Source: Basidiobolus meristosporus CBS 931.73 (lineage: Eukaryota; Fungi; Basidiobolomycota). Taken from it: a DNA stretch of 61,995 nucleotides. The notes beneath the pieces were generated by a model that had not been told where the DNA came from, searched no databases, and saw only the letters and a program-made list of their open reading frames with translations. The position numbers and the translations under genes were made by a program. The DNA is taken from the NCBI GenBank assembly GCA_002104905.1, contig MCFE01000525.1, positions 1 to 61,995 of the forward strand, in the 5' to 3' direction. Within the stretch, counting starts at the first letter, position 1; every line of letters begins with the position of its first letter. Shown here one piece after another: positions 1 to 61,995 of the stretch.

Positions 1-1382
1 TGATGTTTTCTATCACCTCCCTGACAAAAAACACTCACATTTAGAGCCAAAGAGTAGAAAAGGGATCATTCTTGGGTATTCTGAAGCAATCAACACTAGT
101 GAAGATACCTGCCTAATTCCTACAGATACAGAAGAAATTCTATCAGTTCCAAGTCAGGGCAGATTTTACAGTTAGGAAACCTGCTAGAATAAGAAAAGCC
201 CCTGGATCCTGGTGGCAGACATCAAATGATCATCAAGAAGCTTATCTTGTCTTATGTGCCAGACCTCAGAAGCTGAAACAGACAATGCATAGTCTAGATG
301 CTACTATATGGCAATAAGTCATACAGGAGGAGTACCAATCATTGATCAGGGCAAACATTCTCATCATAGTATATATGTGAAGCAGCTTAAAGGGAATGAT
401 ATCCTGATACTTAGTGTTAATGACCTATCAAATGGCTACAAATGTTCAGAAGATACTTAAACAGACAAAATCAGACCACCTTAGCAGGTTTCTGTTCAAG
501 ATCTTTGAAGATTGTGCTATTTTCTTGGAAGTGATGTCTAATCTAACATATCTACACAGAAAACTATGATGAGTCAGTCTATGTACATCAGGGCCATTCT
601 TAGATGCTTCAAGAACAGAAATTGCAAGCCTGCTGGTCACTAACCTAAAACAGAGCAAATCTCAGCCAGTTTTGGGTAAAAGCAGCTCTGATATGGACCA
701 TTACTTACCCTATCAGTAAATGGTTGGTGGCTTAATGTACTTGATGGTGCCCAAATATCTAGATATTGCTGTGGCAGTTGGTATAGTCAGTCAATTTATG
801 CAGAATTATGAATATGATGAAATTACAGCAGTTGAGTGAATCTTCAAAAATCTGCAAGGTACCATTAATATGGTTTGAGTTGCTTTGGAGCAACTAATAG
901 GTGTAGATTTAACAACTATATTGATTTGGATTGGAGCAGGGATCTAACTGACAGATGCTCTACTACTGTATGTGTATCTCTACTTGCTGGTGCATCTATT
1001 ACCTGGAATTGCAAGGCACAATTGATTGTGGGACTATCAAAAATGAAAGCTGAGAATATGGCTGCTTGTCAAGCAACTGAGGCTATATGGCTAAGAAATT
1101 ATTCAAAGACTCACATTTTAATTCAGGTGAGGTAACATGTACTTACAAGGATAATCAAAATGTATTTCATTTGCTAGAAATTGTACTATGAATGCCAGAA
1201 CTATGCACACAGATGTACAACACCACTTTATGAGGAAAGCTATAGAAAATAAGTTAGTAGAGTCAATTTACTGCCCAACTGACCAAATGGCAACATACAT
1301 ATTATTAAGACAACTAGCTTGGCCACAATTTGAGAATCTCAAAGAGTAATTAGGATTTATTAATTATCTAGTAAAGGGAGAG
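1..1382 (+). mobile_element. Degenerate Ty1/copia internal remnant (RT C-terminus, RNase H, PPT)
   Basis: Broken frames give copia RNase H motifs (DWSRD..DR.STT, ...AENMAACQATEAIWLR). A purine tract GTAAAGGGAGAG lies directly before a TG LTR start at 1383. Many stops and frameshifts. Confidence 0.8.
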
Positions 1383-1714
1383 TGCTGAAATAACCAGCTA
1401 TTTGGTATCATTCAGCAATTAAAGATTTATTTAACAACTCTGGACTAGTCTTGGTCACCGTTAAAGTAGCCTAAAGCCATGACTTTGTAACTTTCTTCAG
1501 ATATATGATCTTATGATTATTCCCTCACAGTCAAGATCAAATAAGAAAATTAACCCAACAATATATACTAACCCTGCAACCGTGACAGAATGTGCCTAAG
1601 TGTTGAGGAACCCTCCATACTTGGTGTTGCAGTTGTATTACTTCTACAAAGGTATGAATTCTGAGCTTGTTTTTGAATAAACAAAAGCTCAACTGTCTCC
1701 TGTGGGAAATAATA
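1383..1714 (+). repeat. Copia LTR, family B (3' LTR of the preceding remnant)
   Basis: Starts TG after the PPT. Shares blocks (TTTGGTATCATTCAGC, GGACTAGTCTTGG, TAGTCAAGATCAA, GTTGTATTACTTCTAC) with other copies in the window. End approximate. Confidence 0.7.
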
Positions 1715-2145
1715 TTGACTGTCTTCTGCAAAGCCAGAAACTGACATATTGTTTGTTGTTGCTTTTGGCAGGTAAGACTTAAGCAGATAAAATCATTACA
1801 TGCAGCTGGCCATCTCTTAGAGTTTTCTAAGAGTACTAGATATATGAAAAAAAGAATCAAGGCCCTTGATATTAGCCAAGCACCTGCATTAGTATCTGAA
1901 ATACATAAATTAAATCACATCACCATCCTTGCTAGTTTCATTCCAAGTCTGTTATCCTTTTGTTACATTGGTTTAAGACCTTTTATCTTTGAATTGTTTG
2001 ATGTGTGGCTATTGAGCACTAGCACCTTCTGGAGCACCACAATTTGAGTTACTCAGCCAGTGAGAAAACATACAAGGAAACATTCCCTCAGCAACAGCTT
2101 CATTTGCATGCATGGTCAGCATTCTCCAATTAATCCATTAAACTG

Positions 2146-2512
2146 TGTTATGATCTGCCACTTGAATATCTAAGTTAGATCAGTTTTTAGTCAAATCAAT
2201 TAGTACATGTTTAGGTTATCAGTATATCAGTATTATCTATGAAATCAGTAGCATCAGTCAGCAAATCAATCAGCAGATCCTTATCAGACAGAAGTAGATA
2301 TATTAAGTGGGATCTTATTGGGTGATGATGATGCAATCAAATGAGTCATCAGCCACAACCTACATTAGGAAATACAATTAGTCAGCAATTGATCTGGCAA
2401 AACGTATATAAGGAGCTGCTGGAACCTCAATAAAATCAGTTCAAGTTTTAGTGAATACAATACTAGCTAAACTCCCTATTCCTCTACAACTCTTATACCA
2501 AGACTTGTAACA
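2146..2512 (+). repeat. 5' LTR of the Ty3/gypsy element
   Basis: 367 bp, TG...CA. Aligns with 6718-7085 with about 13 substitutions (mostly transitions) and 1 indel by manual comparison. Contains TATATAA and AATAAA. Confidence 0.95.
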
Positions 2513-2513
2513 T

Positions 2514-2522
2514 TGGTAGCAG
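2514..2522 (+). promoter_or_regulatory. Primer-binding site TGGTAGCAG (initiator tRNA-Met type)
   Basis: Begins 1 nt after the LTR end. Complementary to a tRNA 3' end ...CUGCUACCA, as in initiator tRNA-Met. Confidence 0.7.
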
Positions 2523-2570
2523 CAATAACCAGAAACCTCCCCCCTGAAGAAAGAAGAAACCACCCTCAAG

Positions 2571-5500
2571 ATGTCGGACAATCCAGAATGGAAGAATGCC
2601 ATGCAGCAAATCCTGGCCCAACAGCAACAGTTACTCCAGATCCTCAGCAAACAGCAACAAGGAATGACTACCATGGCTCAGAGCCAGCAAAGCCCTGTTA
2701 AGAGCAACTTTAGTGTGAAGGTCAACCGGTACCATGGCAGAGTCAATGAAAACCTGGGAACTTGGCTCTTTCAGATTGAAGAAGCTTTTAAAGCTAAAGG
2801 AATTGCTCCAGAAAGCAAGTTGCATTATGCAGCTTCTTACCTGGCAGATTCAGCTTTACAGTGGTACCACAACCAGATCAGGTCAGCCACTATGATGGGA
2901 TGCTCTACAATCTCTACCTGGGATGAGTTTGTGTCGGAAATTCAGGATGCTTTTGAGCCTCCACACCAGCAGACACTACTAAGAAGGAAGTTAAAGACAC
3001 TCAGACAGAAAGGAATGGTGCAAGAATACATCTATGAGTACAGATGTCTACTTGGACAAATCGAAAGAATGGACCCCTTGGATCAAGTTGAATACTTCAT
3101 TGATGGGTTGAAAGAAAGAACTTGCAAGGAAGTGAATTACTGAAGACCTCAGACTATTGAAGAAGCCATCAAGATTGCCATTGACTATGACTCAGCTATG
3201 TTTGGAGTTGGGAAGCCTACAGTGACTGATCAGAAAGGCTACAATCATTATGAAAGAAGACAATCAGAAGCAGTACCAATGGAAATAGATGCTATGCAGA
3301 AGAATTCTACCTCAGAAGAATGTAAGAAGAAAGGACTTTGCTTCAATTGCCACCATCAAGGACATATTGCAAAGCACTGCCCTCAAAGAAGAAATGGACA
3401 CCAGGCAACAAGAACCTTCAACCATATTGAGTCCCATGAACACAGTAATGTGGAAGATCAGCTTGAAGAAGACTCAGAACTCACCTTCCATATAACAGAA
3501 GAGTACTTGTCCCAAATGACCTCAAACTCAGGGAAGTTATTGTACTTGAATGGAGTAATTAATGGAGTACCTGCCAAGATCATGATTGACTCAGGAGCAT
3601 TGCATGAGTACATGTTGGAGCAATTTGCCTTGAAAGCTGGAATCAACTCAGAACCTACCAAATCAACTTCAGTCTCCGCAGCTGATGGGAACTCTCACAT
3701 AATCAATCGTATTACCCCGCCAGTAAGAATGAAGATCAATGACTATGAAGAAGACCTAAAGGCTTATATATTTGGGAACTGCAAGTTTGACCTTGTACTT
3801 GAAAAAACCAGGCTATTTTGTCATAATCCATCAATCAACTGGAGAACCCATGCTACTCAGATCCAAAAAGACAACAAGACCTATGAGCTATTACCTGCCA
3901 GGCTGGATTTTAACTTGGTCAATTCCAGTACGTGTGAGACAAGTGAACTTAGCAAGACCCAGTTCTGTAGAGCACTTAGAAAAGGTATCCAGATGTTCCT
4001 CATGGCTGTATTACAGGAGGATTCCGCTACCCCAGCACCCCAGCAGGTCCAGACTCTCTTGAAGAAATATTTGGACGTGTTTCCAGATGAGCTTGTAAGC
4101 CTACCACCAGTCAGAGACGTGGATCATGCCATTGACACAGGAGATAGCCCTCCAGTGAGCAAGACACCTTACAGAATGAGTCCATTGGAACTGGAGGAAA
4201 TGAAGAGACAAGTTGATTAGCTATTGCAGCAAGGATACATCAGGCCAGCAAGTCACCCTGGGGAGCACCAGTGCTTTTTGTGAAAAAGAAGGATGGAACA
4301 CTTAGGATGTGCATTGACTACAGAGCCCTGAGCTCAGTTACCGTCAAGAATAAGTACCCCATACCTTGGATTGATGAGCTTTTGGACCAACTTAATGGAG
4401 CCACTATTCTCAGCAAGATTGACCTCATGTCAGGATACAACCAAATTAGGGTGAAACCAGAAGATATTCCTAAGACAGCATTTAGGACCAGATATGGACA
4501 TTACAAGTACTTAGTCATGAGTCTTGGCCTCACTAATGCCTCTGCAACATTCATGATGCTGATGCATACTGTCTTTCAGGAGTACTTAGACAAGTATGTG
4601 ATAATCTACCTGGATGACATATTGATATACAGTAAGACAGAAGAGGATCACATAGTGCACATTGAAAAGGTCTTGGAGAAGCTAAGAGAGAACAAGCTAT
4701 ATGGCAAGCTAGCCAAGTGTGAATTCTTCAAGAAACACATTGAATATCTGGGACACATGGTGACTAGCACAAGAGTAACCTTAGACCCTAAGAAGGTTGA
4801 AGTTATTAATAATCTGAAGCAGCCCCATAGCATATCAGAACTCAGATCATTCCTTGGAATGGTTTCCTATTATCAGAGATTTGTCAAGTCTTTTGCAAGT
4901 ATTGCAGTCCCTTTAACTGATATCCTCAAGAATGACAATGCCTATAAGTGGGACATAGCTTGTGAAACTGCCTTCCAGATGCTCAAGCATGAACTTGCTA
5001 AGCTGCCAAGCTTAAGAATACCAGACTTCAGAAAAGAGTTCACTCTGTGCACAGATGCTTCAGATTATGCAATTGGTGGAGTGCTGAGCCAAGAACACAA
5101 GGGAAAGGACTACCCTGTTGCCTTTGAATCCAAGAAACTGAACTCAGCAGAACAAAACTATCCAGTCCATGAGAAGGAGATGCTTGCTATAATACACTGT
5201 TTGAAGACATGGAGATGCTATATTGAAGGAGTCAAATGCACTGTGAAGACTGATCATTCCTCCCTCAAGTATATACTTACTCAGAAGGTACTCTCTAGAA
5301 GAATGACAAGATGGAGTGAATACATTCAGCAATTTGACCTGGAGATTGTCTACTGCCCTGGAAAAAACCAACACGGTTGCTGATGCCTTATCAAGATTAG
5401 ATCAAGTTGCACAACTCAATTTGGTGCATGAATCAGATTGGCCTAGCCTATTACCAAAGTACTTGGAGGACCAAGCCATTCCTAATGAGGTGGATGAAGA

Positions 5501-6707
5501 TATCAAGAAGATGAATCCGTGATGAAGCCAGCAAATTTGTTGTACAGGATGAACACTCTACCAAATTGCTGATGGAAGCCCTATTGCCTATTGCCCTTAT
5601 GTTGCTTGCCTGGATTTAATACATAAGCTACAGAATGGATATGGACATCTTGGGATTGAAGGAACCTATAGTCCTTGTGAAAGCCAGAGCATGGTGGTCC
5701 CAGAATGAAACAAGACATTGAGAAGCTAGGTAAAAACATGCCCAAACTGCCACATCAATCAAGGCCAGCCACAAAGAATTGCCAAACTCTTCCCTTTGGA
5801 GCCTGTAAGACCATTTGAGAGATGGGGAATTGACTTTATTGGAAGACTGCCAACTACCAGGAAATGCAACCGTTGGATCCTAGTAGCTATTGACCATGCC
5901 ACTAAATGGCCAGTTGCTAAAGCTGTACCAATAGCCAGTGAACAAGAAGTTGCAAGTTTCATTTACCATGAGATCCTCATGAAGTTTGGATGCCCTGTGG
6001 AGATCTTATCCAATAGAGGTGCAAACTTTATGGCAAAGACATTAGAGGCTTACCTGGAAATGCAGCAGATCAGACACTTGAAAACCTCGGCATATCACCC
6101 CAGAACTAATGGAGTCACTGAGCGGTTTAATGGATTATTTGGAAAAATGCTGACCAAGTATGCAAATGGAGTTGTCAGTAGATGGGATGAGTATATAGAC
6201 CAAGCACTCTTTGCATGCAGAGTCAGAGTACACAACACCACCCAGCAATCACCATTTTACTTAGTTTATGGATGTGAACCAAGAATCCCAGGAGATCTCA
6301 CACAACCAAAGCTTACAGACACCTTAGAAGATGAACTCAGTCAGCCAAGTAGACACCAGCAACTGGAACACAGACATCAAGAGGCACAGACCAAAGTATC
6401 TCAAAGTGCAGAAAAGATGAAGCAGAGATTTGATAAGACTATAGCACCAGAAGCATTGACAGTTGGGAACTTTGCATTGCTAAGAAACAACACTTGGAAG
6501 AAGTTTGAGCCACAATGGACAAGACCATTCAAGATCATCAGAGAATGTCCATTTGCAACTTACCAACTGGTGGACAAACAAGGTAATATCCGGGAAGACT
6601 TAGTGCATAGGGACAGACTCGAGCGTGCAAGACTTGCTGATAATACTGAACCATCAAGATATTGGTATCACAAGAAAAGAGATTCAGGAGAACCCTCTCA
6701 ACTTTAG
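2571..6707 (+). pseudogene. Ty3/gypsy gag-pol, disrupted
   Basis: Retrotransposon gag, CCHC knuckle CFNCHHQGHIAKHC, protease IDSGA, RT YLDD, RNase H TDASDYAIGGVL, integrase WGIDFIG...NGVTERFN. In-frame TGA at 3141-3143 and TAG at 4218-4220, with frameshifts near 4250 and 5380-5800. Confidence 0.93.
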
Positions 6708-6717
6708 TAGGGGAGAA

Positions 6718-7085
6718 TGTTATGATCTGCCGCTTGAATGTTTAAGTTAGATCAGTTTTTAGTCAAATCAATTAGTATATGTTTAGGTTAGCAGTATATC
6801 AGTATTATCTATGAAATCAGTAGCATTAGTCAGCAAATGAATCAGCAGATCCTTATCAGACAGAAATAGATATATTAAGTAGGATCTTATTGGGTGATAA
6901 TGATGCAATCAAATGAGTCATCAGCCACAACCTACATTAGGAAATACAATTAGTCAGCAATTGATCTGGCAAAATGTATATAAGGAGCTGCTGGAACCTC
7001 AATAAAAAGCAGTTCAAGTTTTAGTGAATACAATACTAGCTAAACTCCCTATTCCTCTACAACTCTTACACCAAGACTTGTAACA
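6718..7085 (+). repeat. 3' LTR of the Ty3/gypsy element
   Basis: 368 bp, preceded by PPT AGTAGGGGAGAA (6706-6717). Near-identical to 2146-2512. Confidence 0.95.
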
Positions 7086-7790
7086 AAAGATCTTGGATAA
7101 TTGAGCTATATTTTTGGAATTGAAGTCAAATTTGACATGCTTATGCAGGAAATTATGATGAGCAATTCTAAGTACTTCAGGGACACTCTTAGAAGCTTCA
7201 GAATGGAAAATTGCAAGCCTGCAGCTACCCCTATGGACAATACACTAAGATTGAACAAATCTCAGCCAGTTTTAGATGAAAATGGCTTAATTGTGGACCA
7301 AGCTTTTCCCTATCAATCAACAGCCGGTAGCCTGATGTAATTGATAGTGTCTACATTTTGAGATATTACAATGGCAGCTGGAATAGGCAGTCAATCATGC
7401 AGAATTATGGATCAAATCAAATTACAGCAGTTAGGCAGATTTCAAATATCTGCTAGGCATCATAAATATGGTACTGGAATACAAGGAGCAGCTAATAGGC
7501 AATATTTTGATTGTTTTAGTGATTCATATTGAGTAGGGATCTGATCAACAGAAGCCCTACCACTGCATATGTATTTCATCATGCTGGTCCAGCTATTACT
7601 AAGAATTGCAAGAAACAACCCACTGTGGCCCAGTCTACAACTGAGGCTGCATATATGGCAGCTTGTCAAGCAACTAAGGAACCTGTATGGCTACAAAAAT
7701 TATTCAAAGAGTTAGGTTTTAATTAAGATGTACCATCATGTATTCACAGAGATGATCAAAGTTATATTTCATTAGCTAGAAATCCTAAGG
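7086..7790 (+). mobile_element. Ty1/copia RT/RNase H fragment
   Basis: Begins mid-RT (KDLG.LSYIFGIEVK) and contains KKQPTVAQSTTEAAYMAACQATKE. Confidence 0.85.
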
Positions 7791-8129
7791 GTAGGCGGAA
7801 CAATTTGGATAATAACCAGCAGATATATTAACATCAAGGCACCTATTCCTTTTATATGGTAATGCTAAGCTGTCCCAGTGCATAGGTCATAGCATTTGTA
7901 AGACATAATTTGGTTCTTGCAATAAGAAGCTAGTTTGTCTGAGGGCTACTTGAATGAAGTAAGCCTAGTATCTATAGAGTACAACCAGATTTCTACATTT
8001 TAAAAACAAAATATACATCAAAGCAACTAGAGTGAGCTGATCAGAGGGACTAGAATCCTACAGGGACAATGGATGTTTATCACAACCAAAGTAGTAGTTT
8101 GTAGTTAAGGAACTTACTGTGAGGTAGTA

Positions 8130-9800
8130 GTGCTATTCAAGCTGTTGTTTCTTCATGGAGTACCTCAGTATAAGCATTGTTGTAGAGGCAGTATAGCTAT
8201 AATACTAGGCTAGGAGAATTTTGCAATAGTCAAGAGTATTCAGTAAAGTTTCAGGGTAAATACATAGTGTTTGGCAAAATATTAATTTAAATTTGACTAT
8301 AGGGGAATAATTATGGATCATAGATATGAAAGAAAGTGCCCAAGTTAGGGCAGTATACTAGTCCTACAGCAACTAAGACCACACTAGAACTGCTAAGTGC
8401 ATATTTAGCTGCTGAGTGATACTGCATAGTCCTATATCTCAATACTCACCATTATTGAGTAAATTCTTGATCCCAATCTCACTTTAAGATTCTCAAACTA
8501 CAGCCTAGTTAGTGGTTTGCTGATATCTTGGTTATCATTTTGTCAGTTTAGTGGTACACTAATTCTATAAAGTCACCTTCTACAGCTTCACTTACAAAGA
8601 GGTGTTGTCATATATGTGCTCAGTTCCAACAAGATTAGTAGCATTTCTTGCTAATGAGATATCTGTTGGAACATTGGAGAGAGGAATTGGAAATGAATGA
8701 GATTTAGAAGCCACTCATGATATAAACTTATTCCATTGATTTGAAATATAATATTTTAATTTGTTGTAAAACTGTGTAAATGTTACTACTTGGCCACCAT
8801 GAGGGAAGTCTTAGGAGGTCACATGGCAAGTTCAACCCATTGACACAAGTTTCAGAGTTTCTTAAAATTCTGTACTCCCCTTACTGCAGATAAGTGGCAT
8901 ACATCTAACAAGCCACTCTCTAAGTTAACACTGTGAAAAGCTCCACCTGTGTGCTATTTCATACAGCTCCTTTTAGGCTGCTTCACCAATATTTAGTGAT
9001 CTTCCATGCTTAAGATGAGCTCAATCACCTCAAAATATGTGTCAATTCTACTATACCATGCTCTGGATGCCTTTTCAAGGTCATACAACAGTTTGTGAGT
9101 CTTTACACCTTTTAGAGGCATTTCTGATGGTAGAACTCTCTTGTCACTCCATTCACATATAATATTTTGCAGATCTGTGTTTCCAAAGGCTGAACTGGGA
9201 GCTATTAGATGTTGATGTGAGCTCTACGCAGCTACCTATTGCAATTTAAGAAGTGCTTTGAATATTAAGAGCTTATAAGGAGTTTATGATCATTATTGAA
9301 CTTCTGTTTGCTGATAAAGGAGCACGTTAATTCTATCTTTGTAGAAGTAATACAACTGTATTGCCAAGTAAGGAGGGTTTTGCAACATTCAGGAGCATTC
9401 TATAACAGCTGTTGGGCCAGTACATAATGTTATGTAAAAGTACTAGTTAGATCTTGAATATAGGGTAATAATCATAGGATAATAGATCTGACAAAAGCAG
9501 CAAAGTTACAATATAGATTAGTCCTACAGTGACCATGAGTAATCCAGAATTGTTAGGTAGATCTTTAGCTGCTGAATGATCCCAAATAGTCCAATGTTTC
9601 AACACTACCAAGGCTAGAGTACTAACCTAGTTTTTGTACTTATCCATGGTACAATATGCGGTTATATTGATCTTGCAGACCAATCTACATCTTATTTGCT
9701 CTTTCTCAGGTGGCAAATCTACCAGTTCCCACATTAATGCCTTGATCAGCAATAAGTACTCCTCCTGAATGACCTGTTACCATTAAGTAGCATCTGGACC
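8130..9800 (-). mobile_element. Nest of minus-strand copia fragments with family-B LTRs at ~8130-8444 and ~9290-9604
   Basis: Reverse-complement matches to the family-B LTR. Copia RNase H end at ~8445-8680 and RT fragments at ~8900-9180 and ~9630-9800. Confidence 0.65.
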
Positions 9801-9809
9801 TTTTTGAAA

Positions 9810-10300
9810 GAGTTGACTAGTTGGCAGCATTCAGTAGCTAGGAGCTTACTTAGCAATTCTGGACTAGTCTTAGTCACTGCAGGGCTCATTCACACCCCTA
9901 ACTTTGCCACTTGCTATCAGATCATTGATCTTGTGATTACTTGCCTATAGTCAAGATCAAGTTTGCACACTTACCAAACATTAGTATTCATGCTAAAACT
10001 GCTACAACCTGTTGCAATTTAAGAAGTATTTGATATTAGAAACTTATCAAGGAATGGCTATAAAAGTTTAACTGTTTTCTATTCATAAAAAGTGCAGTAT
10101 TCATGGTGCAGCAGTATGGTTTTTCAATCATAAGGAGCATCCAGTTGAGTTTCAGGGTTAACATATAATGTTTGGCAAACATTTTAACTTAAACCTCACT
10201 ATAGGGGAGCAATCATAGATTATTGATCTGAAACAAGGTAGCAGAGTTGGGCTGTAAATGAGTGCCACAGAGACTAAGACTACACCATATTTATCAGTAG
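9810..10300. repeat. Two partial family-B LTRs (+ at ~9810-10010, - at ~10070-10300)
   Basis: Shared blocks CTGGACTAGTCTTAGTC and CTATAGTCAAGATCAA, and their reverse complements. Confidence 0.55.
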
Positions 10301-11089
10301 ATTCTTAGGATTTTTAATAGTTTTGGATTTCAAAGGCATATTGGTTGAGTTCCAAATGGCAATTTGCAGTTATTCAAGTAGTATTTGTACAAAAACCAAG
10401 ATGCATATGCCACATGCAATCCATGATATATGGCAACACTGCAAGCATCAAATTAGCCTGCCAAAAAGCTGAGGTGATGAAGTGTGTCATTTGCAGCAGG
10501 TTCTTTCATACAAGATGTTAGTTAGTTGAAGGCATTAGATTTCTTGGATACAATAGCATTGTGCAGGACAAGCTGTAGGCCAACATGCTACCATGATATT
10601 CCCATGGAGTACTGCAAAAATGTTGCCAAAAAGCCACCAATTTTTTGTCATATAAGAAAACCTCATTTATTAGCAAGCTGAAGCTTCTAAAAGAAGTGGT
10701 ATGAATTAAGACAGCCTGAATGCATTGCAAACCCTGAACAAACAATGTCAAATGCCCATCAAGAATATGGGCAGTAAAGAGAACAAGGCACCATCACAGT
10801 ACTGCTGCAGGATTGTCAGCAAGGGCAATGGCTCAATGGTGCTGGCCTTCAGAGGCCTCATCTCAGGCTTGGACAACTGATCCAGGCTAGATTCACCAAA
10901 AGATCTTATTTAACTTTACACAGGGAACTGATTTTGCTCAAAAATTATGTGATAATTAACAATCATGTAACATTTGTTTGGTTTGTTTGCATGATCTGAT
11001 GCTGAATTTTGCTGTGGTAATTAATTAATAAAAGCTTTTTGATCTAGGGTGATGTTGCAATTCAAGAAGTGATGTGTATATAAGGAACT

Positions 11090-11420
11090 TGTTAGGAAAT
11101 AGTGATAATAGTTGAACTGCTCTTTATTCTTAAAGAGTCTCACTATTTATACCTGTGTAGAAGTAATACAACTGTAACACTAAGTAAGAATGGCTTCTCA
11201 GCACTCAGGAGCATTCTATAACAGTTTTAGGGTCAATAATAATATATGGTAATTTTGCTAATTTGATCTTGACTATAGAGGAATAATCATAGGAAAATGC
11301 ATCTGAAGAAAGTGGCAAAGTTACTATTGTAAGTTAGTCCTACAGCAGCCAAGACTAGTCCATATTTGTAAAGTAAGTTTTTAGCTGCTGAATGATACCA
11401 AATGGTCCAACATTTTAACA
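11090..11420 (-). repeat. Family-B 3' LTR on the minus strand
   Basis: Minus strand reads PPT TTGAGGGGGAG then TGTTAAAATG...TTCCTAACA. Confidence 0.8.
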
Positions 11421-11460
11421 CTCCCCCTCAACTCAATAATTTCTTAATCCTAATTACAAT

Positions 11461-14400
11461 TGAAGATATTTGTATTCCACCTTAATACTCACCTAGCTTA
11501 GTCACTTAGATCATTGCCTTCAAATTTTAGAGAGTACTGACAAGAAATCCCTGTTGGGAAATACTTATAATATTTTCACCAAAATATTTGATACCCAAAA
11601 CATAAAATTTTTCAAAGTTGTTCAAACAGCCCCAGACTTTGCACTTATGCTCTTGGTATCTTACTGAACCTATTCTACATGTTTGTAATGCCAAGACCAT
11701 GTCAAAGTAAATTACTACTTTGACATTCAATAAATCATTCAGCTAGAACCACGTAATTTACTTGTTCTACTTATTACTTCCAGTATCTCCAAGACTCTCA
11801 TAACAGGTTATGGGTCCTAAGTAGTCAGTCTCTGCAATGCCTACTACTGCTATTACTGGAATCTTTCCCTCTGCTGAACAGTTGGATGGATCTAACTACC
11901 AAGTGTGTAAGGTGAAGATGAAGATGCTGCTACAGGAAAGAGGCCTCTGGGATATTGTCTTGGGAGAAGAATGCCCTCCTAAAAGTGTGAGAGAGGAAAC
12001 CTTAAATTACCAGAAGAATGAACAGAGTGCCTTTAACTTTGATTGCCTTAATGTTAAAAACAAATTGCTACTTCAACGCTCAAGAGCAAAAATGTCAAAG
12101 AATGCCTGGAAGGCATTAGAAGGCACCTAACAGTCATGTTCAGCTGCCAAGAAAATTTATCTTAGAGAAAAGTTCCTTCCTACAAAGATGCTGCCAGAAG
12201 TAAAAATGAAAACTCTAATTAACAGAATTACCTTGCTGGTAGATGAGATTGAATCCATATGCATACCAACTACTGATGAGGATGTGATAATAACTATCCC
12301 AAGTAGCCTGACAGACAGTTTTTAGGGCCTTATATCAGCCCTAGAGTCCAGAACTGAAGATCTGACCTTAAATTACATATAAGAAGGCTCCTGGACAAAG
12401 AATTATGAAAGTCAAGCACCAACACAAAGGAAGAAGAAAATGTTTTAAAATGCAATGATTACCAACAAAGGAGATACCTAAGACCTTGTAAAGGCAATAG
12501 AAACCTGTTTTGAAACTACTGCAAAAGGAATGGATGCACATCAGACCAGTATTTGAAAAAAAGAAATACTGTCAGCAGAAAAAGTCTGATTATGGAAATG
12601 CTCCAACAACCAAAGATAGACTACTTGTTGTATCCAAGAGAAAGTGTAATAAAACTCTTGAATGGTTTAACTGAACCAAAGGGACAATTCAGTGCAGAAT
12701 CTTAGAATTGTCAGAGAGTGGCAAAAATATTAGCAGAAAGATTCTGATCCAATATTGGTCTTGGATATAGCCTGGTTGGCTATAAAGACAATGATATTTG
12801 TTTGCTAGGCAGGCTAGGCTTGGTGTTCTTTGGAGTGCTAGATATACTAGGCTTGGATAGAAACTAAAACCAAATTGTTGGATTCTTATTTTTGCTGAGA
12901 CTGAATCTTAATTTTGTTGAGACACACACTAAACCAAAAGGTTCAGTAAACTTTATCTATACTTTTCTGATCAAGTTGAATTAGTAAGCGTCAAGGGACT
13001 GGATTGATTGAAATCAATTTGGGTGTTCATAGGTGCATAAGATAAATGAAAATTACATCACAAATCAACTGATGTCTTGGCAACTGCACAGTGGTTGGAT
13101 AGATCTCTGATGACTAATCACCTGGGAAGGCTTGGCAGATAGGTTGATAACATAATGACCATTTGAAAATAGATCAGGTGTGATAGCTAAAAATAGATTC
13201 TGAGGTGGGATAAAATAAACTGTAACTGGGATTTGTTATGTTTGGGTTAGGGAAAATCAGTTAGGGTACTAGATTTTCAAACGGAGTAAAATTGGCTAAG
13301 TTTTAAATGTTGATGCACAACACTACTCATATCAGCACTAAATATGACCACAAGCAAGGACTTTTAGATGTGGTACATTGATACTGGAGTATCTCAACAC
13401 TTAATACACCAAAAAGAGCATTTTACTCAGTACTAAGAAATTTCAATTAAGAAGGTTTTTGTCGGTGACAATAGAACACCTGATGCAGTGAGCAAAAGAG
13501 CTGTTCAAGTAAATTCTTGAAACAGTGAGGGAAGCCATACACTGACTTTTAGAGAAGTACTCAGTGTACCAGAAATAGCCAAGAACCTAGTATCTGTAAG
13601 CAAGGCAATAGCAGAAGCACCCAGTTTTGGCTTTGACAACTCTGGATGCAATGTCACAAATTAAAATGATGCTGATATTACTTTGAATATCAGAGATCTG
13701 AATCTGTATAAGCTGTCATAAATTCCATCATATCTGGAAGCCAGTAAAAGTACTTGAATGAAGAAATATTAATGCTTTGGCACAGGAGACTTGGACATGT
13801 TGATTTTGATTATTTGCACAAATAATCAAATATCAGCTAATATCCAGAGTAGAAATAGATCCTGCAGCTAATTTGAAGCACTGTGAAGCCTGTATATATG
13901 GGAAACAAGCCTGACAACTGCTTAAGAGCTTTGGGTTAGTCAAAACTAAGAGAAAACAATTGGATACTGGTGAGTCTTCAAGACAAAACACAATGCTGAT
14001 GGAACAATCAAAGATACAAAGCCAGACATGTGGCCAAAGGATACTCTCAATCAAAAGAGCTTTACTATACTGAGACCCTGCACCAGCAGCCAAGCTTATT
14101 CAATCAGATTAATATGGACTTTTGCTGCAAAATATAAGTTCTTTATACATCATATGGATGTAAAAGCTATATTCTTGAATGGGAACTTAATGAGGATGTG
14201 CATATGGACCAAACTGATGAGTTTGCTGACCAAGACAACCACCATTTGCTCTGCAAGCTTAATATGTCTCTATATGGACTCAAGCAATCACTGACAGCCT
14301 GGAATTGCAAAATAGATTATTATTTGGAATCTTTGAGTTTCAAAAGGAAGATTGCTGACAGTAGTATTTACTCCAAGCCAGATAGAGCAAATTCAGTTCT

Positions 14401-15752
14401 ATTAGGTCATTATGTTGATGATCATATTATAGCCACCCATAACCAACAAACACTGGAAGAGACTAAGTCAAGCCTATTTAAAGAGACCAAGATATCTGAT
14501 CTAGGAGAACCCAGTTACAGCTTAGGGATAAAGTTCTTCATAAACAAAAGTACCCAGACCATAACCCTAAGCTAGTCCAAGTATATTCATGATATACTAA
14601 AGTTGTACCAAATGGAAGACTGTTAATTGGCAGCTACCCTAATCAAGACAAACCTCAACTTGATCAAAACCCAACTAAGTCATGAGAGCTTTATGCCATC
14701 TGAAAGCCCTGAGCTTCCTTACCAATGTATGGCTGGTAGTTGAATGTGTTTCATACTGGGAACATGTTCAGGTATATCATATTCAGTGGGGGCTGTCAAC
14801 ATGCATAATCAGCACTATGGATCTGATCATGTTGCAGCTGTTGAGCCAATTTTTGGATACCTAAAAGGAACTGCTGATATCTGCACAAGACACACTCATA
14901 AGGACTAAGGGCAGGATCTTATGGGAAACTGTTATGCTGATTGGGGATGAAATTTGGAACATACAAGATCCACCACAGTAAACACCTTTGTTTACTTTTA
15001 AGGAGCAATTTCATGGAATTCAAGAAGGCAACCAGCTGTAGCACATGCTACCACAGAGGAAGAGTATATGGCAGCCTGTGAGGCTACAAACGCAACAATG
15101 TGGCCAAGGGAGCTTTTTAAAGATTTAGGCTTAAGTGAAACAGTGCCTATTACTTTATTTCAAGATAATCAAGGATATATACAATTAGGTAGAAATCTAA
15201 CTTTTCAAGCTAGAACTAAGCATAAAGATATTAGACATTGCTTCATACATAAAGCTACTGAGAATAACTTGGTTAACTTAGCATACTGTCCTACAGATCA
15301 AACAATTGCAGGCATATTCACCAAACCATTAGCTAGTAACATGTCTAAATATCTTAGGTCAAAACTGGGACTAGTCAGTATGAGCATTTAGTTAAGTGGG
15401 AGTGTTGTAAGAGCTTGTAATTCCACCTAAATATTCTCCTAACTTAGTCACTTAGATCACTACCTTCAAGTCCTAGAGATTCCCAATCTAATTCCTTGTC
15501 AGGATTTACTTAGAATATTTTCACCAAAATATTAGGTACCAAGAAAATCAAAATTCTCAAAGCTGTCCAAAAGCCACAAGCTTTGCACACATGTTCTTGC
15601 GGCCTTCCTTAATCTATTCTATGTGCTTGTGATACCGAAGGCCATATAAAAGTATAAATATTACTTTTACATTTAATAAATCATTAACTGACAATACAAG
15701 ATCTGTATGCTCTCCCAATCACTTTGCAGATCATCCAAGACAATCTGTAATA
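11461..15752 (+). mobile_element. Ty1/copia element with family-A LTRs, internally deleted and degenerate
   Basis: 5' LTR ~11461-11805 followed by GGTTATGGGTCC. gag from 11837 (LDGSNYQVCKVKMKMLLQERGLWDIV), protease WYIDTG at ~13370, GAG-pre-integrase LWHRRLGH at ~13780, RT/RNase H ~14050-15391, PPT TTAAGTGGGAG, 3' LTR 15403-~15752. Most of the integrase core is missing. Confidence 0.88.
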
Positions 15753-16289
15753 CTAGTGCAGCTATTTGAGTTGTGTTGCACTTACCCAGTTGGTTGTGTG
15801 CTGGCTACAATACCTAGTCCAATCGCTAAAATCAGGGATTTACTTGCTCAATAGGCAAAATGGCATATATGATGACAAATCAGGTGGCTTGTGAATTGGT
15901 CAATGAGCCAATTGGGGGCTCACAGCTTCACAATACTTTTAGGTCAATTAATTGCTGACATGCTGTCTGGTTAGAGCAATGGTAACTAATCTGGTAAGTA
16001 TTAGTGAAGTTTACAGTGTAATATGCATTTATTCCCATTCATATTCAAGAAATATATCTAAATACCAGATATATCTACCATAATGATGATATCTCATTGC
16101 GCATGTGACTAAAGCATTTGAAAGTGACACAATCATCCAGGCAAATCCCATTGTGTCAGATTAGGCTATAGTGTGCAAGAATGTTCCACAAGTGGTGAAA
16201 TTGTCCAAGAGGAATTCTGTCTTCTGGTAGCTAAAGCATTGCACCAGATTGTTCTTAATGACTGAAGATTGTGCTGCATGCCCTGGCAC

Positions 16290-18420
16290 GGTACAATGTA
16301 ACCAGTCTGTTATGTACTAATCCTCAGATTGTTAAATAATGCTCCAGAATGCTAGTAGACTCTCCTTACTTGGTGTTACTGCTGTATTGCTTCTGAAAAG
16401 TATGAATACTGAGCTTCTTAATGAATAAACAGCAGCTCATCTATCAGCACTATTTCTGGATAGGATCCTCATATCCAAATCACTACTTAAGTTGCAACAG
16501 GTTATGAGCGCCAGTTGACAAATTCATTCCAAATACAACATCTACTAGTATACAGAACAGTACAAACATCTTCTCTGTAAAGGAGAGGTCTGATGGGACA
16601 ACTACAGACTTGGGGAATCAAGATGCAGATCCTTCTTGAGGAAAGAAAGCTTTAGAGTACAGTAACAGGATTGAAAGTTGTGCCTAAAAGAACAGCATAT
16701 AAAGTTGAAAGGTTCAAGGGAAGAAGAGAAAAGTGTTTAATGCTATAAGTATTAATATGCCAGACCACTTCATTGGACAAACTCATGCTTCCAATTCTGC
16801 CAAAGCAGCTTGGAAATCCTTAGAGAAGATTTATAGAGCAGAGTCAGTATCAAACCAGCTTTATTTAAAAAGAAAGTTCTTCACTATAAGGAAGAAGCTG
16901 GAGGATGGCATACTACAGCTTGTACCAGAATGGAAACACTTGCAGAGGAGCTATACAGTACACAAACTGGGTGTGAATTGAAGGTGCTTCATAGTGACAA
17001 TGAAGGGAAATGCTGCTCTAAGAAGCTTGCAATGTGCTGTTGTACTACTGGCATACTTCAACATACCACTGTTCCACCTACTCCACAGCAAAATGGACTA
17101 AATTCAGAAGCTGATCAACAGCAGGGACATTGTATTTGAAAAGAATTCAGATGAGAAAGCCACCAGTATCATTGGTCAGCTACCTGATGATGCAATTACC
17201 ATTAATGAAGAAGAAAGGCACCCAATGCAGTCATTTACAGAAGAGAACTCTTCCAGTCCCAGATCAGAATGGACTGAATCAGTTAGTAGATCTACTTGAA
17301 TAAGCAATGCCCCTGGATCTTAGAGGCAGACATCTCATGAGCCTGAAGAAGCTTATCTTGCCATATGTGCTAAACCTCAGAATATGGAACAAGCAATGAA
17401 AAGTCCAGATGCTACAATGTTGCAACAAGCTGTGCAGGTGGAGTACATTCACTGATCAAAGTAAAACATGGGAACTTGTAGACTTGCTAAATGAAAGAAA
17501 GCTAGTAGGATGTAGATGAGTCTATAAGATCAAGATAAAATTTAGTGGCACTATTGATGAGTACAAAGTTAGATTGGTCGCAAATGGCTATTCACAGATC
17601 TAAGGACTAGACTTTAAGGAACCAATTGATACAGCAGCCAAATTCAGCTCTATTAGGACAGTTCTTGCCTTGGCAGCTGTACACAGTTTAAATTTATGCT
17701 AAATAGAAATCAAAACAGGATTTCTATATGGGGATCTGCAACAAACTACATAGATGGAGTTACCAGAAGGTTTTACTGACCCAAAAAGCCCCTAGAAGAT
17801 GTGCAGACTTTGAAAATTGTTGTATGGGCCTAAGCAGGTACTTGGAGTATGGTAGAACAAGATTAACACATATCTAATTGAGATTGGGTTCCATTGTAGC
17901 ACTGCATATTTCAGTATATGAGTGATGCAGCTTGAAAGGGAATTTTATACTAGTACTGTATGTGGACAACCTAATAATAGCTACAAGTGACCAGGAGGCA
18001 CTTAAACTAACTAAATCTGATTTCCTCGGCAAGTTTGAGATGAAGCATCTTAGAAAATTGCGCTATATTCTTGGATTAAAGTCAAATTTGACGTACCTGC
18101 ATTGAAATTTGGGCTGAACTTGTAAACTCTATCAGGGACATTCTCTGATGCCTCAAAATTGAAAAGTTTCAAGCCTGCAGCAACCTCCATGGACAACAAC
18201 CTGAGATTGAGCAAATTGCAGCCAGTTTTGGGTGAAAGCAGCTCAAATATGGGCCAAAACTTGCACTATCAAACAATGGTTTATAGGCTAATGTACTTGA
18301 AGGTATTGACATATCCAGACAATGCAGTGGCAACTAGGATAGCTAGTTAGCTCATGCAGAATTATGAATCTGATCATATTATAGCAGTTAAGCAGATTTT
18401 CAAATATCCGCAAGATACTA
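16290..18420 (+). mobile_element. Ty1/copia remnant (partial LTR, PBS, gag, integrase fragment, RT)
   Basis: A family-B-like LTR half ends ...CAACA at 16499, followed by GGTTATGAGCGCC. Then gag (DGTNY..WGIKMQILLEE), integrase fragment (VLHSDNEG...TPQQNG) and RT fragments. Confidence 0.8.
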
Positions 18421-19089
18421 AATTTAGTTATTTGCCCTAAAGTAAGACCTATACAAAGCACTTATAGTGCCAGATAGTGCTCCTATTATCTGAGCAGAAG
18501 AGCAAGAGTGGTACAGCTGAAGCCATTGGTAGTCTCAAGAGCCTGTCACAAGCAAGGCTGAGAGCCTGGAGTGGCAATAAGAGTGCATGTAAGGGACAAG
18601 CAGGCTGATACTGATGCTCAAGTTCAGTTGTTATCAAAGAAATAAGTAGTACAATAAAATAAGTAAAAAGTTGGTGTAGCAGCAATTGTTCTGCTAGTGG
18701 TAAAGAAAAAGGGAAAGAAAGAGTTGTTTAGCCAAGCCAGAGACAGCAAAGCAGGAGGAAAAGTTGCTGTTCTCAATTTAGAACAGTCTGAGTTTCAAAG
18801 TTATAAAGAAGAATTACCAACAAATTGATAATGGCCTACATAAGAGCTTAAAGTGCAGCTGCTTAGCTATTCTCCAGTGGGGCAAATGAAACCACAGGGA
18901 CAGGCATTTCATCCACCTCCTTGTTGTAGACTGAGTGAAGAATTGACTTTCAAGTAAAGGAGCAATATTGAGAAATCAGCAGATTACCACAATACCCACA
19001 GTATGGTTCTCAAGCAGAAATTACAATTAAGAGAGATTTTAGATGATATCCCTTGTCAAGGAGTATCTCCAATACTGTGATATATTTAA

Positions 19090-19445
19090 CCATGCAAAGC
19101 CTGCCAGACACCAGCCATGTGAACTACTCCAACCCTTGCCAATCCCTGGCCAGCAATGGAAGTCAATTATAATGGACTTAGTTACCAACCACCCAGAATT
19201 CAAACAAGAAAGAGGCCTTTAGAACATTGCCATGGGAGAAGAATGCCCTTGCAAAGATTTGGGAGAGGAAGCCTTAAAGTGCCAGAAGAAAGAACAAAGT
19301 GCTTTTAACTGTATTTGCCTTGATGTTAAAGACAAATTGCTAACTCAATGCTCAAAAGCAAAAACAGCAAAGAATGCCTGGAAGGCATTAGAAGACACCT
19401 ACTAGTCATTCTCAGCTGCTAAGAAAATGTGTCTTAGACAAGAAT
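19090..19445 (+). mobile_element. Fused scraps: Ty3 integrase fragment plus copia gag fragment
   Basis: 19090-19200 reads RHQPCELLQPLPIPGQQWKSIIMD. 19220-19445 is paralogous to copia gag at 11930-12180. Confidence 0.65.
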
Positions 19446-19849
19446 TCTTTTTGACCTTTTTTTGGGATCAATGTTGCACATCATGTATAGAAGCACAGAA
19501 GGACTGAAGTCATAAACTTAGTACTCAATACTTGTGGTACTCTGAATATAGCATTAGAGATTTCTAACAGGTCACAAAAATGCATGGCCCTATCTTGGTA
19601 TGCTGGTACTTGCTGGCACAATAGGTGCTTTGTATGGGTTTTACTTTAGGGCAAATATTTAAATATAGTGCCAGCAGACCAAGATAAGGCCATACATTTT
19701 TGTAAAATGTGACAAATCTTTGCTGTTAGATTCAGTGTGCCACAGGTAGTGGGTACTAAATTCATGTCTTTGATCTCTCTGTGCACTTACACAAGGTCCT
19801 AAACATTTGTCCTAAAAAATGGGTTAAAATGAATTCTCCACAGAACAGT

Positions 19850-20000
19850 GGGTGAAAATGGGTATTACCTGGCATAAGGGTGTAGAACTATGATTTGCCT
19901 TGTGTGACAATGTAGAGATCTGCTCTGCATCTCTGGCACACTGTGGCACTATCTGGTACTCCTAGCTCAATGTAGCACTTTCCAACAGTACAAGTATGTA
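19850..20000. repeat. Unclassified dispersed repeat (copy 1)
   Basis: Aligns by eye with 59160-59290 (TACCTGG..CAT...GTGTAGAACTATG...TCTGCT...CTCTGGC.CACT.TGGCACTA...CTCAATGT.GC.CT.TCC). Confidence 0.6.
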
Positions 20001-21444
20001 AAGCACTGCACCCAGTATCAATCCAGCACAGAGATTTCTGATATATTCCATGGCAAGCATTGCAAGCAACTGAGAAGCAAGGGCTACCTTGAAGGCTTAT
20101 ATAATTATGCTTTAGCCTTGGCTCTTGATGAATTCTCATCAAACAAGTACTCCAATAGCAAATCCAGCTGGCCACTAGTTCTCATTAACCTGAAGCTGCA
20201 GCATACTCTATGGAATCAGCAAAAAGCCTGATGGTAGTCTCAAGGATATCTGGGCCTAGTACTCTGCCCAACCTGGATAGGTATCTGTATCTATTGCTGG
20301 ATGAGTTTGTATTCTATCCATAGGGATGCTGGTAAACAACTTTCATGTCAAAGCACATAATGTTATCTGCATTGGTGAAGCCCCAGCCACCAGAAAATTC
20401 ACTGGCATATCTGGACACAATGGAGAGTATGGCTATTGAAGGTGTGAGATTTGAGTACCTACTCACAATGCACATACACTTATATTACCCCAATACCAAT
20501 GGTATGAATACCTTCATTTCACATTGAGAACATACTGAAGTCAGCATGCAATTGCAGCAAAGCTGACAAGCTAAAAGCCATTGGCAGAGTGTAGAATTAA
20601 TCATAGACCAAAGATACTTGGTATTAGGGAAATCTGCTTTAGCAGGAGCTTTACACTGGGAGTAATGTACTTGCTACTCATCAGTATCCCAATACTAAAG
20701 CTCATGTTGCACATGGTAGATTTCATGCCAAATGAGCCCTTTGAGATACTGGAGAAATTTGGCAAAACTTGGCTAATTTTACTGAGAATTTGCTACCAAA
20801 TATAATATACCATCATGTTCTCCACCATATAAGGCAGCTGCATGTACTGGCTGGCTAGGTATACTTAAATATGCATAGAAAGCATTTGGACCACATCAAT
20901 GGCATGCAAAATCCATAATAAAGTTGTCACAGCACCATCAGGTTTACTGTTGTAGTTGGCATTATAGGCAGTACAACACTGTCACTATCCCACCATGGCA
21001 TTCTAAAGTAGGTCAAGAGTTAAGCTGCTGCCACTACAATGGCCTCAACATGGGATCCCAGTGGCCAATCTGTATTGGATTCACCTGCAGTACCAAGTTT
21101 TTTTCATGTGGTATGAATACAGGGGGAATCAGTTGCTACTGCTGCTTATTGCATAAATAGTAGTTATAGCCAAATAACTTATTATTCTAAACTATTTAAG
21201 GCACAGTACTTATATAAGCCACTTGCAGAGCCCCTGAGTGTTTCTGGTAGAGAATTTTATGTCAAACACTAACCAGAAGTCAGTCAAATATAAGCTAAAA
21301 AGTATGAAGTCCACTTTTTTTGAGTGGCTCCAACAAGAGTAAAGCATACACCCACAACAATGCCAAACCAAAGAAGCTTATTAAGCTGTGGGATTTTGTC
21401 TTTGCCTTACACTCAGAATCTCACAAAAAGGTCATGGTTGATGA

Positions 21445-21794
21445 TGTTGTAAAAATTTGTATTTCCACCTAATTATTCACCTAACTTAGTCACTTAGATC
21501 AGTACCTTCATATCCTAGAGTATACTGACCAAATTCCTTGTTGGGATTTACTTAGTATATTTTTCACCAAAATACCAGGTACCCAGAACATCAAAATTCT
21601 CAAAGTTGTCCAAACAGCCCCAAACTTTGCACACATGCTCTTGGGACCTTCCTTAACCTATTCTACGTGTTTGCTATGCCAAGACCAGGTAAAAGTATAA
21701 ATACTACTTTTACATTCAATAAATCATTAAGTGAAAACCACATAATCTACTTGTTCTCCAAATCACTTCCAATATCTCCAAGACTCTTACAACA
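21445..21794 (+). repeat. Solo LTR, family A
   Basis: TGTTGTAA...TACAACA, homologous to 11461-11805 and 15403-15752. Flanked by GATGA / TATGA (5-bp TSD, one mismatch). No PBS or PPT. Confidence 0.85.
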
Positions 21795-21989
21795 TATGAC
21801 AATGATCCCATCTCAAGTCCACCATGCCACCAGGGCTGGTTCACAGCAAAACTAGGAGGAATTATCACTCCAGCTGGCTTTGCTACTGCTGCTCAGCCTG
21901 AATGAGTACCCAGGAATATTGCAGAGGTGCTTATAGCAGTATCACAGGGTAGAAAACTCAACTGGATTCAAAGTAGCCCAAACTACCGC

Positions 21990-22468
21990 AAGAGTTTTGG
22001 AGAAATTGGAAGTGGTTGGGAAAACAGGTTGATTGTGTAGTTTCACTTGTTGATTTGTTGAATGTATAAGTGGTATTTATTCTCTGCATGGTCTTGACAG
22101 AACAAACTTGCCAAGTACTTTTAAAAAGGTCCCAAGAACATGTGCGCAAAGTTTGGGACTATTCAGAAAACTTAACAAAATCTCATGCACTGGGTACCAG
22201 ATGTTTGAGTGGAAATATGGCAGGTAAATGACAGTAAGGAGTTTAGTCAGAGTTCTCAAGTGACTTGAAGGTAAGGACCCAAGTGACTAAGTGATGATAT
22301 TTTTCACCAAAACATTGTTGGGAAAAATTTGGAATTGCATATAAATGTTCACCCCAGTAGATTGCAATCAGGAATTAAGTCAGAATTCACAAAGATTTGT
22401 GGGTAATGATCTAAATGACTAGGCTGAGTGAATATTTAGGTGCAATTACAAGCTCTGTCTATACAAAT
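21990..22468 (-). repeat. Fragmented family-A LTR copy or copies in inverted orientation
   Basis: 21993-22292 and ~22400-22468 match the reverse complement of the family-A LTR. Confidence 0.7.
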
Positions 22469-22514
22469 CAATGTACTAATAAGGGTTCCAACTTAGCCTA
22501 TTCCCAATCAAACC

Positions 22515-23658
22515 ATATGGATGAACCTCAGTCAGTAAGGAGCCCCTAAATAGTACTCAGACAAAGTGTTGTAGATCTGCAATGACCAAGGAATATCAGG
22601 CACTGATGGGCAATCATACTTGGGACTTGGTCAAGCCAACATTTAATTGCGGATCAATAGGATGCAGTTGCACCTTCAAGAAAAATGAAATAACTGAAAG
22701 ATATAAGACAAGACTTATGGCCAAAGGAGTCACCCAAACAAAAGGACTGCACTACACTTGAATACTTGCACTGGTAGCAGAGCCTCCCTCCATCAAATTA
22801 ACAATAGCTATACAGCCAGACACAGATTTTTCACTCATCAAGTGGATGCAAAAGCTGCAATTCTAAATGGGGAGCTTGGTGAGGACATGCATTGGGACCA
22901 GCCTTTTGTGTTTTGTGATCAAGATGATCCTTGGTTGGTTTGCAAGTGCGTAAAATCTGTAAATAATCATGAGCAGTCACCAGGAGCTTAGAATTGCAAA
23001 GCAGATGCATAGTTTGCATCCCTGGATTTCAAAAGAAATCTGGCTGACTTTAGTATCTACTGCAAGCCAGAGAAGGCAGAAAGTGTCCAATGTAGGAAAG
23101 CTCAGCTACCACTCAGGGATGCGGTTCTCCATATATAGAAGTACCCAGACTACCACCCTAAGCCAGTCCAAGCATATTCAGGATATACTTAAGAAGTACC
23201 AAATGGAAGACTGTGAACTAACAGCTACCCTTAATAAACTTGACTGAATCAAGAGAGCTTGGTGCCATCTGAATGCCAAGACTTCCCTTACCAGTCTATG
23301 GTCAGCGGTTGGATGTGCAGCATGTTAAGAACATGACCAGATATGACATATTCAGGGAAGTTTCAGCCAGCATAACCAGAGCTATGGATTTGATCACATA
23401 GCAGCAGTTGAGCGGATATTTAGATACTCAAAAGGAACTGCTGATATCTGCTCGAGATACACTTATAAGGAATCATAGCAGGATCTTTTGGGGCACTCCG
23501 CTGCAGGTTGGGCACAGGATTTAGAAGACAGAAGATCCACAACAGGATACACCCTGGTTTACTGTAAATGAGCAATCCTGTGGAATTCAAGAATGCAACC
23601 AACCATGACACTTACCACCACAGAGGCCGAGTATATGGCAGCTTGTGAGACCATGACG
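22515..23658 (+). mobile_element. Ty1/copia RT-RNase H remnant truncated inside RNase H
   Basis: EY.AL..NHTWDLV, HQVDAKAAILNGEL and TTTEAEYMAACE. Paralogous to 14050-15090. Stops abruptly at ~23658. Confidence 0.82.
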
Positions 23659-24416
23659 CTTGGAGAATAGGAAGGTTTGGGTGGATGGGATGGCCACTGG
23701 GCTATCACTGCTATCACTTCGAAGCAAATGGTTGATTGCAGTGCTGGATGGTGCTGGACATCGGGATAGGGAGCATTGAGGTGGGGACTGGCATGGAATG
23801 GAAAGGGATGACCATATCTGTTGGATGTCCTTGGAAATGGCCGACTTGTCTGTAAGGTACCAAACCAGGTAAGAACCCTTCCCCCCCCCCGGAGCCATAT
23901 GGGATGCGTCTGGGGTGATGGTTTGCAGAGTCTGTTACCACCTCGACTCAGCCCAACGAAGGGTAATGCAAGGTTGGCCCAACCCTTGGATCATCCCGGG
24001 CCACCACAAGGATGCCACCCACCTACGGCCTACGTCCCGGGTGAAGAGATCCTTGGTTGAGAATTGACGGAACGTCTTGCTCTGCCCGTCGCTTGGGAGG
24101 ATCTCGACGATAAGGTCCCGGAATCAAACCCGCGGAGAGGGTCATGGTTCGGGAGTGCCCCCGAGGCTGATTGCCCCAGTGGGATAGCCCCGTCTGGGAT
24201 ACCGGACCAGAGCCAGCTCCACCCGCAACTGGATGTGGGATGTTGGAGGGAGAGAGGTGGGAAGACGTGGAAGGAGACAGGTCACCGGAGTGATGAGGGG
24301 CAGGATGAGTTTATTCGAATCGGGTCAATAGGGATACAGGGGAATAAAATAAGCGGGGAGATGGTTCGAGATGGTCGGGTCTAATTGGGAAGGGGTGCGG
24401 GATGTACAGGTGTAGA

Positions 24417-24445
24417 TGTATTTGTATTTGTATTTGTATTTGTAT
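24417..24445. repeat. (TGTATT)n microsatellite in the GLT1 3' region
   Basis: Four full units plus a partial unit, ~50 bp past the GLT1 stop. Confidence 0.9.
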
Positions 24446-24492
24446 AAAGGTGGATGTGAGTGGTGGCAGGAAGACTGCGGGTGATCTGATGA

Positions 24493-27400
24493 TCAAGCCA
24501 GTGCGATCTCTACAGGGGGCGCAGGACGGACCTGTTTGAAGGCCCGTTGTTTGACCCCTCCTTTCACCGGGAGTCGAGTATTGCCCACCAGGAAGTCGTC
24601 CACCTCACGGGCCGCCTCTCGGCCTTCATTGATCCCCCAAACAATCAAACTCTGACCACGTCGGCAGTCTCCGGCTGCGAAAACCCCGGGAAGGCTGGTA
24701 CCGTACTTCCCGACCGAGGTTTCGATCGTGGTGTTCCGGTTCGTGCGAAGGTCCAGACTCTGGATCAGCTTCTCCTCAGGCCCGAGGAAGCCCATAGACA
24801 GGAGGACCAGGTCAGCCGGGAAGAACTGCTCGCTTCCGGGGACTTCCTCCATCTTCCACCGGCCCTCGTCGTCTTTGGCCCACGCCACCTTCACGGTGTT
24901 GATCCCTTTCACGCGGCCGTTACCGTCGGAGACGAACTCCTTCGATAGGATACAGTACTCCCGAGGGTCTTTACCGTACTGCAATTGCACCTCGGAATGA
25001 CCGTAATCGACCTTGAACACCCGTGGGAATTGTGGCCATGGGTTGTCTTTGGCCCGCTGAGCGGGTGGTTGCGGAAGGAGCTCGAAGTTGGTGATGGACA
25101 AGGCACCATGTCGAGCCGAAGTCCCGATACAGTCGCATCCAGTATCGCCACCGCCGATCACGACAACATGTTTTCCCTTGGCATCGATGTACTTCTTGTT
25201 CTCTAGATTCGAGTCGAGTAGACTTTGGGTGTTCATCTGCAGGAACTCCATGGCAAAGTGGATCCCATCCAAGTGTCGATTAGGGATGGGCAGGTCTCGT
25301 GGCCAGGTGGCACCGGTAGCCAGCAACACCGCGTCATTACTTTGCCGGATTTCATGGGCATCCACATTGACCCCGACATTCGCATTCGGAACAAAAGTGA
25401 TCCCTTCGGCAGCCAGGAGGTCAAGACGGCGCTGGACCACCTTCTTGTCAAGCTTCATATTGGGGATACCATACATTAAAAGGCCGCCCATACGATCGTT
25501 TCTATCGTACACGGTGACCGTGTGGCCTGCCTTATTAAGCTGGTCAGCAGCAGCAAGACCAGCAGGACCGGATCCGATGATGGCAACCTTCTTGCCCGAG
25601 CGGCTGGAGGGGGGTCTAGGAACTATCCACCCCTTCTCAAAACCACGATCAATTATAGCTGCTTCTATGCTCTTGATGCTGACAGGTTTTTCGTTGATCC
25701 CTAGCACACATGCCCCCTCACAAGGAGCAGGGCAAACTCGGCCGGTGAATTCGGGGAAGTTGTTGGTCATCATCAACCTATCCAGAGCGTCCTTCCACTG
25801 GTCTTGGAATACCAACTCATTCCACTTGGGAATGATGTTACCAATGGGACAGCCACTGTCAGATTGGCAGAATGGAACCCCGCAATCCATACAACGAGCT
25901 GCTTGGGTGCGAAGCTCATCCTTTGTCAGGCGATTGTTCACCTCCTTCCAATCCTTGAGCCTCTTTTGAGGGCTACGATAAACATCGCCTCTTCTCTTGT
26001 ACTTCATGAACCCTTTGAGTTTATCCAGGTTGGCGACTCGTTTCTTTTGAGCCTCCTCATCGAAAGCTGCATCCTCAATATCCATGATGGTTGGCTCGTG
26101 TGCCCGGGGTGGATGAATGTCAAGCTCCTCTACACTCTGCAGAAGTTTCTGGTCGATTCTCTCCTGTTGTTGGCGTTGCTCCAACTGCTTCTGCTCCTCC
26201 AGCGCCTTCTTGTAGTCAACGGGCATCACGCGAACAAACTTCGGAAGAATTTGGGCGAAATTCTTTAGAACACGATCCGCCACACCAGAGCCAGTAAAGT
26301 AAAGATGATCCTCAATGGTGCTCCTCAGGAACTTGATCTCCTCGGCATCATTTACAGTCTCGAGATCAACCATCTCGGAATTACATTTTTGCTTGAAGTC
26401 CCCATCTACGTCGAGGACGTAAGCAATACCACCACTCATGCCAGCAGCGAAATTACGTCCTGTAGCTCCCAAAATGATCACTCGGCCACCAGTCATGTAT
26501 TCACAACCATGATCGCCTAGCCCTTCAACCACGGCGGTGGCACCAGAGTTACGGACGCAGAATCTCTCAGCAGCGATACCTCGAATGAAGACTCTGCCAC
26601 CAGTAGCGCCATAGAGGCACACATTGCCCACAATCACGTTTTCCTCGGGCTTGAAGGAGGAATTGGATGGCGGATAGATAACAACGCACCCTCCCGAAAG
26701 ACCCTTACCAACGTAATCGTTTGAATCACCCTCCAGCTCCAGGGTGACTCCAGGAGCCAAGAAGGCGCCGAAACTTTGACCGGCCGAGCCGGTCAACTTC
26801 ACATGGACCGTACCATCTGGCAAACCTTTCTCGCCATACCGCTTGGAAATTTGATAGCTGAGAGTGGCACCCACTGCACGATCAGTATTCACCACCTTTC
26901 CTTCGATATAGACAGAGTCTCCATCGGTTAACGCAGGTTCGGCTTCAAAGATCAGCTTGTTGTCAAGACGCACATGCAGCATATGATCTTGCTTGCGAGT
27001 GTTCACAGTGTCAACACCCTTGCGCAATTCATGAGCAGGGATGAGGATGGGCGATAGATCGAGATTCTTTGTCTTGAAGTTCTTGACAGCCTCATTCACT
27101 TTCAGGCACTCAACGTGGCCCACCATTTCGGTGATTGTACGGAAACCAAGTTTAGCCATGATCTCCCGTAACTCCTCTGCAACGTAGTAGAAGAAATTGA
27201 TGACGTGCTCAGGACTACCTTCGAACTTCTTCCGGAGCTCAGGGTCTTGGGTGGCAATACCGACTGGACATGTATTAAGGTGGCACTTGCGCATCATAAT
27301 GCATCCCATAGCAATAAGAGGGGTGGTAGCAAAGCCCCACTCTTCAGCACCTAGCAGACATGCAATGGCCACATCACGCCCGGTTTTGATTTGTCCATCC

Positions 27401-30400
27401 GTCTGTACTACGACGCGACCTCGTAGATCATTCAAAACCAGGGTTTGATGTGTTTCAGCAAGTCCTAGCTCCCAGGGAAGACCTGCATATCGAATACCAG
27501 TCCAACGACTGGCACCGGTACCACCATCATGACCTGAGATCAAAATATGATCGGCTTTGGCCTTGGCAACACCAGCGGCAACGATACCAACACCAACCTC
27601 CGATACCAATTTCACCGAAACCCTGGCGCGAGGGTTGGAGCATTTCAGGTCGTAGATGAGTTGCTTTAGATCTTCGATTGAGTAGATATCGTGGTGGGGA
27701 GGTGGCGAAATCAGCCCGACACCCGGGGTTGATTTTCTTGTTTTGGCAATATTGCCGCTAACTTTGTGCCCTGGTAGTTCACCACCTTCACCGGGCTTGG
27801 CACCTTGGGCCATCTTGATCTGGAGCTCGTCGGAGTCGGACAAATAATACGATGTAACACCGAATCGTCCAGAAGCAACCTGCTTGATAGCCGAACGCAA
27901 CAGGTCACCATTCGACTGGGTTTGGGAACGTTCTGGGTCCTCACCACCTTCACCGGTATTACTCTTGCCACCCAATTTATTCATGGCAATAGCAAGTGAG
28001 GAGTGTGCCTCATACGAAATAGAGCCGTAGCTCATGGCTCCCGTACAGAATCGTTTGACGATCTCTGTCCAAGGTTCTACCTCCTCAATAGGGATTCCTT
28101 TCTTGTTCGAAAAGTCGAAATCAAGCATCCCACGGAGAGTGCAGTTCTTAATCGCCTCGTAGGATTTGGCAGAGTATTCTCGGTATGCGTTTGTGTTTTT
28201 CGTACGGACCGCATCCTGAAGATTGGCAACAGCAGCAGGCTCATTAATGTGAGCTTCGCCACCAACTCTCCAATGATACTCACCAGCCTCGGGTAGCCCT
28301 TTTTGAGTAACCGTTTCCCTGCTAGGGAAACCTCTCTCATGCAATTCAATAGCGTCCATGGCCAGTAACTCAAATCCTACACCTTTGATTCTGCTTGCGG
28401 TACCAGCGAAGCACCTGTCGACCACGGCGTTGTCAACACCCAGGGCTTCAAATATTTGTGCGCCTTTGTAGCTTTGTAGGGTAGATATGCCCATTTTGGA
28501 CATCACCTTCAGAATCCCGTCATTGCAAGCTTTACGATAATTGTATACAATGCTCTCGTCGGTAATTTTTTCCCTTAGAGCATTCTCCCTACGCAGCTTG
28601 AGCATTGCGTCAATAGCAAGATAAGGACAAATAGCATCAGCGCCATAGCCTAGCAGAACGCACAAGTGATGGACTTCTCTGGCTTCTCCAGTTTCCACCA
28701 TCAAGGCCACCTTAGATCTCTGCTTGTTGCGAACCAAGTGATGATGAACTCCTCCGCACGCTATCAATGCGCTGATTGGGACACGAGTCGGCCCGATGTT
28801 TTTATCGGAGAGAATAACAATCTTGTACCCTTCGGCAATGCACTGGGAAACCTCTTCACATATGCGCTCCAGACCCATGGTGTACCCATTTACCCCCTCA
28901 CTCTTCTCGAACGTGATATCGATAGTAGATACACGCCAGTCTTTGTTGTAAGCATTTATCTCCTTGATGGCGTTGAATGCTTCTATGGATAGGATTGGGG
29001 ATGGCAGACAAAGCTTTCGGCACTGGCTTTCGTTCATTTCGAGAATGTTTCCTTCGGGGCCAACATAGCACTCAAGTGACATCACGATATTCTCTCGAAT
29101 AGGGTCAATGGGAGGATTGGTGACTTGAGCGAATAACTGTCTGAAATAGTCGTACACCGAGCGAGGTTGATTAGATAAGCAGGCCAATGCGGTATCATTC
29201 CCCATGGATCCTAAGGCCTCCTTTCCATCTCGCATCATTGGTGTCATCAGCAGATTCAATTGTTCAAAGGTTAAGCCGAACGCCAACGCCTTAGGGTCCT
29301 CCGCAATTCGAACATTGTCAGGCTCATAGCTTCTCCAGGTTCCATTATCATTAGACCACTCTTTCAATGATTCGAGTGTGAGCATGTTCTCGGCGGTCCA
29401 TTTGGCGAAATCATTACGGCCAGCCACCTTCATTTTCAGTTCCTCATCGTCCACAACCCGACCTTCAAGTGTGTCAACCAGTAGCATTTTTCCTGGCTGG
29501 AGTCTTCCCTTGAAGAGGATATCTTCCGGATTTATTTCGATGGTTCCGACCTCACTGGCGCATATCATCCGCTCATCCTTGGTGATATAGTAACGGCATG
29601 GACGAAGCCCATTTCGGTCAAGATTTGCGCCACAGTAACGACCATCCGAAAAAGTGAAAAGAGCCGGTCCATCCCAAGGCTCCATCAAGCAGGCAGCCCA
29701 TTCATAAAATGCCCGCTTTTCTGGCGCAATATACGGATTGTTTTGCCATGCCTCGGGTACCATCATCATCACAGCCTCAGGGAGGGAGAGCACGCCGTTG
29801 ATAACCAATAATTCGAGGACATTATCGAACGCTGCAGAATCGGAGCCACCTTCCTCGATGATGGGATATAGCTTTTCCAAATCCAGGCCGAATTTTTCAC
29901 TCTTCATGATGCCCTCTCTAGCACGCATCCAGTTCTTGTTTCCACGTAGTGTATTGATTTCACCGTTATGAGCACACCAGCGCATGGGCTGAGCTCTATC
30001 CCAACTCGGGAAGGTATTGGTGGAGAACCGGGAGTGCACAAGAGCAAAATGACTAGAGTACGCCACGTTGTTGAGATCGTAGTAGTAGCTGTACACCTGG
30101 GATGGAGAAAGTTGGCCTTTATAGACAATGTTCTTGCTTGACAAGGAGCAGATGTAGAACCACTTCTCGTAGGAGATCGCATGTGTCGCACTCTTGCGCA
30201 ACACATAAAGCTGCCTCTCAAAGTACGCTGGATCGAACTCCTCCCTGTTCAAGACTACAAATGGCTGCATCACGACAGGCTCCCTGGATTTTGCGCTGGG
30301 TCCGAGAATGGTATTATCACAAGGCACTTTTCGCCAGCCCAACACTTTCAAATCGTGCTCGAGGGCGACCTGCTCAAAGGTCCGTAGACTGTCATTTCGA

Positions 30401-30753
30401 ATCTCCTCGTCCGGGTGGAAAAAAAGGTTTCCTACGGCGTAATGGCCGCATTCAGGTAGTTCAATTCTCAGATCGCGAGTGGTTTCATTGATAAAGAATT
30501 GGTGAGGGATTCCGGTCATCACACCAGCTCCATCACCATCCCTGACATCGGAACCAACTGCACCACGATGAGTCATGTTACACAATACTGGTTTGGCATC
30601 TTTAACGATTTTGTGACTGGCAACCCCTTTGATTTGAACAATGAAGCCAACTCCACAAGCATCTTTCTCAAAATCGGGATTGTATAAGCCTTTGGCTTCG
30701 GGGATAGCGCCAGCCCAGGTGCAGTTACGGCTATTGGTGGTAGGTGTAGACAT
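24493..30753 (-). CDS. GLT1: NADH-dependent glutamate synthase (eukaryotic fused alpha/beta GOGAT), 2086 aa, intronless
   Basis: N-terminal KDACGVGF (catalytic Cys), HSRFSTNTFPSW, QGAKPGEGG, Fe-S motif CIMMRKCHLNTCPVG, beta-subunit RCMDCGVPFC, and FAD/NADH motifs IIGSGPAG and VIGGGDTG. Confidence 0.98.
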   Translation of the reverse strand: MSTPTTNSRNCTWAGAIPEAKGLYNPDFEKDACGVGFIVQIKGVASHKIVKDAKPVLCNMTHRGAVGSDVRDGDGAGVMTGIPHQFFINETTRDLRIELPECGHYAVGNLFFHPDEEIRNDSLRTFEQVALEHDLKVLGWRKVPCDNTILGPSAKSREPVVMQPFVVLNREEFDPAYFERQLYVLRKSATHAISYEKWFYICSLSSKNIVYKGQLSPSQVYSYYYDLNNVAYSSHFALVHSRFSTNTFPSWDRAQPMRWCAHNGEINTLRGNKNWMRAREGIMKSEKFGLDLEKLYPIIEEGGSDSAAFDNVLELLVINGVLSLPEAVMMMVPEAWQNNPYIAPEKRAFYEWAACLMEPWDGPALFTFSDGRYCGANLDRNGLRPCRYYITKDERMICASEVGTIEINPEDILFKGRLQPGKMLLVDTLEGRVVDDEELKMKVAGRNDFAKWTAENMLTLESLKEWSNDNGTWRSYEPDNVRIAEDPKALAFGLTFEQLNLLMTPMMRDGKEALGSMGNDTALACLSNQPRSVYDYFRQLFAQVTNPPIDPIRENIVMSLECYVGPEGNILEMNESQCRKLCLPSPILSIEAFNAIKEINAYNKDWRVSTIDITFEKSEGVNGYTMGLERICEEVSQCIAEGYKIVILSDKNIGPTRVPISALIACGGVHHHLVRNKQRSKVALMVETGEAREVHHLCVLLGYGADAICPYLAIDAMLKLRRENALREKITDESIVYNYRKACNDGILKVMSKMGISTLQSYKGAQIFEALGVDNAVVDRCFAGTASRIKGVGFELLAMDAIELHERGFPSRETVTQKGLPEAGEYHWRVGGEAHINEPAAVANLQDAVRTKNTNAYREYSAKSYEAIKNCTLRGMLDFDFSNKKGIPIEEVEPWTEIVKRFCTGAMSYGSISYEAHSSLAIAMNKLGGKSNTGEGGEDPERSQTQSNGDLLRSAIKQVASGRFGVTSYYLSDSDELQIKMAQGAKPGEGGELPGHKVSGNIAKTRKSTPGVGLISPPPHHDIYSIEDLKQLIYDLKCSNPRARVSVKLVSEVGVGIVAAGVAKAKADHILISGHDGGTGASRWTGIRYAGLPWELGLAETHQTLVLNDLRGRVVVQTDGQIKTGRDVAIACLLGAEEWGFATTPLIAMGCIMMRKCHLNTCPVGIATQDPELRKKFEGSPEHVINFFYYVAEELREIMAKLGFRTITEMVGHVECLKVNEAVKNFKTKNLDLSPILIPAHELRKGVDTVNTRKQDHMLHVRLDNKLIFEAEPALTDGDSVYIEGKVVNTDRAVGATLSYQISKRYGEKGLPDGTVHVKLTGSAGQSFGAFLAPGVTLELEGDSNDYVGKGLSGGCVVIYPPSNSSFKPEENVIVGNVCLYGATGGRVFIRGIAAERFCVRNSGATAVVEGLGDHGCEYMTGGRVIILGATGRNFAAGMSGGIAYVLDVDGDFKQKCNSEMVDLETVNDAEEIKFLRSTIEDHLYFTGSGVADRVLKNFAQILPKFVRVMPVDYKKALEEQKQLEQRQQQERIDQKLLQSVEELDIHPPRAHEPTIMDIEDAAFDEEAQKKRVANLDKLKGFMKYKRRGDVYRSPQKRLKDWKEVNNRLTKDELRTQAARCMDCGVPFCQSDSGCPIGNIIPKWNELVFQDQWKDALDRLMMTNNFPEFTGRVCPAPCEGACVLGINEKPVSIKSIEAAIIDRGFEKGWIVPRPPSSRSGKKVAIIGSGPAGLAAADQLNKAGHTVTVYDRNDRMGGLLMYGIPNMKLDKKVVQRRLDLLAAEGITFVPNANVGVNVDAHEIRQSNDAVLLATGATWPRDLPIPNRHLDGIHFAMEFLQMNTQSLLDSNLENKKYIDAKGKHVVVIGGGDTGCDCIGTSARHGALSITNFELLPQPPAQRAKDNPWPQFPRVFKVDYGHSEVQLQYGKDPREYCILSKEFVSDGNGRVKGINTVKVAWAKDDEGRWKMEEVPGSEQFFPADLVLLSMGFLGPEEKLIQSLDLRTNRNTTIETSVGKYGTSLPGVFAAGDCRRGQSLIVWGINEGREAAREVDDFLVGNTRLPVKGGVKQRAFKQVRPAPPVEIALA

Positions 30754-32599
30754 AGGAATTATATACGACTTATGTAATCAAAAGGAAGTGTCCGTGTATC
30801 GGAAGAAATAAAGATGTATGAATGTTATTACAGTGTTGAGAATTGAAGGACCGATGTGAATCAGGAAGCCAGGGAGCACTCCTTTTATACTTTAGGTTAT
30901 CTAACACGAATCAGGTCTCGCTGTACATGTGAAGACCGATTGGGCTGCTCTTTACTATAAATGCAGTGTTTGGACTATCGATCAAATGATTCGATGCCTC
31001 CGAATATGAGACATTTGTTTTGTAGGTGACTTGAAATGAGCGTTGATACAGGGGCATCACTCTCTCCAATATACGGGAAAAGTCGATTAGTACATTAGGC
31101 AATATAGAAAAAGGGAGGGGAATTGCACCGGGATGTACTGATTTGAGAAGGTTGTATATGGCCGGAATCATGCGAAACACGAACAGAACTCAGATTTTTG
31201 AAAATCATATGACTGCGTAACGGCAAGTCATTGGTAATCTTATCTCATCCAGCATGTTATTTATCCGGAGTACGGTTACTACAGGAGAAAACCGGGCGCC
31301 AGCTCCATGAGTGTTCTACATCACCACCGCTCGCTTTCACGAGTGATAACGAAGTTCAAATTCTCATCCAGTTACACACGGGCCTTTTAGGAAAAGGGAA
31401 GGCAATCACTTGAACGATAACACTCCAGGTAGCGTGCCACAAGGCCCTTTTCCAAACAGGATCGAAGGAAGTAATCCCTCTTACGACGGTGGAGAGTGGA
31501 GGCCACAGACTGCTACAAACGAGGTATTGGTAGCGATCGTGCATGATCATACGGCTGAAGTGGCGAGCGGTAGTGACTGGGCACCGGGCCATTTGACGGG
31601 ATAAATTACTGACCATGCCCTTGTGAATGGACGCATTGGCAATTGCGCTGACAACTAGGAATTTTCAGGACCACATTGGGTGCCTATCCACATGACTTGC
31701 AACAACGGATCATACTGGCTAGTAGCTTGAGGCATTTGCATTATCAACCCCGATCATTATCTAGCACATCTATGTCTCTCAACCCCGCTATTGCAAGCTT
31801 TGATAATACCTTGTCATTACACATCTCAAACAGTATTGCAAGTCAGTGGAGTTCCTGCATACGTCACATTCCCAAGACTCGTCCATATGGACCAGCAACT
31901 CCCCATGTGCTCTGGAAACTCCTTTTTCCCTCATAGAGAGGGCTCCTGCTTGCACATACTGGCATAACGATCGAGCTCCCATCCACATGCTCGCACTACC
32001 CAAGCCTGAAAAGCTTAATTGTCTGGAGCTCCCCTTATCTTTCCTATCGTTCCCCGCATTCAACAACCCTAAAGTGCAACACCAATCTGATTACGGTTAG
32101 ATCCCCTTATCCGATTATGTGAACAATGTCACATTACCCTTTTTCATTAACAGCGCCATATTTGGCAATTAGAAGGGAATTTTCGGGCTGATAAAGTGTG
32201 AAAATCATCATCACGATATCATGTGAGTGCCATGAGTCATGCTGCACTCTCAGCCGACCAAACTCCCGAAAGTCAAAACGCTATTCCAGTTACTAAGCGT
32301 TATTGGATCTCACATGAAGCCCTGGGAGCACTGGTGCGAGACAGTTCGGGTGGATTGGAGACCGGGTGGGTCAGGTGACACCTTTTCGAAATATAAGCCA
32401 TCAGCAATCTCGATGCTTGCCTGGGTTGTGATTAAACTGTGATTAGGTTATTACTAGATTTCGCATCAAAACAATTTCGTCATGACATATGGATTTCTAG
32501 GAACGTCACTGGTGGATTTCATGAACCCTATATTGGGCTTGTCAAACGCTTTCAGCACCTTTGAAGTCAACACCTAGGTTTAGCTGTTCAACGTCTGAC

Positions 32600-35521
32600 A
32601 TGGAGTTCGACAAGCCGAAAAGTCGATACGCTCCTACGCGAAATCTACCGGTAGATTCCTATTCGGATTACGAAGAGGAGCCCAAAATCCACAAGCCTCC
32701 TCAACTGTACAATTCTTCGGTACGTCCCAGTAACCTATCGTGCACCCAAGTTTCATCATTTGACCTTGACCTTTACATAGACGCAGGGGAAATGGTACCA
32801 TAATACAAACTTAGTGAACACAGTCATCTTGACACTTCTGTCGCTCTTCACGCGTTTGTTTATGATCTCTTGGTCCAACGTTGTAGTCTGGGATGAGGTA
32901 TTGTCGCTCATACGTCCTTCCTCAGTGATACATGTTGCTAACCGGTATATCATCTTGATTCAGGCACATTTCGGGAAGGTAGAAACCTTTACATGTCGAA
33001 AGGTACACGCCCAGCAAAACCCTAACACCCCTGTTTCCCTGTAGTTTGGCTCCTACTATTTGAAGCGACAATTCTATCATGATGTACATCCCCCGTTAGG
33101 AAAGATGCTCGTCGCTTTAGGGGGACTAATATCTGGATACGATGGATCGTTCGAATTTAAATCGGGTGAGGTTTATCCTGGCAACCTACACTACGGTGTG
33201 ATGCGCTCTTTTACGGCCTTATTTGGTGTCGTTATGGTTCCCCTAGCCTATCTTACTGCAATCGAATTCAAATTCAGCAAGAAGGCAGCCTTTTTGTCGG
33301 CATTGATGGTTCTTCTGGGTACTCAATGATTCTTCGATGCCCTTACTCAAGTGATTCCAGTGTTAACTCGGCTGCTTCACTTAGATATCGCTTATCTTGC
33401 CATCAGCCGTTTCATACTTTTGGATTCCATGCTTTTGTGCTTCACATGTACAACACTTTACTGCTTAGCCTGTTTCCACAATTGCCGTAAAGAGTAATAG
33501 CCAAGAACTCGCTATCCATGAACCCTTGGCTTGAATTGCTGACAGCTTTGTTTAGATCGTTTTCCGCTCGCTGGTGGTTCTGGCTCTTCTTAACTGGCGT
33601 CTCCATTGGCTGTGTCTCCAGGTTAGCCCTATGTAGCCCTTAAGTACCGTCTCTTATGTTACTGATGATGCCCATCTCTTCAGTGTTAAATGGGTCGGCT
33701 TCTTTGCTACAGCTTTGGTTGGATTGGTATATACGCTATTTCCCAAAGATTTTCTTTGAATTCCCCTGGGCTAACCTTTCTTCCCTGCAAGTACACAATT
33801 GAAGATTTGTGGGACAAATTTGGAGAGTATCGCATGCCCAAGGTAATCTCCTTTTTTTGCCAAAGCTCATTCCTGGCTCTCTTGTGATACCAGTGTAGTT
33901 AAGTCTTGTTCTCCATACCTATCCTGCAGATTGTTTACCTTAAGCACTGGGCCGCCCGTATCGCCTGCCTTATCATCCTCCCCATTCTCATATACATGTT
34001 CTGCTTTGTGATCCACTTCGCCATTTTGAACCACAGTGGAACTGGGGACGCCAATATGAGCTCAATTTTCCAAGCCGGGCTTGTCGGAAGCACATTGAAT
34101 GAAGCGCCCCTCGGTAAGTGTAAAGCCATCTACGACGATGAATCCGTCGCAGAGTTCTGACGCTTTGGTGCTATTCATGCAGAGGTCGCCTACGGATCCA
34201 GGATCACTCTGAAGAACAATGGTTATGGTGGAGGCTTGCTTCATTCGCACGTGCAGATCTTCCCCGAGGGTTCACAGCAACAACAGGTTACGGCATATCA
34301 TCACAGAGATGAAAACAACGAGTGGATCGTTAAACCAACCCGGGAAGCCCCATTGAGCGAAGAGATCGAATTCCTTAAAAACGGCGATGTCATCCGCTTG
34401 GTCCATGCATCTACCCAGAAGAACCTGCACAGTCACCAGATCAAGGCGCCAATGACGAAGGCGGACTGGGAAGTTAGTTGCTATGGCAACGAGACGGTTG
34501 GTGATTCAAACGACTATTGGAAGGTGGAGATTGTCGATGATTACTATGAAAAGAATGTCCCGCACGTTCGAACCCTGACAACCCATATCCGGCTCCGTCA
34601 CCTACCTACCGGGTGTCTTCTGAAATCCCACAACGTCCCGCTCCCGGCCTGGGGCTTCAAACAGGCGGAAGTCACCTGTGATCACACCACTGACGCCAAT
34701 CATCCCAACCTACTTTGGAACGTTGAAAATCACTGGAACGAAAATCGTAAGTGGTATCGACAAGAGCTTGCTGCCCACGATATGAGCTAACTCTCTTCCA
34801 GTGACCCTGGCTCCACCCGTGCATTTCAAGTCCAAATTCCTAAAGGATTTCTGGCATCTCAATGTTGCCATGTGGAATACCAACAACGCATTGGTGCCTG
34901 ATCCAGACAAGTACGATCACCTTGCCTCCGAGCCTCATCAATGGCCAATCCTCTCAGTGGCGCTGCGCATGTGCTCCTGGGCAGATGATGCGGTCAAATT
35001 CTTCTTGGTGGGACATCCCATTGTATGGTGGTCTAGCACGCTTTCGTTGCTTGCTTTTGCTACGATCGTCTTCGTATCACACATTCGCGTGACCCGTGGA
35101 TACAATGATTGGAGACCAGGTAGGGTTGAGCAGAGATATGCTGAGTACAAGTAATGCACCAACTAACTACGCCGATCAACCGGTGATTTCTTTAGGGGAA
35201 TGGGACCATTTCTTCAGTGTTGGGAAAATAATCTTCCTTGGGTGGTTCTTGCATTACATCCCGTTCTACATCATGGGACGAGTCATGTATATCCACCACT
35301 ATTTCCCCGCCCTGTACTTCGCTATTCTGATGGCTGGGCTGGTGATGGACTATGCTACGCGTAGGCAACCAAGTGAGGTTCAGAACCTTGTGTTTGGTGG
35401 GGCCTACTTTATCATCATTGCTGTATTCCTATACTTTGCTCCCTTTGCATTTGGCTTCACTGGGCCGGCCAAAGATATGTCCGGCAGACAGTGGGTTTCC
35501 GGTTGGAAGCTTTACGATTGA
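32600..35521 (+). CDS. PMT2: Dolichyl-phosphate-mannose protein O-mannosyltransferase, PMT2 subfamily; about 10 introns
   Basis: VVWDE..., [20 protein letters not shown] domains (LLHSH, NLHSH) and [13 protein letters not shown] (PMT2-like). GT-AG introns link the exons in frame. Confidence 0.92.
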
Positions 35522-35628
35522 AGCAAGCGCCACAACAGGTATTCGAGTGGGGTTTGGTTTTTATGATGTGTGTGGTACTCACTCGAGCAACCAATAAACT
35601 GAATTAAAGATCATTTATTTCCGAGAAA

Positions 35629-36707
35629 TTACTGCTGCTTTTCCATACTTCTGGGTTTGATCTTAATGGCCGGTCCCTCCCCCGGCTTACGGAAGTTATA
35701 CAGCACTTCGGTGCCCTGGTCGATTTTGGTGGCAAATCGAGCGGCGACATAGAAATAATCACTCAATCGGTTCAGATACTTGCTGACCACGGGGTCGGCA
35801 GATCCTGATTCTACCAAGGGGATAACTGTACGCTCAGCACGGCGAGCCACCTGGCAAAAATGTGTCATGAGCAGGGTGGAAACAAATATCTCCGAGATTG
35901 ATGATCACTTACCGCGCGACATTGATGTAGATGAACGGCGGTCTCGCTCCCCGATGGCAGAATGAACTGTCTTAGAGGTGGCAATAGCTGCCGACAATTC
36001 TGGTTAGTAACAAAAGATAGGAATTGATGAGGCGATATCTACACCAACCTCGTCAAGAGAGTCGATCCATAACTCTAGGTCGTCGACATAGCCTGTATCG
36101 AAATTTGTACGCTCTGAAACGCACAGCAAAATATGAATGATAGAGCTGGGTACTGAACTGTAGTGCGCACCTACCAATCTGTGTCTGGGAAGAACTATTA
36201 CGAGGTGTAGCAATGTTGGATCCGATTTCAAAAAGGCGGCATTGAATCTGGAAGCCTGAAGCATTAGCTGCCAAGTTGCAGTGCAACCCGTAACACGACG
36301 ATGTTTACCTCGGTCAACTGTTCAGTTAACACAGTGTTGCCGGATTTATTTGCGTAGAAGTAGGCAACTCTAGCAATTTTTCATCAGAAGAGCATCCTGT
36401 AAAGAAGGTATCTACCGTGATTCATACCCAATGAAGCAGCATAATTCATCAACAGTCCCCAAAGCATGGAAATATTCGCTTGTCTTTGGGGCGCGGTCAC
36501 CATTGTACAAAGAAGAGGTGCCTAACAACATGGTCTTTATCAGGAGGGCTTCTGGATGCTTGGTGAACATAGAAGCTTACCGTTGTCGCCGGTGCGTGTA
36601 TAGACTCTGGCTTTCTTGGGTCTTCTATTTAACGAGAGCACATGTTAGAAAGGATATATAATACACATGCAAATACCGCTGTTTACTTACTCCGCTTGGT
36701 CTTCCAT
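35629..36707 (-). CDS. MMAB: ATP:cob(I)alamin adenosyltransferase (PduO/MMAB type), multi-exon
   Basis: Spliced N-terminus MEDQAERPKKARVYTRTGDNGTSSLYNG...ALGTVDEL, IQCRLFEIGS, and C-terminal CQVARRAER...YLNRLSDYFYVAAR. Confidence 0.92.
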
Positions 36708-37490
36708 TGTCACTCCACCTTTCTTGCTCAAGCCAACTCGAGCTTTTAAGCCGCATCAGAGAGAATAATCCAATTAGATCACGTGTGGAAAAATAAGGCA
36801 TTTAGGTGGAATAATACCCAGATCTTTATTTAAACCAGTTTCATCGCGAGCAGATGTGGAATCAACCATGGTGCTAGATGAATCTTACCATGATTGCTAG
36901 CCCAAACAGGATTAAATAGGGACGCAGCACAGATCGCGGTAATAGAAAGCGATAGCAATGAAAGGCATGGCATGGCATATGGTATATGGTATATATATAA
37001 CCCTAAGGATGGCAATGGACCAAAGTGGAAAATGAGCACTCACCTGCCCGCCTCAAGAACGCTGTACCTAGTATGAGATAGGAGAAATGCAAAGCGAGAA
37101 ACGCATACTTTTACCCAGAACGCAACCCGTACCTTCATAAAATATTCTAATGGTTTCTTTCTATTGTTTGTTTAAAAATAATATATGGTGCCTTAAGAGA
37201 AAACATGGGAACATCACCAAAGTGGCAGACGACAGAAGGGAAAATTATATCATGTAAGTGAAATTTAAGCGAAGAATGAATAAGCATCGTAGCGAATCGC
37301 GAAACATCCCAGCATTTTTGAACTCCGAAGTCGCGAGATCCATGATCAAGCAGGTGTGGTAGCTGTGTGGCAATATCATTACAAGTGAAAATAACGTTCC
37401 TACTTCCATTCTCGAAACATTTGGTCGTAGGAATTATAAAAGACAAAAAACAACACAATAGCGGCATGAATGGATGAACAACCAATTGCA

Positions 37491-39671
37491 TTAATTGGAT
37501 TTTTCTTCAGCCGGCTGTTCTGAGTCACGCTCTTCGGGTTCGGCTTCATTTGATGCACCCGCATCGGCGGCATCCGTTGGTGCTTCCTGCGTGCCTTCTG
37601 GTTGTGCGCCTTCTTCGCCTTGTGGGTAGGCGTACCCTTGTTGTTGATAGTATTGTGCGTAGTACTGTTGATAAGCATCAGCATACTGGCCGTACTGCGC
37701 ATAATAGTTGGCATATTGCGATTGATCATATTCCTGGGACGGGGCAGCCGAAGCACCGTTCTCGGCGTTTTCTTCACCCTCTTGTCCAGAGCGTTCAGCA
37801 GTTGCGCCAGTGTAACCGGATTGATCGTATGCGGGGTAGCCCGGATATTGGGCAGCAGCAGCGCCGTCCTGGCCTTCTGCACCAGCACCAGCACCAGCTT
37901 GCTGTCCTGGATAGTAGCCGTAGCCACCTACAAATTTGTTAGTCTAAAACAATCAGTAGATTTGCAGTACTGTGGGATAAATACCAGCTGCTTGTCCATA
38001 ATTCTGATAATCGTAGTATCCATAGTTGTAACCAGCTTGGCTGCTAGAACTGTAGGGATCTTGGGTATAACTCTGGCTATAGTCATCAGATTTGTCGCCA
38101 TGGCGACCACCTTTGCGCTGTGGGGGGGGGGAGATTGGTATATCAATATATTGGACCTAACAAAGCTTCACCAGCAAAGACTTACATTGCCAGATGTTCT
38201 TTCGTAGATAAGCTGCTTGGCATATCCTACGGAATCAGGGGAGCCTGATATGAAGATGTTGCGCTCAGGTCCTGGAGCCCCACCAGTAACTTGCTCAATT
38301 TGAATCTTGGCGCCAGATTGCTGTTGAAGCATTTTGATCGTTTCACCACCTTATTTGCATCTTAGATAATGAACAACGGGAACGCGCGTAAACTCGAAAA
38401 TACCTTTGCCAATCAATAGGCCTACGGTGTCATTAGGGACTTGAATGGTCACATTCTCATAGTTTCCACCATATCCGCCAGCACCATAAGGGCCACCGAA
38501 GCCTTGGCCTCTCTAATAGTTGCATCCAATGAGTAAAGAAACCCTTAGACAGATAAAAACCAGTACATACACCACGGTAAGGATCACCGCTGATTACTTC
38601 TTCGATCAAGGCTCTGGCTCTTTCGATGGCGAGCTCGTCACCAATAACACTAACAGGTCGGTCGTGAGAGCTAGGATCTCTGGCAGAGTCGGGAGTAACG
38701 GTAATGCGAGCACCGCTTCGTTCTTGAAGCATTCTGATAGTTTCACCACCTTTGCCAATGACCAGGCCAACCTTGTTGTTTGGCACATTAATATATACAG
38801 TACTCTGACCGGGACCAGCACTGTGCCTGCTGCCATATCCACCTCCACCACCGGCCGCGCGGTTTGCTCTAGATTCCTCAATGGTTTGGAGAATCATATC
38901 CTTGGCTTTTTCGACGTCATCCGGCAACCCAATAATGGTAACCTTACGCTCCGGATCAGAAGGAGCGTGGTCTGCATTGCGAGAGGTTAGTATGAAGCTT
39001 CATAATTCATGGCATTCGATCAGAACCAGCAACACATACCTTGTGAGAATTGTACTTTGACCCCCTGTGCTCTTTCAATCCGTTTGAGAGATTCGCCTCC
39101 TCGGCCGATTACCAGTCCAACTACAGAGCTAGGGATACTAAACTCGATAGATTCGGTTCCACCACTAGGTCCATAGGAAGATCCCCCTCTTCTTTCTTCG
39201 CTACCTAAGCCATATCGCGGACGAGAATCTGGACAAAGTTGAGGAATAACAGTGGAGGAACATACACGAATGAGTAGGTGAGTAAGTAGTATTCATTATA
39301 AGGATACTGTCTGCTCTATCATAGGCTTGTCTTTTAGAATCGTGACCATAATCTCCATAATCTCTTCGATATTCGCCTCCATCGTAGTCACCTCCTCTAT
39401 TGTATCCATATTGTTCATGATCTTCATCATAACCGCGTTTGTTTGCAGAGCCATGATCTGAATCTAACATGTCATGGTGCGAGGTTTAGTAGAGGAACAG
39501 GAATACGAGCTCAACTGAAGATCCAACAAGGTTACCTTTTTTAGAAGAATCGGCACTAAGTTTGGCAGCAATAGCTTTCGCCTTCGCTAAAGCATCCGAG
39601 AAGTTGACCCCCGAATTCCCACCGCCTGAAAGGGCGCTCGGTGGTGGTACTGCGTTGTAATCTTCCGACAT
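37491..39671 (-). CDS. FUBP/KSRP/PSI-like KH-domain nucleic-acid-binding protein, multi-exon
   Basis: N-terminus MSEDYNAVPPPS...FSDALAKAKAIAAKL resembles FUBP1. Three KH motifs (VGLVIGRGGE, VGLVIGKGGE, VGLLIGKGGE) and Tyr/Gln-rich C-terminal repeats. Confidence 0.85.
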
Positions 39672-40376
39672 ATTGAGGACCAAGGGGACGTTTTGGTGTC
39701 AACCGTAATAAAAATGAGAGTCCGTATCGGATACCTTAATCAAAAAGTAGACATTTTTTTTTTCTTGGATATTTACATAAAGGGATATTTTAAACTTGGT
39801 CTACCCAGATATCAGCGAATCGACATGGTCACGTGATAAGTCGTCATCCTCGCGACCATCGCCCTTGTGGAAGACGTTCACGGTGGCATGCGAGCGGTGG
39901 TCGTTGAGGATACGATAGCTCACATTCCTATCGAGCAGAGGAGAAGCATTCCGAAGGGAAACAACAGGCAACGGCGGTTTGTATTTGCAGTGGATCTCGA
40001 GTGCATGTATGCAATGCGTCACCAATATTTCACACAAGCGATCGCGTACCTGCAGGTGTAGAATTTCCTCGGACGGCCATTGCGGGTAACCAAGGAAAGC
40101 GGTGTTTTGCGATGATTAGTCACATGAAATACTTAATTAATTTCAGTTCATTGATTGATTCGCCATCAGCGCTCTAACAATTACATGTCGGAGTGTAGCC
40201 CATATATCATTTTGTTTTTAATGTTCCAGCCGTATTTTAATGGTCAATATAAACAAAGCCATGATATATCAAGATAGGATGTCACAATCTCCATCGCTTC
40301 AATTTGTTTCTGTTTTGGTTTCTTACAATTCCTCCGTTTCTGTTGCTTCCTACGCTCGACCTTCTCACCATAAGCT

Positions 40377-43299
<2,923 letters not shown>

Positions 43300-43690
43300 T
43301 CAGCATGATGCCCCGCTTCTTATCGTTGTCTGCCACCAGCATCATTTCACACTTTTATAACTGGCTAGCCGCTTCACATACATACATGTCAACTATAGCC
43401 ATTTGATGCTGCTGTTAGAATATTTCATGGTTGTTCAGGGTGGATCGCGAGCATCCAGGATTCCTTCACAGCCGAGTTCCAGTGAAGAGAATATTTATTT
43501 CCATGTAAACATTTTTGCAATAAATCGATTGACCACACGCTCAGGAACTTTGCTGATTTCCCAAAATCACCCGGGAAAAATTTCGGTCGGAACCAAAACA
43601 ATCTCCATCTGATCTGGGAATTGGCCGCATTTTATCTTTGCTTCGGTTTCGCAGAGTAGTGCAGTGTTGCTGGAAGACAGACACCTAACC

Positions 43691-46600
43691 ATGTTCACGA
43701 CACCTCGCACGACCCTTAGTAAGAGATCTCTCCGTGCTCCACCGGAGAATCCGATCGGTCGAAGCATATTCTCAACCACCACCCGTTCCTCTCAAAATCC
43801 ATACACCAAACCTACCGCCAACAATCCAAATGAAACAGAGGTCAAGCCTAGATCCTCTAAGGGAACTGCTCCACAACGCGTTAAAAAATCCCTTCGCACA
43901 CTTGAGATCGAGAAACCCTTGGTGGACGCTCTGTTGACAGAAAGCGCTCAGAAGACTCCCCAGGTTCTCTTGAAGAGCGACAAACATGCAGTGTCTGTAT
44001 TGGGGGTGCTCCCAGCCGAGATTGCTGGATTATTTTCAGGTAAGAGCTTGTTTTTGATTCGGACGCGTGACTTTCGATTAAGCCAGGTGATGGATTCAAT
44101 AGGAGAGGGGTGTCCACTGGAGTGCTTTTACGGCTCCCTGGATGTCAACTCTGGCTACGCCATTGTGATCACGCTGACCGATTGTTACGTTTGGTCGTAT
44201 AAGCAGGTAGGTGAAATCCTTGGAAACCCCGCGGTTCGGACCTAACCTCAATCTTCTCCCAGAAATCTTCCCCCACCATATATACTTTCCAAATGCCCAA
44301 GCTCAACTTCTCCTCACAATTCCTGTCGACCAACGAGATCATTAGAAATCTGCCCTTCGTCAGCATTGTCCCCGTAGCAGGCTCCAAAGAGGTGGGCATC
44401 CTCGCTTGTTCCCCCGAAGGGGAGTTTAGATATTGGGAGTCGATCAGCTACGGGCTCGCCAGTTCCCAAAAGCACAGGAGTATGCGAATTTACTTGGCGG
44501 AGCATGAGCGAGGAACGTGCTTGGCCAACTGCGAGGTAAGTGTCTACGCGCAGGATACAAAGGTCCCATGATTGACACTTTCCCCATCAGCCGGCCGGAT
44601 TTGTGTTCGGCACTAGCGCATCGAATTTGTACCGTATCTCTCTGACCAATTCAAATGGACAGCCTGCATTGTCCTACTCCCCCTTATCTCGCCCACTCGG
44701 TGTGTTTGCGCGCATGGGGTCATTGCTGGGCTATAATGGAGGCGGCGAGTCCACCTCCACCGATCCCTCCTCAGAGATCGTGTCGGTGTGTGCTGGCGCC
44801 AGCCCTGAAGGCAGACATTCCAGGTAGAGGTCGCTTTTCTGAGCTCTCACGTAGTCTAGTTGATAATAACCATATCTCGTCGAGCAGAGACATCTATGTT
44901 CTCACCAACCAGCATCTACAGAAGTGGACCATCTCCAAGGCATATCCGGAAAAGGTAAGTGTTTCCGAGGGCTCGCGGGGATACCAGAGGTTTAACGAGA
45001 CCCAAATTCCAAGGATATCACGGAGCGGGATGTGTTGAAAGATATCTCGGCAATGCTCGACTCCCACCCCATGTTCGCGCAAGCCTCAGACTTGGTGGTG
45101 GATTTGCTGGATGTCCAGTATTCCAGGTAGGTCCATCCCAATACCTTGCCTTGCTTTCGTGACGCGCCATTCATTTCGGAGATCTAGGGAGGATGGAGTG
45201 ATCGTCCTTGTTTCGCTCACCATCGACCAGGAAACCGTATCTATGTTCGGACTGTTCTCGTTCGAGCTTGACGGCACCTCCAACCAATTTGTCCTGACCA
45301 GCCAAAAGTTCTTGAAGCACAAGAACACGCTCTTTGCCGGGGTGACCTCCAAGCCTCGCCTAGCATTGTCAAATGGCGGACCGGCCGCGTTCATTCTCTT
45401 ACCTGAGTGCATTGTTGCCACCACCATACTGAACGCCGATTTCGAGGAAATCATACCTTTAAGAAACGCCTCCACGGATCGTATCATCGGGTTTGGGTTC
45501 GACGATACCAAATTATGGAGCAGAGAAAGAGCCGCTAGTGGCAACGTCCTCGCGCTTTGCACACAAAGTGGGATCCTGGATGTTTCGCTGGATATGGAGA
45601 AGATTGGTGAAATGGAGGAGCATGACGTGCCAGTCAAGAAGGAGGTGGAGTTGTCGGACGAGCAAAAGAAGCAGGCGCACCATGTTAAGAGTAAATTGGA
45701 ACAGGCGGTGTTTTTTGGAAGCCACGAAGAGAACCCGCTTTTGTTCAATCTCTCGCGGGACGCTGACCTGGGCCTTGACAAGGCCGCGGTGAAGCTCAGC
45801 GAGGAGATCCTCCAATCCAAGTCCAAGTACATCCCCGCCATTATGGAGGTTAAGATGCAGTTGCAGGAGAGATTCAACCGTCTGAACAACATTATTCAAT
45901 TCATTCGTGAGAGCAATCTTCTGCACAAGCTTTCCATCTCCGCCAGGTATAAGCTGTGCTGGAATTGTGAGAAAATGGCCTCTGCATTGGACCTATGGTA
46001 CTATCAAAACACACTGCTTAGCCGTGGACAGAGGCAGCCACATACCCTACTTCTCACCAAAGCCATCGAATCCTGCCTCCGCTCCCTTGGTGCACCAAGC
46101 CAGGAGGATGCGACACGAACCTTCTTCCGATTCCACACTTCCGAGATCGGGCTTCTTCCACAGCACATCAGTGAACTGCTTCGTCGTCTGAAGGTCGAGC
46201 AATCCGGAGAGAGAAACCTCTTGACCCATGAGGCAAACAAGATCTTCCTTTGTATATTCAAGTCAGCCTATGCCTACCGAAGAGACCACTCGGACGCCTA
46301 CGGATTATGCGAGCGCGCCCATGAGGAATCGTGGACCAGCAAGAACGCCTACCTCGATATAATCTACGCACAATATCAACTCACTGAGAAGGCCATCAAG
46401 GAGTTCAATCGGGATTTCGGAGCTGGTCAGCCCGACCACTTTGACATGAATGTTGACGGTGAGATTGATGCAACTGAATCGTCCCATGCGTTGTTGAAGT
46501 CCTTGAAGGATCAGCTTTGCGAGCTGGCCGATGTCTTGTTCCAGGTGTTCACGGAGCGTATCGACTATCTCAAAGGGTAAATTCCTGTAGAAGCCAAGTA

Positions 46601-48204
46601 GTGCGAGGCAAGTAATAACTTCTTTTATTGTAGCAAAAACGACGCACCCGCCCTCGCTGCAGCCCAGGAAAAATATGAGACTGTGCGCCCTAAGGTTACC
46701 CTTCCTTTAGGTAAATGAGCTGCCTAGCATCATCCTCGGGGTTTGTTGTACTCACCAGCCTTCTACTCTCAAGTATCTATGGATCGAACGGAGGTTGCTT
46801 TCCAATTGGCCGAACGCTACCAGGACTACAAGACCCTTGTTCTGCTGAGTGTTAATCTTGGGGAAGAGTCCCAGGCGAGAATCGACTACTACATCAATTT
46901 GTTCAAAGAGCCCTTTGCGTATGAGCTGTACTCCTACTACCTCGAGAACGGCCAGCTTTACCAGCTCATGAACCAGAAAGACTTCTACAGCGGGGCGCTC
47001 CACGAGTTTTTGGAAAACGGCGGACACACCCACATCTCCTGGCTTCACGACATCCATATCGGAAGATACACTCAAGCTTCCAGCAAGCTCCTTCAGGAAA
47101 CTGTCGGGGAGAAAGAGAACCTACAGAAGAAGGTAATTGACCCCATCCCCAGCCATACGCCTCGAGAATGCTAACTGATTTGCACCTAGACAATGCTCAG
47201 CCTGGCCAAACTATCATATCTAGCCTCTGTGGATTCAACCAACCTGGACTCGGAACAGGTCCAGGGATCGCTTGAACGTAAGCCACATCACTAAGACGAC
47301 ATCCCTTTGAATTCAACTAACAAGGCTGCCGTATCTCTAGAAATTGACGATACACTCGACCTGGTTACGGTTCACGAGGTTCTTCAAGAGTCGTACCACA
47401 GCATTTTGGAGAGCATGGACAAGGTCCCCAAGAAGATAGACGACAGAATCCTCAGCATCTCCGCTATCAACACTGGCGATCTCCGCGAAGCCAAGCCGGC
47501 GATGGAGCAGCAGTATCGACAATTGGTCAAGAAGATCATGGACGGTCAAGTCTTGGACTCGGAGTCACTGATCGATGTTTTGACTTTACCCCAGAACCTG
47601 GATAACCAGGTGGACAATTACAGAATTGCTCTGGGTGTCTACCGAAGAGCCAAGGACATCCCACAAGATAGAGCGGAGTACGTGCTCCGCACCATTTGGA
47701 GAAGAGTAATCCTTCGAGACAGGTAATGCAATAAGCTGATTGGTGCGGCCATTGGATGTCACTAACGTCCTGCCTAAGCTGGGAATACATCCACAAGCTG
47801 TCTGCGCACGCCGGTGACGATGAGCTCCTCGCCGCACTCAAGGACACGGCCTTGTATTGCACATTGGTGGCTGCCCATGATGGAGGTAAGCGGGCGAAAT
47901 CAACCACAAGCCGACCTCGACTAACTTCCTGCCCTTTGCAGAGTATCCCGCGGACATGTATCTTCAGCCAGCAGAAACCCACTTCCACACCTCCAAAGAG
48001 GACCTGATCGCCAGGTTTGTCGGGATGTTGGAGCACCAGGTGGAGCTGCTGATTCAGGATTACCAAGCAGAAAACCGCCAGCTGGACACTAGCATCACGC
48101 AACATAACCTGCTCGGGTTCTACAATGAGATCGTCCGATTAATCCAGACCGAGATGGCGAGCGACAAGTCCGCGGATATGGACATGGATATAGAAACAGA
48201 TTAG
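43691..48204 (+). CDS. NUP133: Nucleoporin Nup133, multi-exon
   Basis: Disordered TP-rich N-terminus, beta-propeller region (CSPEGEFRYWESI) and helical C-terminus (AFQLAERYQDYKTLV, ISWLHDI, LSLAKL). Confidence 0.85.
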
Positions 48205-48291
48205 GCACTCACCCACTCTCTCGACGCTTTATTAGTATAGTATTATCGGCACTCACCCTCTCTCTCGACGCTCTATTAGTATAGTATTATC
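48204..48291 (+). repeat. 44-bp tandem duplication at the NUP133 stop/3' UTR
   Basis: GGCACTCACCC(A/T)CTCTCTCGACGCT(T/C)TATTAGTATAGTATTATC x2, with 2 mismatches. Confidence 0.92.
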
Positions 48292-48540
48292 GTATAATGA
48301 GGTTTTTACCGCCCCCAGACTTTTCCCTGACTTTTCACTGTAGAATTTGCTGTGCAGTGTCTTTATGTATGTTCCAGATCACATAGAAATCAATTCTCCC
48401 GGAAGATGCGGTTAGAAATAAATCACATTCAAACGGGCAAGGCAGTTGGGCCAAAGTTTGGTAGAAAAAAAATTCGATGAAATTCTCTATAAGGGTGGGC
48501 GTGGAGTTCGCTGGCCGATGCATAGAACATACACCACCAA

Positions 48541-50114
48541 ATGCCCAGAGACGAAATCCCCTCGGAGCCTGACTCGCTTCAAGAGGCCGTTTCCTCCGAT
48601 TCGGAGGAGTCTGTCGCGAACTCCGACGAGTTCCTAACTGACAGTGAAGAGAATCAGGCAGAAACCAGCTACCCCCAGATCGATCCCGAGAAACAATAGG
48701 AGTTGAGAAAACGGATTCTCAGCATAACAAGCGATCCAAGCATCCCCGCCCCCCTGAAAGCTACCAAGATACAGGTGAGTCTTTCGCCCGCTCCAAACAA
48801 CCTCCTCCGGTGTTTTTCAGAACTCGCCTCGCTTCTCTCGTGGAAGCGGGTAGATGGGAAAAGGCAAACGGCAGGAGACGATCGGTTTCTTGGTCGCTGA
48901 CTTGTGTCAAATATCATAGGAACTCATGACCTCGGAATGGAAGAAGAAGCAGCCAGTTCGGGCCAAGCGAAAGCTGGAGAACGAATTGTCGGAGGAAGAC
49001 CTTCGAACAACCTACCACGTACGTACCCGTACCCCGGCTGCACCCGTCTACGAGTGCGGTGCTAACGTTTCCACACAGAACGAAGAGAAGTCTATCCTGG
49101 GATGTAAACACTATCGAAGAAGCAACAAACTCAAGGCCAACTGTTGCGGCGGCTGGTTCACCTGCCGGTTTTGTCATGATGAGGCATCGGATCATCAGAT
49201 AGTCAGGTAACGGTGGAGTAAGATACCCAGCAGACATCGCCCGCTAAACAACGTTCCCTTAGAAACGAAACGAAGGTCATGATGTGTATGTACTGCCAGG
49301 CCGTGCAACCAGCCGCAAAGCGCTGCGCAAACGAGAGCTGTGGCAAGGAGATGGCGCGATACTTTTGCCCGCAATGTGTCCTCTGGGATGACACACCAGC
49401 CAAAAGTATATACCATTGCTCGGACTGCGGGATCTGCAGAGTGGGCGAGGGGCTAGATATCGACTACTTCCACTGCGACAAATGCAACGTTTGTATGGCC
49501 ATAGAGCTGAAGAATCAGCACAAATGTATCGAGAGAAACCTGGAAAGCGACTGCCCCATCTGTGGCGAATATATGTTTACTTCGACAACCACCGTCATAT
49601 TCATGGTAGGGATCAATCAATGAATTGCCCCGGCCCAGTGCTAACCCCCAGTGCTAACCTATTGTCAAAGCCTTGTGGCCATTGCATACATTACGCGTGC
49701 CATCGCAAGTATATCCGAACGTCCTACCAGTGCCCCACCTGCCTCAAGTCGCTTGGGGACATGACCCAGTACTTTCAAAGCCTAGATGCCCTGATGGAGT
49801 CCCAGCAGATGCCGCCGCAATACGAGAACGACCGCTCGGTCATTCTATGCAACGACTGTGAGCAGAAGAGCATCGCCAAGTACCACTTCCTGTATCACAA
49901 ATGTGTTTGCTGCAAATCATACAACACCAAGACCATCAAAGTGCTGAAAAACGAAGAGGAGCCGAAGCTCACCGCTGGCGCCGTGTTCAACGCAGACGGC
50001 ACGGTGACTCTACCTGCGAACAGTCATCCTATCCACGCTGCTCCCAACGAAAATGAAATGGATTTGGCCTATGGAGACGGGGTGGAGCCGGAGTCTGAGC
50101 AAGGGCGCCCTTAA
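48541..50114 (+). CDS. RCHY1: RCHY1/Pirh2-like CHY zinc finger RING E3 ubiquitin ligase; exon 1 interrupted by TAG at 48697-48699
   Basis: CHY finger GCKHYRR...CCGGWFTCRFCHD, CTCHY YHCSDCGICRVG, RING CPICGEYMF...PCGHCIH...CPTC, and zinc ribbon CNDC...YHFLYHKCVCCKSYNT. Start uncertain (48541 or 48926). Confidence 0.9.
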
Positions 50115-50990
50115 ATGTTGGCCTGCCACCTTTCCCCAATGGACCATTCAGTCCGCCATTCGCCATCTCCTATTTCTCAACATTCCCATCGTTTGCGTGC
50201 CGGACATTCCGATCGTTTGCGTGTGGTGTGTGTACGGGCTACAGAACTTTCCCATCGTTTGTGTGTCCCATGGCCAACCAACATCCCACCACTGGCCTAA
50301 TTGCATGAGAAATAAAGTTGGCCATTTCGCCAGGAGAGACCAATTGAGACAGCACAGCTAGGCACGTTCTAGAATGAACCTGAGCTTTATACTGCCAAAT
50401 ACACGACGAATCAGACCGAAGGCTGCTGATTCATGTAGCAACCGATAATTGCTAGAACGGCAGGCCAATTGGTTCGTCTACTGACAATTCATGCAGCGGC
50501 ACCAAGCAAGCAATTCAGTCCCTCGCAATTATGACAAAACGGGAACTTACGTGTTCGGCACCAATGTTAGCCCAAGTTGTCTTGGTGATCGACCGCCAAC
50601 CAAATCGCCGCTCTTCTGTCGAGAACAAAACAGAGAACTAGCACTAACCAAAGGGATGCCACCGCAATCAGCTGAGGTTTCAGAAACCATCTTACTGGCG
50701 AGAGGATGTACGCTAGCAATCCGATGAGTTGTTTACTGGAAAGTGAGCAGCCGTGCCGATGATCCCGTTTCCTCGATGATTTGATAGGCTGCTTGTGGAT
50801 TGAGGCCTCTTAAGAGAAAGTAATCTTCGGCTTGGGTTTAGTTTCGAAAATCTTCAAACAACGTTTGATCTTGCTTCATCCCGTTACTTGCCTTCCTTCC
50901 ACCCACGTGAGCGTCCTTTACCACCTTGAGCGTTAGAAAACAGGGTCAAGCCTCAGCAAGTTACCAAGGTCCCTACTACAAGAGAGCACC

Positions 50991-51816
50991 ATGGACTTTA
51001 ACAGCATATTCAGTATGCAATTTATCAGTCCCAAAGAGGCGTTCGATTACTGCCAGCAGCTGGCTCGTGGTTGCGGCTTTGGCATACGTAGACGGACCTC
51101 GAAAGACTCCACCATATACATAGTCTGCTCCAAGGAGGGCAAGTCCGAATACAAAGGCACGACCTTCCGGGTCCGGAACCGAGTCTCCGAAAGATGCAAT
51201 TGTGACTGGAGGGTAGTGCTGTTTCTCAGCAAACGGAAACTTTGGGAGTTCAAGGCGGGGAAATGTATGACCCACAACCATCCCTTGGCGATTCACCCTG
51301 AGTACGTATCACGCTAATGGCGGCAACGGTGTATGCGTATCCGCGGGTGAGAATGCCCACTAACCTGGTTTGCACTTTAGCTACGCGAAGAAAAGAATGA
51401 AACTGGAAGGAGCTAGATTTGGCCTGGACGTTACCATGTCGGAGAATGAGGAGTCCCCGGTGAAGAGTGGTAACTCGGCAACCAGCTCTCCGCCTTTTCA
51501 CCGGACTCCCCCTCCCTCGCCACCCGAAGTCAACCCTCAACTCATGCACACCATTGCACCCAATCGTGGACCCCATCACTTTGTTGAACATAGTCGGCCG
51601 GTCGGATGTATGGGCGGGAAGAACTTCCACCCAGTGGTGAATATGCCGACGAGTTTCCGGCAGCTTCTGCCCAATTCGCGACATGCCAATATACAGTCAC
51701 GGTTTCCGTCCCTTGGAAAGCCTACAACCTGTATACAGCATCATGTAGAAGTCACACAATCCAACCAGGAAAGCTCCGATCACCCAGACAATGTAGAGAA
51801 TCCATGCAAAGGTTAG
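50991..51816 (+). CDS. FAR1/AFT-like (WRKY-GCM1 fold, Mutator-derived) zinc-finger DNA-binding protein, ~248 aa, intron 51302-51380
   Basis: F.S..EAFDYCQQLARGCGFGIRRRTS...IVCSKEG...SERCNCDWRV...HNHPL, then a basic NLS-like YAKKRMK and a Pro/Ser-rich tail. 3' end uncertain. Confidence 0.75.
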
Positions 51817-52126
51817 ATCCAGTATTTTCCAGGCGATTTTCACTTGCCTAAAATAACCAGGTTCGTCTGATACAGGTGTACAAAAGGCTGCATTGCAATT
51901 CATCTTAAATTAGGCCATTTGTAATCTATCGTGTAGAATGTATTTTTATTCTCTCCAGCCCCGTCAACACTCACCCGACCCTTGCCCTCATTTTCCTCAC
52001 CCATCCTCTAGATGCCTGCTTTTGTATTTTACGTAAGAAAATAAACCGTGCATTTGACGGGTAGTTGGTTGATTACGTAATACAGGTTTATTGAGAATGG
52101 TTCATGTGAAATATACTTCTATCGAG

Positions 52127-53169
52127 TCAGGCCCGCTTGATGGCCTCAATCAAGGTCGTCATCATGGCGTTCTGAACCATGACCACTTTTCTAATCTCCG
52201 CCTGCTTGAATTGCTCCCGCTCTCCCCGGCGTCTCTCTTTGTCCGCGATCGCATCGAGCCTCTCCTGGCGCTTTCTCTTACGCAAACGCCGCTCGCTCTC
52301 CAGATGCTTCTCCTCCTCATCATCACGGCGAATCAGGTATTGGACGACGTAACACAACTGCTCGACCATTTTCCCCCGCTTGGGATGGTTTTCGTAGGCC
52401 TCTTCGTCGGCCTCCCTCGTGCCCCCTCGCTGGTGGCTATGGGAGCTCGACCTGCGCAGGAGGGGGGAGTTGAATTTGGCCAGGGGGTCGTGGGAGCCAT
52501 CGGGGTGGGACACCTCGCCCGAAATCAGCCGCTTGAGCTCATGGAAATAATCGAAGCTATCGATCGCATCCGGGTCCTCCACACCGTTCACGAAACAGGA
52601 CTACAGGAAGAATGAAGCGTGAGTAAGCGATGCAACACGTCGGCGCCCCCGATAGACCGACTTACTTTGTATTTGGCCATCAGCACCCGGACCCGGCTTT
52701 TGCATTGGGCGGCGTTCCGGTCAAACCCGCTCGAACGGAGCTCTTGCGCCATCTTGTCCCACACGTTGGAATTCCTCTTGTACTTCTTGAGCTCGTCGTG
52801 GTACTTCTCCCACAGTTTCAGCAGGATCTTCGTCTCCGTGTGCTGCCAGTTCTCCGAACGCTCGCGCTTTAGCGAGCCTGGATGCTCCGGCTCTTGTCTC
52901 CCAGGGGCCTGGGTGGGGAGCTCGGTCTGTGGTGAGTGATACTCTACTGTGGAGGCGGGGGTGAGTGAGAAGTTGGCCTTGTCGGGCATTCCGGCCTGGC
53001 TCAGCTCGGGGTTGACGGGGAATTCAGGGGAGTCGCCGATCTGAAGGGCGTGCTCGGGGAATCCGACGGGCTCGTTGAAAGAGCTGGAGAGAGAGGTGAA
53101 ATGAGAGGGAATCTCTTCCTGGCCGATAGCGGACGACACCACCAGGTTGTTAGTATCAAACGAGTCCAT
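52127..53169 (-). CDS. Myb/SANT-like trihelix (GT-1/MSANTD-like) DNA-binding protein, ~325 aa, intron 52601-52665
   Basis: WQHTETKILLKLW...VWDKMAQELRSSGFDRNAAQCKSRVRVL..KYK, downstream FDYFHEL, and a C-terminal charged coiled coil. Confidence 0.82.
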
Positions 53170-53523
53170 TCAACCAGGATTGTTGGTTAAGTGTTGGTTA
53201 AAATAATCCCAAAGATTTTCATAAAAAAAAGGAAGGGAAAAATTTGTCGCATTGGGGGATAGTGCGGTATCTTGATAACTTATGCTCACCTTGGCCATTG
53301 GCCAATCCGACCCCATTGGTTTACACATAATTGACGGAACAGGTACAGCGACGATAAGTACGGTGATACATGGTCATTTATTCATGGATCCACTAACTAA
53401 AGGGGGTGGGTAAGGCAAATAGCCCGTTCGTCGCAAACAAATACACAAATTATCGATGGGTGCATTTTCTATTACAGGTAGGTGGGAAGTATTCGTACGC
53501 TGGAGCGATTTGCCACCGTGCCA

Positions 53524-54468
53524 CTAATAGTCCACATTTTGGAAGCGCTTGTTCACCAGGACAAGAGGGATCTCCCCCTCCTTGCTATCACCGGATAGCT
53601 TGTGGCCCCCCGGGTTGCCAAACCGCTCCTGGTAGTAGTTGGCTGGGCTGGCCGGGCCACACTCGTGGTGACTGTGATGCGAGATATGATCTCTTGGGAT
53701 GTCTGCCGAGTGAGGCGTGCTGCTCCACTGTCCAGTCGATCCCCGCAGCCTGGTTAGGAAGTATGGCAGACATACCATCACAATGTTGATCGTCAGGTCG
53801 ATCATAGAGAGCATCGGTGCGTACTGCTCCAGCGGAGTGATTAGTGAGATGTTGAAAAACATGTTGAAGAGGATGGCTATGGTGTTAGTGATAAACAGGT
53901 TCCGAGCAACAAACATGAGCCGGGAATTCTGGTCCCCCTTGGTCTTCAGGGACTGCTGTACGAAGGGGGTTAAGAACATCACCATCATGTAGGCGGCAAC
54001 AATGAATGCGGTGATGAGTGGGAGAAGGGAGGAAACCCGAGGATGGGTCACGATGCATGAATTGTCGGGCGCGATACTGGTCTCGTTTAGGATGATACTC
54101 AGGGGAATGCCGGCGGCGTAGACTACGGTAGTGAGGGCTGGAAACAGCAACGACCAGGAACCACCGTAGACCTCTCTGTATCTGGCCATATAATAGATAA
54201 ACTGAAGCGTATTACTTCCATGGTAGAAGAAGACCGAGAGATTCTCGGCAATGATACAATTGTCATCGTGGGAGCCGTTCATCTGAACAATCTTCACCTG
54301 GGCATACACGGAGTTGAAGAAGGCCACCAGGTAGAGGATGCGGTGGGAGATGATTCCGTCGGTGCGCCAGCCGCGGATCAGGGCAAAATTAATAATAACA
54401 ACCAATGTCAGCCCAAAGCATAGTCCAACCACATAATGGGCTACAAGGATAAAGGCAGAGGTGGCCAT
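53524..54468 (-). CDS. Orphan seven-transmembrane (GPCR-like) protein, 314 aa, intronless
   Basis: Seven hydrophobic segments by eye, Cys at the top of TM3 (DNCII) and in ECL2 (NSCIV), ARY at the cytosolic end of TM3, and a polar C-tail. Confidence 0.7.
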   Translation of the reverse strand: MATSAFILVAHYVVGLCFGLTLVVIINFALIRGWRTDGIISHRILYLVAFFNSVYAQVKIVQMNGSHDDNCIIAENLSVFFYHGSNTLQFIYYMARYREVYGGSWSLLFPALTTVVYAAGIPLSIILNETSIAPDNSCIVTHPRVSSLLPLITAFIVAAYMMVMFLTPFVQQSLKTKGDQNSRLMFVARNLFITNTIAILFNMFFNISLITPLEQYAPMLSMIDLTINIVMVCLPYFLTRLRGSTGQWSSTPHSADIPRDHISHHSHHECGPASPANYYQERFGNPGGHKLSGDSKEGEIPLVLVNKRFQNVDY

Positions 54469-55139
54469 GTATTACCACTGGAGGCCTCGACGTGAGAAAT
54501 CGAAAGATTGAGGGGGAGACGGGGCAAACGCGTGTATATAAGCATCCTGGAGTAGCACCAGAGTAAAGGGTCAATCAACCAGTTTTTTGATTAGCCCAGC
54601 GTCGCAGGTTCTACAATCTAGATATTGCAACTGTCAAAGGATCAAATATAGTGGCGGATTCGGGAGCTTATTGGCTTGCGATTAGTCTTACATATTGGTG
54701 GAACCTCATTTGATATTGCACGTTGTTGTAGCACGCTGGGGCCTCATTGCCGTAGTACCTGAAGCCCTTCTTAGGCCCAGTGAGAATCGGAGAAAAGGAC
54801 ACCAGAAATACTAGTTACGCAGATGGCGTAGACCAGAAACTGAGCTGAATCATATATAAGGGTTAGGATACGGAGTTTCTGGCTTTTCAGGCTTTTCAGG
54901 TTTTCCATAATCAATACCAGTTTTTTCTTTTGATCCCGGGATTCAAATGTTGATAAATTCGGTTAGTTCCATCAGCTGCACTTACAGGCGAAGATCAACA
55001 TACATGACTCTTGTTGGTTCACAGACCAGTATTCCTCGAAAATTATCCCAGGTACTTCTCAAAGATTATCACTGGCATTTCTCAGGGATTATCACTAACC
55101 ACTTGAGCTTTTCCGAGGGTTCCTCAACATACACCTGAT

Positions 55140-55214
55140 TGTGTGAAGATTACTCAGCTTACGCTTAGTTGTGTGAAGATTACTCAGCTTACGCCTAGTT
55201 GTGTGAAGATTACT
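55140..55214 (+). repeat. 30-bp tandem repeat, 2.5 copies
   Basis: TGTGTGAAGATTACTCAGCTTACGC(T/C)TAGT x2, plus TGTGTGAAGATTACT. Confidence 0.92.
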
Positions 55215-55403
55215 TGTGTTGCAATTGCTCGGATTTTATTTGTATTTACTTGAAGGCTGTCGAGATATATATGTTTGAAATGACTATTTTGTGATCACCC
55301 TTGTATCCACCCGGTTGCATCTGGTTGCCGAAAAAAGGTGGTTGGTTTCTTATTCAATGTTACATTACATACTCGGGGTTTAATATCTTGGCCACCGATT
55401 ACC

Positions 55404-56451
55404 TCAGAACAGAGCTCCATAGGCCAGCATTCCAACCGCCATGGAGGCCAAGAAAACCAACGGGCCTGCTGCCCCGGATGCCACTGCACCCACTATAGCG
55501 GGCCCAGGGCACACTCCGGCAAGCCCCCAGCCAACGCCAAAGATGGACGCACCGGTGATAAGCTTCTGGTCGATAACTGTGGAGGTGGGGATTTCGAACT
55601 GGGGAGCAAGCGCAGGCTTGGCCGCTTGTTTCACCGATTTCTGGTACAGGATGCCGTAAGGGATCAGTCCGCCGAGGGCAACAAATGCAAGCGATGGATC
55701 CCAGCTGGGGGACAGGATTCTCAAGAAGTTGAGCACCTTGGCGGGATCGGACATCCCAGAAATAGATAACCCTAAAGAGAAGAAAAATCCCGAAAGCAGG
55801 GCAGTAATGTGTCGAGCATTAACAGACTCGATGGCGTTCTGGTCGGCGAGTTTACGAACCATGCGATATGCTAGGATGGCCAAATATGGAAGCCCCAACA
55901 GCCCAACTGCTGCAGGGATTGAGGGTAGCTGAAGTGCAGTTGAGCCTTCGGCCAGGGTGTCTGGATAAAGTTTGTTCATGAGGTTGGCCGTGATAAGCCC
56001 TGTGGAGAAGAAAGTCGCAGTGGCAACAATCGAGCGTGGGGAGAGTCGAGACACACCACAAATCATGTGTCCGCTTGTGCATCCGGAGCCTAGCTATAGG
56101 TTCATACAAGGGAGAGAAAGGTCACAGTTAGAGCGCTGATTCTCAAGTACGGCCCAACTTCAATTCGCTACTTACTCGACTGCCAAAGCCTACTAGGAGT
56201 CCGCCAATGATGGGGATCACTTCGCTTGGCTGCACGAACGCTGGTGGTGCAGGGCCGAACAATCTAACCAAGATGGCAGAGGACGCCATTCCGGACAAGA
56301 AATAGATCCGCCAAACGCCCTCTTCGCCACCCTTCACACTACCGGCGAAAATACCACTAGCCCCCATGATGCGGCCGTTGCAAGTGAGTAGCTGGTATGC
56401 CGCAGTGCTCAGCAACAATCCGCCAGCGAGCGATTCTACAGGTGTGAACAT
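55404..56451 (-). CDS. YeeE/YedE-family (thiosulfate/sulfur transport) membrane protein, ~321 aa, intron 56094-56175
   Basis: [14 protein letters not shown]...[10 protein letters not shown]; spliced [29 protein letters not shown]; [23 protein letters not shown]; [15 protein letters not shown]. Confidence 0.9.
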
Positions 56452-56681
56452 TTTTATGGTTTTCGTTGAGATGGGTGGAGTTGAAACGTTTGAAGCCTTC
56501 CACAAAACTATAAATATTATTCTCGATGGGCCAGAGAATGTTCGCGGCGTGACTGCATCTGGTCGCAACAAATTTGCAACGCGGCTAATTCGAGTCATTG
56601 AAGGCCATTACTAATCAACTTTCGCCAATTCATTCAGCAATATTGCCTTATGCAAACATCGCTATTCAAGTATCAAGATAA

Positions 56682-58049
56682 ATGAAGCTAGTTCGGATAA
56701 TGGATTTCCCTGAGGTGCATCATCCTTCCCATATACGGCGGTTTTGGTCGCCAATGGGGTACATTGCTGCAACCACTACCATAATAGTCCACGTGTTACG
56801 ACCTTTACTTCCACCTCATGGCTATTCGCACTCCTACGCACATGGAACTTCCTTATCTGTGCTTAGTGTTTATATTACAAATGCTGTACAAGGACCGGAG
56901 AATACGGAACGTGGCTTTGGAATGAAATATCTTAGCTTTCGTAACCTTGTCACGCTCGTTGCCCTCCAACTTGCCCATTGCGCACACCTTTCCAGCCAAG
57001 TGCAGAAACGATCATAGCCTGGGACTTATGCCTACATGCGTATATCAGGCATGGGACGGTGGAATGGTGTATCCAAAGATTTAGCGTTCCTGGTAATCGA
57101 AGCTTAGGTACTACCAGCATTCATGAGTACACGGGTCATAGAAATCCTGGTGCCTTGGATACAAATCGAATGGTGCTCAATTTGACTTATCAGTCATGCT
57201 TACTGCGTTTTTAATCTTTGTAAACTTCGCATGTAACTTCAGCACTTCTTGACATCTTATCCCATACTAGAAGGGTCACTGAGTGGAACTGTCATTTTTC
57301 AACTACTTCGTATACATGGATTAAGTGATATTTTAATATTGCCTGGAAAGTTTAACCAAATACTCCAATCTACGGGGCACAGGTTGAGTGATGGGTTATT
57401 GCTGCTTCGGTTGATAAAGCGCTTGGTCAACAAGTTGGGTAGCGCATTGACAGTGTCCGATGATTGTAGCTTGGAAATATCAAGCCCATGTAGCCCCATC
57501 AGTAAAACATACAATACAACAGTCATAATTGGTTATTTGCTATGCAATCATCTCCAGCCAACAACAATAGCATTAGTTGACAATCGCAATTTATTTGCCT
57601 ACAAATGAGCTTATGCAAGGCTTCAACCTTTCATCAATCAAACTAAGAGACAAGTGCGTTGATTCAACTGTCAGTGGTATAAGTATAGGCTCCGTCATGA
57701 GCGGCAGAGTAGGGTGCGTCAAGGTAAGTCAGTCTGTCCAACATTCAGGTTCATCGGGCTAAATTGGCCTATTTTATAACACGTAGATCTTACAATGGCA
57801 AACTACCCTTTCAGCCGAGAATTCACTGATGAGGCCTTGGACAATAATGGACACAAGAGCTACTCCGAAAATGGAATGACCTTCTGTGTTGCAAGAGACA
57901 CAGGGACAACTCCAGAATACCACTACTCCTGGGGGAAGCTCGAAGAAAAGTTCAGAAATCGGCAGAACCTTAAGGGATACATCATGTCAAGTGGAGCTTT
58001 ACTATCTGGTGAGACTAAGAGACACACTACGCTCAGTTCAGATATGTGA
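56682..58049 (+). pseudogene. Possible decayed spliced gene of unknown function
   Basis: Track ORFs 56682-57017 and 57249-57608 share a frame with about 6 stops over ~347 codons. Donor AG|GTAAGT at ~57723 and acceptor CACGTAG at ~57788 join in frame to ORF 57795-58049. No recognisable domain. Confidence 0.3.
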
Positions 58050-59159
58050 ACGTGAATAAACAGTTTCTATATTGAAAGATGTCGGTTGTCCAAAGTAGGT
58101 TTATTGAGTATCTAAGAAAGCAACCAGTATTGTGCACATATACACTTGTAACCTGTACGCAAATCAATTTTAGCGTATTTTTAGCATATTTCAACATATT
58201 TTAGGGTGGATATTATGTCTAATTCCTGGCCACTGCAGTTGACAGGTAAAACATGCACCGTCACTGATGTCCAATTAGCAGTGGAGCGCTCTACTGGTTT
58301 GCTCTACTGTTTACAACCATGGGGGAATTGCTTCATTGGTACTAAACAGCTATGCGAAAATTGCTAACAAATACTACATGCGCACAGACCTAATCAGCAC
58401 TATCAACGTCATAACACTCAAGAGCAATGACCAACAACAGACAAATATATGCGTAGGTACTGTGTTTACTGAACAGCTTGGGGTTAGGGCGATAAGCATG
58501 GGCGATAAGCATAATGGATATTCTTAGCGTCATAATACCGTAGTGTTGAGTCACCGTCTGGGCGGAATAGATGTAAAGCAGCAGTTGTGGACTTGTCTGT
58601 CTTAAGACTTATTGCACTCCACTCCCTCAGCCATGGTATCCGATCAAGAAGCCTGTTTGTATTCTGCTGATGTCAGAGAAGAAATTGCCAGAGCTAATAA
58701 CGGGAACTACGCCTCAGTCACAGTCAAAGGGATTTGCTGGACTTAGAGAGGACCCGGAACTGGCGAGCTGTCCTACAAGCAGATCCTTGAAGGGAGAAAG
58801 GGGAACGCCTGCGTGGATAGCCAGACATGGGTAATCTTGTAGGGTTCGGTTGGTGCTTGCGTAGCCGGTGGACTCTTGGAGATGTTACTGATAAGGATAT
58901 TTAGCTGAAGCATTGTGAAATAAATTCATCCAAATCCGCATTCCTTTGACCTAGCTGTATTATGCTCATTGCACTGTGAGCATCTAACATATGTGTGAAT
59001 TGCTACTTTGATTGTCCAAGTGTAGCGTGAAACCAGAGTTTTGCCCGACCATGCTTTTGATCAGATATTGTGTACAACTGCATCCTAAATAACCTTGAGA
59101 CCATGAAGCAGAACACCACTTTGAGTCTGTAACAGCTATGTAAGTGCCAAAGAAACCAA

Positions 59160-59290
59160 CAAAACACAGTGACTACCTGGCATGTGGATGTAGAACTATG
59201 TTACACACTCTGTGGCCAACTATAGGTCTGCTGTGCCCCTCTGGCTCACTATGGCACTAGTTGGCACTCATGGTTCAATGTGGCGCTATC
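59160..59290. repeat. Unclassified dispersed repeat (copy 2)
   Basis: Homologous to 19850-20000 in the same orientation. Confidence 0.6.
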
Positions 59291-59674
59291 CAATGGAATA
59301 AGTCTATTATATGGTTCTATTGGTTTGGCTAAACTTACAGCTTTCAGTATCTCAGGTTCTATTGTTTTTACAGACAAGGATAAATATTTTCTAGGAGGTG
59401 AACAGGGTGAATAATCATTCCACAAGATTTGGTAATATGCTATTGTGACATTCTCACTTGGCAGGTGTGGGACAAGTATTACTGTTGGAAGCACTAACCT
59501 AAGGTTGATGATTCTGTAAACAGAATAGGAAATTTTAAAGGCGCCTCAATTATACCTTTTTCGAATAACTGTCACACAGATACAACATGCTTTACAATAC
59601 ACTTGAAAGAAAACGATGCAATATCTAAGAGAGTGTTATTGTAGGGATATGTAGATTTCAAGAGTCAATGGCAA

Positions 59675-60420
59675 CTACTTCAACGAGTATTCTTGGCGTA
59701 ATTTACCTCTTAAAAGCTTGCCCAAGGTATTTTTAGTTGCTGTACATTTTGATAGACGTGCAGTGCTTGTGTGCAGAACGGGATTTTCTCTTGGACAGTT
59801 TTTCTTCAGATACCGGGAACGAAAACAGATATGTTGAACAAATGATTTCCAAAACAGTTGGAATGTTTGTACTTCAGGACGCCTACACTGGATAATATGT
59901 CTGTTACACGGGATAATATACAACAAAGGATAATAAGCCTGCTACACGGGATAAGCTACTATTTTGGGTTTATTTCCCAATTTGTCCAAGTTGTGAACAC
60001 GATTGAAAATCCATTTTATACTCCGAATACGTGGTAAATGAAGATCAGCAACTCAACCGCAGATTTTGATAAACTATTAAAATTCCAGATAGTCGGCCAA
60101 ACAATAACAAGCAGCAAAATGTCGATGGATCCTGCCATACAAACTCCATCACAATCGAACAAACATACATTTACCTAGATTCCTTGATAAATCTGGCAAA
60201 GTTGTGTACATCAGGGTCACCAAGGATCAATCTCTAAGTGGGTGTTGTGAAGTGTCAGGAGTAGCCTTGTTCTAAAGTGAAGAACTCTGATGGAATAAGG
60301 AAAGCGCCCAAATGCATTAAGGACAGCATGTCTGTATGGTGAGGCAGGCACATCTGGAGCCATAGAGTAGAGGCAATACACTGCGAACTTGACCAACCTG
60401 GTATAGTCACTTTTAGACTA
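59675..60420 (-). pseudogene. Possible decayed intron-containing gene of unknown function
   Basis: Minus strand: exon RLILGDPDVHNFARFIKES bounded by CTTAG and GTAAAT, then a 43-nt GT-AG intron, then a frame RIHRHFAACYCLADYLEF** with scattered stops running into ORF 59675-59926. Confidence 0.3.
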
Positions 60421-60512
60421 AGGGTCAAGTTTGTAGTATCCGTATTAAGCCAACTTTTGTATTTAAAGAAATAAGGAAAGTATCAAGGAAGTTATGAGTT
60501 ATTGGCAAATCA

Positions 60513-60628
60513 TTAGTGATTGATTTACAATGCACCAAGATCATTTTTGGTTAGTGATTGATTTACAATGCATCAAGATCATTTTTGGTTAGTGATTGAT
60601 TTACAATACACTGAGATCATTTTTGGTT
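60513..60628 (+). repeat. 38-bp tandem repeat, 3 copies
   Basis: TTAGTGATTGATTTACAAT(G/A)CA(CCA/TCA/CTG)AGATCATTTTTGG x3, head-to-tail with no spacers. Confidence 0.93.
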
Positions 60629-60897
60629 ACCTAAGAGAAATCCAAGGCGTAGAGAAACCAAAAGTGGATGCTTACCTAAATGGGGTCAGACACCTGAATA
60701 GGGAGCTGCTGTTGATATAATGCCTATCTGGAGATGACCACCCTAGAGGACACCCTAACATTGCGACGATAATGCATTCTAAAAATCAACGGTAATCCAT
60801 TGTAGATATACCAAATTGCCTCAGATTATTAAGCGGTCCTTCATATAAATTGTCCCTGTCAGCATCATATACATCAGGACGATTGAAACAAGCAGAT

Positions 60898-61995
60898 ATG
60901 AGATACGTAATTATTGGAGGTGTAGCCGGTGGAGCCACAGCAGCCGCCCGGTTGAGAAGAGCAGATGAGTTGGCCGAAATCATTCTATTGGAGAAGGGGC
61001 CCCATATCTCTTACGCCAACTGTGGTTTGCCGTATTATATAGGCGGTGTCATTGTCGATCGTGCTAAGCTGCTGTTGCAGACCCCGGAATCGTTCGGCAA
61101 GCGTTTCCGTATTGACGTGCGGATACAGAGTGAGGTAACCGGCATTCATCCAGCGAATAAAACCCTGACAATCCGTAAGGCAAGCGGGGAAGAATACACA
61201 GAGAGCTATGACAAGCTTTTGTTGTCTCCTGGTGCCAATCCCGTCAAACCACCTTTGGATGGTATCAACTCGGAAGGTATCTTTACGTTACGCAATGTGG
61301 AAGATACGGACCATATCAAGGCCTATATCGCTGAGAAGCAGGTGAAGCGCGCCGTCGTTGTAGGAGCAGGATTTATCGGACTCGAGATGGCAGAGAGCTT
61401 ACATCGTGCCGGTGTGGCCATTTCCGTAGTAGAGATGGGCAATCAAGTTATGGCACCTATTGACTTTTCTATGGCTGCGTATATTCATCAACACTTGACT
61501 CAAAAAGGGGTATCTCTTTACCTTGAAGAAAGTGTGACGCACTTTCATCGCACAGAGAGCGGCCTGATCGTTTTCCTAAAGAGTGGGAATGCTATTCCGG
61601 CCGATATGGTGTTATTATCTATCGGCGTGCGTCCATCAACAGAATTGGCGCAGCAAGCAGGCTTGAGGTTAGGAGAGACGGGTGGCATCTGGGTGGATGA
61701 GCACTTGGAAACATCCCAAAAGGATATCTATGCAGTGGGTGATGCCATTGAATATCCCCATCCGTTGACCAAGAAGCCGTGGCTCAATTACCTTGCCAAT
61801 CCTGCCAATCGCCAAGGTCGAATTGTGGCTGATAACATGGTATTTGGTAATACTGTCTCTTATGAGGGAGCAATCGGCACTTCAATTGCCAAGGTATTCG
61901 ACATGACCGTGGCATCTACGGGACTTGCAGCCAAGCGTCTGAAGCAACTGGGTATGGAATACCAGAGCTCAGTAACTCACTCCTCCTCCCATGCT
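60898..61995 (+). CDS. Bacterial-type CoA-disulfide/CoA-persulfide reductase (FAD-dependent pyridine nucleotide-disulfide oxidoreductase), 3' end outside the window
   Basis: Manual translation gives 366 open codons: MRYVIIGGVAGGATAAARLRRADE..., redox motif SYANCGLPYY, YDKLLLSPGA, NAD(P)H motif VVVGAGFIGLEMAE, second FAD motif TSQKDIYAVGDA, LANPANRQGR. No introns. Absent from the ORF track, presumably because it has no stop inside the window. Confidence 0.95.
   Translation, partial: MRYVIIGGVAGGATAAARLRRADELAEIILLEKGPHISYANCGLPYYIGGVIVDRAKLLLQTPESFGKRFRIDVRIQSEVTGIHPANKTLTIRKASGEEYTESYDKLLLSPGANPVKPPLDGINSEGIFTLRNVEDTDHIKAYIAEKQVKRAVVVGAGFIGLEMAESLHRAGVAISVVEMGNQVMAPIDFSMAAYIHQHLTQKGVSLYLEESVTHFHRTESGLIVFLKSGNAIPADMVLLSIGVRPSTELAQQAGLRLGETGGIWVDEHLETSQKDIYAVGDAIEYPHPLTKKPWLNYLANPANRQGRIVADNMVFGNTVSYEGAIGTSIAKVFDMTVASTGLAAKRLKQLGMEYQSSVTHSSSHA

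Follow-up and report, generated by a model that had tools for sequence, protein, structure and literature searches.

The last 1.1 kb of contig MCFE01000525.1 of Basidiobolus meristosporus CBS 931.73 is very probably the 5′ part of one paralogue of a Basidiobolus gene family that was derived from Bacteroides and amplified at chromosome ends. The window, i.e. the whole stretch of 61,995 nt that was analysed, appears to be the entire contig, and the gene is truncated because the contig ends there. The DNA transfer is genuine: this is a multi-copy, chromosome-end gene of Bacteroides-like origin that was taken up long ago. The truncated copy is one member of a family of about nine to ten copies, and its full-length relatives probably encode a flavoenzyme of sulfur metabolism.

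Reading frame and family assignment

Direct translation of positions 60898 to 61995 (plus strand) gave 366 stop-free codons running off the window end, as had been described in a first-pass annotation of this DNA. The frame is also open in the 5′ direction, back to 60796, and has no in-frame ATG before 60898. The start proposed earlier at 60898 is thus correct, and the protein starts straight at the FAD-binding strand, with no room for a targeting peptide. The same annotation had called the gene intact, which can be asserted for the first 366 codons, the rest lying beyond the contig end. Its remark that the gene had been missed by the ORF track proved trivial, since ORFs running off an end go unlisted and the public annotation carries a 366-aa partial product (P0001), whose contig is exactly 61,995 bases long. 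The gene has a GC content of 0.495 and a CpG observed/expected ratio of 0.86, in agreement with the normal CpG content noted before, against 0.41 and 0.52, respectively, in the flank from 57000 to 60897, where no ORF longer than 120 aa was found.

The three motifs that had been read from the sequence are all present. GGVAGG (residues 7-12, 60916-60933) corresponds to the FAD-binding GxGxxG motif and GAGFIG (residues 156-161, 61363-61380) to the NAD(P)H-binding one. SYANCGLPY (residues 38-46) contains the single redox-active cysteine of the S-[FY]-A-N-C-G-L-P-Y motif, namely Cys42, whose codon lies at 61021-61023. This cysteine aligns with the SFANCGLPY cysteine of the solved structures 3ICR and 3NTD, the motif cysteine being also aligned in 3NTA and 8A56, and it is kept in every fungal and Bacteroides copy. 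The FAD and NAD(P)H domains both fall within the visible part of the gene, which ends before the dimerisation domain. Pfam domains Pyr_redox_2 (residues 2-285, E 1.4e-62) and Pyr_redox (residues 151-222, E 1e-16) were detected in the partial protein. Its best NCBIfam model is TIGR03385, CoA-disulfide reductase (E 1.6e-116, model positions 2-364 of 439), and its match to PDB 3ICR, the CoADR-rhodanese protein of B. anthracis, reached an E-value of 2e-115. These results bear out the earlier placement in the CoA-disulfide reductase (CoADR) family.

The domains that lie past the window end could be followed in the full-length paralogues, which have the order FAD/NAD(P)H, dimerisation, rhodanese and TusA. 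The Pyr_redox_dim (331-432) and Rhodanese (463-544) domains are present in the 98.5%-identical copy L081 and in subfamily B, and the rhodanese active-site cysteine is kept in these copies (LYCIIGLRG / LFCAIGLRG). The domain search confirmed the suggestion that full-length relatives carry rhodanese and TusA domains. All three cysteines, i.e. Cys42, that of the rhodanese domain and that of the TusA CPGP motif, are kept in every intact copy. Against solved homologues, a full-length paralogue gave E-values from 1e-149 to 5e-172. The best of these relatives were B. anthracis CoADR-RHD (3ICR, the top match at 5e-172), Npsr (3NTA) and E. faecalis CoAPR (8A56).

A strict CoA-disulfide reductase assignment was rejected. 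On TIGR03385 the 366-residue fragment scored 389.7 bits, and the full-length proteins 478 (L081), 482.7 (P0002) and 488.3 bits (L003, from Bacteroides); the fungal and Bacteroides full-length scores of 478-488 bits thus fall below the curated equivalog cut-off of 578.8 bits. For this reason, the gene is filed by resemblance, as a putative member of the CoADR-rhodanese/persulfide reductase subgroup of the class I pyridine-nucleotide disulfide oxidoreductases. The region from 60898 to 61995 (plus strand) accordingly represents the 5′ 366 codons of a gene of the CoADR-rhodanese-TusA (CoA-persulfide-reductase-like) type, which belongs to subfamily A as described below.

Alternatively, the main activity of the protein could be that of an ordinary CoA-disulfide reductase, or of an NADH oxidase/peroxidase serving in oxygen or peroxide defence. 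The best NCBIfam models are indeed CoA-disulfide reductase equivalogs, the model for H2O-forming NADH oxidase also matches, and the top PDB match, B. anthracis CoADR-RHD, was deposited as a CoA-disulfide reductase. However, the scores are below every equivalog cut-off, the solved homologues include two persulfide reductases (3NTA and 8A56), and the rhodanese and TusA sulfur-carrier domains have retained their cysteines under purifying selection (full-length dN/dS 0.08-0.11), as is expected for sulfane-sulfur handling. A function of this kind is therefore considered rather unlikely, although it is the alternative that keeps the most weight, and a persulfide or polysulfide reductase is preferred.

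Gene copies, selection and transcription

The gene does not stand alone. The genome of B. meristosporus CBS 931.73 (GCA_002104905.1) was found to contain at least six further copies, and two more (KAK9700965.1 and KAK9763619.1) are present in the independently sequenced genome of B. ranarum (GCA_040143965.1). The B. meristosporus copies fall into two subfamilies. Besides the gene studied here, subfamily A comprises L081 (contig MCFE01000991), which is intact, encodes 652 aa and is 98.5% identical to it at the nucleotide level, and L086 (contig MCFE01000509), which is 99.2% identical and is broken by a 1-nt insertion after nt 359. Subfamily B is located on four contigs and is 82-83% identical to the gene at the nucleotide level; L082, L083 and L084 are intact and encode 643 aa, while L085 is broken by frameshifts after codon 466. 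A gene with a protoglobin domain adjoins subfamily B.

The family is under strong purifying selection in the fungus, as estimated from codon comparisons: in pairs of fungal copies, dN/dS amounts to 0.05-0.14 for the 366 codons and to 0.08-0.11 for full-length genes. Members of subfamily A share 98.5-99.2% identity in the gene, whereas only 85-87% is reached in the adjoining upstream flank.

Contigs of run X3 match positions 61005-61995 without any difference, including sites 61230, 61287, 61500 and 61518, where both L081 and L086 differ from the copy at the end of the window. X3 is recorded as "DNA?", a search for RNA runs gave none, and the RNA nature of X3 was deduced from a spliced intron and from Illumina adapter sequence. 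Although X3 is only RNA-like, this match was taken as evidence for probable transcription of the copy, or of an identical one left unassembled.

The transfer could be real and this particular copy nevertheless a decaying, non-functional pseudogene, with other paralogues doing the work. Two of the seven retrieved copies, L086 and L085, are broken; the copy studied here is most similar to the broken L086, and its 3′ 40%, which lies outside the window, could be broken likewise. On the other hand, all 366 visible codons are open, the 1-nt insertion of L086 is absent, and dN/dS against L081 is 0.14. Moreover, the RNA-like X3 contigs that carry its diagnostic letters run 438 nt past the window end. 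We thus regard decay of this copy as improbable.

Chromosomal setting and bacterial origin

Upstream of the gene, the last single-copy host DNA extends from 56000 to 57578 and carries a spliced fungal gene on the minus strand. Its 82-nt GT..AG intron (56094-56175) is skipped by an X3 contig, the boundaries reading CT..AC on the plus strand. This DNA is followed by a subtelomeric repeat flank (57456-60897) that, according to the blastn blocks with L081 and L086, is common to two other chromosome ends. Positions 57456-61995 are colinear with both loci, at 81-87% identity in the flank and 98.5-99.2% in the gene. Word depth in the flank reaches 28,000, compared with 150 for single-copy DNA. The flank includes an element of very high copy number at about 58.4-59.4 kb, and a tandem repeat finder located a 38-nt tandem repeat at 60513-60629. 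The region described earlier as eroded and AT-rich is in fact subtelomeric repeat common to chromosome ends.

At the L081 and L086 loci, a GST gene on the minus strand comes next after the gene, and both contigs end in (TTAGGG)n. Telomere repeats begin 7.6 kb and 5.7 kb past the gene start, respectively. Continuation into a bacterial operon, which had been put forward as a sign of contamination, is therefore not seen on these sister contigs. In L083 a fungal transcription factor of the Zn-cluster type is encoded 6 kb away from the gene. Through these flanks (fungal repeats, GST gene and (TTAGGG)n at L081 and L086, and the transcription factor gene at L083), the family is physically linked to host chromosomal DNA. 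Comparison of the B. ranarum copies with those of B. meristosporus showed no detectable flank synteny beyond the gene, which is uninformative because this is expected at dS of about 0.7-1.

The 5′ edge of the bacterium-derived segment could be placed at 60886-60897 (plus strand), the only upstream part for which an alignment with Bacteroides loci and with the remaining fungal subfamilies is still obtained. Blastn matches start at 60883-60898 for Bacteroides, and at 60885-60896 for subfamily B and B. ranarum.

Short-read contigs gave a partial answer to the earlier question of whether the junction is spanned. X1 and X2 contigs show no difference to the single-copy flank, have a depth of about 150 there and end at 57578. 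One X1/X2 contig covers 60803-61033 and thus crosses the ATG, while the 3.3-kb high-copy repeat that separates 57578 from 60803 is bridged by no short-read (Logan) contig. The link of this copy with this chromosome arm is consequently taken from the published assembly. Beyond the end of the window, the reads continue for 438 nt in the X3 contig mentioned above and for 120 nt in an X1 contig. Over the gene, X1/X2 contigs carry the letters of L081 and L086 and not those of the window, which is taken to mean that the assembler, faced with near-identical copies, retained the majority path, and not that the copy is absent. A coverage step, which had been named as another possible sign of contamination, does exist, since depth in the DNA-run contigs is about 540 over the gene and about 150 over the single-copy flank. 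This ratio fits three to four subfamily A copies, and contamination is not indicated by it.

The resemblance to Bacteroidales proteins, noted in the first-pass annotation, could be narrowed to the genus Bacteroides by database search and phylogeny. Among 185,579 bacterial and archaeal species genomes (one per species), the closest match shared 87% amino acid and 79% nucleotide identity. The closest bacterial cluster among 5.8 billion proteins and protein clusters shared 88% at the amino acid level. The near-100% identity to a gut bacterium that contamination might produce was therefore not found. In the maximum-likelihood tree, all nine Basidiobolus copies formed one clade with support of 100/99, nested among the genus Bacteroides; this tree (67 rows, 368 columns) resolves the placement to the genus and not to one sister lineage. 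The two B. meristosporus subfamilies, A and B, are joined at 95/83, and the B. ranarum copies branch outside them. A transfer in the opposite direction, from fungus to bacterium, was rejected, since the family occurs throughout Bacteroidota, with the fungal clade placed inside it.

Synonymous distances point to an old event. Values of dS are about 1.0-1.15 between subfamilies A and B and 0.63-0.81 between B. meristosporus and B. ranarum, and are saturated between fungal copies and Bacteroides. With dS among fungal copies of about 0.7-1.1 and a nucleotide identity of at most 79% to any Bacteroides, the transfer was not recent, contrary to what had first been proposed. A search with GLT1, intended for host-gene dating, gave no B. 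ranarum orthologue, only a paralogue from the same genome with 85% amino acid identity and saturated synonymous sites. The simplest reading is that an ancestor of Basidiobolus received the gene once, long ago, and that duplication came later.

The 3′ limit of the transferred segment was found inside the donor gene. Bacteroides proteins of this family are 814-832 aa long and have a C-terminal DrsE_2 domain of about 170 aa. All fungal copies are without this domain and end in the linker between TusA and DsrE; tblastn searches for a DsrE remnant in the fungal loci detected none. Since every fungal copy ends in the linker after TusA and leaves no such remnant, these alignments point to one breakpoint within the donor gene. 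The segment common to all fungal subfamilies comprises only about -13 to about +1920 of the gene.

The proposal of a bacterium-to-fungus transfer is thus supported by the strongly supported nesting within the donor group, by the presence of the family in a second, independently sequenced host species and by the telomeric context. The other reading of the first-pass annotation, namely contaminating bacterial DNA or a misassembly that chimerically joined Bacteroides sequence to the end of a fungal contig, could draw on the position of the gene at the extreme contig end behind a repeat that no short-read contig bridges, on the difference in depth from the single-copy flank and on the gut Bacteroides as nearest relatives. 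It is rejected as extremely improbable, given that the flank-plus-gene unit recurs on two other contigs, where fungal repeats, a GST gene and TTAGGG telomere repeats enclose it, that a contig crosses the ATG, that the similarity to Bacteroides stops 12 nt 5′ of the ATG with no bacterial neighbour genes at the fungal loci, that all copies are cut at one domain linker unlike any Bacteroides gene, that the copies of the second species share the clade, that no bacterial sequence exceeds 88% amino acid or 79% nucleotide identity, and that the depth ratio agrees with the copy number.

Proposed mechanism and relation to known systems

The following course of events is proposed. A piece of about 1.93 kb of a Bacteroides gene, beginning about 12 nt 5′ of the ATG and extending to the linker that follows TusA, would have been transferred once, long ago, and the DsrE domain would thereby have been left behind. 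The gene would then have been amplified near chromosome ends, kept by strong purifying selection and transcribed. The contig break inside the gene is most likely due to near-identical copies on several chromosome ends, which would have blocked the assembly.

Judging from homology, the complete enzyme is probably a flavin-dependent homodimer of the cytosol that acts as an NAD(P)H/FAD-dependent CoA-persulfide or polysulfide reductase. In E. faecalis CoAPR, C42 and the rhodanese C508 are each required; the enzyme removes toxic CoA persulfide by converting it into CoASH and H2S, and its bound CoA was proposed to swing the pantetheine arm between the two sites (PMC9405070). By analogy, NAD(P)H would reduce FAD, Cys42 would form a mixed disulfide with CoA, and the rhodanese cysteine would take over the sulfane sulfur, which would be reduced to H2S with regeneration of CoASH. 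The TusA cysteine may serve as an extra sulfane-sulfur carrier, and loss of DsrE would have removed one carrier of the Bacteroides relay. A possible role would be to guard the CoA pool in the sulfide-rich gut of amphibians or reptiles.

The closest known proteins are the CoADR-rhodanese-TusA-DsrE proteins of Bacteroides, including those of B. fluxus, B. muris and B. clarus (L001-L026), which are 85-87% identical in amino acid sequence over the 366 residues. Their motifs are those of the fungal copies, as is the order of domains as far as TusA, and the fungal clade nests among them. In contrast, the fungal copies share no flanking sequence with the Bacteroides loci, have no bacterial neighbours and occur in multiple copies near fungal telomeres. 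The fold and the FAD/NAD-dimerisation-rhodanese order are also like those of E. faecalis CoAPR (8A56), Shewanella Npsr (3NTA/3NTD) and B. anthracis CoADR-RHD (3ICR), and the full-length paralogues have both the redox cysteine in S-x-A-N-C-G-L-P-Y and the rhodanese cysteine. Unlike these three enzymes, the proteins of the fungus and of Bacteroides contain a TusA domain in addition; the fungal host, moreover, is eukaryotic, and a similar function is predicted there by homology.

Broad bacterial gene transfer into Basidiobolus is already published, and the present family is an uncharacterised addition to it. According to the main text of Tabima et al. 2020, 2-5% of Basidiobolus gene models look bacterial, with CFB/Bacteroidetes among the sources, and CBS 931.73 has 806 bacterial-like candidates on scaffolds that also bear fungal genes; these bacterial-like genes were tied to life in the amphibian or reptile gut (PMC7466969). 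That study dealt with the same genome, but its main text is centred on secondary-metabolite genes. The word "rhodanese" is absent from this main text, which also does not treat the chromosome-end location, amplification, domain loss or selection of this family (PMC7466969). A literature search for the CoADR-rhodanese/persulfide reductase family in Basidiobolus found no paper, and one on CoA-disulfide reductase transfer to eukaryotes returned nothing relevant.

It is tempting, but still somewhat doubtful, to see here the first eukaryotic CoA-persulfide/polysulfide reductase, i.e. a Bacteroides gene that has lost DsrE, was refitted for eukaryotic expression, was amplified at chromosome ends and represents an adaptation to a sulfide-rich gut. 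If the enzyme is active, CoA-persulfide detoxification, for which the papers found describe only prokaryotic cases, would also run in a eukaryote sharing the gut with the donor. Independently of its activity, the gene family offers a clean, well-controlled case of bacterium-to-fungus transfer, with chromosome-end context, a second host, monophyly, purifying selection and a breakpoint within a multidomain gene. The amplification at chromosome ends would add an example of fungi expanding acquired genes, and Basidiobolus subtelomeres may be landing and amplification sites for bacterial genes in general. For genome curation, the gene at this contig end should be kept and not filtered out as contamination.

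Genes adjoining the subfamily-A and subfamily-B copies

In the two other subfamily-A loci of the same genome, L081 (MCFE01000991) and L086 (MCFE01000509), the CoADR-rhodanese-TusA copy is followed after about 200 nt by a convergent glutathione S-transferase gene (L081 12177-12988 and L086 12165-12976, both minus strand), which occupies the telomere side of that copy. This gene probably also adjoins the truncated copy of the window, beyond the contig end.

Directly upstream of the subfamily-B copies is a minus-strand tandem array (L082 200-9011, L084 1-9006 and L085 1-9011) of 7-8 diverged units of about 1 kb each, which are 75-97% alike. Every unit bears a short predicted gene, whose product of about 120-155 aa had no match in a Pfam search. 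On the downstream side, a gene for a 120-aa protein that carries a Protoglobin domain (Pfam E-value 1.8e-9) is present at L082 17213-17575 and L083 17762-18124, approximately 5-6 kb from the subfamily-B copy. Since the Protoglobin family is mainly prokaryotic, the subfamily-B region may contain a further acquired gene here.

Possible expression of a diverged paralogue

In the RNA-like sequencing run X3, a contig covering window positions 60907-61034 showed 12 differences from the window in 128 positions and had a depth of 212, as against 36-50 for the window's own gene variant. Another, more diverged paralogue may be expressed several-fold above the window's variant in this run, and this paralogue perhaps belongs to subfamily B.

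Repeated elements and GLT1 in the window

Within the subtelomeric repeat flank that precedes the gene, word depth in the DNA runs reached about 28,000 at positions 58400-59400, compared with 150 for single-copy DNA. This segment is a very high-copy element, present in roughly 100-200 copies. The window also carries a plus-strand Ty3/Gypsy-type retrotransposon (2571-6707) with gag, aspartyl protease, RT-RNase H and integrase ORFs. Its extreme CpG depletion (observed/expected ratio 0.04-0.15, versus 0.7-0.9 in host genes) suggests methylation-driven or RIP-like decay.

GLT1, which is usually single-copy, is encoded in the window by an intronless minus-strand ORF of 2086 aa (24493-30753), and a second full-length paralogue is located on MCFE01000130 of the same genome (L089 501-6755). 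The two share only 85% amino acid and 75% nucleotide identity, and their synonymous sites are saturated. The pair is an old duplication, and an ancient duplication of the genome or a hybrid origin may lie behind it.
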